A stretch of DNA of 64,000 bases from an uncultured Thermoproteaceae archaeon (GCA_964575955.1 CAZNTG010000007.1:1-64000), one strand, 5' to 3'; shown: positions 1 through 64,000, counted from the first letter of the stretch. The notes: a model not told the origin generated them from the letters alone. A program made the numbers and translations.

Positions 1-1
1 C

Positions 2-1273
2 TATCTGCGGGAGAAGGGTGTTGATCCTAGTGCGGTTGAGATTGGTCTTATACTACTCGCAAATGCACATACAAGAAACGGAATATACCACATATTCAGG
101 ATCGTGCCAATAAAACCGATAAGACTACTCAAGGGCTACTCCATAACGATTGAGATTAGGGAGGATCTAAGAAAGAGAAAGCCATTGGTAACAAGAGAGG
201 AAATCGAGAAGATTATCGAGAAGCTTAGAAGTAAGTACGTTGCTGCTAACAGGACACTACTACGTGCATCACTATCACACGCATCACTAGACGAATTCCC
301 ACCAACGCTTGAGCAAGGCTGTATCTGTGACTGGTATAGTGGCTGCACGTGCTGGTACTGGAAACCATACAAGATATACTACATTTCGAAGAAGCCTATT
401 GGCATACCTATCATTATGGTACATGTATCAGAATTGTCACAAAACTCACTTGAGATAGTAACACCAAGGATAATCTTCTACTCTGAAGAAGAGACTAGCG
501 ATTACGTTGCTTTCGGTACTTCATTTGCTATAAATACTGAATCTGGCATTAGTTATGAGATGCCAGGATTCTCAATTGTACTTGGGGTTCCTGATGGTTA
601 TGAAAGTTGGATATGGTTAAATTATTATGAAGATTTTCGCAATGGTTTAAACTTTACAGGAGATGCTCTTATAGGATTTGGTTTCAAGGGTTATGTAGCA
701 TTTGCTGAGTACAGAGAGTACATATGTGAATATCCTTCACCGGAGACTCCCTGGGCTCCAACATATTGTTACTGGGGTGATAAGTGGGCTAATGCAACAA
801 TAGCAGCACCTGAGATGAGGAATAATAGCCTTGTGGGATGGTACATGATTGACGATAATCCATATGATGGTCAGGGATATTTAGAGAGAATTTGGAATAT
901 AGTTAACAGATTGTGGGAATATAACTACAAGTATTATGGATATCGTAAGAGTATGCTAAGCATTGCTTCACTGGACGTAGTTAAGCAGATTAAGACAGAA
1001 CCGCTATTTTCAGCAAGTATTCCTGTACTTGCAATACTTGCAGCAGCTGGCTACGATGTACCTCTAATTGCTGCATTTGCACCAATAATGTCGATCTCTG
1101 TAGGTAAGACTTACGAGAAGACCACCGTGAGTATATGCATGGTAGATATTTACGCTTGCCCATCCTGCTACGTATATGCATGGTATCTCTACTCACCAAC
1201 ATACATAAAGTACAAGGGCGAATACTACAGGATAGGAAGCATGTACGTAGATGTCTGGACAGCAAAATGGTAA
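2..1273 (+). CDS. hypothetical protein, 5'-truncated by the window edge (Trp/Tyr/Cys-rich, possibly surface/secreted)
   Basis: Frame of ORF 104..1273 is open back to base 2; codon usage and GC differ from neighbouring host genes; no family recognised. Confidence 0.7.
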   Translation, partial: YLREKGVDPSAVEIGLILLANAHTRNGIYHIFRIVPIKPIRLLKGYSITIEIREDLRKRKPLVTREEIEKIIEKLRSKYVAANRTLLRASLSHASLDEFPPTLEQGCICDWYSGCTCWYWKPYKIYYISKKPIGIPIIMVHVSELSQNSLEIVTPRIIFYSEEETSDYVAFGTSFAINTESGISYEMPGFSIVLGVPDGYESWIWLNYYEDFRNGLNFTGDALIGFGFKGYVAFAEYREYICEYPSPETPWAPTYCYWGDKWANATIAAPEMRNNSLVGWYMIDDNPYDGQGYLERIWNIVNRLWEYNYKYYGYRKSMLSIASLDVVKQIKTEPLFSASIPVLAILAAAGYDVPLIAAFAPIMSISVGKTYEKTTVSICMVDIYACPSCYVYAWYLYSPTYIKYKGEYYRIGSMYVDVWTAKW

Positions 1274-1452
1274 TACCTTCACTGTTTAAATTGATCAAAT
1301 CCCTAGCTTTTTCAATGCTACATGCGTTTCACATATGCATGTTACTAGACAAATTGGTGCTCTTTTTCTAGAGACTCTAGATATTGTGCTCCCAGAAATA
1401 TCGTGTCAAATATGTAAACGTTAATGCTTAGACATGATAGATGTTGGAGGAT

Positions 1453-1529
1453 TGGTGGACCGGCCGGGATTTGAACCCGGGACCACCCGCTCGCAAGGCG
1501 GGCATCCTTCCAGGCTAGACTACCGGCCC
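1453..1529 (-). tRNA. tRNA-Ala(TGC), CCA encoded
   Basis: Reverse complement GGGCCGGTAGTCTAGCCTGGAAGGATGCCCGCCTTGCGAGCGGGTGGTCCCGGGTTCAAATCCCGGCCGGTCCACCA folds as a cloverleaf; anticodon loop CTTGCGA. Confidence 0.97.
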
Positions 1530-1661
1530 TATTTCGTTGTTCTGTCTTTGTGTTTCTTTTTATAAGTTTTTCTTTTGTGAAGTTGATTGTTTTCTACTTT
1601 TCTTAGTTTTTGATTGTTTTGGTAGTCATGTTTATTTATCTCTTTTTGATAGTTATGCTAT

Positions 1662-2471
1662 ATGGCTCAAGTTGAGGTTAAGATTAGGAAGATTGAGAAA
1701 GATCCTAGAAATACTCTAATTATTGCATGTCCTGAACCTAGTCTTGCATCTGTAGTTACTGTTGAGTACATTATTGATAAGTTAAAGATGGAGGAGATTG
1801 GTGCTATAAAGATTAGTGGTGTTCCTCCAATAATAACGGCTGTTGATGGTGCTGCAAAACTTCCATATAGACTATTCTACAGGAAGGATCTTGGATTAAT
1901 AACTATTAGACAACATGTTCCAATTCCAATGGAGCTCTATGGTATGTTTATTGAGAAGATTCTTGATTGGGCTGAAGAAAACAATATTAGACGTGTCATA
2001 GCTATAACTTCAGTTCCTGCTGTATCTGAGACTGAGAGTGAGAATGTGTATTTTGTAACTGAGGAATACTATGTTGATGAATTTAAATCTCTAGGATTTT
2101 TACCAATTAAGGATGCGATAATCGCAGGTGCTGAAGCAATATTTCTAGACTCTGTACTATCTAGAAGCATTGTTGGAGCATTAATAATGGCTGAATCTAA
2201 AGTACTTACAGCAATTAAAAAGCTTGTAGAATCTGGAAAAGTTGCATCACATAGAGATGTTGTGTATATACTTGGACAAACAGTAGGTCAGCTAGGTCCT
2301 GATATAACAGCAGCATTAAAGCTTATTAAAGCAATATCAAAATTAATAAACTATGACATACCATTAGACGGTCTTGAAGAACATGCTAAGAGATACTCAT
2401 TCTTAGTAGAGAAGAATCTAGAACTATGGTTAAAACCGCATAAAGAAGGTGCAACACCACTAGTATATTAG
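1662..2471 (+). CDS. PAC2-family proteasome assembly chaperone-like protein
   Basis: N-terminal LIIACPEPSLASVVTVEYIIDKLKMEEIG, PYRLFY, and C-terminal PD..AA pattern of the PAC2/PbaB family; ends in hydrophobic-Tyr (LVY). Confidence 0.75.
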   Translation: MAQVEVKIRKIEKDPRNTLIIACPEPSLASVVTVEYIIDKLKMEEIGAIKISGVPPIITAVDGAAKLPYRLFYRKDLGLITIRQHVPIPMELYGMFIEKILDWAEENNIRRVIAITSVPAVSETESENVYFVTEEYYVDEFKSLGFLPIKDAIIAGAEAIFLDSVLSRSIVGALIMAESKVLTAIKKLVESGKVASHRDVVYILGQTVGQLGPDITAALKLIKAISKLINYDIPLDGLEEHAKRYSFLVEKNLELWLKPHKEGATPLVY

Positions 2472-3421
2472 ATTGGGCATAGTGGATCTTTTCTACAAAA
2501 ATCACCATACATAATGTAGGATCTTGAAAAACAACCACCCATACATACATCTCTAAATGTGCATGAATAACATTCAGCAGGTACGGATTTTGCTTTCAGG
2601 TATAGTTCACTATTTCTAAATTTTTCAATAGCTTCACCTAAATTACCACCTACCCATCTAGAAAGCTCAATATTTACAATATCACAAAGTACAAGTCTAC
2701 CTCCAGGTGTTATATCTATAACATCCCACTGCTTACATAATCCACCAATAATTCTCCTATTACTAGTATATGCACGTATACAGGGTAGACACCAAAATCT
2801 GATATTTATTGAATATTTTTCAACTCTATCTTCAACAATTTCTATAACTTTTCTTAAATCTTCAACATCTACATATATACGATTTTTCAAAGCGTTACCA
2901 CTAGGCATTACAGGTATCATACATATACTAGATGGTTCTAGTTCAACTACAGTATCTATATAATATCCAACTCTATCATAGTTTAATTTTGACAATGCCA
3001 TAGATGTTCCAAATTCTATATTATACTTCTTCAACTTTTCTATAAACTCCATAACTCTATCCCACGTTCCTGGTCTAACAATTTCATGACCAACTTTATC
3101 ACCATCAATACTTACATATACATATACGTCATATTTTGATAAGATCTTAATCTTATATTCATCATTCACAATTCCGCTAGTAACTATTGATATATCTACA
3201 TTATAATCTCTCAATATTTTTATAATATCTTCAATCTCTTCTAGAAGTAGTGGTTCACCACCTGATAATGATACATGAGTTATTCCTAATTCTCCAATCT
3301 CTTCTGCTAATCTAATCTTCATATCTTTTGTAAGTTCTTTCTCATTTATATACACCTTATCATAACAGTGAGGACAGTTTAGAATGCATTTAGCAGTTAT
3401 TAGCCAGACTATACTAGTCAT
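2468..3421 (-). CDS. radical SAM/SPASM domain protein
   Basis: CILNCPHC (CxxxCxxC), SGGEPLL, C-terminal CYSC...C.GGC..R..DPLC SPASM motif. Confidence 0.9.
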   Translation of the reverse strand: MTSIVWLITAKCILNCPHCYDKVYINEKELTKDMKIRLAEEIGELGITHVSLSGGEPLLLEEIEDIIKILRDYNVDISIVTSGIVNDEYKIKILSKYDVYVYVSIDGDKVGHEIVRPGTWDRVMEFIEKLKKYNIEFGTSMALSKLNYDRVGYYIDTVVELEPSSICMIPVMPSGNALKNRIYVDVEDLRKVIEIVEDRVEKYSINIRFWCLPCIRAYTSNRRIIGGLCKQWDVIDITPGGRLVLCDIVNIELSRWVGGNLGEAIEKFRNSELYLKAKSVPAECYSCTFRDVCMGGCFSRSYIMYGDFCRKDPLCPI

Positions 3422-3435
3422 TTTACTACACTATC

Positions 3436-4086
3436 CTAGACGTATATCACATTTTTAATACATTCTGGAGGTACGTATTCTGTTAAGTATATTGTTCTAC
3501 TTGCTCTATATACTTTAAAACCTCTCTTTCTTAAACATTCAACATCTATTTCAAGTACTACAACATTACTTCCATGTCTTTTTCCAATTTCTTTTGCAAT
3601 TTCTATACTATCTGTAAGATGTACGTAGAGTCTTCTTCCTCTAACTATTCCTTGTCTAAGTATTGAGTCTAGTCTATCTCTAGTAGTTCCATGGTATAGA
3701 ACTTTCACTTCTCTATCCTCTACATACTTTATATCTACTTTAACACTATGTCCATATGTTGCTCTAATCTTATTATCTCTAATCTCAAATCTACCTCTAG
3801 GATCAAGCTCTACAATAGCTCTTACATGATCTTCTGTTACCCATCTATATAAATCTCTATTTCTCCATCTCTCTCTAATACCTTTGACAAGCTCTTCGAT
3901 ACTTACAAAACCTTCATTATCAAGTTTTAGACCTGCCTCATGTGGTATATGTCTCAATAATGCACTCATCAATCTACTCAAAGCTTCTCTCTGACTATCA
4001 GACATTAAGTATATACATTTTCTACCACAATGTACAGGAGTTGTAACATATCTACCACATATAGGACACTTATATACAGGACACAC
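3436..4086 (-). CDS. kptA: RNA 2'-phosphotransferase (Tpt1/KptA)
   Basis: LLRH, RGRF, IRATYGHS, LYHGT, YVHLT motifs; N-terminal CxxC zinc ribbon. Confidence 0.93.
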   Translation of the reverse strand: MCPVYKCPICGRYVTTPVHCGRKCIYLMSDSQREALSRLMSALLRHIPHEAGLKLDNEGFVSIEELVKGIRERWRNRDLYRWVTEDHVRAIVELDPRGRFEIRDNKIRATYGHSVKVDIKYVEDREVKVLYHGTTRDRLDSILRQGIVRGRRLYVHLTDSIEIAKEIGKRHGSNVVVLEIDVECLRKRGFKVYRASRTIYLTEYVPPECIKNVIYV

Positions 4087-4144
4087 TTATAGAATTGTGA
4101 TATATTTTGAAAATACTTTTCACATACACTCTATCTAGCTAAGT

Positions 4145-5056
4145 ATGGTTAGAGTAATTGCAACAGCAAGACTACATTTAGGAATGGTAGATCCTGTAGG
4201 TATTGAAGGTAGAAGAGGTATATGTGTAGGATTATCAATACAGGAACCTAAAGTTATTATAGAAGTATCAAGAAGTTTCGAAAGTGAATATTTGAAAGAT
4301 CCGATAGTAGTAGATGTTTTGAATAGATTAAAAACTTTCTACAATATAGATATTGATAATATATCTATAAAGATTGTTAGAAAAATTCCAAATCATGTTG
4401 GTCTCGGATCTACAACACAGACAAAACTTGCAATTGCAGTATCAATATTAGAATTATTCAACATTAGATATAGTATTGAAAATTTATCAAAAATATTAGG
4501 TAGAGGAGAGATATCTGGAGTTGGAATATACACATTCAAGTATGGTGGTTTTGTAGTTGATTCAGGTAAGAAGAGTAGTGACGATATTCCAAAATTGATA
4601 ACTAGATTAGAGTTTCCTGAAGATTGGTATATAATTGTAGCGATACCACCAGGTAAAGGTCCTGATGAAATTTCTGAACATAAGTTATTTAAATTAAACT
4701 ATCCTAAAGATGTTGTTAAAGAATTATCATTTATACTATTTAACAAGATAATACCATCAATACTCGATAAAGACTTTGAAATGTTTTGTGAAGGTTTAGA
4801 GGAATTTCAAAAGAATGTTGGTAAAATATTTTCAAATATTCAAGGAGGAATATTCTCAAAATATTCTCAGAAAGTTGTAAATATGCTTAAGGAATTTAGT
4901 GTGAAGGGTATTGGTCAAAGTTCTTGGGGTCCTACAGTATATGCATTTATAGATGATTTTGATAGAGGCTTAGAGATTGTATATAAGTTGAGAAGTGTTG
5001 GTATATATAGCTTCCTAACTACTGCAAATAATAGAGGTGCAGTAATAGAATATTAA
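4145..5056 (+). CDS. beta-ribofuranosylaminobenzene 5'-phosphate synthase family (GHMP fold)
   Basis: ARLHLG, HVGLGSTTQ, GRG.ISGVG, GGFVVDSG, GQSSWGPTVY. Confidence 0.9.
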   Translation: MVRVIATARLHLGMVDPVGIEGRRGICVGLSIQEPKVIIEVSRSFESEYLKDPIVVDVLNRLKTFYNIDIDNISIKIVRKIPNHVGLGSTTQTKLAIAVSILELFNIRYSIENLSKILGRGEISGVGIYTFKYGGFVVDSGKKSSDDIPKLITRLEFPEDWYIIVAIPPGKGPDEISEHKLFKLNYPKDVVKELSFILFNKIIPSILDKDFEMFCEGLEEFQKNVGKIFSNIQGGIFSKYSQKVVNMLKEFSVKGIGQSSWGPTVYAFIDDFDRGLEIVYKLRSVGIYSFLTTANNRGAVIEY

Positions 5057-5347
5057 CTATAATCCAATCCATGCTGGACTATACACTATCAAAAAATATT
5101 TTGCATCTTCTGTCAATACAATATAGGTATTACTATCCTTCTTAACAATTTTTATAGCACCTCTCTTCTCTAAATCATTCAATATTTCTAAAAACTCTCC
5201 ATAGGATATATCTATGTTGTATTTATCTTTATTCGATATTAATCTTGAATAGACTTCATCAATAGGTATTGGCTCATTCATTGCTAATGGACCTATAATC
5301 TCCATAAATATTACCCACCTATTACGATCCATAAATCTGAGATTCAT
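5057..5347 (-). CDS. small winged-helix-like hypothetical protein
   Basis: LNDLEKRGAI...YIVLTE wing pattern. Confidence 0.55.
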   Translation of the reverse strand: MNLRFMDRNRWVIFMEIIGPLAMNEPIPIDEVYSRLISNKDKYNIDISYGEFLEILNDLEKRGAIKIVKKDSNTYIVLTEDAKYFLIVYSPAWIGL

Positions 5348-5407
5348 AACATTATAGACTGATAATCTAAAATAAAAGTAGTGCGTTTATGCGACATGTA
5401 GAAGAGT

Positions 5408-6319
5408 ATGTATGAAGATGTAGATATTCTAGATCTTCTCAATATGAGGATATCATTTTATATAAAGCCAAATTTTGAAAATTGTAAATTTATTACTATC
5501 AAGGATAGAGTTCCTGATCTTAATATCGATATTAAAGGATTTAAGTGTTGTCTAATTCATGAGAGTAATTTTAGTAAAGTATATATGTGCATATCACCAA
5601 ATGGTGAGAGATTCTCTATAAAAACCCTAAAAGATTTTGATATTAGGAAGTTTAAGATATCTAAACATTATGAAGATAATATATATGAAAGATTTATTAG
5701 GGAGGTTGAGATTATGTCAAAGCTTGAACATCCAAATATATTGAGGTTGTATGATTATTCTACTACTGTTCCATTAGCTATATATGAGTTTGCTGATGGT
5801 CTATCATTAGAATATCAGATTAGACATGGCTGGTATCCAAGTTTTAAAGACATCTTACTAATACTCATACAGATATCACATGCAATTAAGTATATACATG
5901 ATGTTGGTATTTATCATTGTGATATTAAGCTTAGTAATATACTGATATGTGATGGCGTTGTAAAACTTTGCGATTTTAATACATGTGTAGATGGTGGAAA
6001 TTATGTAAGATGTTTAGAGACATGTACTAAATGCTACTGTACGCCTGAACATTTCAGTAGAGAATACCTTCATAAAAATTTACATGGTATTGATGTATAT
6101 CAACTTGCTAACGTATTGCTCAGATTATTATGTGGAATATGTGTTGATGGTAGAGATAGATTATACATGTCTGATATAGATGTTGTAAATGTACTATCCT
6201 GTGTTAAAAATATTAAATCGAGAGATCTTATATTTAAGATGTTGAGTAGAGATCCTTCTAAAAGACCATCAATTGAGTATGTTTTAAGAGAGTTAGTGAA
6301 TATGTTCTACGAGGTTTGA
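5408..6319 (+). CDS. Hanks-type Ser/Thr protein kinase (atypical Gly loop, DFN)
   Basis: SIK, REVEIMSKLEHPNI, HCDIKLSNIL, KLCDFN, TPE, DVYQL, DPSKRPS. Confidence 0.85.
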   Translation: MYEDVDILDLLNMRISFYIKPNFENCKFITIKDRVPDLNIDIKGFKCCLIHESNFSKVYMCISPNGERFSIKTLKDFDIRKFKISKHYEDNIYERFIREVEIMSKLEHPNILRLYDYSTTVPLAIYEFADGLSLEYQIRHGWYPSFKDILLILIQISHAIKYIHDVGIYHCDIKLSNILICDGVVKLCDFNTCVDGGNYVRCLETCTKCYCTPEHFSREYLHKNLHGIDVYQLANVLLRLLCGICVDGRDRLYMSDIDVVNVLSCVKNIKSRDLIFKMLSRDPSKRPSIEYVLRELVNMFYEV

Positions 6320-6321
6320 GA

Positions 6322-6373
6322 TCAGCTGAGGGGGATACTCTTCATCTATTCGCCTGGGGCTAATTCTCATCAC
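6322..6373 (-). ncRNA. box C/D methylation guide sRNA (probably 16S rRNA 5' domain)
   Basis: Minus strand GTGATGA-GAATTAGCCCCAG-GCGA-..-ATGAAGA-GTATCCCCCTCAG-CTGA; guides complementary to recalled 16S segments CTGGGGCTAAT and GAGGGGGATA. Confidence 0.85.
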
Positions 6374-6388
6374 TCTAACCTCAATTCA

Positions 6389-6715
6389 CTATCTAGTCTT
6401 TGTGAAGTATCTACTCTTCAATTCATCTACTCTCTTTATAATATCTTCTATAATTTTAAGAGCTTGTTGTGGGTTTAATGGTGTCACTATTAGATTTGCT
6501 AGAAGTTTTGCTAATTCTTCTGTAGATTTCTTCTTTAAATGTTCTGGAAGTATTATCTGTGGTATTACTATCGGTATCGGTGATACTTTTCTAAGAAATT
6601 CTGTTATTATATTTATAAAATTTTCATAAGTATCTATAGTAAGCATTAGTAATCTAGCGATAAGTTCTTCAAGTTCTTTCTTCAAATTTTCTCCTAGAGT
6701 AGACATGTCTGACAT
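6389..6715 (-). CDS. hypothetical helical protein
   Basis: ORF 6389..6775; Met at 6715 (MSDMSTL) avoids overlap with the upstream gene. Confidence 0.6.
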   Translation of the reverse strand: MSDMSTLGENLKKELEELIARLLMLTIDTYENFINIITEFLRKVSPIPIVIPQIILPEHLKKKSTEELAKLLANLIVTPLNPQQALKIIEDIIKRVDELKSRYFTKTR

Positions 6716-6759
6716 GTACAGTACATGTCTTACAAATATTATAATACTTACCCTGAATT

Positions 6760-7632
6760 TTAAAGTAAGTTCCAATCAACTCTCTCTTTAGTCTCAATAA
6801 TCTTTTCTAAATCTATCAATTCTCTTAAAGTTCCTAAATATGTAAAATCTTGAAGATATACTTCTATCTTATCATCTTTATTCCAAAGTTCGAAATATGT
6901 TAAGATTGTCTTACTTGATGGATGTTTTTGTAATAATGTTCTTGTAATATCTGTGCCTGTTATTAACATATTTGCACATGGAAGTATTATTAATACTATT
7001 TTAGAATCTTCAATAGTGATATTGCTAGTCTTAATTTCTCTTCTATACATCTTAGCTACAATATCTCTTTTATCTAGCTCAACTCTAATAATTACTGGTT
7101 CTCTAACAGTATATCCAATAATGTCTCTAATAGTAATAGCAGGATGTGTATGTCCCATTATTAAGAAGTCTGAATTTATTAAGTCCTCAATCTTAGGTTT
7201 TGCATTTCCATGTAGTAACAATGCTCTTTTACCATCTTTCATAGTTATACAAACACCTCTAGAATCGTATAGTAGTATGTTCTTTCTACCTATCTTATCA
7301 ACAATCTTATCAATACCACCATCATGATTACCTTGTGTAAGTATTATATATTCAAAATAGTTTGAAATTTCTCTTAAGAAGTATTCAACATCTTTATATG
7401 TTTCTAATGCTATCGGTATTTCATGTTTGATATCTCCAAGAATTGCGATAGAGTTAACATTTTCTCTCATTGCAATATTGATATAATGTTCTAAAAGTCT
7501 TCTAGTCTGTCTAGGTACTCTCAAACCCTTTAATATAAGCTCAACTTCATATCCTATATGTGTATCTGATAGTAGAAGTATTTTTCCAAACTCCTCCGTA
7601 TCAATTATAGGACAGTGTTCTAGTAATGGCAT
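6760..7632 (-). CDS. calcineurin-like metallophosphoesterase
   Basis: SDTHIG, ILGDIKH, GNHD, LHG, MGHTHP. Confidence 0.9.
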   Translation of the reverse strand: MPLLEHCPIIDTEEFGKILLLSDTHIGYEVELILKGLRVPRQTRRLLEHYINIAMRENVNSIAILGDIKHEIPIALETYKDVEYFLREISNYFEYIILTQGNHDGGIDKIVDKIGRKNILLYDSRGVCITMKDGKRALLLHGNAKPKIEDLINSDFLIMGHTHPAITIRDIIGYTVREPVIIRVELDKRDIVAKMYRREIKTSNITIEDSKIVLIILPCANMLITGTDITRTLLQKHPSSKTILTYFELWNKDDKIEVYLQDFTYLGTLRELIDLEKIIETKERVDWNLL

Positions 7633-9572
7633 TACACAATCTTACTTTCTAAATCTTTACTGATAGTAATTCCTATAAATTTTGTTAAAATACATGCTTT
7701 TACACATTCTCTACACATAATACATCTATTTTCATCTACAATGAATGGATATTCATCTACTTTCAAAATATTTACAGGACATGCTTTTACACATTCAAAA
7801 CATTTAACACATCTATGAGCCATGTATACAATCTTACATATTGTCTCTGCAATATTTTTACTAACTTCTAAATCTCTAGACCACACATTAACTCTTCCTG
7901 AACTTGTTATTGTTATTACACATGTCTTTGTATAAACTTTCATAGTATTATCCTTTATGTAGTATTCTCTAGATATTATCGGGATTAAGCTACTTAATCT
8001 ATTAAAATCTACCTTATCAATACCTACCAATACTAGATCTATACTTACTTCATTATTTACCTCGTTTATATAGACTTTCAATGTATTTACTATTGGATTT
8101 GGAATTTCTGAAATATCTATATATCCTCCAACTCTCTTTAAATAATTTGATAAATCTCCAGGTATTTCAAATCTCCATCTCCATAGTTCATATTTAAGCC
8201 ATTTATCAGGTATTTTCAATCTCTTTCTATATCTACTTAATTTGTCGTACCACCATCTCCATAATTCAGGATGCGTCTTCTTAATAATTTCAATTTCAGA
8301 AATTCTCAATGTTGGACATATAAAACATCCAACTCTTTCAAAACCTTGAACATATAGTTCATTTAATGGTAAATTCTTGTAGTGTATGTACATCTCAATG
8401 TCAAGTGCTGTCCAGTCGTATAGTGGTGATACTATGATATCTGCAGGATTCGGACCATATACTTCAGTTTCATATCCTGCTAATGCTCTTTGAGGAGATT
8501 CAAACATTCTCTGACCTGTTATACTTAGAATCTTTCTATTATTAGCATACTTTTCTAAAAATCTCTTAAGTGGAATTAATTTACATATCTGAGTACACCA
8601 TCTAAAATCTCTAGCAGGTGGTCCTAGAATTTCAAAAACTTTTTCAAACATTTCTCTACTAGCTTCTACATGTTCTATCTCTACAAATTTACACATCCTA
8701 TCTACAGTCTTGTACGTTTCAGGAAATTCCAGTGTTGTATCACAAAAAACTACCTTATCAATACCACACATGCTTGCTAGATATGTTATAACTGTACTAT
8801 CTTTACCTCCTGAATATGTTACAATTTTTAAATATTCAGAATATTTATCTATAGCATTTCTCAGTATATTTATAGAGTTTTTCTCTAACTTCTCAATATT
8901 TGAAATATTTGCTTTAATAGTTTTATATATGTTAGAACTCTTCCTATCAACTTCATAGTATGTTAATTTATCTATAACTTTCAAAATCTTTAATTTATTT
9001 CCTCTAACTTGTAGAATACCATATACATCTTTTTCATTTAGCTTAAATGGTATGTATATATTATCTTCATTTGGAATTTCACCTTCTAAAATTTCACTTC
9101 TATCAACATATTCACCTTCTACAACCTTGCTTCTCTTTAGAAGTATGTAATATCCAATCTTGTTATCTATCATTATTTTAATACCTGCATAATCTGGTCT
9201 AAACATCCATCTTCTTTTCTCAATATCGAAGTATCTTATTCCAATAACTCTACCTCTCACTATTACTTGATCTGCTGAATCTACATGCTGTACCTTGTTT
9301 AGCAGTACTATCTCGTCTCTGTCTATCAATTTTGATATTTCACTATTCTTTAGATTGTATGTTTCCTGTATCGATCTTACTATAATTTCTTTATCATTAT
9401 CGTAGCAGTATCTAACATCTCTTGGATATGCTATACCTCTAACAGTTATTGTCTTTGATCCACATATATCACATATGTCACTTCTCAATATTGGTACATT
9501 ACAATTTGGACACCATGTTATTTTTGGTGCTTTCTCTCTAAATATTTTAACTACCTCTAATCTTCTCTTCAT
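7632..9572 (-). CDS. PAPS-reductase family protein with N-terminal Zn-ribbon/PUA-like region and C-terminal ferredoxin
   Basis: WCPNCNVP, YSGGKDS, DTTLEFPET, RWC..CK, GQR..ES..R, RVGCFICP, two CxxCxxCxxxC motifs. Confidence 0.85.
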   Translation of the reverse strand: MKRRLEVVKIFREKAPKITWCPNCNVPILRSDICDICGSKTITVRGIAYPRDVRYCYDNDKEIIVRSIQETYNLKNSEISKLIDRDEIVLLNKVQHVDSADQVIVRGRVIGIRYFDIEKRRWMFRPDYAGIKIMIDNKIGYYILLKRSKVVEGEYVDRSEILEGEIPNEDNIYIPFKLNEKDVYGILQVRGNKLKILKVIDKLTYYEVDRKSSNIYKTIKANISNIEKLEKNSINILRNAIDKYSEYLKIVTYSGGKDSTVITYLASMCGIDKVVFCDTTLEFPETYKTVDRMCKFVEIEHVEASREMFEKVFEILGPPARDFRWCTQICKLIPLKRFLEKYANNRKILSITGQRMFESPQRALAGYETEVYGPNPADIIVSPLYDWTALDIEMYIHYKNLPLNELYVQGFERVGCFICPTLRISEIEIIKKTHPELWRWWYDKLSRYRKRLKIPDKWLKYELWRWRFEIPGDLSNYLKRVGGYIDISEIPNPIVNTLKVYINEVNNEVSIDLVLVGIDKVDFNRLSSLIPIISREYYIKDNTMKVYTKTCVITITSSGRVNVWSRDLEVSKNIAETICKIVYMAHRCVKCFECVKACPVNILKVDEYPFIVDENRCIMCRECVKACILTKFIGITISKDLESKIV

Positions 9573-9841
9573 GATTCTAATATTTCAAAAATTACTTCAC
9601 CACGTTTATTCTTGAGTGATTGTACTGCTTGTTGTGGTATTACTAGATAACATACGTCTTGTCCATATGTTTGAACTTTTGCATCTGTTTCAACACTATC
9701 ACCATCACTTTCAATTCTAACTCTCACACGTACTTTATTTGTTATTTTAACACCATTCAATTCAGCAACCTTGAGTACAGGTCTTGGAATTTGTAATATC
9801 CATAGATTCTCCTTCTTAGTGAGATTTCCAACTAACTTCAT
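9569..9841 (-). CDS. small beta-rich hypothetical protein (duplicated AbrB/DUF1905-like pattern)
   Basis: Two repeats of hydrophobic-IP-helix (LQIPRPV; LVIPQQAV). Confidence 0.5.
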   Translation of the reverse strand: MKLVGNLTKKENLWILQIPRPVLKVAELNGVKITNKVRVRVRIESDGDSVETDAKVQTYGQDVCYLVIPQQAVQSLKNKRGEVIFEILES

Positions 9842-9998
9842 ATCACATTATCTAGAGTTTAAGACCTATAAAAGATTTAGCAAATATGACCTACCACATA
9901 GTAAATATATTCTAAATTTCTTATGAAAGTATTCTAAATTTAAGATTATACTACATGATTAAGATTTAAGAAGTATTTGAAAAGTAAATATATGTACT

Positions 9999-10712
9999 AT
10001 GTCTACTATAGATCAGAGACGTGAAGTCTTTTTAAGAAGATTGAGAGATGAGGCAGAACGTGGACTTGTAGATTTTGATATTAAGGATTTTCTATTTAAA
10101 TTTAATGAAAAATGTAGAGAATTATTTACTACTAGTAGTTGTAGTGGTAGAATAATACTTGCAGAAACTTCAAGACTTAGCCTTGCTAAGAGTAGTCATG
10201 AATTTAAATTTCTTGGCAAATGGCATAGACCTGTAGTTCCTAGTGAGATATTGTCGATATTGGAGAAGCATAATCCAAGATATGCATGGCTTCTAGTTAG
10301 AGCACCAATAATACATTTTTCAGCTAGAAATCTTGAGATTGCTTTAAGATTGTTGAAAATTGCTCAAAATGTTGGCTTTAAACATAGTGGTATTATATCT
10401 ATTAGAGATTATGGTGAAGTTGTTGTTGAAGTACAGGCTGATGATAGATTAGACATACCTATCATATGTGATTACAGGTTTATAGTTGATTTAGACATGT
10501 TTCAAAGTTTAGTAGATATACTTAATGAGACTTTAATGATTGGTAAATTGAGACTTGTAAATCTTATAGGTATGATTGAGAGAGAATTCTTAAAGAGTTG
10601 TGATTTTAAACCGATAGAACTTAGTAAGATCATCACATATAGGGAGTTTAAGAGAGATTTTGAACATATCATGAAGATTGTTGTGAATCATCTTGAAGAT
10701 AGAACTGCTTAA
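9999..10712 (+). CDS. taw3: tRNA wyosine methyltransferase Taw3/TYW3
   Basis: VDFDI, TTSSCSGRI, KWH, PIIH, GFKHSGI. Confidence 0.9.
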   Translation: MSTIDQRREVFLRRLRDEAERGLVDFDIKDFLFKFNEKCRELFTTSSCSGRIILAETSRLSLAKSSHEFKFLGKWHRPVVPSEILSILEKHNPRYAWLLVRAPIIHFSARNLEIALRLLKIAQNVGFKHSGIISIRDYGEVVVEVQADDRLDIPIICDYRFIVDLDMFQSLVDILNETLMIGKLRLVNLIGMIEREFLKSCDFKPIELSKIITYREFKRDFEHIMKIVVNHLEDRTA

Positions 10713-10733
10713 ATATCTATCTATATACTGAAC

Positions 10734-11876
10734 TTGGGATCTCTCATTGTGGCTCAAGATCAAGCATTTACAGTTACTCCATGGGAAGTTAAGGGTAAGG
10801 TAGATTATAGAAGATTAGCAGAGCAGTTTGGTGTTAAGTTACTAACTGAGGAAGATGTTAAAATGATTGAAAAACTTGCAGGTGATAGTCATCATCTGTT
10901 ACGTAGAGGATTCTTCTATGCACATAGAGGTCTTGAGAATATAATTGAGAGAATTGTAAATAGGAAGAGATGGGCATTATATACAGGTCGTGGTCCTAGT
11001 GCAGATCTACATCTTGGACATATACTTCCATGGATGTTTACTAAATGGCTTTGTGATAGATTTAATGTAGAGCTATTTTTTGAGATGACTGATGATGAGA
11101 AGTTTCTTGTTCGTGATCTTCCATTAGAGGAAGCTAACAGGTATGCTTATGATAATGCGTTGACATTGATAGCTCTTGGATTTAGACCAGATCAACTTCA
11201 CCTAATTATTGATACTGAAGATATAAGATATCTATATAAGATTGCTGTTAAAGTTGCTAAATGTTTAACACTTTCAACTGTTAAGCACACATTCGGATTT
11301 ACAGATTCTACAAATGTTGGTGCAGCATTCTTCCCAACATTACAGATTGCAGTTGCATTTCTACCAACTGAGCTATATGGTGAGGAGTGTCCTGTACTTA
11401 TACCTGCAGGTATTGATCAAGATCCATACTTCAGACTTGCTAGAGATATTGCTGATAGACTTGGATATCCAAAACCCTGTACTCTATATTGTAAGTTTGT
11501 TCCCGCACTTACAGGTGAGGAGAAGATGAGTGCTTCAAGACCTGAAACTGCCATATACATTCTAGATGATGACAATACTGTGAAGAGGAAGATTATGAAT
11601 GCACTTACAGGTGGTCAACCTACAAAAGAACTTCAAAGAAAGCTTGGTGGTAATCCTGATGTGTGTGTTGTATATAAGTACTTTATGGCATATGTTGAAG
11701 ATGATTCTGTAGTATCTAAGATATATGCTGACTGTAAGTCTGGAAATATACTATGTGGTGAATGTAAGAAAATACTCTACGAATATATAGTGAAGCTTCT
11801 ACACGATATTAGAGATCGTAGAGAGAAGGCTAGAGATGTAATTGAAAGTTATAGAATCTCAAGCAAGTTTAGGTAA
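10734..11876 (+). CDS. trpS: tryptophanyl-tRNA synthetase
   Basis: VTPW, LYTGRGPS, HLGH, GIDQDPYFR, KMSAS. Confidence 0.97.
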   Translation: MGSLIVAQDQAFTVTPWEVKGKVDYRRLAEQFGVKLLTEEDVKMIEKLAGDSHHLLRRGFFYAHRGLENIIERIVNRKRWALYTGRGPSADLHLGHILPWMFTKWLCDRFNVELFFEMTDDEKFLVRDLPLEEANRYAYDNALTLIALGFRPDQLHLIIDTEDIRYLYKIAVKVAKCLTLSTVKHTFGFTDSTNVGAAFFPTLQIAVAFLPTELYGEECPVLIPAGIDQDPYFRLARDIADRLGYPKPCTLYCKFVPALTGEEKMSASRPETAIYILDDDNTVKRKIMNALTGGQPTKELQRKLGGNPDVCVVYKYFMAYVEDDSVVSKIYADCKSGNILCGECKKILYEYIVKLLHDIRDRREKARDVIESYRISSKFR

Positions 11877-12030
11877 GAAATTAGGTAAGAAAAGAGTTTA
11901 AACTTTTTCAAACAGGAATTAATTAGACATGTAAAATCTCAAAAACCTTAAGTTAAAGAGTATGGTCTTGCTCCTGATTACTGTGTAAATAATGAGATGG
12001 ATTTATATTGTTATGATATAGAATGATACC

Positions 12031-12228
12031 ATGCCAATCGACTTAACTCCCTATCTAGAACGTGAATATGAGGTAGACTGTGATGGTCAGATAATGAAGC
12101 TTAAGCCTGTAAAGGCATGGGTACTTGCACCAAAGGGTAGGAAGGGGGTCATAATAGGACTCTTCAAATGTCCAAACGGTAAGACTGTTAGAAAGGCTCT
12201 TGGAAAGACTGAACAACCTGTAGAGTAG
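12031..12228 (+). CDS. cren7: chromatin protein Cren7
   Basis: [28 protein letters not shown] signature. Confidence 0.92.
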
Positions 12229-12288
12229 TTTAAACTAAAACAAAATCTCTTAGGTTAAAAATATATACTATACAGTCTTTTCTACTAG

Positions 12289-12930
12289 ATGACAAAGATT
12301 ACGAAAGTTGAAAAAATTGAATTACCAACATATCTATACGTGTATGACATACTCTGTGATCCATTCCTAATATCGTGGATTCTACATGAAGATAATAGTA
12401 GTAGAACTGTTCAAAAACTTGTAGATAGTAAGATATGGCCTGCATATATTATAGGTTTTAGAAGAATATTCAAAGCGTATTCAAAAAAGTTTGGATTAAT
12501 ATTGACATTAGAATATACAGGTAGTAGAGTAGATGAAGTATGGGGAATGGTTATTGAGATAGATAATGAGGATGAGCTTAGCAAGATATTGAAACTTTAT
12601 GAAGATACAGAACTTGAGTATTACCATATAGATGACATATACTACACAGATGGATCAGTATCAGAAGGATACTTTATAAAGCCTAGAGAAATTGAAGGTA
12701 TGAATATGGAACTTCCACACTGCATATACATATCTAAGATATGTAATGCAGCAAACTTCTGGGATAGAAGAGTTAGAGGATATAAATGGAAATTTTTCAA
12801 AAATATATACAACATAGATGGAATACCAATACTAGCAACATCTTGTAGATGTGTATTAACAGACTATAAAGGAGAGATACATGAAATACAATGCAACTGT
12901 GAACCAGATGGACTCATATGCAAAATATGA
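12289..12930 (+). CDS. divergent gamma-glutamylcyclotransferase-like protein
   Basis: LYVYD.L, PAYIIGFRRIF, VWGMV resemble the GGCT/AIG2 fold; N-terminal YGS motif is degenerate. Confidence 0.45.
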   Translation: MTKITKVEKIELPTYLYVYDILCDPFLISWILHEDNSSRTVQKLVDSKIWPAYIIGFRRIFKAYSKKFGLILTLEYTGSRVDEVWGMVIEIDNEDELSKILKLYEDTELEYYHIDDIYYTDGSVSEGYFIKPREIEGMNMELPHCIYISKICNAANFWDRRVRGYKWKFFKNIYNIDGIPILATSCRCVLTDYKGEIHEIQCNCEPDGLICKI

Positions 12931-12968
12931 AATAATCAATATAAATCAATACATGAAAATACTAGTAG

Positions 12969-13018
12969 ATGATTAAATCGCCAGTGGGCTGAAAAGTGAT
13001 GACCGGCAAAACCGATGA
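12969..13018 (+). ncRNA. box C/D guide sRNA (targets unassigned)
   Basis: ATGATTA-AATCGCCAGTGGG-CTGA-AAA-GTGATGA-CCGGCAAAACCG-ATGA; GC-rich 12-13 nt guides in an AT-rich spacer. Confidence 0.75.
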
Positions 13019-13059
13019 TCTTAAAAATTAAAATTCCAAATCATTGAGTAGAGAAGATA

Positions 13060-13147
13060 GCGGGGGTGCCCGAGCCTGGTCAAAGGGGGCGGGTTCAGGT
13101 CCCGCTGGCGTAGGCCTGCGTGGGTTCAAATCCCACCCCCCGCACCA
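13060..13147 (+). tRNA. tRNA-Leu(CAG), CCA encoded
   Basis: Cloverleaf with long variable arm; anticodon stem GCGGG/CCCGC, loop TTCAGGT. Confidence 0.96.
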
Positions 13148-13152
13148 GACTG

Positions 13153-14022
13153 TCATATGCTTACAATAGCTATGCTAAGTCCTGTTAGTATTCCTGCAAT
13201 TATGTACTTAATCTTCGACTTCTCCTTCTCTACAAATGTGGCAAATATCTGTGAAAGTGATGGTATTGAACCTGTCACTATTACTGTCGGTCCTACACCT
13301 ATAGTTGCTATCGATAGTACAAATAGGTATGATCCTAATGCTAAGTCTAGAATTCCAATTAATGCTAAAGTTATGTAGTTTAGTATATCAACATCCTTAC
13401 TGTATTTATACACATTTTCAATCATTATCTTCTTAATTGGTTTATACAGTATTGTTAATGTTGTAAATCCTGCTAATGCTCTTATGAATGTTATCTCTAG
13501 AGGATTTATTAGTTTTGTTGCAGGTTTTATAATTACCTGACCAAAACTCCAAAATATACATGTTAAAAATGCTAATAATATTCCCAATATTCTAGCTCTA
13601 CTATTAACATCATTACTCTTCTCTAACGTTATTAATAGTATGCTTATTATCGCTATTATTGATGCTATTATCTTATTTATTGTAAGTTCTTCACCGTATA
13701 GTATAGCTATGAATTGTACAAGTATTACATATAGATATGCTATGGGTGCTGCTACTGATACTCCTACTAGTGTTGAACTGTATATGTATGCTGTATCTCC
13801 TATAGCAAGTGCAAATATTCCACTCAATGCTGCATATAGTACTCCTCTATTAATTGTTGTGTAGTTTAGTATTACACATAGTAATGCTAATACTGTGCTT
13901 GCACTTAGAAGTCTAACTATATTTACTTTTAAGACAGGTATTCTTCTACTAATCTTCTTATACAATACAATGCTTAATGACCATATTATACATGTTATTA
14001 ATGCTGGTAAAATGTTTAACAT
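13153..14022 (-). CDS. EamA/DMT-family transporter
   Basis: About 10 hydrophobic helices in two repeats, GVS.A.PI and GE motifs. Confidence 0.85.
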   Translation of the reverse strand: MLNILPALITCIIWSLSIVLYKKISRRIPVLKVNIVRLLSASTVLALLCVILNYTTINRGVLYAALSGIFALAIGDTAYIYSSTLVGVSVAAPIAYLYVILVQFIAILYGEELTINKIIASIIAIISILLITLEKSNDVNSRARILGILLAFLTCIFWSFGQVIIKPATKLINPLEITFIRALAGFTTLTILYKPIKKIMIENVYKYSKDVDILNYITLALIGILDLALGSYLFVLSIATIGVGPTVIVTGSIPSLSQIFATFVEKEKSKIKYIIAGILTGLSIAIVSI

Positions 14023-14024
14023 TT

Positions 14025-15320
14025 CTATCTTTTTCTTCTCTTAATAACTTTGACTTCCTCTTTTGGAAATTCTATATTCAATATCTTCTCTATAGTCTCC
14101 ACGTTATATCCAAGTTTTATAAGTGCTTCAACAAAATCTTTAGCAAATTTCTTATCATGTTTTATTAAGAATCTTATTAGTGGTATGTACTCTGTTGTTA
14201 TTACTCTAGAACTTGTATGAAACGTTAATCTTAACCTATTTATAAATGCTTCACGTTGTTCTCTAATTTCTTTAGTCTTTGCAAGTATTAGTAATTTTTG
14301 TGGAAATTGAAATCTTATAAATCTTGGAAGTGTTGGTTTATCTTTCACAAGAGCTATACCTCCAACCATGAGCTCTGTCATATATGGCATTAATTCCCAT
14401 TCCTGTGTTCTCAATATTCTACCTCTAAACATGTCTGCAAGTGATAAATTGTCATACGCGTCTGCCATTGCTGTTGGACTTTTCTCATATACTATAGCGA
14501 CATTCTCACTAGCCCATGGGAAGAATGCTTCCCAATCAAAGCTTGGTAGGAATGTTATTTGTCTAATTTCGTCAATTCTCTTAATTCTAAATGCTCTATC
14601 CATTATTCTAAACATGTCGTATTGATGTGCTCTATCTGAAAGTCTAAGTACATCTTCTTTAGTGAGTACCTTCTTTCCCTGTGCAACACTTTGTAAATCA
14701 TTTATTGCAGCTCTAAGATCACCTCCTGAAGATTTTGCAATTATTCTCAAAGCCTCTTCTTCACATTTAATACCTTCAGCATTACATATCCTTCTAAGTA
14801 CTGTAATAATATCATCCTCGCTTAATGGTCTTACCTGTATTACTTCTGCAATATCTCTCAACTGTTTAAATTTTGGATCCCATGGATTGTTAGCAGTCAT
14901 TATTATTGGCCATCTAGTCTCTTCAACAAGTTCTACAATAGCTGTTAATCCACCTCTATCTTCTCTAGCATGAATACCATCAACCTCATCTAGAAGTATT
15001 AATCTACCTCTAAAACCAAATAGTGATTGTTCTCTCATAGCTTTACCAACAATCTGTCTAAGTCTCTCACCTGTACGTACATCACTAGCATTAAGTTCAA
15101 GAACTTCAAGACCAAATTCATTGGCAAGAGCATGTGCTAGAGTTGTCTTACCAACACCAGGAGGACCTACGAGCAGTATTGCCTTCTTCTCAGGAATTTT
15201 ACCACTAAGCCACTGTTTTAACCATTCGACAACTCTCCTCTTAACATCTTCAAGATTAACAATCTCACTAAGTCTTCTAGGTCTATACTTCTCAACCCAT
15301 AGAACAGACCTATACCTCAT
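14025..15320 (-). CDS. rfcL: replication factor C large subunit
   Basis: WVEKYRP, GPPGVGKT, ELNASD, LDEVDG, GDLRAAIN; true start at 15320 because the upstream ORF extension overlaps a C/D sRNA. Confidence 0.95.
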   Translation of the reverse strand: MRYRSVLWVEKYRPRRLSEIVNLEDVKRRVVEWLKQWLSGKIPEKKAILLVGPPGVGKTTLAHALANEFGLEVLELNASDVRTGERLRQIVGKAMREQSLFGFRGRLILLDEVDGIHAREDRGGLTAIVELVEETRWPIIMTANNPWDPKFKQLRDIAEVIQVRPLSEDDIITVLRRICNAEGIKCEEEALRIIAKSSGGDLRAAINDLQSVAQGKKVLTKEDVLRLSDRAHQYDMFRIMDRAFRIKRIDEIRQITFLPSFDWEAFFPWASENVAIVYEKSPTAMADAYDNLSLADMFRGRILRTQEWELMPYMTELMVGGIALVKDKPTLPRFIRFQFPQKLLILAKTKEIREQREAFINRLRLTFHTSSRVITTEYIPLIRFLIKHDKKFAKDFVEALIKLGYNVETIEKILNIEFPKEEVKVIKRRKR

Positions 15321-15365
15321 TATAACGCTAAGAATATATCTTAACAAGTAATAAAGATATCTCAA

Positions 15366-15412
15366 ATGATGAAGAGGGAATACTGAGACGTGAAGAAACC
15401 TCGTTGAGCTGA
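15366..15412 (+). ncRNA. box C/D guide sRNA (D guide probably 23S rRNA)
   Basis: ATGATGA-AGAGGGAATA-CTGA-GAC-GTGAAGA-AACCTCGTTGAG-CTGA; D guide complementary to recalled 23S TCAACGAGGT. Confidence 0.88.
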
Positions 15413-15464
15413 GATATACAGTATCGATAGTATTGAACAAAAATTATGTAGAGTATACCTAATA

Positions 15465-16784
15465 GTGGGGAGATGTATGATCGTTATGTCATACTCTATA
15501 AATTGTGAAGATTATGGTCTAAAGCTAGATGTTGATATTAGAGATGGAAAGTACAGATACTCCATAATTCTACCTGAAGTTGATACTAGAGAGAGAAGAG
15601 AAATTGAGAAATTTTTACAGAAGTCTGATATAAAATCTATATTAGAAATCTTAAATTCAATACCAAGAAACTTGAGAGGTTATGTTATAGTTAACACATT
15701 TTCAAATCTTATAGGTCCAGTATTTGATAATAACGTAGTATCTATTAGATATTCAACAAATTATAGATATGTCGAACATATTTTAGCTGGAAATCTCATA
15801 CTAGATCCTAAACCTCTAAAGCAAGATGTTATAAAACTATCATCAGCATTACAGGATATTGTTGGTAAATCATTAACTTGGAGAAATCCAACTGTTAATA
15901 CTTATATAGAACTTTTTGATAGAATATGTAGAGTATATCTATGTAGAGGAGATATAGATATATCTAGAAGTTGGTATATACATTTGAAATTTTATAGAAA
16001 AATACCTAGAAGTATTGTAGATTTGATAAAGCAGGAATTTATAACTATAGATTTAGCAACACTACTATCAACACTTGTAAGTTATAGAGGAGGACCAAGT
16101 ATTCTAGTATCAGGATTTTCAAAGAGTAGAAAGTTAGAACTTATAGCATCATTAATATGTTTCTTTCCTCAAAATAGTACTGTCGCTATACTACAGGAAG
16201 AACCCGAAATAAATATTGAAGATATTTCAAGTATGTATATAGAAAGTTACTATACTAGAAAGGTAGGTATTGAAGAGATATCTATAATAGACTTAATGAA
16301 GAATATCATAGGTAGAGAGTACGACAAAGTTATTATTGATGAAATTAAAGATAGTGAACATATAGACATGTTTCTAAAAGTTTGTGAGTATTGTCTTCAA
16401 GCATTATCAACTATAAATACGAAAAGTGTAGATTTAACATTGAGAAAAATGTTAAGTGATGTAGATCGTGATAGAGTTAGTTTATCTAATATTAAAATTA
16501 TTGTTGAGGTTAGTCTTCCACGTGAAAGACCTGTTGTTAAGCGTGTATACTATGTAGATATTTTGAGGAATGTTAGAGAAGTTGTATATGATAGAGTATG
16601 TGGAATTAAGTTAGATGTTCTTGATAAGATTTTTAGAGATTTGTCAGATATGTGTGGAGTTGAGAAGAGTGAAGTATTGATGAGGTATAAGGTTATTGAG
16701 AGTTTTCTATATGAATGTCTTAAGAATAATGTTGTTGATTTCTTAACTGTGCGTGAGAAGTTTCTTGAAAGTTTAGGATATTAG
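15465..16784 (+). CDS. VirB11/CpaF (type II/IV secretion) ATPase homologue with degenerate Walker A
   Basis: SILVSGFSKSRK (Walker A position), ILQEEPEI (Asp box), ISIIDLMKN..R..DKVIIDEIKD (Walker B), LSTIN (His box lost). Confidence 0.7.
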   Translation: MGRCMIVMSYSINCEDYGLKLDVDIRDGKYRYSIILPEVDTRERREIEKFLQKSDIKSILEILNSIPRNLRGYVIVNTFSNLIGPVFDNNVVSIRYSTNYRYVEHILAGNLILDPKPLKQDVIKLSSALQDIVGKSLTWRNPTVNTYIELFDRICRVYLCRGDIDISRSWYIHLKFYRKIPRSIVDLIKQEFITIDLATLLSTLVSYRGGPSILVSGFSKSRKLELIASLICFFPQNSTVAILQEEPEINIEDISSMYIESYYTRKVGIEEISIIDLMKNIIGREYDKVIIDEIKDSEHIDMFLKVCEYCLQALSTINTKSVDLTLRKMLSDVDRDRVSLSNIKIIVEVSLPRERPVVKRVYYVDILRNVREVVYDRVCGIKLDVLDKIFRDLSDMCGVEKSEVLMRYKVIESFLYECLKNNVVDFLTVREKFLESLGY

Positions 16785-16789
16785 TTTGA

Positions 16790-16842
16790 TCAGTTTGGTG
16801 TAGCTTCTTCACATGACTTCCGACCGGTCCAACCATCATCAT
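16790..16842 (-). ncRNA. box C/D guide sRNA (probably tRNA D-arm)
   Basis: Minus strand ATGATGA-TGGTTGGACCGGT-CGGA-..-GTGAAGA-AGCTACACCAAA-CTGA; box C overlaps the stop codon of the upstream gene. Confidence 0.82.
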
Positions 16843-17537
16843 TCTAATCTTTGTCTATTCTTTTCATAGTATGCGATTATTCTTTTATATATTTCTGGTA
16901 CCTTATCTCTAGTTCTTGGATTTTTTGGTACTCCAATAGCTATTACGTATAGTGGTTTCTCATTTGGTTCTGTACATACTAGCTCTCTAATTTCATCATC
17001 GTAGAATGCTCCTATTGCAACAGCTCCAAGGCCCATTCCTGTAGCTTGTAGATATATGTTTTGCCCTGCATGTCCAACTTCAAACATTACGTACTGTATT
17101 CCTCTAGTTCCATAGTATGAGCATGTTCTTTCAAATACTGCTGTTATTACTATATTCACAGCTGCATCATAGACCCATCTTTGATCTAGACATGCATGAT
17201 ATATGTGTGTTCTATAATCACCACTCTTAACTAATAATAATGAATGTGTTTCAACAATGTACTTATACACTCCTGGTTCTAGATTTTTAACACCTCCAGG
17301 TGGAACTACTGCATATATATTTAATGGATATGCTGCTCCAGCACTTGGACATGTTCTAAATCCATGTACTGGCTCTGATATTCCTTGTGCAGACCAGAGT
17401 AGTTGACTTAACATTTCTAAACTTATTGATGCACCTCTGATGAAATCTCTAATACTTCTCCTCAGTAGTATAGCCTCTTCTAGAGTTAGTATACCAGAAA
17501 TCTTTGGATATGGTAAGTGTATTACTTTCCTATTCAT
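16839..17537 (-). CDS. SagB/ThcOx-family FMN nitroreductase
   Basis: RRSIRDF, LLWSAQG, RTCPSAGA.YP, EVGHAGQNIYL, IGAFYD. Confidence 0.92.
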   Translation of the reverse strand: MNRKVIHLPYPKISGILTLEEAILLRRSIRDFIRGASISLEMLSQLLWSAQGISEPVHGFRTCPSAGAAYPLNIYAVVPPGGVKNLEPGVYKYIVETHSLLLVKSGDYRTHIYHACLDQRWVYDAAVNIVITAVFERTCSYYGTRGIQYVMFEVGHAGQNIYLQATGMGLGAVAIGAFYDDEIRELVCTEPNEKPLYVIAIGVPKNPRTRDKVPEIYKRIIAYYEKNRQRLE

Positions 17538-17580
17538 ACCTTATCAAAGAGCATAGAGTATTTAGAGGAATAATATTGAA

Positions 17581-18009
17581 CTAACGATGCAATACTTGCA
17601 CAATAGCTTTCTCAACATCTTCAGGTCTTACAGGACATCCAGTTACGTATATTTTTGATCTATATTTAACATCTATACCTCTAGCTTTCAATTCTTCAAT
17701 AATGTAATCCCAGCCTCCTGTAACCATGTAAGAGTCATACCAGATACCTCCACCACATGCACATGAGCCTAATATTATGACATCTCCAAAATTTATTCTT
17801 CCAAATCTCTTAATACTATTTAAAATTCTACAGAAATTACCTAAAGTTCCAGGACCTGTAACTATCGTTATATCATATTCATCATGTTCAATATTGTGAT
17901 CAGGTCTTTCTAAACTGATACCTCTCTCTTCAAGTCTAAATACTCCAGCTAGAAGTTCAATATCACAACCATTACATCCTCCAAGATTTAGATATAGTAT
18001 CTTCACCAT
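17581..18009 (-). CDS. group 4 [NiFe]-hydrogenase small subunit (HycG/NuoB-like)
   Basis: GGCNGCDIE, VTGP, GSCACGGG, GCPVRPE. Confidence 0.9.
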   Translation of the reverse strand: MVKILYLNLGGCNGCDIELLAGVFRLEERGISLERPDHNIEHDEYDITIVTGPGTLGNFCRILNSIKRFGRINFGDVIILGSCACGGGIWYDSYMVTGGWDYIIEELKARGIDVKYRSKIYVTGCPVRPEDVEKAIVQVLHR

Positions 18010-18012
18010 ACT

Positions 18013-18405
18013 TTACACCTTTCCAAATTTTTCAAAGGTAGATAATTTTTTAAACTTACATTTTTCACATCTAATCTCAGTCTTTACCTTATCTTTCAGA
18101 AATTCTAAAACATTCTCAGAATAGTTCATTAATCTTCCGCATACACATTTTGCAATATCTATCTCATGTATTATATACATATCCTCAACCATATTTGCAA
18201 TATAGGAATACTCACTCCCAATTGATAATGCTCCAGTTGGACAATTATCAACACAGTAGCAACATCTTATACATCTTGCAAGATTTAGTATCCACACAAC
18301 TTTATTAGTAGAATATTTCACAACTATTGAATCTGTAGGACATTTTTGACTACATGCATCACATCCAATACATTTAGATACGTCATGTGTAGGATAGCCT
18401 CTCAT
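18013..18405 (-). CDS. 2x[4Fe-4S] hydrogenase subunit (HycF/NuoI-like)
   Basis: RGYP..D..KCIGCDACSQKCP; RCIRCCYCVDNCPTGAL; C-terminal CxC..CxxC. Confidence 0.88.
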   Translation of the reverse strand: MRGYPTHDVSKCIGCDACSQKCPTDSIVVKYSTNKVVWILNLARCIRCCYCVDNCPTGALSIGSEYSYIANMVEDMYIIHEIDIAKCVCGRLMNYSENVLEFLKDKVKTEIRCEKCKFKKLSTFEKFGKV

Positions 18406-19976
18406 ACTCTCACCATGACTAGCCTATCAGTACATGATAGACATGGATCTAGACTTGCAATAATTATTGGGGCTTTATCAATGCTCTCACCAATCAAGAT
18501 TCTTCTTAAAACTGCAAGATTAGCATATGTTGGTGCTCTAACTTTCCATCTATACAGCTTCATGTCATGTCCAGTAATTATGAAATGCACATTTTCGCCT
18601 CTTGGAGCTTCTGTTAAACCTACACCTACCTTACCTGGAGATACTTCATATTCAACTTTTAAATCGCCTTTAATTATTTCATCTCTCTTAAATATTTGAT
18701 CAACAATCTTAATACTTTCATAAGATTCTCTAATTCTAACTACAGCTCTCGCATATGTGTCACCACTATCCATAACAGGAACTTCAAAATCTACATCTCT
18801 ATATGCTGCATATGGTACATACTTTCTAACATCATAATCTATTCCTGATGCTCTAAGTACAGGGCCTACAGCTCCAAGTTTATGTGCATCTTCTTTCGGA
18901 AGTATTCCAATATTTTTCAAACTATTTAATTCTTCACATTTTTCAAAATCTTCTAATACTTTACGTGCATTTACTTTAAATTCTTCAAATATTTTAACAC
19001 ACTTATCTACCTGTTCTTTAGTAAATCCAAATCTAACACCACCAACGATGTTTAATCCATACATCTTTCTATTACCTACAAGAATTTCACAAATATTCAT
19101 TATGTATTCTCTAACTTTTAATAATTTTACAAAATATTCTCTAAGCTTTATTGCATATGCTATAAGTGCTAGTATTAGTAGATGACTTTCAAGTCTTTCA
19201 AGTTCTAACATTAACGTTCTTTCAAATCTAGCTCTTTCAGGTATTTCAATCTTTAAAGCATTTTCAACTGCTTGACAATATGCTGTTGAATGTGTAAATC
19301 CACAAATTCCACATATTCTCTCAGCTATGAATGGTATTTGATCGATATTTAGTCTAGTCTCTCCAATCTTTTCAATTCCTCTAGTTATGTAAGATCCTAT
19401 ATATTGAACATCTACAATCTTACCATTCTCAACCTTAGCTAAGAAATCTTCATGCTCATAGAAGAATGGGTGATGTGGATCAATTTCAACATAGTCTCTA
19501 GGTCTCTCAATTTCACAAGTAGCAACTCTTGAGAGTTTATAATTGTATGGATATGTCTTTCTTAGAGGTCTAATCTCTCTAGAAATTCCCCAATGAAGTA
19601 TAAATCTATACTTATCAATATCATCACCTACACAAGCTTTCAATCCTAGTAAATCCATAGTTTCACATTCACACCATGTTGCTGCAGGTACAGCTCTATG
19701 TACAGGTTTTACACACTCTCCTGAGCTAAGCTTTGTTTCTACAACTATCTTCTTATCTTTAAGTACTAGTATGTAGTATAGTGAAAATCCTGATGTTTCA
19801 ATACCTGACAAATCTACTCCTAAGCATGTACTAAAGTGTGCATTTTTATCGATTACTAGACATTTAATAACATCGTCTACATGTTCTCTATCAACTTGTA
19901 CAATTAGTGTATCTCTAGATATTTGTCTAATACTATCCTTATCAATACCACACTCTACAAGTTTGTCTATGACCAT
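18402..19976 (-). CDS. group 4 [NiFe]-hydrogenase large subunit (HycE-type NuoC+NuoD fusion)
   Basis: L1 ERICGICG and L2 DPCLSC Ni-binding motifs, EAPRGE, RWKVRAPTYAN, short tail after DR. Confidence 0.92.
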   Translation of the reverse strand: MVIDKLVECGIDKDSIRQISRDTLIVQVDREHVDDVIKCLVIDKNAHFSTCLGVDLSGIETSGFSLYYILVLKDKKIVVETKLSSGECVKPVHRAVPAATWCECETMDLLGLKACVGDDIDKYRFILHWGISREIRPLRKTYPYNYKLSRVATCEIERPRDYVEIDPHHPFFYEHEDFLAKVENGKIVDVQYIGSYITRGIEKIGETRLNIDQIPFIAERICGICGFTHSTAYCQAVENALKIEIPERARFERTLMLELERLESHLLILALIAYAIKLREYFVKLLKVREYIMNICEILVGNRKMYGLNIVGGVRFGFTKEQVDKCVKIFEEFKVNARKVLEDFEKCEELNSLKNIGILPKEDAHKLGAVGPVLRASGIDYDVRKYVPYAAYRDVDFEVPVMDSGDTYARAVVRIRESYESIKIVDQIFKRDEIIKGDLKVEYEVSPGKVGVGLTEAPRGENVHFIITGHDMKLYRWKVRAPTYANLAVLRRILIGESIDKAPIIIASLDPCLSCTDRLVMVRV

Positions 19977-21793
19977 CCTAATCTCCTACGTCTTTCTTCA
20001 ATGTTTGCTACTAGCGTTTTTACAGCTTTATCAATATCTGTTTCACAGAATAGTTTACCACCTGTAATCTTCTCCATACACTCCTCTAACCACTCTTTAA
20101 CAAATTTACTTCCTAGTATTGGTAGTTGTACTCCAGAGTGAACTACTATTCCGCTTGCAGCCATTCCAAACATTAATGCCAATATCTCTTCTGCCATTGG
20201 TTCTGGTGCTGATGCAACTACTGGAAGTTTATTGAATGGTATTTTGAGTATTGTTGATATTTCCTGTACTAGTTTTATAATTCTTGCATTATCTGCACAT
20301 CCACCAAATGATATGCATGGTGGTATGTTGTATGTTTCGCAGAATTTTGATAATCCTTCACCTGCGAGTTGTCTTGCTTCTGGTTTTAGAAGTCCTGCAA
20401 GTCCTGCAGCAACGTTCCAACATCCTGTTCCAAATACTATGATGTTATTTCTTATCAATCCTTTTGTTATCTCTACATGTGCCTTATTATGGACAACTTT
20501 AGGTGTTGTACATCCAAATACTATGGCTATACCTCTAATCTGTCCTTCTCTAATAGCGTTTGCTAATGGTTCTAGACTACCCTTTAGGTAGGATTTTAGA
20601 GATTCTATAGACCATCCTATCATTGCTGTTTCAGGTGGTGTTTTTGGTGTAAACATCTTCTCCTCCTTTCTATTCTTAAAGTTCTCTATAGCTAGACTGA
20701 TTATCTTCTTCACTGCTTCATCCATATTTTCAGGATTAACATCGATATGTATAGCACCTCTAACTTTTCCAATTCTACTAGTTGTTACAAGTTTTGTATG
20801 ATACTTCTCACATGCATTGACAATACCCTGCATTGTACATAGGTAATCTACAACAAATAGCTCAACCATTCCTGTTGATAGTACAACTTCACTCATCATG
20901 AAGTTTGCAGGTACTAGAACATTAACTCCAAGTGCATTAACATTAATAGCTTCTTGCTCAACCTCTTTACTTTTAGCAATCTCGATAAGCTTTCTTAGTA
21001 GTGGTCTTTTAGCAATTCTAACAACAATATTTACATAATCTTCACTTATAGCTTTTGGACCCATAGGACCTTTTCTAGGACTTGGAGTACCTGAGATAAC
21101 GTCCTGTAGTGCATATGCTAGATATGCAGATACCCATAGTGCTAATAGTCCAACTCTAAGACAGGTTAGTAGTAGTGTTTCTGGATCTGTACAAACTCCT
21201 TCATGTGTTTTATGTAGTGCTTCTACAATTTCTCTTAAAACTCCTCTAGGTTCAATATCTATCTTCTTAAATATCTCTCTGATCTCTTCAGGTACATTCT
21301 TCTCATATATTACAGATTTTGAAGTTATTTTAGAAATATCTTGAGAAATTGCTTCACATACTTCAGATGCAAGTTTAGTATCATCTTTACCTTCTGTAGA
21401 TATGTTAAATATCTTTGCAAGTTCTTCAAGTCTAGATCTATCAACTATGCTTAATGCTTTACATCTACCATCACATATTGCTGATATGTAGTCTAGCATC
21501 TCCATGAGGAGATCTGTATATGATGATGCACCACCACATACATGTCTAAGTAGACTTCTAGCAACTATTGTATCAACATCAACTCCACATGAACCTCTTG
21601 TAGCACCTTCACCAAAAGGATCAATTCTACAAGGACCTATTAGACAATGTCTACAACATATTCCTAATAGTCCAAATCCACATTGTGGTTGTTGTTTTTC
21701 AAATCTTTCCCATATCGTCTCAACACCATCCTGAATAGCTTTATCATAAAGTTCTTTAGTTGTCTTATCTATAGTAATTTCTTTCTCTGACAT
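19967..21793 (-). CDS. cooS: CooS-like Ni-CO dehydrogenase homologue with a remodelled C-cluster site
   Basis: QPQCGFG..GICCRHCLIGPC...GSCG (D/B clusters), DYLC, GCTT, TGC, GGCADNAR retained; HGH, GICC, catalytic His and Lys absent. Confidence 0.85.
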   Translation of the reverse strand: MSEKEITIDKTTKELYDKAIQDGVETIWERFEKQQPQCGFGLLGICCRHCLIGPCRIDPFGEGATRGSCGVDVDTIVARSLLRHVCGGASSYTDLLMEMLDYISAICDGRCKALSIVDRSRLEELAKIFNISTEGKDDTKLASEVCEAISQDISKITSKSVIYEKNVPEEIREIFKKIDIEPRGVLREIVEALHKTHEGVCTDPETLLLTCLRVGLLALWVSAYLAYALQDVISGTPSPRKGPMGPKAISEDYVNIVVRIAKRPLLRKLIEIAKSKEVEQEAINVNALGVNVLVPANFMMSEVVLSTGMVELFVVDYLCTMQGIVNACEKYHTKLVTTSRIGKVRGAIHIDVNPENMDEAVKKIISLAIENFKNRKEEKMFTPKTPPETAMIGWSIESLKSYLKGSLEPLANAIREGQIRGIAIVFGCTTPKVVHNKAHVEITKGLIRNNIIVFGTGCWNVAAGLAGLLKPEARQLAGEGLSKFCETYNIPPCISFGGCADNARIIKLVQEISTILKIPFNKLPVVASAPEPMAEEILALMFGMAASGIVVHSGVQLPILGSKFVKEWLEECMEKITGGKLFCETDIDKAVKTLVANIEERRRRLGWS

Positions 21794-21895
21794 AAATTTC
21801 TAAGTAGTGATTTAGTTCTGTCAAATATATGAACATTATCTCTGTTGTTAAGTCTATATGTATCAAATGTCTATTTAATATATTTTTAATGTACT

Positions 21896-22426
21896 CTATC
21901 TCAATCCTCTCTCAGCTATAATCTTACCTAGAAGTCTCTCAATCCTCAACTTAGCAAGTTCTACCTCTGTTACAAGCATTAACGCACCTGTTGGACATGC
22001 TTCAACACATGCAGGTTTTCTACCACTTCTAACTCTATCTAAACACATGTCACACTTAATGACAACTCTAAGTTCTGGCACTAGTCTAGGATGTGCTATA
22101 GGACATACAAGTGTGCATAATCTACATCCAATGCATCTTGAGGGATTTTGAATAACATATCCAACATCTGTCCTATACATAGCACCTGTTGGACATATTG
22201 ATACACATGGAGGATCATCACAGTGTCTACAGGTTAGTGGTATATTCACATTATCTATCTTGAATACCTTAATTCTAGGTTTAGGTGGTGGATATTCGAA
22301 TACTGCACTATACAGATTTTTAGATGTTGAATGTTCTATAGCACAGGCAATTTCACATGATCTACAGCCAACACATCTATCAACATCAAACATCACTATA
22401 GGTCTACTGGACATCTTAATCTCCAC
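21896..22426 (-). CDS. cooF: CooF-type 4x[4Fe-4S] electron-transfer protein
   Basis: CVGCRSCEIAC, CRHCDDPPCVSICP, CIGCRLCTLVCP, KCDMC..PACVEACPTGAL; directly upstream of cooS. Confidence 0.88.
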   Translation of the reverse strand: MEIKMSSRPIVMFDVDRCVGCRSCEIACAIEHSTSKNLYSAVFEYPPPKPRIKVFKIDNVNIPLTCRHCDDPPCVSICPTGAMYRTDVGYVIQNPSRCIGCRLCTLVCPIAHPRLVPELRVVIKCDMCLDRVRSGRKPACVEACPTGALMLVTEVELAKLRIERLLGKIIAERGLR

Positions 22427-22486
22427 TTATAGAATTTTAGTGAAGATTTATAAAGTAGATCTTATCTTGAAGAAGATGGATAGAGT

Positions 22487-22609
22487 ATGGGTGGTAGACA
22501 GAGAACATCTCTATTCCTCACATCAGAGGAAGAGGAAAGAAAACTTGGAGGTAAGGTAACTACTAAAGAGGAAGAATCTAGAAAACAGCAATCTAAGAAA
22601 AAGAAGTAA
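22487..22609 (+). CDS. putative 40-aa charged small protein (not in ORF track)
   Basis: MGGRQRTSLFLTSEEEERKLGGKVTTKEEESRKQQSKKKK*; host-like codons, TTTATAAA at 22447-22454, fills the gap before the next gene. Confidence 0.5.
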   Translation: MGGRQRTSLFLTSEEEERKLGGKVTTKEEESRKQQSKKKK

Positions 22610-22615
22610 AATTGA

Positions 22616-23491
22616 ATGTATTTTCCAAATCTTCTAAAACCCATAATTGATATTGCTATTCCCTGGAACATACTTGAAGAATGTCCTGATGATAGAGAGA
22701 AAGTTCGTAAAATTGGATATATTTGTAGAGGTGCTGCAATATTTCAAGTAGATACATTAGTAATATATAAGTATGGTAAGGTTAGTGATAGAGATTTAAA
22801 ATTTCTAAAGAGAAATCTTGAATATCTAGTAACACCACCATACCTTAAGAAAGATCTATTTAAGATAGAACCTGAACTTAAACTAGCTGGACTATTACCA
22901 CCACTTAAAACACCTGCACATTATGCATCTAGAGGTGATTTAAAGCCTGGAAGTATAGTTGAAGGTCTTGTAGTTAAGTGGGATGGATATTTCAGTATTG
23001 TTAAGATTGGTGATAATGTTTTTGCAAAAATTCCAAAACCATATCCAATAGGTTCAAAGCTAGTACTTAGAATTGAAGCTGAGTCTGAGAGAGGTAGAAT
23101 GTATAGAGCACATGTTGTAGATAAATCAAAATTAAAAATATACTGGAATATTAATATTGAAGAGAGATTTCTTAAAGAAATTTTGAAAGATGATAAGTAT
23201 GGATGTATAATACTTACAGGTAGAGAAGGTAGGAGTTTAGCTAAATGCTATAATGATCTTATAAATATTTTAAATAGAGTTAAGAATGAAGATAAGAAAG
23301 TATTAGTATTTTTTGGATCACCAAAGAAAGGTATTGATGAAATTTTTAAAGAAGAAGGTTTAGAAATATCAAATTACCTCTTCATAAATTTCATACCTGA
23401 GCAAGGAGTTGAAACGGTGAGAACTGAAGAAGCCATAATTGCAGTATTATCAATATTACACTTCATTAGATGTTGTATCTTAGGAAAATAG
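22616..23491 (+). CDS. SPOUT-class RNA methyltransferase (DUF171/SPOUT1 family)
   Basis: KIGYICR.AAIF.V, YLVTPPYLKK, GLLPPLKTPAH, FGSP..G, NFIPEQGVETVRTEEA. Confidence 0.92.
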   Translation: MYFPNLLKPIIDIAIPWNILEECPDDREKVRKIGYICRGAAIFQVDTLVIYKYGKVSDRDLKFLKRNLEYLVTPPYLKKDLFKIEPELKLAGLLPPLKTPAHYASRGDLKPGSIVEGLVVKWDGYFSIVKIGDNVFAKIPKPYPIGSKLVLRIEAESERGRMYRAHVVDKSKLKIYWNINIEERFLKEILKDDKYGCIILTGREGRSLAKCYNDLINILNRVKNEDKKVLVFFGSPKKGIDEIFKEEGLEISNYLFINFIPEQGVETVRTEEAIIAVLSILHFIRCCILGK

Positions 23492-24444
23492 TTAATTATT
23501 ATACAAAATTTACAATCTATAGAGTGAAAGAGATAGCAGTAATATTAACACCTCCAAGACCAGAAATTATTCCAGATTTGGAAGAAGTTGTTAAAAATTT
23601 TAAAACATTCATAATAGAAATTCCTGAAATATCAACATTTAGAGATTTTCTTGAAGATAGAGTACCTGTTGATGAAGTATTGATGGATCTTGAACTTGAA
23701 TATCCATTATTTACTAGAGAGTTCTTATTAATGTGTAAGAGACTTTATAAGAATGGTATAGATATTCTACCTCTAGATCCATATCAGGAAATTGCTACAA
23801 ATATAAAAGTTAAACTATTCTTTAGGAAAGGTCTTGAAGAACTTGATAGAGATTTAACAGCTAGGTATATTGCTATGATTGAGCTAAATCTCGGTAAAGT
23901 ATTTCAAGAGTATAGTAGAGCATTTTCTAGAAGAGATTTTGATAAACTTATAGAAACAACTATGAAATATGCTAAACTTGATGCTGAACGTATGAGATTT
24001 AGAACTGAACTTAGAATTAGAAAGTTATGTGAAATATATAGTAGACTTAGAAAGCCAGTAGCAGTACATACACATTTCATAAATAGACTTCTACCTAGAG
24101 AAATTGAACGTAGGCTAAATGTTGAAGTTGAAGTTATAGACCTTTACAAGGACATAATTTCAAAACTTGGATTAGAAGAATTTGACCATCCAGGACGTGT
24201 ATTAACAGAAAAATATCTTCTACATGATATACATAACGTTGAAGAGTTGAAGATATTAGCAGCAAAGACAATAATACTAGTATCTCAATACCCACCTAGA
24301 GAACTAATGCCAACAAGAGAAGAGAGATACCCAATGTTAATGAAAGATTACGAAATTATGAAAATTATCGGAAAAATAGACAAACTAGAAGATTTAAAGA
24401 CCATATACGAAAAAATGTCTAGAAAGCCCGCGACACACCGATGA
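23470..24444 (+). CDS. hypothetical protein
   Basis: Long ORF with host codon usage, co-oriented with the SPOUT gene; start uncertain. Confidence 0.7.
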   Translation: MLYLRKIVNYYTKFTIYRVKEIAVILTPPRPEIIPDLEEVVKNFKTFIIEIPEISTFRDFLEDRVPVDEVLMDLELEYPLFTREFLLMCKRLYKNGIDILPLDPYQEIATNIKVKLFFRKGLEELDRDLTARYIAMIELNLGKVFQEYSRAFSRRDFDKLIETTMKYAKLDAERMRFRTELRIRKLCEIYSRLRKPVAVHTHFINRLLPREIERRLNVEVEVIDLYKDIISKLGLEEFDHPGRVLTEKYLLHDIHNVEELKILAAKTIILVSQYPPRELMPTREERYPMLMKDYEIMKIIGKIDKLEDLKTIYEKMSRKPATHR

Positions 24445-24488
24445 GAAGGTCTAAAAGACCTCCGATGATTCGGTGCGCCCTTAAAACA
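24426..24488 (+). ncRNA. candidate H/ACA-like (K-turn hairpin + ACA) guide RNA
   Basis: Stem CACCGA/TCGGTG, K-turn ATGA / ATGAT (G.A, A.G, U.U), apical stem AGGTCT/AGACCT, then CGCCCTTAAA-ACA. Confidence 0.5.
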
Positions 24489-24537
24489 ATGATGAATACC
24501 ACCGGCACAGAAATATGAAGAGAACTTACCCGACTGA
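24489..24537 (+). ncRNA. box C/D guide sRNA (D guide: 23S rRNA helix 71 region)
   Basis: ATGATGA-ATACCACCGGCA-CAGA-AAT-ATGAAGA-GAACTTACCCGA-CTGA; D guide is the exact complement of conserved 23S TCGGGTAAGTTC. Confidence 0.9.
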
Positions 24538-24552
24538 GAAGACCATATATAG

Positions 24553-24843
24553 AGTAGGTATTCAGAAGTTCACAGATATAACTTTGAGAAAATTAACCAT
24601 ATTGTGAAGTTGAGAAGAGAGAAGTATGATGGTATATTTAGTTTATTCAAATTCAACTCTCCAATATTTGATATTTCTAAAACCTTTAAAATAGTTGTAA
24701 AAGCAAACAAGTGCATAATCACGACTAGAGGACTAATCCTCCTACAAAACTCTAACACATATCTAGCAATTCCAATAAATTTTGAAGAGATTGAGATTCT
24801 ATATATCGAAAATTTCGAAAACACTCAACTACTTGAAAGTTAA
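24553..24843 (+). pseudogene. 5'-truncated small beta-rich ORF, paralogue of 28563..28851
   Basis: HIVKLRREKYDGIFSLFKFNSPIFDISKTFKIVVKANKCIITTRGLILLQNSNTYLAIPINFEEIEILYIENF aligns without gaps to the remnant downstream of the helicase. Confidence 0.55.
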
Positions 24844-25115
24844 CACACAATTTCTACAAGTAACGTATTTCCTGCATCTTCAATCTCAACATCATAATCA
24901 TCCCTAGAAATATTAACATTAACTTGAAGCATTCAATGATGTAACTACCGTTAACAACATTCCAACGAAGTAATCGTAAACATTTCCTACTACATTTATC
25001 GGAACTAGCTATATGATTCATTAATGCCGAGATGTGTATTTCTATTCAGTGAGGTCATACTTCTTTCTGTTTCGCATTAATTAATGCTTTTATTTGCGAC
25101 TATCTCTCATATTTT

Positions 25116-28100
25116 GTGGGTTCTGCTCAATTTTTAACGAAGTACGGATTGTGCTGTATCTATGATATTGATGATGAAGTTAAGCCAGATTTCTATGAGA
25201 GATCTTTTATTGAGATTTTTCCATTTCTTGAAAATGTTAAATGTGTAGATGACTACTGCTGTATAAAGATTAGTGAACTTAAGTCTAAGCTTCTATATAG
25301 ACACCAGCTTGAGTGTTATGATGCTTTAAAGAGTGGTTTGAATGTTGTTCTTGTTTCAGGTACTGGTAGTGGTAAGACTGAGGCTTGGGCTTTTTATGCA
25401 ATTGAAAGATGTTTACAAAATCAACATAGGTCATTTAAGATATTGGCTATTTATCCCACCATTGCTCTTGAGAAAGATCAAGGGATTAGATTAAAATGTT
25501 ATTTTGAAAGTCTTGGACTTAATGTACTAATCATAGATGCGAAGAGATATGAAGAACTTGTAAGCAAGTATGGTAAAGAAGGTATTCGCAGACTAATCAA
25601 TTCTGCAAATTTAGTCCTTACAAATCCCGCATTTTTCATGACTGAAGTTAAGAATGGTTTTAGAAGATTAGGTTCTTTCATAAGGAATGTTGATCTAATT
25701 GTTATTGATGAGCTCGATTATTACGGCAGTAAAAGAGCAACGTTATTGATTAAGCTTCTCGAAATTACAAGTAAGTACTTTACAAGAAAATCGTTTCAAG
25801 TTGTCATAACAACTGCAACACTAGATAGGCCAGAATCACTAGTTGATTACTTGAGGAAAATTACAGGTAGAGAAACCAGAGTTATATCCGGTAAACCATT
25901 TAGGAGCAAGAACATTACCTACGTTATTGTCGGTAAAGTCGATACGTTGACTAAACTTTACAATGAATTGAAACAATATAAGGATGTTTTCGTTAAGTAC
26001 TTTGGTCCTGACTATGAACATATTTTCTCAAATTTTGAAACATTCATTTCTAACATATTTAGATTAAGGTATGATTTGATTATCAATCCATTACCTGAGG
26101 AAGTTGAGAAGATTATGGAAAATAAATGGGGGTTATTATTCGAATTTCGTGAACCTTACGATGACGAATTTATCGAATTGATCACAGATTACATTAATGA
26201 CGATGGTTTGACAATAGTTTTCTGTCGTGACATTAAAGAGGCGAACATTATACACCGTAGGGTAATTCAGAAGTGTATTGATAGAACAGGTAATCCAAAC
26301 AAGTGTGAGTTTTTGATAAGAGTTCACCATCATTTAATTGATCCTAAGGAACGTGAGGAAATCGAGAAGTTTGCTAGAGAAGGTCAAATCAAGATAATAG
26401 TTAGCGTTAAGACTCTTGCACAAGGTATTGACATTGGTTTTGCTAAAAGAATTATCCATACTTACATACCTTTCGAAGTTCGTGACTTTATTCAAAAAGA
26501 AGGTAGGAAAGGTAGAAGGGAAGGAATGATTTCTGAAACAATAATATTCCCGTTTGGTAATTGGTATATTTTTGTAAATGGTTTTGAAAGTTTTAGAAAA
26601 TGGTTAGAAATGGGTGCTGAATTGCTCATAGTTAATCCAGAGAACTATTACGTCAAGTTGTTTCATGCACTTTATAAACAACATAAAAGAAGGAGTAGAG
26701 AACTCACTCCTGAGGAAAAAGTACTAATCAATGGTGTCGCAAAGCTTTGCGATACTCGGAAAGAATGGCGAAAAATCAACTTCTACGAGCATAGCCCTGC
26801 ATATTCAATCCCAGTAAAGTATATCGAAATTGAGGGAGACCGTATTACATCTAAATTGTCGGATGTCGAAATCTCTCACCGAGATTTAGTTGAAAAATAT
26901 CAACCGGGCTTCATAGACTATTCAGATTTTACAGTTGCTTTAACAAATGCCGAAAAGTTTGAAGGAGGTGTTAGGAAAGTTGTTTATAAACTATCGCTTA
27001 GAGATTTTCAGAGACTCATTGTAGAACCTTATCTTGAACATGATGCAGGTAAGTACATATATTCAATCATTGGCAAATTACTACCTAGTGAAGTGCCTAA
27101 GACTGATGTTGGAGCATTAATTGAAGCTATTGGCAGATACGTTGATGTTAGAAAAGATTGGTTTGAAGATGCTGATCTTGTACGTGATGTTTCTCGTGGT
27201 AAAATATGGTCAATAGTATCGATTTATCATAAGTTTAATCCAATAATTGGAAATTTCGCTAGACATGTCGAGAAAGCTGATGGTATTTACTGGATAGTTG
27301 AATCATTGAGAAAACATGCAGTAACACTTGGTGAGACCATAGTATGGAAGTACTTGAAGAAGATAGTGCCCGTTGATACTAAAGTTAGATGGACATACGA
27401 TGACTATACGTATGTTTACGAATATGTTCTCGATCCTCTAGATTCTAAGGAAAGTACGTTGTTTGAGATTGGCCTAGTATACTTACTTACCTTGTTTAGA
27501 AAATACCTGCATGTACCGATAAACCTGCTGAATTATGTAATTGAACCATATCGTGAAAAAGAAGAAGAACAGACTAGGGAAAGATATTTGCTAAGAATTT
27601 GGGAAAATGAAGCTACTGGGGTAATTGAACTTCTAAAGAAAGGTGAGTTAAAAATCGGTGATAAAATCATTGATTGTAAAGTAGTGTATGATTACATTAT
27701 CAATGATGAACCTGATGAATTAACCGAAGTTCTTATGAGTCAAATAAATTGCGATTTAGTATACGAAATGAAAGTTAGAAAGATTGATTGGGATACTGTT
27801 AAGAGATATGCCATTAGAGCATTGTCATACATTTGTGAAATTCCATATATACAATTACGTGGAGAAATATCGAGAAAATGCAAAGTAGTTACTCTAGAAA
27901 GACCTAGGAAAGAACTTGGAGTAATTGCATTTGATTCAATCGAATTACTAATTGAAGGTAAGCCTATTAAATTATGTGCATTATTTAATGGTGAAGAATT
28001 TGAATGTGAAAAATGCGATGAAATTGAGACAACATATATAAAGTTCGTCAGACAAATGCCACAAGTGACATTTGTACATTTTGGAAAAGATGAAAAAGAA

Positions 28101-28532
28101 TTATGTGAAATATTCAAGCACGTAAGATTGGAAAGAGTTGAAAATACATATGAAATTCTTAAAAATGCACTACCTGGTGTAAAAGAGCTTCCTATCTCAT
28201 TATACGAAGTGTGCAGGTTGTTGATAGATTATGTGCGTGGAGTTGAAATTGGAGATCTCAAGCCTATTCTAGATGAATTAATGTATAAAGTACATGAGTA
28301 CAAGCGTGAAAAAGATGAACAAAAGAAAGGAGAAATATATGGTGAAATTTTGGAACTAGCTAAGAGATATCTTAAAATATCTACGTACACGATATACATG
28401 TTATACCTGATGTTAACAAGATTGAAAGAAATTTGTAAGGGAGAGTCCTTAGCTAATGAAAGTAAATATCTTGGTAATTCTCAGGATTATGAAAAATTGG
28501 AAGGAAATATTTGGTTTAAAGAAGATACATGA
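25116..28532 (+). CDS. large SF2 DEAD/DEAH-box helicase (Hrq1/YprA/SftH-like) with long C-terminal region
   Basis: LYRHQ (Q motif), SGTGSGKTEA, IYPTIAL..DQ, TNP, IVIDELD, TTATL, VHH, LAQGIDIG, QKEGRKGRR. Confidence 0.9.
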   Translation: MGSAQFLTKYGLCCIYDIDDEVKPDFYERSFIEIFPFLENVKCVDDYCCIKISELKSKLLYRHQLECYDALKSGLNVVLVSGTGSGKTEAWAFYAIERCLQNQHRSFKILAIYPTIALEKDQGIRLKCYFESLGLNVLIIDAKRYEELVSKYGKEGIRRLINSANLVLTNPAFFMTEVKNGFRRLGSFIRNVDLIVIDELDYYGSKRATLLIKLLEITSKYFTRKSFQVVITTATLDRPESLVDYLRKITGRETRVISGKPFRSKNITYVIVGKVDTLTKLYNELKQYKDVFVKYFGPDYEHIFSNFETFISNIFRLRYDLIINPLPEEVEKIMENKWGLLFEFREPYDDEFIELITDYINDDGLTIVFCRDIKEANIIHRRVIQKCIDRTGNPNKCEFLIRVHHHLIDPKEREEIEKFAREGQIKIIVSVKTLAQGIDIGFAKRIIHTYIPFEVRDFIQKEGRKGRREGMISETIIFPFGNWYIFVNGFESFRKWLEMGAELLIVNPENYYVKLFHALYKQHKRRSRELTPEEKVLINGVAKLCDTRKEWRKINFYEHSPAYSIPVKYIEIEGDRITSKLSDVEISHRDLVEKYQPGFIDYSDFTVALTNAEKFEGGVRKVVYKLSLRDFQRLIVEPYLEHDAGKYIYSIIGKLLPSEVPKTDVGALIEAIGRYVDVRKDWFEDADLVRDVSRGKIWSIVSIYHKFNPIIGNFARHVEKADGIYWIVESLRKHAVTLGETIVWKYLKKIVPVDTKVRWTYDDYTYVYEYVLDPLDSKESTLFEIGLVYLLTLFRKYLHVPINLLNYVIEPYREKEEEQTRERYLLRIWENEATGVIELLKKGELKIGDKIIDCKVVYDYIINDEPDELTEVLMSQINCDLVYEMKVRKIDWDTVKRYAIRALSYICEIPYIQLRGEISRKCKVVTLERPRKELGVIAFDSIELLIEGKPIKLCALFNGEEFECEKCDEIETTYIKFVRQMPQVTFVHFGKDEKELCEIFKHVRLERVENTYEILKNALPGVKELPISLYEVCRLLIDYVRGVEIGDLKPILDELMYKVHEYKREKDEQKKGEIYGEILELAKRYLKISTYTIYMLYLMLTRLKEICKGESLANESKYLGNSQDYEKLEGNIWFKEDT

Positions 28533-28537
28533 ATATC

Positions 28538-28565
28538 TTAGATAATAGATATTAGATAATAGATA
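28538..28565. repeat. perfect 14-bp tandem duplication (TTAGATAATAGATA x2)
   Basis: Read directly, just after the helicase stop codon. Confidence 0.85.
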
Positions 28566-28851
28566 AAAGCCTCTCCAGTAATACCTCCTACTTTAATTAT
28601 ACGATATCTAAGAGGCCGAATATTACATATATTGTGAGATTGAGACATGCTTATTTTAATGAAATGTTTAGTATGTTTGAAATAAATTTTCAACTTCCGA
28701 TATGGATAGGGTGTATAAGGTTCTAGTTAAAGCTAATGAAAAATACGTGATTACCACGGGTTTCATAGTTTTTGAAAATGGTAGGAATTTCTTAGTTCTT
28801 CCTGTAGACTTAGAGGAAATAGAACTTTTGTATATTGATAAGTTTCGTTGA
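28563..28851 (+). pseudogene. frameshifted paralogue of 24553..24843
   Basis: YIVRLRHAYFNEMFSMFEINF / 1-nt shift near 28690 / TSDMDRVYKVLVKANEKYVITTGFIVFENGRNFLVLPVDLEEIELLYIDKFR*. Confidence 0.65.
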
Positions 28852-28858
28852 TTTGATA

Positions 28859-30823
28859 TTATTTGTGGCTTCTGTGGTATGTTTGTGGTTGTAGTGATCT
28901 GAATGTTATTGTATGTGTTTTGTAGACGTAGCTTTTTACTACTCCTACTCCATCTAGTGCGTATATTAGCTCATTTGCATATTCTTTAAGTCCAACTTTC
29001 TCTAGTACATGTATGTCACTTCTTAGTCCTATTTTTGTGTTTGTTAGTTGTAGTATTAGATTGTTTAGATCTTCTGGTGTATGTGTTGCAAATATTACTC
29101 CTATCTTTCTAACACGTCCAAGTCTACAAAGTTTGTTTATCATTGCTTCAACACTTTCCTTACTTATATCTTCTCCATACCTTCCTGTTTGTGGGAAATA
29201 GTTGTGTGCTTCATCTATGAGTATTATTGTTGGTTTTGGTTCTACTCCTCTTATCAAATCTTCATCTTTAATTTCAAATAATTTAGAGAGTAGTCTATAG
29301 ACAACTACAGATGCAGCCTGTGGATTTTCTCTAAAAAGTCTAAGATCGATAATTACAACATTATCAAGTATATCTCTATAATTTTCAGGTTCGTCAAATA
29401 TTATTATATATGGTTTTCCATCACCAAAATACTCATTACTAATCCATTTAACATCAATAATTCCTACATTTCTAATAATGTTTAATCCTCTAATAATATT
29501 ATCACGTTGACTCCAATGTAGTTTAAGTAGATTTGTTGCATATTCAACACATGTAACTTCCTCTTCACCTCTCTTCTTCTCAATTGTTATCTTTGCTTCA
29601 AGTATCTTATCAAGTTCTTCAGATCTTGCACATTCAGAGGCTATTGATAATACTCTATCAAATATTAAAGATACTCTCTCACTAAATATTGGAAATATTT
29701 CTGGAAGAATATTCATAACATTACTAAATCTCAAGCTCCATGGTATGAGTCTAATATTGAATTCTACATTACTCAACTCTAAATCTATATTAACACTATG
29801 TACTCTACATGTATTGTTATTAACTTTCTCTATCTCAACATCTATATCATATCTAGAGTTTGGATATGTCTTCTCTATAAATATTCTAGATATTGCATAC
29901 ATTATATATCTTGAATATTTCTCAACATCTTCAATATCTATTAAACTTAAATCTTCATCTTCCTCTTCTCTTAACCTATCTTCTGCATATTTTATAATTT
30001 TCTTACTGTAATCTCTTAAAAACTTCTTAGTTATTGGAAATACTACAGTTAGTCTATCTATAGGTTTGTAGACTATATTTTTACTATCTTTTGGTGGTAA
30101 TGCTAGATGTAGATAATCACCCTGTAAATCAAATATTATAACGCTAACATTCTCAATTTCATAAACTGATGATAATGCAATATTCTTCAATAATACTGTC
30201 TTTCCACTACCTGTAGTACCTACAACGAGTATATGTTCATGGAGTGCATATTCAGGAATTTTAACATCAATATCAATCTCTCTACCACCAACAAATAGTT
30301 TACCTAGAAGTATACCATTTTCAGGTAGTCCTAATAGTCTAGCTATATATCTAGAATTTGGCTTAATTACAGGACTTGCTGGATCTATTGGAGTATATAC
30401 TGTACTTGGATCACAATGATCAAAATCTTCACATTCAGTTATCAATTCAACTTTAACTTTTGCAGGAGTTAACAATCCTGAAATATCTCCTGGCTCTACT
30501 ATATCTAGAATGTCAGGACTTGGCTTTACACCAGCTTCTGCAAGTATGTGTCTTCTCTCAATACCAACAACTCTACCAAGTATAAGTCTATGTCTTGTAG
30601 TTGTTATAATTCCAATAAAATCACCAATATTTAACTCATTATTTAGATATGAAATACCTGGAATTTCTATAGATATAAATCTCTTATCTATAGTAATCTC
30701 AACAGGTTCAACTCTAGTAACAAATCCTATAATATTTCCAAACTTTTCTGCAATTTCTTTAGCCTTCTCTAACCTAGTCTTAACATCTTTCTCAATATCT
30801 GCAATATGTTTAATATCGTACAT
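28859..30823 (-). CDS. herA: HerA-family ATPase (HAS barrel + FtsK/HerA motor)
   Basis: HILVVGTTGSGKT, IFDLQGDY, IDEAHNYFP, RLGRVRKIG..FATH.P. Confidence 0.9.
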   Translation of the reverse strand: MYDIKHIADIEKDVKTRLEKAKEIAEKFGNIIGFVTRVEPVEITIDKRFISIEIPGISYLNNELNIGDFIGIITTTRHRLILGRVVGIERRHILAEAGVKPSPDILDIVEPGDISGLLTPAKVKVELITECEDFDHCDPSTVYTPIDPASPVIKPNSRYIARLLGLPENGILLGKLFVGGREIDIDVKIPEYALHEHILVVGTTGSGKTVLLKNIALSSVYEIENVSVIIFDLQGDYLHLALPPKDSKNIVYKPIDRLTVVFPITKKFLRDYSKKIIKYAEDRLREEEDEDLSLIDIEDVEKYSRYIMYAISRIFIEKTYPNSRYDIDVEIEKVNNNTCRVHSVNIDLELSNVEFNIRLIPWSLRFSNVMNILPEIFPIFSERVSLIFDRVLSIASECARSEELDKILEAKITIEKKRGEEEVTCVEYATNLLKLHWSQRDNIIRGLNIIRNVGIIDVKWISNEYFGDGKPYIIIFDEPENYRDILDNVVIIDLRLFRENPQAASVVVYRLLSKLFEIKDEDLIRGVEPKPTIILIDEAHNYFPQTGRYGEDISKESVEAMINKLCRLGRVRKIGVIFATHTPEDLNNLILQLTNTKIGLRSDIHVLEKVGLKEYANELIYALDGVGVVKSYVYKTHTITFRSLQPQTYHRSHK

Positions 30824-30825
30824 AT

Positions 30826-32025
30826 CTAATCACCATACTCTCTTCTAATACTAACATACTCTTCATAAGTATCATGTGTTATCGATATACCTCTAACTAA
30901 ACTATAAACTACAGCCTGTCTATACAAGATTGCTGTAGATTTCTTAGCAAATCTATCAACAATATCTAAAGGTAGTGGAAGACCACTCATAGAGAGATTA
31001 TTTAAAAGTACATGTATAGTATCTTCAATAATGTCATAATACTTTCTATAATGTTCATACAATACTTCTATCCTAAATATCCTCTTAAATACATGTGGTT
31101 GTTCAACATAGACATACCAGAAAACTCTATCAGGATATATTACATAACCATCAATTTTATTTGAAACATACATAGATTTGAATGGTCCAACTATGAATTT
31201 TCTAAGTTTCAATCTATTCGCTATACATTCAACTATGATGACATCTTCCAAATTTTCAATACCTCTTAATTTAAACTCTCTACATATTAAATCTATAAAT
31301 TCTCTACATTTACATATTTTTCTAGACTTCTCAATTCTCTTAGCAATACCTATGACAGGTATTTTTGAATTATTTAAAATTTGTGTTCTCTCTTTAATAA
31401 GTTTTCTCTGAGCTCTTGCATAATGATCATCTCTAACTAATGCTGGATATGCAAAATATATTGGTCCATCAATAATTATAACATCATTATAATTCTCTCT
31501 TATTAATTCTTCTAAAGTCTTTGTCTCAATTCTAGTTCTAAGTTCATCACTAATACTATCTTCATCATACTCCTCATCATATTCTCTACCTATTGGAGAT
31601 CTAGTATATACTAGGTCTGTATTGATAGTATTCTCGATTTGGTATAGTATATATCTTGGTGCTTTAATAGCTATGAATGGTGTTAAGATTTTAGATAGAT
31701 TATATATGTCTTGTAGTGATGGGTAGATTTTTATAATTTTATCATATATTGCTACTCCTGCAAGATATATTGTTGCAATATTATATCTAATTCTTCTCGT
31801 TGAACCATCGATAAGACCAATAGAATGTTTATTAATGTTTGTATCGTTTATATTCTGTATTGGTGTTATTATTCTATGTGAATTTTCAGTTAGTAGAGAA
31901 ACGTTTTGTGGACTAGTTTCTTCAATATTTTTACTACTTTCTCTACCTTTCAGTACTATACTATCTATAGAATTTGAAAATTTTGATAAATTATCTATTA
32001 TCTGCTCAATTAGTGAAAATATCAC
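30826..32025 (-). CDS. nurA: NurA-family nuclease
   Basis: IDGST, R..IE, IIIDGPI, IGIAKR, GLPLPL..VD..AK; directly upstream of herA. Confidence 0.85.
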   Translation of the reverse strand: MIFSLIEQIIDNLSKFSNSIDSIVLKGRESSKNIEETSPQNVSLLTENSHRIITPIQNINDTNINKHSIGLIDGSTRRIRYNIATIYLAGVAIYDKIIKIYPSLQDIYNLSKILTPFIAIKAPRYILYQIENTINTDLVYTRSPIGREYDEEYDEDSISDELRTRIETKTLEELIRENYNDVIIIDGPIYFAYPALVRDDHYARAQRKLIKERTQILNNSKIPVIGIAKRIEKSRKICKCREFIDLICREFKLRGIENLEDVIIVECIANRLKLRKFIVGPFKSMYVSNKIDGYVIYPDRVFWYVYVEQPHVFKRIFRIEVLYEHYRKYYDIIEDTIHVLLNNLSMSGLPLPLDIVDRFAKKSTAILYRQAVVYSLVRGISITHDTYEEYVSIRREYGD

Positions 32026-32101
32026 AAGTATGGGAGTATACGTACATGTTTAAATGTGTTATTTAGTAATGTTGAAATAGTCTGTCATTACGTGTTAAAC
32101 T

Positions 32102-33160
32102 ATGGTTGGGTACTATATTGGAGTTCTAGGTTCACATTCTGCATTAGATGTTCTTGATGGTGCTAAAGATGAAGGTTTTAAGACAGTAGTCATATGTCAA
32201 CGTGGACGTGAAAAACCATATTTGATGTTTCCTGTTGCTGATGAAGTTATAGTTCTAGACAGGTTTGTAGATATGGTAAAGCCTGACGTTATTGAGAAGT
32301 TGAAGAAGCTTAACACGATCTTTATACCTAACAGAAGTTTTGCAGTATATGTAGGATATGATAATATTGAAAATAATTTTCCAATACCAATATTTGGAAA
32401 TAGGAGATTATTGAGATGGGAAGAGAGAGTTGGAGAGAAAAATTATTATAAAATTCTCGACCATGCAGGTATTAGAAGACCAAAGACGTTTAAGAGTATT
32501 GATGAAGTTGATAGACCTGTAATAGTTAAGATACCTGAAGCTAAGAGAAGAATTGAACGTGGCTTCTTCATTGCTAGAGATAGAGATGACTTGCTAAAGA
32601 AGGCTAAGAAACTTGAGGAAGAAGGTATAATAAAGATTGAAGATCTTGAGAAATATGCATCTATTGAAGAATTTATAATTGGTGCACACTTTAATGTAAA
32701 CTACTTCTATAGTCCAATATTGAATAGACTTGAACTTCATAGTATTGATAGGAGAGTACAGACAAACCTTGATGGAATTATTAGACTTCCTGCAGATATA
32801 CAGCTAGAACTTAGACCTATCATGAGGATGATAGAGATTGGACATATAGCATCAACAATTCGTGAAAGTCAACTTCAGAAAATATTTGAAATTGGTGAAA
32901 GATTTGTAAAAGCAACACAGGAATTAGAGCCACCAGGAATTATAGGTCCATTCACACTTCAAATACTTGTAACTCCAGAACTTGACATAGTTGTATATGA
33001 TGTAGCTCCAAGAATTGGAGGTGGAACAAACGTCTACATGGGTATTGGTGGTCAATATAGTAAGTTATACTGGAGAAAGCCAATATCTATGGGTAGGAGA
33101 ATTGCAATTGAGATAAAGTTAGCAATTGAACAGGACAAGCTAGACAAAATACTTACCTGA
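32102..33160 (+). CDS. purP: formate-phosphoribosylaminoimidazolecarboxamide ligase (PurP family)
   Basis: [47 protein letters not shown]. Confidence 0.93.
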
Positions 33161-33164
33161 AATA

Positions 33165-33213
33165 TCAGTGCTGCTCGGCTTCTTCATCTCTCTGGTAGGC
33201 TCCCTATCATCAC
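33165..33213 (-). ncRNA. box C/D guide sRNA (D guide: 23S A-loop), overlapping the 3' end of a CDS
   Basis: Minus strand GTGATGA-TAGGGAGCCTAC-CAGA-GAG-ATGAAGA-AGCCGAGCAGCA-CTGA. Confidence 0.85.
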
Positions 33214-34353
33214 TGTCTCTAGTCCAAGATACCAACATGCTATTCTTAACTCTTCAACAAGATTTTCAAGTATTATTATGTGGTGATTTCCTGATATGTC
33301 TCTCATATCAATATACATTCCACAATTTATACCAATCTTTGTTAAACATGCTTTAAAATCTCTTAACTTATCTACATTTTCCTCAACTACACCATACGCT
33401 ATAAAACTTGTTCTAAACCTACTATCTATTCTAAATATTGTACATCTAGTACCTGTCTGTACATAACCCTCAACACCATACTTATACCCAGTTTCAAAAT
33501 GTGGTTTAAGTTCATACTTCTCAAACATTGATAATGATCCTGTACAGTGTGCAAATCTTAAGATACTTCCTTCAACATCTACTAAATTAGCCATTATTGA
33601 TCTCGTAATCAATTTTTCATCAATATTCTTTATCAATATCATTGATAGTAGTGATGCTATATCACATTCACATGATATTGGAATTTTCTCTGATAGTAAT
33701 TTAGCATATGCTAGACATGGTGTATATTTAATACTTCTGAGAAGTTTAAAACAGTCTAGTGTAACACCATCAAGATTATACCTATCTACTACATCTCTAA
33801 TATATGTGTATAAATCTTCTATAAATTTTTCATACGATTCTGTAGATATCTCTAATTTACTTACCATTATTGGTATTATGTCAGTATTTTTTATAATATC
33901 ATACCATTCATCTCTTAAATTTTCTTCACCTATAATTCCAATTCTAGCTCTATACATCCTATATGCAGCTTTACAGGATTTTACTACTAACTCTACATCT
34001 TTAATAACATCTTCATCAATATCTGCATAATACATGTGTAGTATTTTTGAATCAGTCTTCTTTCTCTCTAGGAATCCTAGTGCTGATGGTAGACTATTAT
34101 CTTTAGGCATGCTTAAGATAACTTTTGGACATCTATAGACTTGGTCTATCTGTATTGCAGTTCTACTAGTACCACCACTCAAGAATATTAATATTATTAG
34201 GTTTGGTTTTTCTTCAAGTTTTAATTCTGAAAATTTTGATATAGGTTCATGAACTTTTTCTCCATATAACTTTCTCAACTTCTCTAAAACATTCTCAATC
34301 TTTGAATCTATACTTCTCGTTGTTAGTGGAATTATGCTAAACCTAAAGCTCAT
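33184..34353 (-). CDS. L-fucose/L-arabinose isomerase-like protein
   Basis: SGGT, NSLPSA, TLDCF, TPCL, CECD, FAHCT, PHFETG, GNHHI. Confidence 0.75.
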   Translation of the reverse strand: MSFRFSIIPLTTRSIDSKIENVLEKLRKLYGEKVHEPISKFSELKLEEKPNLIILIFLSGGTSRTAIQIDQVYRCPKVILSMPKDNSLPSALGFLERKKTDSKILHMYYADIDEDVIKDVELVVKSCKAAYRMYRARIGIIGEENLRDEWYDIIKNTDIIPIMVSKLEISTESYEKFIEDLYTYIRDVVDRYNLDGVTLDCFKLLRSIKYTPCLAYAKLLSEKIPISCECDIASLLSMILIKNIDEKLITRSIMANLVDVEGSILRFAHCTGSLSMFEKYELKPHFETGYKYGVEGYVQTGTRCTIFRIDSRFRTSFIAYGVVEENVDKLRDFKACLTKIGINCGMYIDMRDISGNHHIIILENLVEELRIACWYLGLETVMIGSLPER

Positions 34354-34379
34354 AACTTACATATGCATATTTCAAAAAT

Positions 34380-35237
34380 ATGAAAATTGTCCCGAAAGGT
34401 AGCATTGTCAGATTTAGATGTAAGATGTGTGGTTCTTGTTGTAGAAGACTTCTAAATTTAGAAATAACAGCTTACGATATTGTTGAATGGTGGGAAAAGG
34501 GTAGATATGACATAATTGCACATCTAGTAGCAATTCAAGATGATGTAGCTAAGAGTTACAATGTTCCACTAATATTTACATTTCCAAGAAGAGGTGATGG
34601 TTCCTGTATATATCTTAGAAATAATCTATGTAGTATACATGATGTAAAACCACTAGCATGTAGAATATACCCATTCGGACTTGGACCAAATTACGAACTT
34701 ATAATTCAGGAAGAATGTCAAGGTCTTGGTGAAGGTGATGTTGTAGATGTTGAAAATGTTATAGCAATGTTGAGAAAACACTTAGCAGGTATTCAAGCTT
34801 TGAAAATTCCTGAAGTTCTTAAGAAAATTCTAGATATAGTATTATACTCTAAGAGGTTGATATTAGAGAAGATTGGGTGTGTAGATATTTTAGATAAAAT
34901 TGGTAATGAAAAGCCTGACTATGTCATCGTTAAAGATTTTAGAGATATTAAAAGACTAGTATACGTAGTTTATTATGGTGATGTAGGTTCATTAATGATG
35001 CATATAGACGACATAGAGACTATATGTAGATGGTTTGCTGAAAATACTAGAAGTATGGATGATGCAATATCGATAGTACATATTCACGAAAATGAAGATG
35101 GTAGAGAAGCTTGTAGAGGTATACTTATGCTATATAGTGTTAATAATTTTAGAAATATAGATAATGTTATTAAGAGATGTCTAGATATGCTAAATGATCT
35201 AAGTGTTGAGCTTACTACAGTATTCCTTAGGTATTAA
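34380..35237 (+). CDS. YkgJ-family Cys-cluster (Fe-S/Zn) protein with extra C-terminal domain
   Basis: FRCKMCGSCC, CIYL...CSIH..KPLACRIYPF, C.GLG. Confidence 0.85.
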   Translation: MKIVPKGSIVRFRCKMCGSCCRRLLNLEITAYDIVEWWEKGRYDIIAHLVAIQDDVAKSYNVPLIFTFPRRGDGSCIYLRNNLCSIHDVKPLACRIYPFGLGPNYELIIQEECQGLGEGDVVDVENVIAMLRKHLAGIQALKIPEVLKKILDIVLYSKRLILEKIGCVDILDKIGNEKPDYVIVKDFRDIKRLVYVVYYGDVGSLMMHIDDIETICRWFAENTRSMDDAISIVHIHENEDGREACRGILMLYSVNNFRNIDNVIKRCLDMLNDLSVELTTVFLRY

Positions 35238-35750
35238 TTCTCTACCACATATATGCTCCAATATCTTTCTCACACATGTATCTACATCTTCAATATCGGT
35301 ATCTACAATAACATCAGGATTTGTAGGTTCTTCATACGGTACTTGAAGTCCAGGTAATGTCTTAATCTTACCTTCGAGAGCTGCTCTATATAGACCTTTA
35401 GGATCTCTTTTCATAGCTGTTTCGAGACTACACTTAACATAAACTTCAATAAACTTCTCTTTGAATTCCCTTCTAGCTTCTTCTCTATAAACTCTTTTAT
35501 GTCCTGTAGCGTCTATAATTACAAATATACCATTTCTATATAACAACTTTGCAAGCCAAATAATGACCTTTCCATAAAACCAATCTCTCTCCTCCTCTGT
35601 GTATAGTGGTTTTGGTGTTAATATTTTTCTTAATTCATCACTTTCTAAAATCTCTACTTTAATACCAACATCTACAAGCTTTTTATATAGTTTTTTAGCT
35701 ATTGTAGATTTACCACTAGCAGGTATTCCCGTTAACCAGACTACTAACAT
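35199..35750 (-). CDS. cysC: adenylyl-sulfate kinase
   Basis: VWLTGIPASGKST, RDPKGLY, LPGLQVPYEEP. Confidence 0.88.
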   Translation of the reverse strand: MLVVWLTGIPASGKSTIAKKLYKKLVDVGIKVEILESDELRKILTPKPLYTEEERDWFYGKVIIWLAKLLYRNGIFVIIDATGHKRVYREEARREFKEKFIEVYVKCSLETAMKRDPKGLYRAALEGKIKTLPGLQVPYEEPTNPDVIVDTDIEDVDTCVRKILEHICGRELIPKEYCSKLNT

Positions 35751-36109
35751 TACAGTAATTTTAGATGTCCAGTAACTTTATCAATAAGATCTTCAGGTCC
35801 TGGACCTATAGCTAGTACTGTGACTGTTCCTGGTGGTAGTTCTGTAAGTCCTGCATCTTGAATAATAACAGCTGGAAGATCTAGACTTTTAGCTTTTTCA
35901 TAAAGTTTTAATAGTTCTTCAAGATTTTCAACCTTCAACACAACCTTCTTCTGACCTTCACTAATCCACTTCTGTAACCATTCTCTCCACTTCTGTTTAT
36001 TACTATTCAATATTTCAAGTACGGCACTAACACTTCCATGTGCTACTTGTGCAGCAATTTTTCCACAAGACATTTTCAAATCTTTTCTAACAACAATAAC
36101 CTGCTTCAT
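35750..36109 (-). CDS. pth2: peptidyl-tRNA hydrolase Pth2
   Basis: [36 protein letters not shown]. Confidence 0.96.
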
Positions 36110-36190
36110 CTTGTTGAGGTGGTTTAGGATTAGGAAATTTTTTAAGATAATGGAAAGAATCGGGAAGAAGGTTCTCGTTTTCCTTTTTAC

Positions 36191-36523
36191 TTACATTAGG
36201 ATGAATGCCATTGCGAATCCGTAGATTGCTATTGCCTCTGCTAGAGCTATGAATAGTAGATACATTGCGAATAGTTCTCTTCTCTCTACAATAGCTCCAA
36301 TAGCTGCAGCACCTGCAAGACCTACTCCAATACCGGCACCGCCTGCAGCTACTCCAAATGCTACTCCAGCACCTAGATATCTAAGACCTTTCTCAATTCC
36401 TGGATACTTAACTGCAGCTGCTGCAAATGCTATGTTTGTTATTAATGCTATTGCTATTATAACTGCTAGTGATGTAATACAAATCTTCTTACTCTTCATA
36501 AGCCTATACCCAATACACGACAT
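36191..36523 (-). CDS. atpK: A-type ATP synthase proteolipid subunit c/K with signal-like N-terminus
   Basis: GAG..FG.AA.GAGIGVG.AGAAAIG, LAEAIAIYG; start could be 36499. Confidence 0.9.
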   Translation of the reverse strand: MSCIGYRLMKSKKICITSLAVIIAIALITNIAFAAAAVKYPGIEKGLRYLGAGVAFGVAAGGAGIGVGLAGAAAIGAIVERRELFAMYLLFIALAEAIAIYGFAMAFILM

Positions 36524-36624
36524 GTCAATATCTAAATAAGCTTTACCTAGGAGAAACAGGGTTATCTAGTTCACTACCACACTCTTATAAATATGTAACA
36601 TCTATGTCATAATTCAAGATAATT

Positions 36625-37812
36625 ATGAAGTTTGAAACAAGATTAATACATGGAGGTAAGAGACACACATTTGATAGTCTTGGATCAATTGTAGAGCCAA
36701 TATTCACATCAGCAGTATACCTATACCATGAGTATATTAGTAAAGAGATACCACACACAATACCTTACAAATATTCTAGAGAAGATAATCCAACAGTAGT
36801 ACATGTAGAGGAGAAGGTAAAGATTCTTGATGAAGGTTCTTCATGTCTGGCATTTTCAAGTGGTTTAGCATCAATTAAATGTTTAATAGAAACTCTATGC
36901 TTAAAGTATAGAAAACCAATACTCATAGCTCCACTAGATCTATATGGATCAACGATAGTCTTATTTAAAAAGTATAATGATGTTGGACTACTTGAACTTA
37001 AATTAACAAAGCCAGGTACTGAAAATATTTTAGAAGCTATACAACAAGTTTCTAAAATTAAAAAACATGTAGTTGTCTATGTTGAGACTGTGTCAAATCC
37101 AATATTAAGAATTTACGATATCTATGAGATTAAGAAATTTTTAGAAGAATTAAATATTGAACATACACTAATAGTCGATAATACAATACCAACGCAGATA
37201 GGTATTAGACCTATACAATATGGTGCAGATTTCACAATATATAGTGCATCAAAATACTTATCAGGACATAACGATGTTATAGGTGGATTTATAGTACTTA
37301 AAGATGATAGACTACATGAAGATCTTTGGCATTCTAGAAGACTTTCAGGATGTATAATGTCGCCATTTACAGCATACCTAATTGATAGAGGATTAAAAAC
37401 ACTTCATATAAGAATGAGAAAGCATGAAGAAAATGCAAGAGCAGTAGCAGAATATTTACAAGATCATCCAAAAGTTAGTGAAGTAATATATCCAGGACTT
37501 TCAACACATCCTGACTATAGGATAGGCATTAGATTATTAAGATGTGTTAGTGGCATAGTATCTTTCAAAGTTAGAGGAAGTGTAGACTTATCAAAAATAT
37601 ATTCAAAAATGAGGATAATAATTCCTGGAGTAAGTTTTGGAGGTCCTGAAACAATAATTACACACCCATCATCAACAACACACAAATATTTAACTGAAGA
37701 TGAAAAGATGATAATAGGCATTGATGAGAAATTATTTAGACTTAGCGTAGGTTTAGAAAATGTTGAAGATATAATTGAAGATTTAGATAGAATATTATCA
37801 ACAATCACTTGA
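36625..37812 (+). CDS. cystathionine gamma-synthase/lyase family PLP enzyme
   Basis: YSREDNPT, FSSG, ETVSNP, VDNT, SASKYLSGHND, RGLKTL, RLSVGLE. Confidence 0.9.
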   Translation: MKFETRLIHGGKRHTFDSLGSIVEPIFTSAVYLYHEYISKEIPHTIPYKYSREDNPTVVHVEEKVKILDEGSSCLAFSSGLASIKCLIETLCLKYRKPILIAPLDLYGSTIVLFKKYNDVGLLELKLTKPGTENILEAIQQVSKIKKHVVVYVETVSNPILRIYDIYEIKKFLEELNIEHTLIVDNTIPTQIGIRPIQYGADFTIYSASKYLSGHNDVIGGFIVLKDDRLHEDLWHSRRLSGCIMSPFTAYLIDRGLKTLHIRMRKHEENARAVAEYLQDHPKVSEVIYPGLSTHPDYRIGIRLLRCVSGIVSFKVRGSVDLSKIYSKMRIIIPGVSFGGPETIITHPSSTTHKYLTEDEKMIIGIDEKLFRLSVGLENVEDIIEDLDRILSTIT

Positions 37813-38833
37813 CAGAAATTGGTATAGCTGTTGTAGGTGTAATTGTAATATTCTTCATAGGTAGTTTAGAGAGAACTTTACACACATAACCATTATATAC
37901 ATTCACTATACTTGAAATATTAGTAAGAATTATCATATTACTATCTCTAAATCTTATAAGTGTAATTACATATATTGGAAATATCTTATTAACATTTAAA
38001 CACACACAATATCCAGTATATCTTATGTAGTATAGTTGAGATATTGAAGAAGGTAAATATATACCAGCATTAACGCCACCGTACATGCCGCATCTACATA
38101 CATATTTTCTAGACCCTATATAGGCTATATAATACTTAACGTTAGATACATTCATAATAACATTCTCAATACTTGATAATATTTTCGATATATTTCCAGA
38201 GTATGGAAGTTTAGTAATATTACAAAAACCTTCACATTTAACCTTACTTCCTAATGACGTACAAATTTGAATGCATGTCTTAACCTTATTCTCACTAACC
38301 TCTAAACTACACATTGATATATTCTTAAATATTGAATATCTTGTAAATGGTATTGATATTCCACCAATCATTATATAAAATTCCTTCTTAACACCACTAA
38401 AGCCTATGACAATGTTTGTATAGTTAAAGGATAGCTCTGTGCCATATCCATAAGCTAGTAGACTTATCTTAGGGATGTATATTGTAAATTGTCTATACCT
38501 TAATATTTTCGATAATACTTTCTCAATACTTCTATTAAATACTTCTATATATTTACCTGATGCTATAGAGATATTACTACTTACATTCCTTAGTATTAAT
38601 ATATAACTAACTGCTACACTCTTATTTACATTTTTAATTCTTTTCTCTACTTTCTTCTGCTCTGTTGACTTTATGATAATTGTCTTATTTTGTGTAGGAA
38701 TATTCTTACTAATCTTAATTTTTGTTGGAATGCTCTTAATTAGCTGTTTCATATAGTAGTATGATCCTAAGATTCCTGCTATTGCTCCAATGATTACCAC
38801 AACTATGATTATTATGAGATTTTTAGATATCAC
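37805..38833 (-). CDS. membrane-anchored extracellular hypothetical protein
   Basis: Single N-terminal TM helix; many N-x-S/T sequons; Cys pairs. Confidence 0.7.
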   Translation of the reverse strand: MISKNLIIIIVVVIIGAIAGILGSYYYMKQLIKSIPTKIKISKNIPTQNKTIIIKSTEQKKVEKRIKNVNKSVAVSYILILRNVSSNISIASGKYIEVFNRSIEKVLSKILRYRQFTIYIPKISLLAYGYGTELSFNYTNIVIGFSGVKKEFYIMIGGISIPFTRYSIFKNISMCSLEVSENKVKTCIQICTSLGSKVKCEGFCNITKLPYSGNISKILSSIENVIMNVSNVKYYIAYIGSRKYVCRCGMYGGVNAGIYLPSSISQLYYIRYTGYCVCLNVNKIFPIYVITLIRFRDSNMIILTNISSIVNVYNGYVCKVLSKLPMKNITITPTTAIPISVK

Positions 38834-38876
38834 ATATTGTAAAGTTTATGTCAGGTATATAAGCGTTTCAATACTT

Positions 38877-39365
38877 CTAAACTATGTATATGTGATAGTT
38901 TTTAAATAGTTCATCAAATATTATTATCATAATGTTCTTCACATTTTCTACATTATTTACATTTATTTTATATAGGTTTGATTTAACTCCTCTCAAGTCT
39001 GTACATCCAAATCCTTTTATTGGTATAGTGTTTTTTAGAGAGTTTATTAAATTTGATAGTAATGTTTCTGGTCTTATAGATAGTTTGTATTTTTCTAATG
39101 TTGCATATATTATTGATATGTTACTTATAGAGCATTGTGTTAGTAGGTAGTCAATATGCCAGTGTAGCTTTTTCAATTCTCTAAATTTTAAATATCTCTT
39201 CAATCTTCTTCTTAAGCTGTGTAATGCTGAGCCTACGTATATGTATATTCCTTTATCTATTTTGAATATCTTAGTCTTTCCTATATGTATATTACATTCT
39301 TCTGATACTTCTAGTATTAGTATATACACACCCTTTCTATCAGGTATATCTATCTCTCTACTCAT
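38877..39365 (-). CDS. GIY-YIG nuclease (DUF123 family)
   Basis: KGVYIL, GIYIYVGSA, HWHIDYLL, GFGCTD. Confidence 0.88.
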   Translation of the reverse strand: MSREIDIPDRKGVYILILEVSEECNIHIGKTKIFKIDKGIYIYVGSALHSLRRRLKRYLKFRELKKLHWHIDYLLTQCSISNISIIYATLEKYKLSIRPETLLSNLINSLKNTIPIKGFGCTDLRGVKSNLYKINVNNVENVKNIMIIIFDELFKNYHIYIV

Positions 39366-39439
39366 GGTATTATTTTAATATCTCGATAACTCTCTACTAG
39401 CGATATGCGTTACTGGTAGATCTAGTAATAACAATAATA

Positions 39440-40063
39440 GTGGTGTCAGTATCAGGAGCATGTGCACCTGGTCCATTAACATTTGCTGCAATGATTGTAG
39501 GTTCTTGGTATGGTGCTAAGGGTGGTCTTAAAGTAGCTGTTGGTCATATGATATTTGAAGCACCATACGTACTACTTCTACTAATGATGTTTAATAGTGT
39601 TAAATACTTCTTTGAATTATTTATTACTAAGTTAATACTTGCAATACTTGCATGTATATTTATACTATACTTCTCATATGTTGGTTATATATCTGGTAGA
39701 GACATGGTTAAGAGTGGAGATACAGATATTACAAATCTTATAGATAAAAAATTTGTAAAATATATAACAAAGCCTATAATAGTTGGAATATTGATGACAG
39801 GTCTTAATCCATGGTTTCTCATTTGGTGGGTAACTATTGGAGGTATAATACTTGTAAAAGCATTACAATTAGGAATATTAGAAGCATTTCTATTAGTAAT
39901 ATTTGCACACGTATGGATAGACTATGCATGGCTTGGAGCCATGGCCTACCTAGCAGGAAAAGGTAAAAAGATACTAGGTAGAAAGTATGGATATGTACTA
40001 CAAGCACTATCAATAATTTTAGCAATATTCGGCATATTACTAATAGTCAAACTAGTATACTAA
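39440..40063 (+). CDS. LysE-family translocator
   Basis: SGA.APGPL, GH...E, LNP.F..WW; frame open a few codons further upstream. Confidence 0.88.
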   Translation: MVSVSGACAPGPLTFAAMIVGSWYGAKGGLKVAVGHMIFEAPYVLLLLMMFNSVKYFFELFITKLILAILACIFILYFSYVGYISGRDMVKSGDTDITNLIDKKFVKYITKPIIVGILMTGLNPWFLIWWVTIGGIILVKALQLGILEAFLLVIFAHVWIDYAWLGAMAYLAGKGKKILGRKYGYVLQALSIILAIFGILLIVKLVY

Positions 40064-40117
40064 TGATGAGTTCCCCACAGATGACCAAAACGGGATGATA
40101 AGAAGGAGGTGGGCTGA
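40063..40117 (+). ncRNA. box C/D guide sRNA complementary to the 16S rRNA 3' end
   Basis: ATGATGA-GTTCCCCACAG-ATGA-..-GATGATA-AGAAGGAGGTGGG-CTGA. Confidence 0.8.
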
Positions 40118-40348
40118 CAAAACCACAATAAACCTAATACAAAAATTCAAAATATATTAAAATAGAGTACACACTCTTTCTAAAAATTCAAGGATGCTTA
40201 ACTATATTATTGATTAATTTATTAAAAACAGTATGTATAAAGCAGATGTTAACTCTGTAAAGTGTGATACTTATACTTTGCTTCTATTTACGTAACAGGT
40301 ATTGATATACTACTTAAATAGTGCATAAGTACGTGATTTCTAGATGTT

Positions 40349-41398
40349 ATGAAGGTTGATTTGAGGGATATATATGAACGTCTTAAAGCTTTAGTAGGGT
40401 TAGATATAACTGAAAGAGTAAGCTTAAGTCCATCTAAGCTTATAGATTTTGTATATAATGCATATCTACTTCATGTAATTACTGTTGCATGTAAATTAAG
40501 AATGTTTGATATATTGGTAGAGCCACATTCTATACAGGAACTTTCTAGAAAACTTAATGTTAATCCTGACTTGCTTGACATTATATGTAAGATTTTGGTA
40601 AATATAGGCTTACTTGAAGAAGTTGATTCAAAGTATAGAAATTCCGAAATTTCGAATCTATTTCTTGTAAGTAAGTCTCCATATTCAATATTTACATACA
40701 TTCTATTTCACGTAGATGTCATGGAGTCTTATAGATCTTGGAAGAATATTATCAAAGCTCTTAAAGGTAGGTCAAGGAGAGTTAAAAAGTGGCATTTACT
40801 TGACCCTGTAGTTACATTAGAAATAACATTATCAACAGGATGTTTGCAGAAAACATTAGAGGTATTATACACAATTCCTGAGTTTAATAATTCGAGGAAA
40901 GTGTTAGATTTAGGCTGTGGTTCAGGTATTTACTCTATATTTATTGCTAAAACTTTTAAAAATGTTGAAGTATACGCTCTAGATCTACCATACGTAATTG
41001 AGAACATTACTAAAAATCTAGTTAAATTATTTGGATTAGATAGCAGGATTAGATTGATAAAAGCAGATTTCAATAAAGACTACATAGGCAGTAATTATGA
41101 CATTATACTAGATCTCAATGCTGTAAGTTTACGTAACTTGGATATATTGTACAAGATATACAATGCATTAAATAATGATGGAATTTTCATATCTAGACAC
41201 GTATTCCTCAACGATGATTGTAAAAGCCCATTAAAAGCTCTTCTAGCATGTTTATGGGAGTATGTTGAACTTGGAAATACTATGACAGTAACATTTAAGG
41301 AGGCAAGAGAGAACTTAGAAAGAGTAGGATTTAAGATTGAAAATGTCATAAATCTAGATAGTGAAGGTTCTCATAAATTAATTATATCTAGAAAATAA
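40349..41398 (+). CDS. class I SAM-dependent O-methyltransferase with N-terminal dimerisation domain
   Basis: HTH-like N-terminus (LFD.L..P.SI.EL...L..IGLL...YRNS), VLDLGCGSG, DLP, ADF. Confidence 0.88.
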   Translation: MKVDLRDIYERLKALVGLDITERVSLSPSKLIDFVYNAYLLHVITVACKLRMFDILVEPHSIQELSRKLNVNPDLLDIICKILVNIGLLEEVDSKYRNSEISNLFLVSKSPYSIFTYILFHVDVMESYRSWKNIIKALKGRSRRVKKWHLLDPVVTLEITLSTGCLQKTLEVLYTIPEFNNSRKVLDLGCGSGIYSIFIAKTFKNVEVYALDLPYVIENITKNLVKLFGLDSRIRLIKADFNKDYIGSNYDIILDLNAVSLRNLDILYKIYNALNNDGIFISRHVFLNDDCKSPLKALLACLWEYVELGNTMTVTFKEARENLERVGFKIENVINLDSEGSHKLIISRK

Positions 41399-41418
41399 TA
41401 ACATGAGTATAGCTTGAT

Positions 41419-41858
41419 CTAGCTCAGTGTAGCATTTGTTTTCCAAGGTTCAGGGTAGAACCATATACCTCTATATGGTATACCAAACCATTTTTCAAAG
41501 AACTCTTCGTGTAGTTTATCTGGATCTATGTCTTTGAAAAGTTTCGGATATAGAGCCTTTGCTAGATAGAAAGCTCCAATTATTGAACGTACATTTAAGA
41601 CAAGTTGATAGTCAACTATGAAAACGTGGCCTTCACGAACTGCCTTAATCTTTGATAGCACTGGGTCGTGTTCTATTCTTTCTAAGAACTCTCTTAACCT
41701 ATCGGTACTATTCTTCAAATATACTGTATATATTGTAGAGAAGTCTGCAATTACTATAACGTCAAGATTTTCTTTTACTAAATACTTAATAGATAGCCTT
41801 CCATATGCTGTTAAATATTTGTCTACAACATTTTTCAACTTCAATATTCCAAACCAGT
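41419..41858 (-). pseudogene. C-terminal remnant of an iron/cobalamin ABC substrate-binding protein
   Basis: IKAVREGHVF, GAFYLAKALYPKLFKDIDP...HEEF..KWFG; N-terminal part missing, cut at the compositional shift into the Cmr cassette. Confidence 0.75.
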
Positions 41859-41995
41859 AATTCCAGAACGCCCCTAGCGGCTATCATGAGCGCGATAGTT
41901 AGAAGTGATATACTCGGTTTTTACAGCAGCAGGTGCATACAAGAACTGTCATGGTCTCAACGACGAGTGAACGTTTATTCAAGATATATTGACTA

Positions 41996-43702
41996 CTAAG
42001 CTTGATCTCGAAACAGAGTTTCTAGTATTCTCTCTGCCGAACTTAGGCAAAGTAGCGTTTCACTCAGTTTTTCTCCGTACAATGCTATATAGCCAGTATC
42101 ATAGGCTAGGCCAGCATGTGCGTAAAAGTTTCTGCAATCAGTATCTTTTTCTACACTTGTTATTAAAGCTCGTATTTCGTCCTTCTCTAATTCTATAAAC
42201 CAGGCATTTTCCGTTTTTGGCTCTACATAGACTTTGATGCTTCCATTCTTCACTATAAGCTTCTTCCACCCAAATTTCTCCTTGCCTCTTAGGTATCTTC
42301 TTATCTTCTTAAGCTCACACAAATTGATAGAGTATTGTGGGTCCTCATATAGTTCAACGTATTCTATAAGCTTATCGAGTGATATGCACAGAGCTGAATT
42401 AATCATTTGCTTCCAATTCTCAATCACTCCAATAAGCGGATCTACTTTTTCGCGATAGTTGTTTAGTTTCTGTAGAATATAGTCCAATATGTTGCTTACG
42501 GAATTTACATCGCGATGTATTTTGTTAAGTAACAACCTTAGAGTTTCTAAGACTAGAGACGCAATCACCACGATTATATGTGGAGTTTTTTCACCCCATC
42601 TATACGTTACTTTGAGGCTCTTATATGGAATCGTCCTTTCTTTTTTAAACTCCAGATATACATCTTTAGCACCATCAACTATATGATCTAGATGTGGTAC
42701 ATGATCTATGTCACTAGATAGTCTCAACGCCCAGACTAGTGCTCCACGTATGAATAGAAGTAACGTTTCAAGTATTTTCCTCCACTTAGACTTATCGATC
42801 TCCTTCCAAAATACATACATTTTTCCGGAGAGATTATTAAGACCTTCAACTTTAACTGAATTTTCAATTATAGAAAATAGTTGGTAAAGACTTATGCGGT
42901 TATTTTTAACTACAGAAATCTTACGTAAGAGGTGTAGCTTGAGCAATGGTTCCTCTGATTCTTTTGCCAGTGGGTCAGAGTTGTAGTGATATATTACTAG
43001 GTCTTCAAGACGGTTATTGATCGCTAGCCTATATAGAGCATAGATTAATGATGCTAGTACGACTCCTTGCGAAAATGCTGTGACGAGATAATTTATACCG
43101 TGCGTAGTGTCCATTAATATTGCTATTCTCCTAGCATCGTTAGACTCCTCAACGAACTTCTTATATATCCCTGCAACAATTATACCGCTGATGACGTCAT
43201 ATATGTGCTCTCCACGCCATGTTAACACGTCAGCACCTTTAGCAGTAGAAATTACGCCCGGAACAAAGACAACGAACTTCTTATACTCTTCATAGTCCTT
43301 CATCTCAAGTTCTTTGGCTAGCTCTTCTTTGGCATAGTATAGTTCCTTATAAAGACTATTAAGGATATCACGACGCTTAATATTTTGACTTTTCTCGAAA
43401 AACTCCGGATTTTCCAGTAATCTACTTAGTAGTATTGTATCTTGAGAAAACGCTAAGAGTCCCGGTTTAATGCCTACTTCCTTATGTAGGAAGTACTTGA
43501 GGGCCAATGTTGAGGATATGAATTTTCTGTTCAGAGGTACGGTACATTTTCCAAGTCCATTAGCTTCAAATTTCTCAAGCTCTATTAGATATTCTGCATG
43601 TTTCCACTCTTCAGGGTTTCCCCACGTAGCTGTCAGTAGTATGTAGTCGAAATACTCAAGAGCGTATCCCTTGGTTTTGCTAGAGATCGTCAGCGACATC
43701 AC
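41996..43702 (-). CDS. csx1: CARF-HEPN cyclic-oligoadenylate-activated RNase Csx1
   Basis: ATWGNP..W....Y, DTTHGINY (DxTHG), YNSDP, HEPN RNFYAHAG. Confidence 0.9.
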   Translation of the reverse strand: MMSLTISSKTKGYALEYFDYILLTATWGNPEEWKHAEYLIELEKFEANGLGKCTVPLNRKFISSTLALKYFLHKEVGIKPGLLAFSQDTILLSRLLENPEFFEKSQNIKRRDILNSLYKELYYAKEELAKELEMKDYEEYKKFVVFVPGVISTAKGADVLTWRGEHIYDVISGIIVAGIYKKFVEESNDARRIAILMDTTHGINYLVTAFSQGVVLASLIYALYRLAINNRLEDLVIYHYNSDPLAKESEEPLLKLHLLRKISVVKNNRISLYQLFSIIENSVKVEGLNNLSGKMYVFWKEIDKSKWRKILETLLLFIRGALVWALRLSSDIDHVPHLDHIVDGAKDVYLEFKKERTIPYKSLKVTYRWGEKTPHIIVVIASLVLETLRLLLNKIHRDVNSVSNILDYILQKLNNYREKVDPLIGVIENWKQMINSALCISLDKLIEYVELYEDPQYSINLCELKKIRRYLRGKEKFGWKKLIVKNGSIKVYVEPKTENAWFIELEKDEIRALITSVEKDTDCRNFYAHAGLAYDTGYIALYGEKLSETLLCLSSAERILETLFRDQA

Positions 43703-44806
43703 CTATTGGTATAAAACTTCCAAATCCTACCATACTCAAGATTTTGTGTTCATAACTCTTGTTAGTCAGCTCAAGGAGCTCGTATAAGCCTTTGTTTTGT
43801 TTGTCGAGTTTTACTTCTTTGTCTAATTTTACGATTGAGCCTTCTAGGATTGCTGGACAAAGAGGTTTCCTCTTTTGAGCAGCCAAACTGAAACCAAGGC
43901 CGATTGTTGATAATGCACCTATATACTTGAGGTCGAAGTTCCATGCATTTACTATGGGTAGTGGTGATAGTAGAAGTGCGTAGACGAAACTTTTAGTCAT
44001 ATATCGTTCTAAGAGGATATCGATATCATCTCTAGCGTTACTATATACCTTCAATTCTATAACCCTCTGCTCACCGCCGAACTTAACTATGGAGACCTCA
44101 CCTATATTCTTTAAAAAGTCCTCTCCGTACTGTGTATTCTCAAAGAATACCTTGAATCTAATCTCTGTGTCTACTGGATAGGCTACATACCGTGCTACAT
44201 AAATGAAACTCTCTCTGCTTGTTTTGCGAGGAGTTTTACTCCTTGTCTCTAGCCCTATGCCAAGTCTCTCCAAACTACTGCGAAGACTCCTCTCTTTATG
44301 CACTAATTCGTACCTCTTCAAATCATGTTCTTCAATTTTGTACAAAATCTCAACTAATTCATCTAGCTTTGTTAGGTCAAAATCTTTACTGTCCTCATAA
44401 AAAATGTCAAAGAGTTCGTAAATAATGATCTTATTATGAGACAGCATGTATAGTAACTGACGTAGATTAACAACGTAAATCTTCTTTCCGAGTCTGAATG
44501 GAACATAAGTCTCTCCATGACATACAATATAAGGTCCTCTTACGGCCTCTACACCTACTCTCCTAAAATATTGTTCGTATTCTCTTAATATGTCAGTCCA
44601 AGAGATCATTCTCTGACTTTTTTTTTCCAACTCTGTTCGTAATGTTCGGAGATAAGGCTACATAGTAAACCTGCGAAGGTACTTGGCCTAGGCAGTAGTA
44701 ACGAGGACGCATATGCAAACACACCACGTGAACTAGGATCAAACTCTCCTGATGAACGAAGCATTAGAGGTTCCAGAGGCTTTAATCCTATGGTGACTGT
44801 GTACAT
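43680..44806 (-). pseudogene. cmr3: Cmr3 (Cas5-group RAMP) split by a frameshift at an A9 run
   Basis: N-part LKPLEPLMLR..GEF...LPRPSTFAG (44606..44806) and C-part ERLGIGL...K, FGGEQR, LLSP, GFGS (43680..44630) overlap at TGG-AAAAAAAAA-GTC (T9 at 44618-44626). Confidence 0.88.
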
Positions 44807-47800
44807 TATCTCATTCCTGAGTGAACTAACTTTGCAGCTTTAATAATGTTTACGATAAGTGGGGACAGTTCGTCCTTCTTGCTGATCGAAGCTATCCCTA
44901 GCACATCCTGTAATAAGGCGTCGTAGAGCTTCCCTAAGTCTACATAGCCTCTACTAACGACTTCCCGTATGATGTCGTCCTTAGTAAAGAAGAGATGTAG
45001 AAACACGATTCTGAATACAGTCTTGGCATCATTTTCTGATCGGACATTCTTCCTCACAACATTATAGCAGAGCCTACATGTGGACAAAATAACGTCCAGG
45101 AAGTTCTTACGTTCAATGCAATGGAGTACTTTTTCTAAGGCTTTTTCGATATATGTGAAGTCGTAGAATATGTTATGACTAACTATCTTAGCTCTCTTTC
45201 CTTCTCCATCTTCATTAGGAAATCTCTCATCGCTAAGCTTCAACATTTTCCTTATATTAAGCACTAGCTTAGCGATATCCTCCAGATCGTCGACCGAATT
45301 ATCTACTATTGGTCTTTTCCAAGTCAACGGTATAACTGTTAGTTCCTCTCCTCCTCTTGGACTGTATGCGAGGACGAGCATATCCTTCTTCGAGCTCTTC
45401 TTGTTAAGTGATTTATCGTAAAACGTGAGGATAAACTCATCCTTAACATCGTCAAGTAACTTAGCTGATCTTTCTAAGATTACCGAAAGCGGGTAGTGAT
45501 AGTGGGCAATGTATATACAGTAACTCCTGCCAGCGCTCGGAAGCATGGGTAAGTATGCTTCATTCAACTTCAGGAAGCCTTTCTCAAGGATAAATCCTCC
45601 TGTAAGATCCTGAGGTAATGAGACACCGCTGAATGCTCTCCTTGTCATATAGACTACATCGAGAACTTTGTCAATAGGTACAAATGCGAGTAAATCGTCG
45701 CCACCAGCATAGATCACAAGTCCGTCAAGTTCGTTGATTATGGCAATGTCTAGCAGTGCGGCTCTCATTAGTGCCGAGCTTATAGCAACATGGTAAGTTG
45801 GTGTTACAATAAGTCTGAGTTCCTGCTCTAGGAGGTTCCCGAGGGTGCTGTAGACCTTATTAATGCGTTTTTTGGCGTCTTCTTTAGCTTGCTCTTCGTT
45901 TTGGACCGCATGTTTCTGTATAGCACTGGTCAGGCGACTGATCCAGTGGCTAAGAATACCTTTGTCTTCCCCATCTAGCTTAACCTCAATACATGAAGAT
46001 ATGAATTTTCTAAGATCACCCTCACAGGAGTTTCTGAAGTATCGTATCAGAAATTCGCGTGCCTTCCTTAATTCATCGCGGCTCGTTAACTCTCTCCTCT
46101 TAAGCTTAAAGTAAAAGTTTGTATCTATGATTCCGGATAAGAAAGCTGTTAGCATACCTTCAAGTAGATCACTCATGGAGTCAGCATCGGCTCTGACGAC
46201 CGCGTAGTACCTCCAACACCACTTAAGCAAGCTAAGCTGCCCAAATAATTCATTCCACGCCTTACGTCTTTCACTACGGAACCACATTTCTTCCGGTTCT
46301 AAGGACATAACAGTGTATAATATTGCCTCATTTCCTTCCTCATATTGAGATAGTTCACGAGCTTTATCACGAGTCTTTTCAGCCAACCTGTGTTCAAAGA
46401 GCCATACTGGAGTCGGTGCAAGCATTAACCTTAATCTGAATGGTATATGCTTACCAAGTGAAATCTGTCTGACCCACTTGTCAGGCTTTTCTACAAGCTT
46501 CTCTTTTAATCTTGCTGATGCAACATCTGATGTTGAGGGGAATCTTATTCTCTCCTTAGCATCTCTAACTAGTCCGTTTACAAATGTGTCAACGTTATCT
46601 TTTCTAAGTTCTAGTCCTCTTATCAGTGCGTCCAGAAATCTTGGCTCAAGACTTATTACTCTCTTCAGGAAACACCATGGACATAGTTTCTCTCCAGGCG
46701 AAAAGACTATTTTTAATTTCGATAGCGCCTCTATAATCTTGGATCTTTCATCCGTTCTCCACCACTTTTGTATGAACTCTTCCAGTGCTTTATGTCTGTC
46801 TTGTGTGTTCTTGAGTAGCTTAACTATTTCGCTAGGTTTTTGGCCTCTCTCAACTGCATAGTATATGTATATGCCAAATTCGTCTTCTGCCGGATCCTCC
46901 TCACTTTCACGAGATGGTAGGATTATTATCGCAGGTAACTTTCCGCAACATGTGCAGTAATCAAAACCTTTCTCCGAGAGTTTTGGAAAGCCTAGACCGG
47001 TATGACTATCAAAAGCATGTAGAGTCAGTTCACGTAAATTTAACTCTATCGCTGGATCTCTATGCCTGCACTTCCACAAGGCAATTCTGCGTGAAAGTTC
47101 CCTATACTTTTTATCGTAAAGTCTCCACACTTCATCAGTAGTAACTTTCTCATTAATTATAACTACTTCACACTTTAAGGCGAGCGGAGGCTTACTAGCG
47201 AAGGATGCACTGGTAAATGTCTCATTATAGTACTCGAATGCTTTTCTTATAAATTTCCATACAATGTCATCCTCTTTTCCCTCACTTGAGCATGAATACT
47301 TCTCAGCAATTTTCCACAATATACTCCATCCTTCTGCGAATCTTTTTCTAAAATATTCCTTCAAGTCCTCTATATCACTGAGAGACTTGCTTACGTACTT
47401 GCTTAGCACATCTAGAGGTGGCAATATCAATGTTGTACGGCCCGGTATAATCGCGTACGGAGGTATCCCCAAAGATTGATACATTTGGTACAGGGAGTCT
47501 GTCAGATAAACTGATCTTTTGAGGAGCTTTTCTAGCTCTCTCCATACGTCTGCTGAACCGTTTTCTACTAGCCTCTGTCTAAGCCAGTGTGCATAGAATG
47601 GGTTTAACCTCATGCTTGGCGTTAAGACTACATCAGGTCCTAGCTTCTCAACAAGTTCTATAATTGTGAACCATATTAAAGCTGAGACCACGTAACTTGA
47701 AGTCCATGAATCTCGCAACTTGCGGCTAGAGGCTATGTACTCTTGTGTACTAGCAACGTCTAGGCCTACAAGAAGACCCCTTATTTCTCCAGGATTACTG

Positions 47801-48318
47801 AAGGTCCAGTTAATCATTGCGGCGGTAGCATAGTCATGATCAAAGACGCTATGTGTTGGAGTCCTTGTATCAGCAGGACCTAGCGGTAAGCCTTTGTGAA
47901 GCCACAGAAGCTCATAGAGAAAGTAGAACACGTGATACTTGATATTATCAGGCGTACGAGCAATATAATCTCTCAGCGATTGCACATATTCGTTAACCTT
48001 ATCTTCGTCGATCTTTGCAGGCAGTTCAATTTCGCATGTAGGTTCAAGAATATTCTTCAGCTTCTTCTTTTCTTCCTTAAAGAGACCAGGTATGTACCTT
48101 TCTCCTTCGATAATGCTTAGTAAGTATCTGTCGAAACTAGACGCAACCTTATCTGCACTCTTAACTCTGGGATCTTGCAATTTTTCACTAATTTCTTCAC
48201 CGAAGACTATCCTTGCAATTTCTCTGGCTTTTTCTTCATGTTCTCCTAAGACCCAAGGCTTATGTGGAGGGTCATGGAGAAGTGCAGCAATTTTAAGTTT
48301 GATAAACTCACCTAGCAT
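44806..48318 (-). CDS. cas10: type III-B large subunit Cas10/Cmr2
   Basis: N-terminal ALLHDPP.K (HD), PADTR.P.HS..DH, SRKLRD.W.SS, CxxC...CPWC, ADADSM, YAGGDD palm. Confidence 0.96.
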   Translation of the reverse strand: MLGEFIKLKIAALLHDPPHKPWVLGEHEEKAREIARIVFGEEISEKLQDPRVKSADKVASSFDRYLLSIIEGERYIPGLFKEEKKKLKNILEPTCEIELPAKIDEDKVNEYVQSLRDYIARTPDNIKYHVFYFLYELLWLHKGLPLGPADTRTPTHSVFDHDYATAAMINWTFSNPGEIRGLLVGLDVASTQEYIASSRKLRDSWTSSYVVSALIWFTIIELVEKLGPDVVLTPSMRLNPFYAHWLRQRLVENGSADVWRELEKLLKRSVYLTDSLYQMYQSLGIPPYAIIPGRTTLILPPLDVLSKYVSKSLSDIEDLKEYFRKRFAEGWSILWKIAEKYSCSSEGKEDDIVWKFIRKAFEYYNETFTSASFASKPPLALKCEVVIINEKVTTDEVWRLYDKKYRELSRRIALWKCRHRDPAIELNLRELTLHAFDSHTGLGFPKLSEKGFDYCTCCGKLPAIIILPSRESEEDPAEDEFGIYIYYAVERGQKPSEIVKLLKNTQDRHKALEEFIQKWWRTDERSKIIEALSKLKIVFSPGEKLCPWCFLKRVISLEPRFLDALIRGLELRKDNVDTFVNGLVRDAKERIRFPSTSDVASARLKEKLVEKPDKWVRQISLGKHIPFRLRLMLAPTPVWLFEHRLAEKTRDKARELSQYEEGNEAILYTVMSLEPEEMWFRSERRKAWNELFGQLSLLKWCWRYYAVVRADADSMSDLLEGMLTAFLSGIIDTNFYFKLKRRELTSRDELRKAREFLIRYFRNSCEGDLRKFISSCIEVKLDGEDKGILSHWISRLTSAIQKHAVQNEEQAKEDAKKRINKVYSTLGNLLEQELRLIVTPTYHVAISSALMRAALLDIAIINELDGLVIYAGGDDLLAFVPIDKVLDVVYMTRRAFSGVSLPQDLTGGFILEKGFLKLNEAYLPMLPSAGRSYCIYIAHYHYPLSVILERSAKLLDDVKDEFILTFYDKSLNKKSSKKDMLVLAYSPRGGEELTVIPLTWKRPIVDNSVDDLEDIAKLVLNIRKMLKLSDERFPNEDGEGKRAKIVSHNIFYDFTYIEKALEKVLHCIERKNFLDVILSTCRLCYNVVRKNVRSENDAKTVFRIVFLHLFFTKDDIIREVVSRGYVDLGKLYDALLQDVLGIASISKKDELSPLIVNIIKAAKLVHSGMR

Positions 48319-48322
48319 GCTC

Positions 48323-49369
48323 TCACTTCTTCTCGGTTAGTCTAAGGGACTTATATTCTACGATCGTAAACCTTGAATATCCAACTGAGGTTTTAGCACC
48401 AATACCTCTAGCAAAAGCATGAAGGATAGCACGGTCTACATAGGGTATAATATTTGCACTAGGTTTATTGCATCTTTGAAGGGCTTCACTTAAGTCTAGG
48501 ACAAGTTCGTCATGGTATAGTGCCCTGTCAAGAGCTTCAGCGGCTTTTATTACTTCTGATTTCGCTAAATCCTGATATCTCACCGTTCCGAGTCTTCTTA
48601 GTCTTCTCTTCTTGTGTAGTTCTCTCATCTTTTGCGAGAAAACGTACTTTAATCCATATGTCTCCTTGTTGAAATATACGTAGAATTGGAACTCCACGCC
48701 TGGAGCGATTGTGAGAAAAAGCACAGGATTTGGCTTAACGTCAAGCTCTGTCTTAGCGCAAGGATAGTGTGGTGTTAGTACGTCAGGCTCAAATAACCTA
48801 CCACCCTCGCCAGATTTAACAGGATAAGCATCTGTCACACCAACAAGCCCTGATAGACCCTCTTTACCAAAGATTATGTCGGCGATTTCTTTGGCCTGGC
48901 TGTTATCAGTAATTTCGCGTCGTATAAGTTCTTCCAAAGCTTGCCTAAACGCACCTTTTAATGTAGAGCCGGGTATAAAGGGAACATTGAGTACAGGATC
49001 GAAAAATAGACCTACTTCAAAGGGTACTTGTGCGAAGGACTCACTTGTACCAACTATAACCCTACTGATGGCCTTGACCTTACAGACTTTGACGTAATAT
49101 CCGTTCGCTAGAAGAGCTTCTTCGACCTCTTTTAAGTTGCGTTTCACATAATCACTAGCTTCGATCTTAAAGTTTCTACAAACTTCTTCGAGTAGACGTC
49201 TCTTATCGTCGTTAATATTATAGCCTTTAGCCTTTTTACACATGATATAAGTTCCCCTAAGTGTAACGTAAGACAAGAGATTATACGAGACTAGATTAAC
49301 ACCTCTGGTCTGATTTAGTAGTTCTAACAGCCTGTGGAACATTGCATCTACCTTCTCGAAATGTTTCAT
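48323..49369 (-). CDS. cmr6: Cmr6 RAMP
   Basis: EVGLFFDP..NVPFIPGSTLKG, DAYP, DVLTPHY, PNP, GIGAKTSVGY. Confidence 0.94.
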   Translation of the reverse strand: MKHFEKVDAMFHRLLELLNQTRGVNLVSYNLLSYVTLRGTYIMCKKAKGYNINDDKRRLLEEVCRNFKIEASDYVKRNLKEVEEALLANGYYVKVCKVKAISRVIVGTSESFAQVPFEVGLFFDPVLNVPFIPGSTLKGAFRQALEELIRREITDNSQAKEIADIIFGKEGLSGLVGVTDAYPVKSGEGGRLFEPDVLTPHYPCAKTELDVKPNPVLFLTIAPGVEFQFYVYFNKETYGLKYVFSQKMRELHKKRRLRRLGTVRYQDLAKSEVIKAAEALDRALYHDELVLDLSEALQRCNKPSANIIPYVDRAILHAFARGIGAKTSVGYSRFTIVEYKSLRLTEKK

Positions 49370-50838
49370 CTCATAGGTCTATCAATTTCGATTATCTTTG
49401 AAATTCTTTCAATCGCATCTTTAAGCACTTCATCTATCTTTATAGAACTTGCTATAGGAGCTACTTCAAAACTACATCGATGCACATGAGCTCCTACGTG
49501 AACTAATTGGCGCAAGATTTCGTTCCATTCGTAGGTCTTGAATGCAAATATTGCAACATAGTACTTCCCTTTGCCCACTGGTATTATAGTAAACCTTATA
49601 GGGGACTTTCTACGTAGCTTAAGATCTCGCTTACTGTCACCCAGGAAGTAGTAACCAGTAGGGATCCTTACTTTGTTTCTTTCTACTTCTACCCTCACTA
49701 GGTCAATTAGCTCTCGCACTTTCATGTCATCTGCCTGAATAGAATTTTTTATTTTGTTAATTGCGTTTTGTAGTTCTCTTTTGACGCTGTCCTCCCTCCT
49801 TGAGTCGGACAATATAAGTGGCTCCTGCGAGCGTGGTAAACCTAGAATCCATGTGTGATAATTCTTCCCTGCAATATTTCGAGCTTCTCTTAGAGCCTTG
49901 CCAAAGCTTAGCCCTTGTCTTCTAACGTCCAATGCTTTCCAGTAGCTTTTCAGGGTGGCATGTCCCAGGGTTACCAGTATATCCTTAACATTTCTGAATT
50001 CTCTTCTAGGCACATGGATAATCATTAATTTGTCTACTAGTGCGATCTCAACTATGGGATTATCCTTTGAGACTCCTTCAAGGTATTTACCAACATACCT
50101 GTCAAATGATTCAAGTGACCTTAACACTTCTTTTGCGTGGGAAACGCCTTCCCTGATAATTTCCTTCAGACAATCTCTCACATGCTCTGGTGATGTTGAA
50201 CTATATAGCCTACTAATAATGTTATTTGGCTTTTCAAGTTTGTCCACATTTAAGATTCTGAATTTACCAAATCCTCTTGAAGTAGCTTTGCCGATACCAT
50301 CAAACAGTAATGCTATGATTAAGGACCAAACAGCAAATTTGTCCTCGGTATGTGTAGTCTTTCTATTCCTCAGAATGGCAACTGTAAAACGTGTTCCTTC
50401 CGCGATAGCTTTATCGTAGAACCTTCTGAGTAGCTTAATTCGCGGAACCTCTCCATAGGTTCTATCACAAATTTCAATGCCTTCACACACTTTGGCCGAG
50501 TTTAAGGGTTCCACGAGAATAGAGTACTTTGATTGTCCTTCATTACTGCCTGATCCTCCGAGAATTTTACTTACAAGCTTGTCAAGACATGTAAGATCTG
50601 TACAAATGTTGTAGTCTTCTTTCAATGCTGCCGCGATAAGCGCTCTAGCCCACCAACGCCAGACCCCCTTGATGGAGGATTCTCTCAAACTCTCGTATCC
50701 AAGGTCATTGTGATAACGTCTGGCATCATAACCTCCAATTAACAGAGGGGTGATGACTTCAAGCTCTATACGACATATGGTGTCTGCGTCTAAAAGCTGT
50801 TGCTGTAAGTCCCTGTATATATCTTCACTAGAACACAT
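49366..50838 (-). CDS. cmr1: Cmr1 RAMP
   Basis: ITPLLIGG, R.SSIKGVWRWWAR, GIGKATSRGFG, LGLP, RRKSP. Confidence 0.93.
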   Translation of the reverse strand: MCSSEDIYRDLQQQLLDADTICRIELEVITPLLIGGYDARRYHNDLGYESLRESSIKGVWRWWARALIAAALKEDYNICTDLTCLDKLVSKILGGSGSNEGQSKYSILVEPLNSAKVCEGIEICDRTYGEVPRIKLLRRFYDKAIAEGTRFTVAILRNRKTTHTEDKFAVWSLIIALLFDGIGKATSRGFGKFRILNVDKLEKPNNIISRLYSSTSPEHVRDCLKEIIREGVSHAKEVLRSLESFDRYVGKYLEGVSKDNPIVEIALVDKLMIIHVPRREFRNVKDILVTLGHATLKSYWKALDVRRQGLSFGKALREARNIAGKNYHTWILGLPRSQEPLILSDSRREDSVKRELQNAINKIKNSIQADDMKVRELIDLVRVEVERNKVRIPTGYYFLGDSKRDLKLRRKSPIRFTIIPVGKGKYYVAIFAFKTYEWNEILRQLVHVGAHVHRCSFEVAPIASSIKIDEVLKDAIERISKIIEIDRPMR

Positions 50839-50840
50839 AT

Positions 50841-51230
50841 CTACCCACTCCTAGCTCTCCATGTAGCCTCACAGAGACGTTTAAACTCTATTAAAAACGG
50901 ACGTAGTAACTGCACTATGATAGTAGACTTCGGGTGTATCTCGTTGAGTATTCCATCGGGATTACTGAATGCGTCATTCGGATCCTTTGTGATTACTTGC
51001 AAGTCCTTTAAGTATCTTAGCATAGCCTTAACATAGAGTTCGTAAGACTTATTCTCCTTAGCTTTGGCAAAACAGAAGCTTAATGCAGGTATTAGCCCTA
51101 GTTCCTCTATTAGCTCTGGTATCTGTCTTGCCCTCGTTCTCAGTTCTGATCCTAGTTCTTCGTTTGGCCCGACTTCTTGTTTTATCTCCATGAATATCCT
51201 AATAGCTTCTCCTAAGGGATCAAGCTTCAT
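50841..51230 (-). CDS. cmr5: Cmr5 (Cas11) small subunit
   Basis: ARQIPELI...GL..ALSF..AK, C-terminal KRLCEA; position between cmr4 and cmr1. Confidence 0.9.
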   Translation of the reverse strand: MKLDPLGEAIRIFMEIKQEVGPNEELGSELRTRARQIPELIEELGLIPALSFCFAKAKENKSYELYVKAMLRYLKDLQVITKDPNDAFSNPDGILNEIHPKSTIIVQLLRPFLIEFKRLCEATWRARSG

Positions 51231-51256
51231 ACCACGCTCGGCCTAGTGATATACTA

Positions 51257-52390
51257 TTAACCTAGCAACATTAACTTTACCGCTCCTTTTCCTATTGTCT
51301 CGTGTCCCCCAACTATAAGGTAATTCCTCAAATGTTGTTCTATGATTTCTTTGAATGCTTTTCTTAGTTCTTTTACAATCTCCTCGTTGGCCTTAATATA
51401 ATCTCCACTATGGATTAGTTTCATGATTTCATTCTTATCTTTCAGTAGTCCCAGCTTGTTGAGAGACTCTACATAGTCTTCGGCACTAATTTCCCCTTCC
51501 TTTTTGTTTAGTATGCTTCTTACATAGCTTTCACTCAGGGGAGGTCGCTTGTACAGTATCAATGTATGAAGTCTGGCTTTCGTGGGTAAATACTCTTCCG
51601 TCCAGGGTCCTGCTTCAACGGTCTTTGTATCCTTTCTAAGCCTTACACGTGTAAGTCTTATGATGCCTCTATCAATAACGTACCTAGCAGTCTCATCATG
51701 CAGCACGAGCAGCGGCCTATCAAGTCCCAGTACATTTAGTATGTTCCTATCCTTATCTTCGCTTTTTGGTTTAACTAAAACTTCCTCTATAAGAATTATT
51801 GGCTCTCCTTCAAGTTTTTCTATGCGAAGACCACTACAATCTCCTACACATATACACTCATCTTCTTTCAAATCTTCCGCCTGTTCTAAAAGTTTCTTCA
51901 TTCTGTCTCTAAGCATCACGACCTTACTTTCTAAGCTGGCTTGTCTTTCACTAGCTCCTTGATGTTTATTAGAGAATTCAGTAACAAGTTCTACTCTCTC
52001 CACAAATCTCTTTAACAATAGTGGCGACGTCACATACGCGTAAATACCTCTTAAGCTTCTCACAGGCATAGTCAGAAGATATGCGTCAAGTATGGCAATG
52101 CTCGACTCAAAGGTCTCTCCGCTTTCTGGTTCAGGTCCTAGAAGTGTCATTACTGCCTTACGTGCCTTCTCATAGTCGCCATTGTATTCCTTAGCGAATG
52201 CGTACAACAATGCTGTCTTTAAAGCTCCCTTAATACTTGAACTGTAGATACATGGATATTCATACTCGTCTCTCTGAATAGGAAGGTCAACTATGCCTCC
52301 AAATCTACCCGCGCCGCAGTGTACGTTTGTGACCGCGATTATTAGAGCAACATCAACTTCAAGGTATATAGCAGGTATTTTAAAGGCCAA
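51257..52390 (-). CDS. cmr4: Cmr4 (Cas7) RAMP backbone nuclease
   Basis: H.GAG....VDLPIQRD (catalytic Asp present), SSIKGAL, PVRS, WTEEYLP, VGGHETIGKG. Confidence 0.95.
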   Translation of the reverse strand: MAFKIPAIYLEVDVALIIAVTNVHCGAGRFGGIVDLPIQRDEYEYPCIYSSSIKGALKTALLYAFAKEYNGDYEKARKAVMTLLGPEPESGETFESSIAILDAYLLTMPVRSLRGIYAYVTSPLLLKRFVERVELVTEFSNKHQGASERQASLESKVVMLRDRMKKLLEQAEDLKEDECICVGDCSGLRIEKLEGEPIILIEEVLVKPKSEDKDRNILNVLGLDRPLLVLHDETARYVIDRGIIRLTRVRLRKDTKTVEAGPWTEEYLPTKARLHTLILYKRPPLSESYVRSILNKKEGEISAEDYVESLNKLGLLKDKNEIMKLIHSGDYIKANEEIVKELRKAFKEIIEQHLRNYLIVGGHETIGKGAVKLMLLG

Positions 52391-52544
52391 GACTTGCCAC
52401 CCGGCTATCCTTATTTGGTTTCGAATTTACAACCTTATCTCCCTATCCTGAAAATAATGCAGCTTTCTAACATCACCTTAATTTTAGAAGACGAGAAACT
52501 TCATATGAAAATACTAATGAGATAGAGATATTTCAAGAAAACTA

Positions 52545-52874
52545 CTAATAGTATCTTTCATTCTCTAGGTATTTGACGAAGTCGTATATCAGATCCTCGT
52601 CTATGTCGCATATGTCTTCTACACCCTGTTCATGTAGGTATGTTAGGAAGTTTCTGAGCTTGGGAAGGTACGTGTATATTGTTATGTCCTTGACACCTGT
52701 CCTCCTGCAATACAGGATGAACTTCCTGACTAGGTCACGAAATCTCTCAGGTACCTCGGATAAGTGAGTACTAAGCCACATCTCAACATCGTGATGGTAA
52801 ATTCTAACATACTCCTGCCTATCGTCAACAGTCACAGTGAGAGATGACTTATAAAGACGTTGAGAACTCTTCAC
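52545..52874 (-). pseudogene. tyrosine-integrase core-binding (SAM-like) domain fragment
   Basis: F..Y...G....T...Y...L..FL.YL.......I.DID...I..F..YL pattern; no catalytic R-HxxR-Y domain follows. Confidence 0.75.
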
Positions 52875-52882
52875 TTCGTCAA

Positions 52883-52931
52883 TCAGCGCTTTGGACCTTC
52901 TTCATTTTTCTGAGGCTACCTTTCTCATCAC
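52883..52931 (-). ncRNA. box C/D guide sRNA (D guide: tRNA-Gln(UUG) anticodon loop)
   Basis: Minus strand GTGATGA-GAAAGGTAGCCT-CAGA-AAA-ATGAAGA-AGGTCCAAAGCG-CTGA. Confidence 0.88.
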
Positions 52932-52940
52932 TTGTGTTTT

Positions 52941-54212
52941 TCATGTTTTTACTGTTTTGTAAGTTTTTTCTTTTGTGAATTCTTTTTCTATGTTTTGTAT
53001 TATTTCTATTAATATTTGTTTTATCTTTTGTGTATCTTGTTGTATATTTTCCTCTAGCGTTTTTATTATTGGTCTTACTATTTTTGATGTTATACTTCTA
53101 ATTACTATGTCTAGTTTCTCTATCTGTCTATCTTCTACTAATCCTTCTTTTACAGCTTTTTCTAATTCTTTTCTAGCTATGTTGTATGCAAATTCTACAT
53201 ATTTTCCTACTAGTTTCTTAAGTTCTTTTTTCTCTATTTCAATACTTATGTTTTTAAGTTCTTGTTTTAACATCTCTTCTACCTTCTTAACTTCTTCTAA
53301 TTTATCTCTATTATATTTTTCTGCGAGTTTTATAAGATCTTCAAAATATATTACTGGTGCTTCAATATCTTTTTCTACAAGTCTTGGAACTCCTAGATCT
53401 ATTATTAGTGGCTTTTTTCTTAATTTTTTAATAATTTCTTTTGTTATTATTGGCTTTTCTGATGATATTGCTAGTATAGTTACGTCTGAATTTTCCATAT
53501 ATCTTATCAATGTGTCTATATCAAGTTTATCATATTTATAGCCTAATTTTTCTGCTATTTGTCTAGCTTTATCTATAGTTCTATTTAGTATTACTACATT
53601 TCTAGAATTTTTATCATATAATTCTTTAGCTATTGTTGATCCTAGATCACCAGCACCTACGATAAGTATTTTAGTGTTTTCTAAATCTTCGTAGAGTCTT
53701 TTTAATAGTTGTACTATTAATGATCCAAAACCATGTATTCCTCTTGATATTCCTGTTACTGTTCTTACATATTTTCCAAATCTTATAGATCTTTCAATTA
53801 TTAGCTTAAGTATATCTCTAATATATCTATTTCTCAATGCGTAATCGTAAGCTTTCTCTAATTGTCCTAAAACATCACATTCTCCAATTATTGCTGAGTC
53901 AAGACCAGCAGCTACTTTGAGAATATGTTCTACAACTTCCAGACCTTTGAAGATTTTGAAATATTTTAAATATTCTTCATTTCTATATACTTCACATATT
54001 ATGTCTTTATATGTGTAATCTATATTATCTCTAGAATATGTGTAATATTCTACTCTATGACATGTCTGTAGTATAAATAGTTCATCTATGTTAAATTTTT
54101 GCAATATTTTTCTATATGTGTCTTCGATATCTGTGTATAGTTTTGATAGTTCATCAGTATTTAACCATCTGTGTGTTGCTGCTATTAGTACAAGATTTTC
54201 AAGATATGACAT
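52941..54212 (-). CDS. hemA: glutamyl-tRNA reductase
   Basis: LQTCHRVE, AAGLDSAIIGE..VLGQ, VGAG..G, NRT, IDLGVPR. Confidence 0.95.
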   Translation of the reverse strand: MSYLENLVLIAATHRWLNTDELSKLYTDIEDTYRKILQKFNIDELFILQTCHRVEYYTYSRDNIDYTYKDIICEVYRNEEYLKYFKIFKGLEVVEHILKVAAGLDSAIIGECDVLGQLEKAYDYALRNRYIRDILKLIIERSIRFGKYVRTVTGISRGIHGFGSLIVQLLKRLYEDLENTKILIVGAGDLGSTIAKELYDKNSRNVVILNRTIDKARQIAEKLGYKYDKLDIDTLIRYMENSDVTILAISSEKPIITKEIIKKLRKKPLIIDLGVPRLVEKDIEAPVIYFEDLIKLAEKYNRDKLEEVKKVEEMLKQELKNISIEIEKKELKKLVGKYVEFAYNIARKELEKAVKEGLVEDRQIEKLDIVIRSITSKIVRPIIKTLEENIQQDTQKIKQILIEIIQNIEKEFTKEKTYKTVKT

Positions 54213-54263
54213 CTCTCACATTTAGCACATTGTTAGATATATGAAAAAGTTACTGTATGTCTA

Positions 54264-54312
54264 TCAGCTTGAAAAGAACTTCATCATTTTCAGTAAGAGC
54301 CTGATTCATCAC
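54264..54312 (-). ncRNA. box C/D guide sRNA (probably 23S rRNA domain I)
   Basis: Minus strand GTGATGA-ATCAGGCTCTTA-CTGA-AA-ATGATGA-AGTTCTTTTCAAG-CTGA; guides match recalled 23S AAGAGCCTGA and TGAAAAGAAC; box C overlaps the rpl22 stop. Confidence 0.9.
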
Positions 54313-54875
54313 TTAAATGGTACTAGTTTAATCCTCTTTGGAACATTGTCTGGTGGTAATTCTACACCTACAAGCTCTATATGTACTGTATCTTGTACCC
54401 ATGGTGTTGATCTTCCAAATGCTCTAGGCATGTAATTCCATATTTTCCTACCTTTATGTGTTGCTGCATGTACTATAACGACTCTATCAACATTCAACCC
54501 CTTATAGACTGCATTATTTTCAAGATTGTGTAATACTTCTAGAAATGCTTTAGCAACTTTAACAGGCCACTTAGCTACAGGCCATCCAGACCATGGAGTT
54601 CTATGGTGAGCTTGCTTCTTTATAAATGTCCTAATTGGTATTGGCATCTTAAGCTTAACTACCTGTTCAAGATACCACTCAGCCTGCTTTATAGTCATGT
54701 ACTTTATAAATCTAGCAGTTTCAATAGCCTTCTTCCAACTAATCCTATATTCACGACCAGCAGCTTTAACAATCTGATCTTCTGTAATCTTAACTCCAAA
54801 CTTTCTAAATGTCAAATCTATAATATCCTCATCTGTAACAGACCAATGCCATCTAGACATTACAGCACTAGTCAC
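54309..54875 (-). CDS. rpl22: 50S ribosomal protein uL22
   Basis: ISWKKA.E, WPVK.A, NLENNA..KGL, PRAFGR; start may be 54860. Confidence 0.95.
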
Positions 54876-54904
54876 ATATGTGACTATATAAATATTTCCA
54901 ACAT

Positions 54905-55219
54905 ATGACTACTATGAGAAAGCTTGTGAGAGATAAGATACCTCAAATACTTGAGAGAGAAGGTAAGAAGTTTAGAATTGTTAAATATGTTAAAGATAAA
55001 GAAGAACTTCTTAAACTACTGCTAGATAAGCTTGTTGAGGAAGTTTACGAGTTTATTAAAAATCCATCTATTGAAGAAGCTGCAGATATTTTAGAAGTTT
55101 TAGAAAGTATTTTAAAAATTAGAGGATATTCTCTTAAAGATGTTCTAGATGTTAAAGAAGTTAAGAGAATTGAGAGAGGTGGTTTTGATGAAGGTATTGT
55201 AGTTGAAATTTTTGAATAA
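54905..55219 (+). CDS. all-alpha NTP pyrophosphohydrolase (MazG/PRA-PH-like)
   Basis: [31 protein letters not shown]. Confidence 0.88.
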
Positions 55220-55221
55220 TA

Positions 55222-56307
55222 CTATTCAAGTCTTCCCTTATCTAGTAGAGACATTACATCATCAATATGTATTAATCCAAAACCTATTACATAATCTGCA
55301 GCACCATAAACTATCAATAGTTCATTCTTACTTACTCTAGCTAATCCACATGGAAATACTACAAATGGTCTATCACCATATACTTCATACATCATTCTTG
55401 GTTCTAGTATGTAGTATGGTGTTACTGCTATTGGTCTAAGTCCTGTATCTTTATCATATCTTAACAATGCTGCAAATGCTCTATAACCTTCAATTTCACG
55501 ATCAACACCGTGAACAATAACTAGATACTCATTCTCACTAACTTTAACAGGTGGTGTACACCACCCTAACTTATACTCAAATTTTGCTGGTTCCATAACA
55601 ACTTTAGTATTTCTAACTTCAATTTCTCTAAATGAGTTACCTGGAACTATCATTGATCTAGGTACTTGACTAGCAGTTAGATAATGAATCTCATTCATCA
55701 TATGTGGTCTATGTAGTAGATATACCCATTCAGGTTCACCAACATCTAGAATTACTGCATCTTTATCACTTATAGTTAACTCTCTAAGTCCTCTTCTAAG
55801 TACGAACACTCCAATCTTTGTACATCTTCTATAATCTTGACAACATGCAAGTACTGGTAGTGTACGTTCTCTTCTAATTGATGGATTGAAATAGCTTATA
55901 GTACGTCCTGAATATATCATACATATCCTACCATCAACTTCCTGAACTCTAGGATCTTCAGTACCCCAAATATCATATTTGACAGATGGGTATACAACTA
56001 TAGTTGCAGGATAATGTGAGAAACTTACAGCACCTGTAAGAACATCATCTAGAGGAATTTCTAGAAGAGCTATAGCACTAACATACATGTAATAGCCAAG
56101 TATTATTCTTGCATATATCATCACAATATTAGAAGCTTCATCAATTATGCAAGATGCATTAAATGCAGATACAGGTGTAGCAATTGGATAATTTTTCAAA
56201 TGTATATGATGTGGAGGAATAACACCTAACCTCCTAACAATATCTACAGACTTAAACTCACGAACTTCACATGCAGCATCAGCATTTACACATTTTTCAA
56301 ACACCAT
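55222..56307 (-). CDS. GH130-family glycosidase/phosphorylase
   Basis: FNAS, EDPRV, KDA, HRP, HGV, VVFPCG, YGAAD. Confidence 0.88.
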   Translation of the reverse strand: MVFEKCVNADAACEVREFKSVDIVRRLGVIPPHHIHLKNYPIATPVSAFNASCIIDEASNIVMIYARIILGYYMYVSAIALLEIPLDDVLTGAVSFSHYPATIVVYPSVKYDIWGTEDPRVQEVDGRICMIYSGRTISYFNPSIRRERTLPVLACCQDYRRCTKIGVFVLRRGLRELTISDKDAVILDVGEPEWVYLLHRPHMMNEIHYLTASQVPRSMIVPGNSFREIEVRNTKVVMEPAKFEYKLGWCTPPVKVSENEYLVIVHGVDREIEGYRAFAALLRYDKDTGLRPIAVTPYYILEPRMMYEVYGDRPFVVFPCGLARVSKNELLIVYGAADYVIGFGLIHIDDVMSLLDKGRLE

Positions 56308-56422
56308 AACGTACTTAAAACCTAAGTTGAGTTAGGAGAAAAATAACACTTACTTAAGATATGAAAGACAGGAACATAGAGTAAGGTTTAAGAATAGTCA
56401 TGATATTTTTAGTACTCAGTAA

Positions 56423-56527
56423 GGGCCCGTAGCTCAGCAAGGCAGAGCGGCGGACAACCGCCGAGTGGGCGGTTGGCCGTAGCTCCAGACCCGTAGGTCC
56501 CGGGTTCAAATCCCGGCGGGCCCACCA
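56423..56527 (+). tRNA. tRNA-Trp(CCA) with a 28-nt intron at position 30/31 (56454..56481)
   Basis: Removing ACAACCGCCGAGTGGGCGGTTGGCCGTA gives stem GCGGG/CCCGT and loop CTCCAGA; strict BHB: GAG/CTC, helix CGGC/GCCG, bulges GG|A and TA|G, intron stem CAACCGCC/GGCGGTTG. Confidence 0.95.
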
Positions 56528-56528
56528 C

Positions 56529-56831
56529 TCATTCCTTGAGTTCTTCCTCTGTTTTTCTTCTCTTTACTGCTCTATCGAAGACTATCCAATTTCTATACCA
56601 TTCCTCATTTTCCTGTCTTAATTGTTCTAAGATCCATTTTGTCAATTCTTTGGCAGTAACTTCCTTCCTCTCTTCCATTATTATCTTTGCAAATATTTTA
56701 GTTGCTATTTTCCTAGCTATTTCAGGTGGTGCTCCTGCCTTTAGACAAGACATGACAATCTTCTCGTATATGAACGGTTCTCTTCTACCATCTCTCTTGA
56801 TAACTGTAGTTTCAGGAGTCCAAATTACCAT
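56529..56831 (-). CDS. stand-alone ATP-cone domain protein
   Basis: VIKRDGRREPF..EKI..S..KAG. Confidence 0.88.
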   Translation of the reverse strand: MVIWTPETTVIKRDGRREPFIYEKIVMSCLKAGAPPEIARKIATKIFAKIIMEERKEVTAKELTKWILEQLRQENEEWYRNWIVFDRAVKRRKTEEELKE

Positions 56832-56929
56832 GTATCAAAATTCTAGCTATGTATTATTAAAGTCTTTTGTCTATCATTAATATGTTTTGAGACAATGTTA
56901 ATAGTCTCTACAATATTCAAATCTAATGT

Positions 56930-57385
56930 ATGAGTGGTGAAGTATGTAAAGTTGAAAAGCCTTTCGAATATGCTGAACATACTGCAGATGTTATGATAGT
57001 AGCATATGGATGTACTCTTGAAGAAGCTTTTAAAAATGCTGCATATGGATTTGCAGAATTTATATATGATACTTCAAAAGTAGAGAAGAAGAAATGTATT
57101 GAAATTAATATTGAGGGTATAGATCTAGAACAACTACTGTTTAATTGGATTGATGAACTATTATATAGGTTAGATGCTGAAAATTTTGCAATATCAAGTA
57201 TAGAAGATTTGAATATTAGTAATGTAGAAGATAGATATATACTAAAAGCTACCATATGTGGTGAAGATTATGATAAAAATAAGCATGGATTCAAAGGTAC
57301 GATAATTAAAGCAATGACATATCACATGATGAAGATAGAAAAGCAGGATTCTCTTTGGAGAGTACAGTATGTCGTAGATATATAG
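56930..57385 (+). CDS. archease (RtcB cofactor)
   Basis: EHTADV, LEEAF.NAA, IKAMTYH, terminal VDI. Confidence 0.95.
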   Translation: MSGEVCKVEKPFEYAEHTADVMIVAYGCTLEEAFKNAAYGFAEFIYDTSKVEKKKCIEINIEGIDLEQLLFNWIDELLYRLDAENFAISSIEDLNISNVEDRYILKATICGEDYDKNKHGFKGTIIKAMTYHMMKIEKQDSLWRVQYVVDI

Positions 57386-57434
57386 CGCTATGCATATAAA
57401 TTACTTGGAATGAGTAATTGTAAGTGCATCGTAT

Positions 57435-57809
57435 ATGTATGTGATATTGAGCATATATGACTACATAAGGATGTTGCAAAAATTTTATCATGAATACTCG
57501 TCATTTTATACTAGTCTAATATATATAGCATTCATAATCTTAGTACTGCTTGCTCTTGGAGTTGTACTTATAGGTACTAAGAGAGATGTTGTAAGTCTAG
57601 TACTTTACACAATTCTAGGAATAATATCTATGGGTATAGTTGCAGCAATATTCTATCCACCTTTCTTAAAATTTCTAATAGATTTATATAATAGTTTATG
57701 TTCTTTCTTCTCTAATCTTTATAGGTATCTTTCTACTTATCTTCATAGTCTCAGTTTTAGCAGGCAACTTCTCATAGTGTATATCTATCATATATGGCTC
57801 AACACCTGA
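57435..57809 (+). CDS. small membrane hypothetical protein
   Basis: Two or three hydrophobic segments; 3' end overlaps the convergent glycosyltransferase. Confidence 0.45.
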   Translation: MYVILSIYDYIRMLQKFYHEYSSFYTSLIYIAFIILVLLALGVVLIGTKRDVVSLVLYTILGIISMGIVAAIFYPPFLKFLIDLYNSLCSFFSNLYRYLSTYLHSLSFSRQLLIVYIYHIWLNT

Positions 57810-58970
57810 GTACAATCTTAGATGCATCTTTGCAACATTTATCCAGCTAGTCTCATATGCATACTGTATTAATGGTCTTATGTAGGTTAGAGTTTTCTCA
57901 TAGTTTGACAAGACTATACTCAACTTAGCTGCTAATGCTTCAGGATTTGCAGGTGGGAATGTAAGTCTTGGAGCAAGTTCATAACATTCTATTAATCTAG
58001 GAACTCTAGCACATACTATAGGCTTAAAACTTCCAAGAGCTAGATGAAATGCACCACTAACACCAATATCTCCCTTAACATCTATATATGGTAGTACTAT
58101 GACATCTGCTGCTGAGTAGATTAGATTTATCTCTCTACGAGTTAAATATTTTGACATTATTATAATCCTACCCTGCATATTTTTAGTAGATTTCATAAAA
58201 TCTTCAACATATTTCCTATTTTCTTCACCTTGAAGTTGTCCAGCAACTAGTAGTATAACATCTCTATGACCATGCTTATTTACTAGTAGGTCGAGTGCTC
58301 TTAATATTATATGAAGACCCTTATCTTTCCTTAAAAACCCCTGTATTAATATTACCTTGAAGTTGTTTGGAATATTTAAATTAAGTTCACGTATAGCATC
58401 TATCTTACTCACAATTTTCAATATACGTGTACCATGTGGTATTCTCACAATCTTATCAATACTAACTCCCTGATGTACTAACTCCATCTCCTGTAGTGAA
58501 CTATGTACAATTACTACATCTGCAATTTCACATATCTTTCTCTGAAATTCATGAATATTTTCATAATGTAGTACATGTCTAACTGTGTGGAGTGTTATTA
58601 TTAGCGTTGATGTGTATTTCTTAATATTTTTCAACATTTCTATAAAATCTGAACTCCATGGAAATAGAGAATATTCGTGTTGTATATGTATTATATCGAA
58701 ATATTTACGTTCTCTAATTTCATTAATAATCTTATCATAGTCTGGACAGCCTGCAAGACCTACATCAACAATATCTCCAATCTTATCTAACTCATACTCT
58801 TCAGGATTTGTATCACCTTCTCTAGTTCTTAAACGTAGTATTGTTATGTTTGTACGATGTGATATTTTTAGTATTGATGTAACTAGGTCATATGTGTATT
58901 CAGCAATACCACACTTAGCAGGAGGAAAAGTTGAAATATATGCAACCCTCATGTTAGGTATATCCCACAC
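57696..58970 (-). CDS. GT4 (GT-B) glycosyltransferase
   Basis: STFPP.KCGIA.Y, HIQHEY, TLH, IPHG, GFL..DKG, ADV.VLPY, SG. Confidence 0.9.
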   Translation of the reverse strand: MWDIPNMRVAYISTFPPAKCGIAEYTYDLVTSILKISHRTNITILRLRTREGDTNPEEYELDKIGDIVDVGLAGCPDYDKIINEIRERKYFDIIHIQHEYSLFPWSSDFIEMLKNIKKYTSTLIITLHTVRHVLHYENIHEFQRKICEIADVVIVHSSLQEMELVHQGVSIDKIVRIPHGTRILKIVSKIDAIRELNLNIPNNFKVILIQGFLRKDKGLHIILRALDLLVNKHGHRDVILLVAGQLQGEENRKYVEDFMKSTKNMQGRIIIMSKYLTRREINLIYSAADVIVLPYIDVKGDIGVSGAFHLALGSFKPIVCARVPRLIECYELAPRLTFPPANPEALAAKLSIVLSNYEKTLTYIRPLIQYAYETSWINVAKMHLRLYSGVEPYMIDIHYEKLPAKTETMKISRKIPIKIREERT

Positions 58971-59069
58971 ATTATTAAGAACCTTTCTGACCTGATAATT
59001 GATAACTAAGTACCAGTATTGTGATAATTAGGAATATTTATAAGTATGTTCACATACAGTTAAAATGCA

Positions 59070-59273
59070 ATGAGAATATATAAATGTTCATTCTGTGGAG
59101 CACCAATACCACCAGGATTTGGAATAACATATGTTAAGAAGGATGGTACAATATTGAGATTTTGTAGTAGAAAATGTTTTGTAAGTATGATAAAGTTTAA
59201 ACGTGATCCAAGAAAGCAGACATGGGTCAGGAAGATGCAGAGAAAAATGAAAGCTCAACAAGCTAAAAAGTAA
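59070..59273 (+). CDS. rpl24e: 50S ribosomal protein eL24
   Basis: CSFCG..IPPG.G..YV..DG....FCS.KC, PRK..W. Confidence 0.96.
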
Positions 59274-59302
59274 TATAGGTAGACAATTTCTAGACTTACA
59301 AT

Positions 59303-60175
59303 ATGCCTACAATCAATGTAAGAATCTTAGAGAAGGAAGATAACTATTTGAAGATGGTTATTGAAGGTATAAGTCCTCCACTAATAAATGCCTTGAGAAG
59401 AGTATTAATTTCAGATGTTCCATGTCTAGCAATTGATGAGGTTGTAATTCTAGATAATACGTCTGTGATGTTTGATGAAGTTCTTGCACATAGATTAGCA
59501 TTAATACCATTAAAGACTAATTTGAAGAAATTTCCAAAGATTGAAGAATGTGAAGAAGGTCTTGTAGATCAGTCACAATGTTCTGCAAGACTTACACTAC
59601 AGGTAGAGGCTAGAGAACCAACAATAGTGTATAGTAGAGATTTGAAGAGTGATGATCCAGATGTAGAACCTGTATATCCTGACATACCCATAGTCAAGCT
59701 TGGTAAAGGTCAGAGAATTGTTCTTGAAGCAATAGCTAGACTTGGAAGAGCTAGAGAACATGTTAAATGGCAGGCATGTCTAGCAGCATACTACTACTAT
59801 CCTAAGGTCATTATAGTGAATAGTAGTGATAAGAAGTGTTATGACATGTGTAAAGATATATGTCCTGATGCTCTAGATTGGAATGATAATGAGGGTATGA
59901 AGGTTAAAGATGTTGAAAAATGTACTTTTAATAGATGGAAGACATGTGAACATGTATGTGAAGGATCCATAAAGGTTGATTGGGAAACTAACAAGTATGT
60001 GTTTTGGATAGAATCTTTTGGAAATATGTCAATGAGAGATCTTATTGAAGAAGCTTTTAGAATATTGAAGAAGAAGTTTGAAGATTTTGTAGAGATTTTA
60101 GATATAGAGGTGTTGAAGTACACTACATTGAAGGAAGAAAAGACTACCAGTGTAAGTACTAGTGAGGAGGGTTAG
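59303..60175 (+). CDS. rpoD: DNA-directed RNA polymerase subunit D (Rpo3) with ferredoxin-like domain
   Basis: NALRR, NTSVMFDE.LAHRL.LIP, IPIVKL..GQ, EH.KW, ESFG. Confidence 0.95.
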   Translation: MPTINVRILEKEDNYLKMVIEGISPPLINALRRVLISDVPCLAIDEVVILDNTSVMFDEVLAHRLALIPLKTNLKKFPKIEECEEGLVDQSQCSARLTLQVEAREPTIVYSRDLKSDDPDVEPVYPDIPIVKLGKGQRIVLEAIARLGRAREHVKWQACLAAYYYYPKVIIVNSSDKKCYDMCKDICPDALDWNDNEGMKVKDVEKCTFNRWKTCEHVCEGSIKVDWETNKYVFWIESFGNMSMRDLIEEAFRILKKKFEDFVEILDIEVLKYTTLKEEKTTSVSTSEEG

Positions 60176-60592
60176 TTAAGACTTTGATTGGAGATTGAAT
60201 GGTTTACCCTCCTTCAATATCTTATCTGCAAGTTCAGGAGCTATACTTCTCAACTTATCCTGTATAGATTGTAGAAATTCTACATCTTCTTTAACACTTC
60301 TTAAATCATCTGGAAGTAGTATTGGTATCTCCTCCTTAATAGGATACCATCTTCCACATTCAGGACAGTACAATATTCCTGTTACAACTTCCTTCTTAAT
60401 ACATTCTTCACACGGTGCATCTTTTATATCTTTAATATACTTTCTCAAAAGTCCACAATATTCTTCACAAAATGGTTTCTTTTCCCACTCATACTTCCTC
60501 TCAGGATACTCTTTCTCTTCTATAACTATGAGTGTTAATGGAAATTTTTTGTCATATGGACATGCAAGTATGTCTAACAATCTGTACTTCAT
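60176..60592 (-). CDS. Trm112-family protein
   Basis: LLDILACP.DK.FPL, G.L.CPECGRWYPI.E.IP.LLPD. Confidence 0.92.
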   Translation of the reverse strand: MKYRLLDILACPYDKKFPLTLIVIEEKEYPERKYEWEKKPFCEEYCGLLRKYIKDIKDAPCEECIKKEVVTGILYCPECGRWYPIKEEIPILLPDDLRSVKEDVEFLQSIQDKLRSIAPELADKILKEGKPFNLQSKS

Positions 60593-60681
60593 CCTCTATC
60601 TAGTAAATGTTCAGACTTTTAAGGTATTGTGCACTTGTTAAAGCATGTAATATACATATTTAAATATCAGCTTTCTACCAT

Positions 60682-61896
60682 GTGATATATATGCTTAGGG
60701 TAGCTCTAGGATATCTAGCAGTATTTGCTGAACAGAGTAGGAATGTTACTCAAAATCCACTATACACATATTATGGTGGTGGAAATAGTTTTTGGTGGTT
60801 TCTATTTTGGCTAGCACTATTCTTCATACTTCCATTCCTATTTGGAGACTACTATCAACTTCTAAGACTATCAGGAACTATCAACAGACTACTTGTTGAT
60901 CTTGGTAGAGTTTTAAATCAAAATATTGCTAATGTAGTTTCAACTATAGAAAATATTGCACGTAGAAAAAATATATCAACTCCAAATAGGTCAGAAATTG
61001 AGAATAGAATTAAGGATATGATAGAGTATGTTGTAATAACACCAACACAGATAGAACCTCAAGGTTTAGTATCAAAACTTAAACATCTGATAATACTGTA
61101 CGATCATAGACTTGAAGAGCTTGTTAGAAGGATAATTCCTGTAGATAAACCTATAATTCAAAATCTTGCAAGCAGTATTGAAGCATTGAGAGTATTGAAC
61201 TACATATACAAGATAATAATGCACTACTACAAACTTGGTATGAAATATAAGAACCCATACCTACTACTGCAAGTATACATGGCATTACCACAAATTAAAG
61301 AGTTTGTAAATGCTCTAAATGGTGCAATATCAGCATTTACAAAAGGACAACCTATAGGTGATAGTGCTGGACCATTAACAGCATATAAGTTTCTGAAAGA
61401 GAAGTGTGAAGAAGTTGAACCGCTAAACCACTCTATAGAGAATACATACATAGCAAGATGTAGATATAGGAACAAGACTGTATATATTATAAAGGCTCTA
61501 GGACCAGGTTCGAACACTGGTAGACTTGATGATGCTGTTATATATCTAGTAGAGAGATGTGGTGTTAAGCCTAAGATGATCATAACTGTAGATGCTGCAT
61601 TAAAACTTGAAGGTGAGAAGACTGGATCAATAGCTGAAGGTATTGGTGTTGCTATTGGTGGTATTGGTGTTGAGAAGTTTAATATTGAAACTATAGCAGC
61701 TAGATATGGAATACCACTATATGCAATACTGATAAAGATGGGTGTTCCTGAAGCTTTAACATTAATGAATAAAGATATTGCAGAAGCTACTAGTAAAAGT
61801 GTTGAAAGAATTTGTAGAATTATAGATGAAAATGTTAGAGATAACGAAGAAGTTATATTAATTGGAGTTGGTAATACTATAGGTGTAGGTCAGTGA
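60682..61896 (+). CDS. DUF1512-family membrane-anchored protein
   Basis: PIGDSAGP, KA.GPG..TG, VDAALKLEGEKTG..AEG.G.A.GG.G.EK, GVGNT.GVGQ. Confidence 0.85.
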   Translation: MIYMLRVALGYLAVFAEQSRNVTQNPLYTYYGGGNSFWWFLFWLALFFILPFLFGDYYQLLRLSGTINRLLVDLGRVLNQNIANVVSTIENIARRKNISTPNRSEIENRIKDMIEYVVITPTQIEPQGLVSKLKHLIILYDHRLEELVRRIIPVDKPIIQNLASSIEALRVLNYIYKIIMHYYKLGMKYKNPYLLLQVYMALPQIKEFVNALNGAISAFTKGQPIGDSAGPLTAYKFLKEKCEEVEPLNHSIENTYIARCRYRNKTVYIIKALGPGSNTGRLDDAVIYLVERCGVKPKMIITVDAALKLEGEKTGSIAEGIGVAIGGIGVEKFNIETIAARYGIPLYAILIKMGVPEALTLMNKDIAEATSKSVERICRIIDENVRDNEEVILIGVGNTIGVGQ

Positions 61897-62192
61897 CAAG
61901 TCTAGACTTGGTAATACTATACTTCACAAGTATAACTATCTGTGCAATAATAGTTCTAATATTCATAACATACTTCTTCATGAGAAAACATGTACTAATG
62001 CCACAACCCGTTGAGCTAGTAACAACAAAAGCAGTAACAGTACTAAAATGTCCATTATGTGATTATAGACTTAGAAGAGGATTCAGAGAAGGTGATCATA
62101 TTGGTGCAATATCATCAGAGACCTGTCCAATACATGGTGCTAATCTAGTTGTTGAAGCAGTATATTGTGAGACAGAAGAAAAGAAAGAATGA
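61893..62192 (+). CDS. small membrane-anchored Zn-ribbon protein
   Basis: N-terminal TM; CPLC..R.FREGD....CP.H; overlaps the DUF1512 stop. Confidence 0.7.
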   Translation: MTSLDLVILYFTSITICAIIVLIFITYFFMRKHVLMPQPVELVTTKAVTVLKCPLCDYRLRRGFREGDHIGAISSETCPIHGANLVVEAVYCETEEKKE

Positions 62193-62228
62193 CAAGACTT
62201 ATCAAGTAGAGATTTCAATTAATGAAGG

Positions 62229-63515
62229 ATGCTTAAGCAGATATCTGAAGTATTGAAATATTGTGAAGATGGTGATATAGTACAGGTTAGAGGTTGGGTA
62301 TATAGGAAGAGAGAGTTTAGAGATAAGGTATTCATAGTCATTAGAGATGGTGAAGGTATAATTCAGGCAGTGTTCTCTGGAGATTTAGCTGAAGAAGCTA
62401 GAAAGTTGAATATCGAATCCTCAATAATTATTGAAGGTATTGTTAAGAATGAGCCTAGAGCACCTGGAGGTAAGGAGATTCATGTAACTAAGATACTGTG
62501 GTATTTTATTGGAGAACCATTTCCAATAAATGTATCTGCCGCACAGACAGACTCTGAATATCTTCTAGATGTTAGACATCTATGGATTAGAAGTAGAAAG
62601 ATGTGGGCTATATTGAGAATACGTCATACAGTATTTCAAGCAATACATGAATACTTTAGAAAGAATGGTTTTTATGAAGTTCAATGTCCAATATTCGTAT
62701 CTGCAGCAGTCGAGGGAGGAGCAACACTCTTTCCTGTACAGTATTTCGATAGGAAAGTCTACTTAACTCAAAGTGCTCAATTCTATCTAGAAGCAATGAT
62801 ATTTACATTAGAGAAAGTGTATACAATAGCTCCAAGCTTTAGAGCAGAACCATCAAGAACTAGAAGACATTTAACAGAATTTTGGCATGCAGAAGCTGAG
62901 ATGGCTTGGGCACATATGGAAGATGTTATGAAAGTTTCTGAAGAACTTGTAAGTCATATTGTTAGGAAAGTTCTTGATGAGAGAATTGAAGAACTTTCAA
63001 TACTTAAACGTGATATTGAGAAGCTTGAAAATGTTAAACCACCATTTCCAAGAGTACAGTATGATGAGGCTATTGAAATATTGAAGAATAGAGGTCTAAA
63101 TATTGAATGGGGTTCTGACCTTGGTGCTGATGAGGAGAGAGTATTAATGGAGTATTTTGATGTTCCTATACACCTTTACGGATTTCCAGAACATATAAAA
63201 GCATTCTACCATAAGAATGATCCAAACGACCCTAAGAGAACTCTATCCGTAGATGTTCTAGCTCCTGAAGGTTATGGTGAGATTATTGGTGGTGGTGAGA
63301 GAATCGAAGATCCTGAAATGCTTATTGAGAAGATTAAGAGATTTGGTCTAAATCCTGAAGATTATCAATGGTATATAGATCTTAGAAGATATGGATCCGT
63401 ACCTCACGCAGGTTTTGGACTTGGAGTTGATAGACTTGTAATGTGGATTTGTGGTCTTGACCATATTAGAGATGCAGTACCATTTCCAAGAGATATTAGA
63501 AGAGTAACACCTTAA
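62229..63515 (+). CDS. asnS: asparaginyl-tRNA synthetase
   Basis: RGWV, RHLWIR, EGGATLF, LTQSAQ.Y, FRAEPSRTRRHLTEFWH, GEIIGG.ER, PH.GFGLG. Confidence 0.93.
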   Translation: MLKQISEVLKYCEDGDIVQVRGWVYRKREFRDKVFIVIRDGEGIIQAVFSGDLAEEARKLNIESSIIIEGIVKNEPRAPGGKEIHVTKILWYFIGEPFPINVSAAQTDSEYLLDVRHLWIRSRKMWAILRIRHTVFQAIHEYFRKNGFYEVQCPIFVSAAVEGGATLFPVQYFDRKVYLTQSAQFYLEAMIFTLEKVYTIAPSFRAEPSRTRRHLTEFWHAEAEMAWAHMEDVMKVSEELVSHIVRKVLDERIEELSILKRDIEKLENVKPPFPRVQYDEAIEILKNRGLNIEWGSDLGADEERVLMEYFDVPIHLYGFPEHIKAFYHKNDPNDPKRTLSVDVLAPEGYGEIIGGGERIEDPEMLIEKIKRFGLNPEDYQWYIDLRRYGSVPHAGFGLGVDRLVMWICGLDHIRDAVPFPRDIRRVTP

Positions 63516-63516
63516 C

Positions 63517-64000
63517 CTACAATATCTCGATAGTTCTACTCAAAATTCTAGCAATTATAAACAGTCCAAATGCCATCAATGTAAGTACTAGACAGGCAAG
63601 CCATCCAAGCATCACTACTTTACTTAAAGCTGCTCTAGCTGCAGCATATATAAACACTGTCAATGGTACAGGTGCTACAGATGTTAATGGATGATATATC
63701 CATGGTCCCCATGAGAGTTTTACTGTTACATGAGCAACAATGAGTAGTGGTCCTGTCTCACCAAGAACTTTAGCAATACTAATCATCATATTTGCAATAA
63801 GTGCTCTCCATGCAGCTCTCGTAAGTACTTTAAGTGTTTGCCATCTAGATAGACCTAAAGCTACACATGTCTCCTTCAATTCTGCTGGTAGTGTTGAAAG
63901 TATATCACATGTCTGTATTGCTACATATGGAATTATTATGAATAGTAGGCTTAGTGAACTAAATATTGCAAGCTTCTCTTTTAAAGCTAGTATAAATGTT
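63517..64000 (-). CDS. phosphate ABC transporter permease (PstA-like), 5' part outside the window
   Basis: LKE...ALG..RWQ, A..LGETGPL, LT..IY motifs; frame continues upstream of 63879. Confidence 0.8.
   Translation of the reverse strand, partial: TFILALKEKLAIFSSLSLLFIIIPYVAIQTCDILSTLPAELKETCVALGLSRWQTLKVLTRAAWRALIANMMISIAKVLGETGPLLIVAHVTVKLSWGPWIYHPLTSVAPVPLTVFIYAAARAALSKVVMLGWLACLVLTLMAFGLFIIARILSRTIEIL

Follow-up and report, generated by a model that had tools for sequence, protein, structure and literature searches.

Formate hydrogenlyase (FHL) is modular, with a dehydrogenase head, a four-cluster ferredoxin, a two-cluster ferredoxin and the small and large subunits of a [NiFe] hydrogenase. 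In CO-dependent hydrogenase clusters, the canonical carbon monoxide dehydrogenase (CODH) CooS comes with cooC. Thermococcus onnurineus has a 16-gene CODH-hydrogenase-antiporter cluster (PMC4731540). Published work has already put forward repurposing of the CODH scaffold (Jeoung 2022, cited in both PMC13240472 and PMC13592312). CooS-V (ChCODH-V; clade D; PDB 7b7q) is Ni-free and CO-inactive and carries a hybrid-type Fe-S-O cluster (PMC13240472, PMC13592312); its loop is kept, with Glu at the Cys295 position (PMC13240472). In clade B, RfCODH from Ruminococcus flavefaciens oxidizes CO at ~13 mU/mg, for which its authors argue repurposing, and clade members have Asp or Glu for Cys333 and ABC-transporter genes as neighbours (PMC13592312). 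Groups A-4 and A-6 of Inoue 2019 (PMC6344411, Table 2) are CdhA-type proteins whose C-cluster and acid-base signatures are incomplete: D,P and N,S take the place of the C-cluster His and first Cys and the acid/base residues are altered, while the last four Cys remain. According to the introduction of that paper, single substitutions of such residues reduce CO oxidation, and its classification excluded sequences with deletions at these sites by design (PMC6344411); CooS*-like sequences, as described below, are discarded in four published Ni-CODH classifications or surveys.

Here, we analyse a window of 64,000 nucleotides, the whole stretch examined, from an uncultured Thermoproteaceae archaeon. 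It encodes a CooS homologue, CooS*, that appears to be no longer capable of the canonical Ni,Fe-CODH mechanism.

The cooS* gene and its protein

The gene lies on the minus strand; translation of the plus strand over the same interval gives many stops.

19967..21793, minus strand: cooS*, a CooS-family protein of 608 amino acids lacking the pendant-Fe half of the C-cluster site (ORF with ATG start)

The original prediction of a full-length ORF stands, with the strand corrected to minus. CooS homology extends over the full length and includes the fold. PF03063 (378 bits, residues 45-587) is the sole Pfam family found, and a Pfam search detected no DNA-binding or signalling domain. The TIGR01702 score is 508.6 bits against an NCBIfam cut-off of 478; congener CooS* proteins score 466-500, partly below that cut-off. 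An HCP identity receives no support from TIGR01703 (24.2 bits against a cut-off of 360.8). The best solved relative is the CODH of Thermococcus sp. AM4 (6t7j; 523 bits, residues 4-607), to which the AF2 model has a Foldseek TMq of 0.96. With a pLDDT of 89.8, the modelled fold is confident and intact. Around the remodelled segment (residues 250-300), pLDDT is 81-96, and the model places a tight turn at the deletion, between strand 290-293 and helix 298-307.

Remodelling of the metal site

The metal-site positions in CooS* are as follows.

21587..21682, minus strand: D-cluster C38 and C46 and B-cluster C47, C50, C55 and C69 (the electron wire), all kept; codons checked
21509..21520, minus strand: Y92...L95 in place of proton-relay His93 and His96 (ChCODH-II numbering); codons checked
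21005..21019, minus strand: R259-I260-A261-K262-R263 in place of HGHNP; from alignments
20909..20914, minus strand: V294/P295 junction, in-frame deletion of the CC loop (14-16 residues); gap in alignments
20837..20839, minus strand: C319, cubane ligand equivalent to ChCys333/DvCys340; invariant, codon checked
20510..20512, minus strand: C428, equivalent to ChCys446/DvCys448; invariant, codon checked
20420..20422, minus strand: C458, equivalent to ChCys476/DvCys478; invariant, codon checked
20297..20299, minus strand: C499, Ni ligand equivalent to ChCys526/DvCys519; invariant, codon checked
20186..20188, minus strand: E536 in place of the general-base Lys (ChLys563/DvLys556) of the 'SEK' motif; from alignments

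The motifs quoted in the original prediction are all present in the translation and align as claimed with 6t7j and canonical relatives in alignment A1 (20 sequences, the subfamily and canonical relatives); a second alignment, A2, holds 22 sequences. Counting residues along the aligned D. vulgaris CODH identifies the second His of HGHNP (His266) as the ligand of the pendant Fe and places Cys301/302, Cys340/448/478/519 and Lys556 on the expected motifs. The metal-site roles of these residues, including the Ni-ligand role of the Cys equivalent to C499, are stated in PMC6168284, and PDB titles (H93A, H96D, C295D, K563A/H) echo the ChCODH-II numbering.

Retention was correctly anticipated. The D-cluster Cys pair and the four B-cluster Cys are invariant in A1 and A2, and the three cubane-Fe Cys and the Ni-ligand Cys are kept in 11/11 clusters of the window subfamily. 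The losses are equally consistent. Where the His-rich helix had been reported to read GGASSYTDLL, Y92 and L95 occupy the canonical His/His positions; the His93 position is Tyr in 10/11 subfamily clusters and Gln in 1/11, the His96 position is Leu in 11/11, and both are His in 108/108 canonical sequences. The change of VN.AVHGHNP to VNIVVRIAKRP holds as a loss and can be refined: the pendant-Fe ligand His aligns with Ala261, and Arg259 replaces the His preceding it. The ligand position is Val in one of the 11 clusters and otherwise Ala, compared with His in all 108 canonical sequences. Spanning 16 alignment columns in A1 and 14 in A2, the in-frame deletion takes away the loop that carried the other pendant-Fe ligand, Cys295 of ChCODH-II (Cys302 of DvCODH); every subfamily row (11/11) has the gap and every canonical row (108/108) keeps the loop. 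The conserved EK, noted as EPMAEE, has E536 at the general-base position, which is Glu in 11/11 subfamily rows and Lys in 108/108 canonical rows. Across these sites, the window subfamily reads Y L R A - - C C C C E and canonical proteins read H H H H C C C C C C K. Compensation had been raised as an alternative, and no His or Cys aligns at the lost ligand positions. Because the pendant-Fe site, the general-base Lys and the first two His of the proton relay, His93 included, are gone, the canonical mechanism should not be possible, and loss of ligands and base indicates that CooS* is probably not a CO dehydrogenase.

Conservation, selection and further loop-deleted subfamilies

The loss pattern is common to 11/11 clusters of the window subfamily, which spans 49-100% identity and two uncultured Thermoproteota genera; the count excludes P0002, whose sequence matches the window protein at 100% identity. 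The full canonical pattern occurs in 108/108 non-subfamily proteins among the 120 best database matches. The pattern is far beyond chance. In the tree, the window subfamily forms a single clade (SH-aLRT 100) whose stem branch is long (0.51); it nests among archaeal canonical CooS, with which it groups rather than with CooS-V-like sequences.

Decay of a canonical cooS paralogue into an incipient pseudogene might be suspected from the long stem branch and from the co-occurrence of another CooS paralogue. The reading frame is, however, intact in 8 species, and an identical pattern persists over 49-100% identity. For the two closest cooS* pairs, NG86 dN/dS is 0.057 and 0.067; most pairs fall at ~0.06-0.18, and the 14/21 computable pairs span 0.057-0.365. 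These values are rough because dS is saturated (>1.2 in every pair). For G000-G011, conservation of CooS* (0.78) exceeds that of cooF (0.73), a housekeeping neighbour (0.66) and hycE (0.62). Over windows 261-290, mean pairwise identity is 0.78 within the subfamily against 0.50-0.54 among canonical relatives. The shared pattern, intact frames and dN/dS effectively refute the decay reading; cooS* is under purifying selection and, on this comparative evidence, best regarded as functional. Repurposing over decay, with losses confined to the CO-chemistry half, had been predicted, and the orthologues, the purifying selection, the constrained segment and the intact fold model bear this out; the opposite case, canonical relatives and relaxed selection in this copy, is contradicted by the non-canonical state of the subfamily relatives.

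Loop deletion extends beyond the window subfamily. A second archaeal subfamily comprises 16 clusters that read R E R [M/L/V] - - C C C C K; cooF lies upstream in 5/5 of its loci, and antiporter-like or NuoH-like genes surround it in 3/5 (Mrp/NuoH-type clusters). A bacterial subfamily (7 clusters) reads Q E [F/Y/C] Q - - C C C C K. According to the tree, the deletion arose at least twice, with the bacterial subfamily independent of the archaeal ones. Several second-shell positions are altered in all three subfamilies, and the C-site Cys and the new set of surrounding residues are invariant across their 34 clusters. Arg259 is fixed in both archaeal subfamilies, and the bacterial subfamily has no Arg there. 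Two of the three subfamilies have CooF and group-4 hydrogenase-type neighbours, which leaves room for a catalytic electron-donating role and for a small chance of CO use.

The hydrogenase module

Genes flanking cooS* encode a polyferredoxin and hydrogenase subunits.

22447..22454, minus strand: putative TATA-like TTTATAAA box, ~21-28 nt upstream of the cooF-like GTG (22426); read from the sequence
21896..22426, minus strand: cooF/hycB-like polyferredoxin, 176 amino acids, 16 Cys, four [4Fe-4S] motifs (PF13247, 82.6 bits)
18402..19976, minus strand: hycE-like [NiFe] large subunit, 524 amino acids, N-terminus a NuoC-like fusion (PF00346, PF00374, PF00329)
18013..18405, minus strand: hycF/nuoI-like 2x[4Fe-4S] ferredoxin subunit, 130 amino acids (Fer4 families)
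17581..18009, minus strand: hycG/nuoB-like hydrogenase small subunit, 142 amino acids (PF01058, 45.9 bits)
16839..17537, minus strand: SagB-type nitroreductase-family (FMN) protein, 232 amino acids (PF00881, 93 bits; TIGR03605, 130 against a cut-off of 78)

Gene order in the window genus is cooF-cooS*-hycE-hycF-hycG(-sagB). The cooF-like gene, whose 16 Cys are invariant in alignment A3, lies upstream of cooS* in the window and in loci L017, L018, L019 and L022. The overlap with a hydrogenase gene noted originally is one of 10 nt (19967-19976) between the cooS* stop and the start of the large-subunit gene, and the two genes are adjacent in 6/7 CooS*-bearing loci analysed. The best PDB match of the hycE-like protein is E. 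coli FHL subunit 5 (7z0s_E, 285 bits), and its translation contains both the N- and C-terminal CxxC Ni-binding motifs. For the hycF-like protein, the best NCBIfam match is PRK12387 (formate hydrogenlyase Fe-S subunit), whose score of 74 bits does not reach the cut-off of 204. Orthologues of the hycG-like gene follow the ferredoxin gene in L017-L020. The sagB-type gene closes the cluster in the window, L017, L018 and L019 and is missing in L020; L022 ends before its position.

With a CxxC large subunit, a NuoB-like small subunit and a NuoI-like ferredoxin, as in group 4 (FHL/Ech/Mbh-type) enzymes, the module is predicted to be a soluble formate-hydrogenlyase-like group 4 [NiFe] hydrogenase; hypD is found in the genome. 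The operon contains no NuoH-like or NuoL-like antiporter subunits, and its non-CooS proteins have no hydrophobic 19-mer >1.6. NuoH-like and antiporter-like genes of this genome sit in other clusters with their own NuoD-like or NuoC-like genes, and no orphan membrane partner for the module was found in the genome. In a sister family, the orthologous hydrogenase (45% identity) has membrane subunits and adjoins a cooS with the canonical His pair in its N-terminus.

Complex prediction for CooS* and CooF gave a score of 0.32, with 0.00 for the best of three controls, a partner pLDDT of >=86 and >=94% of contacts shared between runs. The mark applied is passed by 58/80 solved complexes and 2/110 mismatched pairs, counts that hold only roughly here because our own alignments were used; at scores <=0.60 it is passed by only 7 of the 80 solved complexes and by both passing mismatches. 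The prediction gives weak support to CooS*-CooF association.

Linkage in one operon is not universal: in the second genus (G003), cooS* occupies one locus, hycE-hycF another and hycG a third. This separation, together with a cluster site that outlived its catalytic apparatus, could suggest that CooS* senses redox state or a gas, or regulates the adjacent hydrogenase, instead of carrying electrons as a subunit. We consider this very improbable: CooS* has no signalling or DNA-binding domain beside PF03063, cooS* is translationally coupled to hycE, and the full B/D wire and the CooF linkage are conserved.

A profile search found no cooC-like gene in the window operon, in line with the original observation. 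Elsewhere in the genome, two MinD/ParA-type ORFs with a GCxC motif (C9:69253 and C10:31253) have 30-33% identity to the CooC-like gene beside the canonical cooS of a congener. A second CooS paralogue occurs in 7/7 genomes of the window genus, so CooS* is not the sole CooS. These observations bear on whether CooS* could still be a CO dehydrogenase or CO2 reductase of a non-canonical kind, for example with a [Ni-3Fe-4S] cubane and the conserved Arg as a Lewis acid or anion clamp in place of the pendant Fe. The retained Ni-ligand and cubane Cys, an Arg259 fixed in both archaeal subfamilies, the GCxC CooC-like ATPases and the very position that CooS occupies in CO-dependent hydrogenase clusters (cooF upstream, group-4 hydrogenase downstream) are compatible with such activity. 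It is nevertheless unlikely. The pendant-Fe ligands, His93/His96 and, in the window subfamily, the general-base Lys are all lost together, where single substitutions already reduce CO oxidation (PMC6344411); CooS-V, with Cys295 changed to Glu, and clade B RfCODH have no or trace CO activity; and the operon lacks cooC, the bacterial subfamily lacks the Arg at position 259 and every genome of the window genus has another CooS.

Possible function

CooS* is probably a non-canonical but functional Fe-S partner of hydrogenase modules. The more specific version that we prefer, a catalytic redox head with a new, non-CO substrate, has slightly less than an even chance. Together with the D/B wire, CooS* keeps an all-Cys, four-ligand site, which most likely holds a cubane, either a plain [4Fe-4S] cluster or possibly a Ni-substituted one. 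This cubane would lie beside a new pocket, left by the loop deletion and lined by Arg259, Lys262, Arg263, Tyr92 and Glu536. CooS* would move electrons between a small non-CO substrate, perhaps a small oxyanion or C1 species, and H+/H2, along a path from C* to B, D, the CooF-like protein (4 clusters), the HycF-like and HycG-like subunits and the HycE-like [NiFe] site. We infer both the existence of a substrate and the direction of electron flow; no substrate candidate emerges from the genomic context of cooS*. The operon position of cooS* is that of an electron-donating dehydrogenase, which supports the redox-head reading.

CooS* may instead have no catalytic site and act as a relay or scaffold, in which the B-D-B dimer and a structural Cys4 cubane wire or hold CooF and the hydrogenase or dock a ferredoxin. 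It would then resemble NuoG of complex I, which has a cofactor-less relic domain. Four Cys ligands would saturate a cubane and leave no obvious vacancy for coordination at a metal, a point in favour of a relay, and both acid/base residues and the proton relay are lost while the D/B Cys and CooF linkage are conserved; the hydrogenase, as a reduced, membrane-less form of a membrane-bound ancestor, fits general streamlining. We regard this as possible but doubtful. A relic would not readily account for C-site Cys and new surrounding residues that are invariant in three subfamilies and 34 clusters, for a remodelled segment more constrained than in true CODHs or for the same architecture arising at least twice; the hydrogenase also needs an electron source or sink, and the operon encodes no other. 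In this hydrothermal-vent archaeon, CooS* probably performs another redox job, and the gene should not be taken as proof of CO use.

Comparison with known systems

Canonical CooS (6t7j; ChCODH-II, DvCODH) has the same full-length fold, D/B Cys and four cubane/Ni Cys as CooS* and is likewise paired with a CooF-type polyferredoxin and a group-4 hydrogenase. CooS* differs in having no pendant-Fe ligands, general-base Lys or His93/His96 and in being ~14-16 residues shorter; its operon has no cooC and its hydrogenase no membrane subunits. CooS-V is like CooS* in one respect, a CooS scaffold on which CO chemistry has been abandoned. CooS*, however, has lost the loop and has neither a carboxylate nor a His in place of the ligands. 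Assignment of CooS* to the CooS-V type is ruled out by loss of the loop without Glu/Asp and by 7b7q being the weakest of 36 PDB matches (264.5 bits). Clade B RfCODH resembles CooS* in combining a CODH fold with an impaired proton pathway and changed ligation of the C-cluster, but CooS* lacks the pendant-Fe half and has CooF and a hydrogenase as partners; C319 (= Cys333) is kept and the neighbours are cooF and hydrogenase genes, which rules out clade B membership. The A-4 and A-6 groups of Inoue 2019 have the published residue pattern closest to CooS*, although they are clade A CdhA proteins with substitutions, compared with a loop deletion in CooS*.

At the operon level, the module order matches the soluble arm of E. 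coli FHL (FdhF-HycB-HycF-HycG-HycE; 7z0s), but a CooS derivative replaces the Mo formate dehydrogenase as head, and the membrane subunits HycC/HycD have no counterpart. CO-dependent hydrogenase clusters also place cooF-cooS beside group-4 hydrogenase/antiporter genes, and the second loop-deleted subfamily sits in clusters of that antiporter/NuoH type. Their CooS is canonical, whereas CooS* has no catalytic half-site, and its operon in the window genus has no membrane subunits.

Gene and active-site residues

The CooS homologue is encoded by a single open reading frame (ORF) of 608 aa at 19967..21793 on the minus strand; the plus-strand reading of this interval has stops throughout. The protein matches Pfam PF03063 with 378 bits and NCBIfam TIGR01702 with 508.6 bits, slightly above the cut-off of 478, and its closest solved relative is the Thermococcus sp. 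AM4 CODH (6t7j; 523 bits, residues 4-607). It is a CooS homologue over its full length. The motifs quoted in the original prediction all occur in the translation and align as it stated; these motifs and the losses are real, and the strand needs correcting to minus.

Residue roles were anchored on D. vulgaris CODH (DvCODH) numbering, with positions counted along the aligned DvCODH row, in which the second His of HGHNP is His266, the CC pair is Cys301/302, and Cys340, 448, 478, 519 and Lys556 land on the expected motifs. According to excerpts of PMC6168284, the DvCODH pendant Fe is bound by His266 and Cys302, the cubane has four Cys ligands, of which Cys519 is on Ni, and the general base is proposed to be Lys556. 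The assignments below were verified at codon level; the replacement of the ligand His given in the original prediction is corrected here to Ala261, with Arg259 replacing the preceding His.

Key residues of the CooS homologue (19967..21793, minus strand)
Pendant-Fe ligand His: Ala261
His preceding the ligand His: Arg259
Pendant-Fe ligand Cys: gone with a 14-16-residue loop, junction V294|P295
Cubane and Ni Cys: C319, C428, C458, C499, all retained
General-base Lys: Glu536
His93 / His96 (ChCODH-II numbering, same in PDB titles): Tyr92 / Leu95
D/B-cluster Cys: C38, C46, C47, C50, C55, C69, all retained

Conservation and selection

A search of 5.8 billion proteins was used to place the CooS homologue among its relatives. 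Among the best 120 matches, 12 are set apart as clusters of 608-615 aa with 100-49% identity to it; the rest have ≤43% identity and 632+ aa. P0002, one of these representatives, duplicates the window protein exactly and was left out of the count, leaving 11 clusters (subfamily 1). At the positions of His93, His96, His259, the ligand His, the CC-loop Cys pair, the four C-site Cys and Lys563 (ChCODH-II), all 11 read Y/Q-L-R-A/V-gap-gap-C-C-C-C-E; the other proteins among the 120 best matches read H-H-H-H-C-C-C-C-C-C-K (108/108). The 11 clusters are monophyletic (SH-aLRT 100), with a long stem branch of 0.51. All 7 species of the genus to which the window belongs have an orthologue, as does the sole species of a second genus; none was found in the remaining 54 genomes of the order.

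By the Nei-Gojobori method, dN/dS in the two closest pairs is 0.057 and 0.067 (dS >1.2 throughout), and 7 of 21 pairs could not be computed owing to saturation of synonymous sites. Across these genome pairs the protein surpasses HycE, CooF and a neighbouring housekeeping protein in conservation. Residues 231-290, the remodelled stretch, are among its best-conserved parts, and windows at 261-290 score 0.78 in the subfamily vs 0.50-0.54 in the equivalent canonical stretch. A structural model, one of the checks proposed with the original prediction, is confident (AlphaFold2 pLDDT 89.8, pTM 0.91; 81-96 across residues 250-300) and superposes on 6t7j with a TMq of 0.96. Arg259, Glu536 and Tyr92 may be in contact with one another. 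Poor prediction is confined to the Cys-rich D/B segment (38-62), as expected because cofactors are absent from modelling. The protein is not decaying. For all the ligands it has lost, a decaying gene is scarcely credible, and the predicted repurposing is supported by losses common to 11/11 clusters, low dN/dS and the conserved remodelled stretch.

Operon, synteny and genomic setting

The gene lies in a same-strand cluster with hydrogenase genes.

Genes of the cluster (minus strand)
CooF/HycB-like polyferredoxin, with 16 invariant Cys
19967..21793, CooS homologue
HycE-like [NiFe] large subunit, in which a NuoC-like domain is fused and the two CxxC motifs are present (best PDB match E. coli FHL subunit 5, 285 bits)
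18013-18405, HycF/NuoI-like ferredoxin
HycG/NuoB-like small subunit
SagB-type nitroreductase-family protein

The end of cooS and the beginning of hycE share 10 nt. The cluster has no membrane-protein genes and, as originally predicted, no cooC. The HycF-like ferredoxin carries four extra Cys (CxC...CxxC) in a C-terminal tail after its two [4Fe-4S] motifs, which could bind Zn or a further cluster. Beyond the operon's cooF end lie an RNA methyltransferase gene (PF02598; 22616-23491, plus strand) and an overlapping 324-aa ORF without Pfam match (23470-24444, plus strand), and this synteny is kept in four congeners.

Synteny was compared across seven loci, leaving out the G012 locus, whose coordinates are the same as those of G011. 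The cooS and hycE genes adjoin in six of the seven (the window, L017, L018, L019, L020 and L022), and cooF is directly upstream of cooS in five of those six, being displaced in L020. The G003 copy of cooS, from the second genus, has ribosomal and housekeeping genes as neighbours; hycE-hycF and hycG are still intact in G003 at two further loci, and its PF02598 methyltransferase gene adjoins hycE-hycF instead of the cooF end. In the sister family the large-subunit orthologue (45% identity) is at the head of an operon of the usual membrane-bound kind, and a divergently oriented cooS beside it retains the His pair in the part of its N-terminus that is available. This arrangement suggests that the window's module descends, in reduced form, from a membrane-bound hydrogenlyase of the CO type. 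NuoH-like, NuoD-like and antiporter-like queries, and the NuoC+NuoH pair on contig C6, yielded no dedicated orphan membrane partner for the hydrogenase. HycE-like matches of 35% identity, each with one in-frame TAG, occur in two other genomes (G001:C3:24534-25997, G001:C3:265432-266895 and G002:C45:384-1847); each is probably a pair of neighbouring genes, NuoC-like and NuoD-like, that share a frame.

The window's genome (G000; 1.52 Mb, 94.7% complete) encodes HypD, two CdhA-like proteins, a second CooS paralogue and two CooC-like ATPases with a GCxC motif, both away from the cooS operon; SSU rRNA and mcrA were not found in this 94.7%-complete genome. Throughout the genus, each genome carries two CooS-type genes. 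The second CooS of G000 (C15:5047-6846, L001:1393-3312; 639 aa, TIGR01702 638 bits) retains all metal ligands and has Tyr/Val at His93/His96, Thr at His259, Thr at Cys294 and Gln at Lys563; with these substitutions, G000 therefore has no fully canonical CooS. It adjoins an Mtd gene (PF01993) and a molybdopterin-binding FwdD-like ORF. A fully canonical CooS is present in the congener G013, adjoining a CooC-like gene and CdhD. Two tRNA matches in the window (56423-56524 and 13060-13144, both plus strand) span 102 and 85 nt vs a 71-position model, pointing to an intron or to an extended variable arm, as is common in Thermoproteota.

A wider loop-deleted class

A scan of 1.84 billion representatives listed 150 matches; scoring of key columns in the 73 full-length ones (77 shorter ones being left out) revealed further loop-deleted forms. 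With subfamily 1 included, loop-deleted CooS comprises 34 clusters across three subfamilies. The second, archaeal subfamily (P0121 and P0272-P0286; 16 clusters, 609-616 aa, 65-100% identity) reads R-E-R-[M/L/V]-gap-gap-C-C-C-C-K, with Arg/Glu at His93/96 and Lys563 kept. In five metagenome loci (L091-L095) 63-67% identical to P0286, a cooF-like gene is directly upstream in 5/5, antiporter-type genes (PF00361, Mrp/NuoL-like) flank it in 3/5, and a NuoH-like gene occurs in one; of the remaining loci, one has unrelated neighbours and one is too short to judge. The contigs stop short of any large-subunit gene. A 401-genome even sample of the phylum held nothing above 42% identity to P0121, with six genomes at E≤1e-110.

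The third subfamily (P0168 and P0375-P0380) comprises seven bacterial clusters of 585-603 aa with the pattern Q-E-[F/Y/C]-Q-gap-gap-C-C-C-C-K, some members being named ‘carbon monoxide dehydrogenase [Proteobacteria bacterium]’. In the tree it is sister to 662-aa Desulfobulbaceae-type canonical CooS; at least two origins of the loop deletion are required, and this subfamily is an independent origin of the same deletion. Subfamilies 1 and 2 group with SH-aLRT 98-99 under LG+G4; under a C20 mixture model the pair receives 40, or 91 with P0122 included, and long-branch attraction was flagged in this test. P0122, a 630-aa singleton representative with the CC loop retained and His93->Arg, His259->Ser and ligand His->Asp, groups with both archaeal loop-deleted subfamilies; it could represent an intermediate stage, or long branches may have produced this grouping artefactually. 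Several second-shell positions are altered in all three subfamilies (e.g., the His that precedes the Ni-Cys motif by two residues, and the canonical Lys at window position 121, which is Arg), and these common changes argue for convergent remodelling around a retained cubane.

Possible function

The pendant-Fe ligands, base and relay are absent, and selection maintains the electron wire and four-Cys site; the operon also encodes CooF and a [NiFe] hydrogenase. On the established CODH chemistry described in excerpts of PMC6168284 and in the introduction of Inoue 2019 (PMC6344411), water activation at the pendant Fe and Lys/His proton handling cannot proceed in the canonical manner. The CooS homologue is probably a functional, non-canonical Fe-S partner of hydrogenase modules with a Cys4 cubane. 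A predicted complex with CooF scores 0.32 (best of three controls 0.00), with partner pLDDT ≥86 and ≥94% of contacts agreeing between runs. Of 80 solved complexes, 58 reach the mark, as do 2 of 110 mismatches; with scores ≤0.60 it is reached by only 7 of those 80 and by both passing mismatches. This lends weak support to complex formation.

There is close to an even chance that the protein is still catalytic on a substrate other than CO, because conservation and recurrence extend to both the site and its new shell, Arg/Lys have been gained in the pocket, and the protein takes the place of the dehydrogenase in an FHL-like module. The retained wire and adjoining cooF also fit a mere relay or scaffold, which appears less probable beside that conserved pocket. 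A non-canonical CO/CO2 catalyst would match the retained Ni-Cys; with the pendant-Fe ligands and base gone, it is quite improbable. A sensor is very improbable. Beyond the preferred Fe-S partner, it is conceivable, if unlikely, that the three loop-deleted subfamilies are a distinct enzyme class with a new active site, in which an all-Cys Ni-Fe-S or Fe-S cubane without pendant iron, and a newly fixed second shell (Arg259 in archaeal forms) binding and polarising an anionic or C1 substrate (e.g., formate or CO2), would pass low-potential electrons via CooF to group-4 hydrogenases. Vent archaea and certain bacteria of the sulfur cycle would then have a ‘hydrogenlyase’ chemistry free of Mo/W.

Significance

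The observation is confirmed and the original interpretation supported, apart from the strand and the ligand-His replacement. The protein passes the NCBI equivalog model ‘anaerobic carbon-monoxide dehydrogenase catalytic subunit’, and subfamily members carry that name publicly; with the adjoining hydrogenase, such naming invites a false reading as hydrogenogenic CO oxidation in vent Thermoproteota. The hydrogenase partner, a membrane-less derivative of an FHL-type group-4 hydrogenase, is itself an unusual form. Loop-deleted CooS represents a natural experiment, repeated at least twice in evolution, in which the entire pendant-Fe half of the C-cluster was excised and the cubane half and electron wire were retained. 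The metals and reactivity of such a site bear on the Ni/Fe division of labour in the C-cluster and are relevant to minimal Ni-Fe-S catalysts for CO2 conversion.

Comparison with published CODH variants

Repurposing of CODH scaffolds is already published. CooS-V is Ni-free, acts only on hydroxylamine and has Glu at the Cys295 position (PMC13240472, PMC13592312), clade B RfCODH has Cys333 -> Asp and CO oxidation of about 13 mU/mg (PMC13592312), and CdhA groups A-4 and A-6 lack the His and first Cys (Inoue Table 2, PMC6344411).

Three known types were considered for the CooS homologue and rejected: CooS-V (it has no Glu and no loop, and the CooS-V structure 7b7q is its weakest PDB match), HCP (TIGR01703 24.2 bits vs a cut-off of 360.8) and clade B (C319, equivalent to Cys333, is retained, and the neighbours are cooF and hydrogenase genes).

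The literature searched, outside which lay the supplementary tables of Inoue 2019/2022 that possibly list excluded sequences, yielded no description of loop-deleted CooS. As far as the consulted sections of PMC6344411, PMC8776680, PMC13240472 and PMC13079737 state, sequences with deletions at these residues were filtered out; because surveys discard them, the class is outside clades A-H by construction. Loop-deleted CooS differs from CooS-V, RfCODH and A-4/A-6 in that the ligand loop is cleanly deleted and a non-ligating residue stands at the His, in that this occurred in archaeal CooS lineages, and separately in bacterial ones, that are canonical in other respects, and in that it remains linked to CooF and hydrogenase genes.
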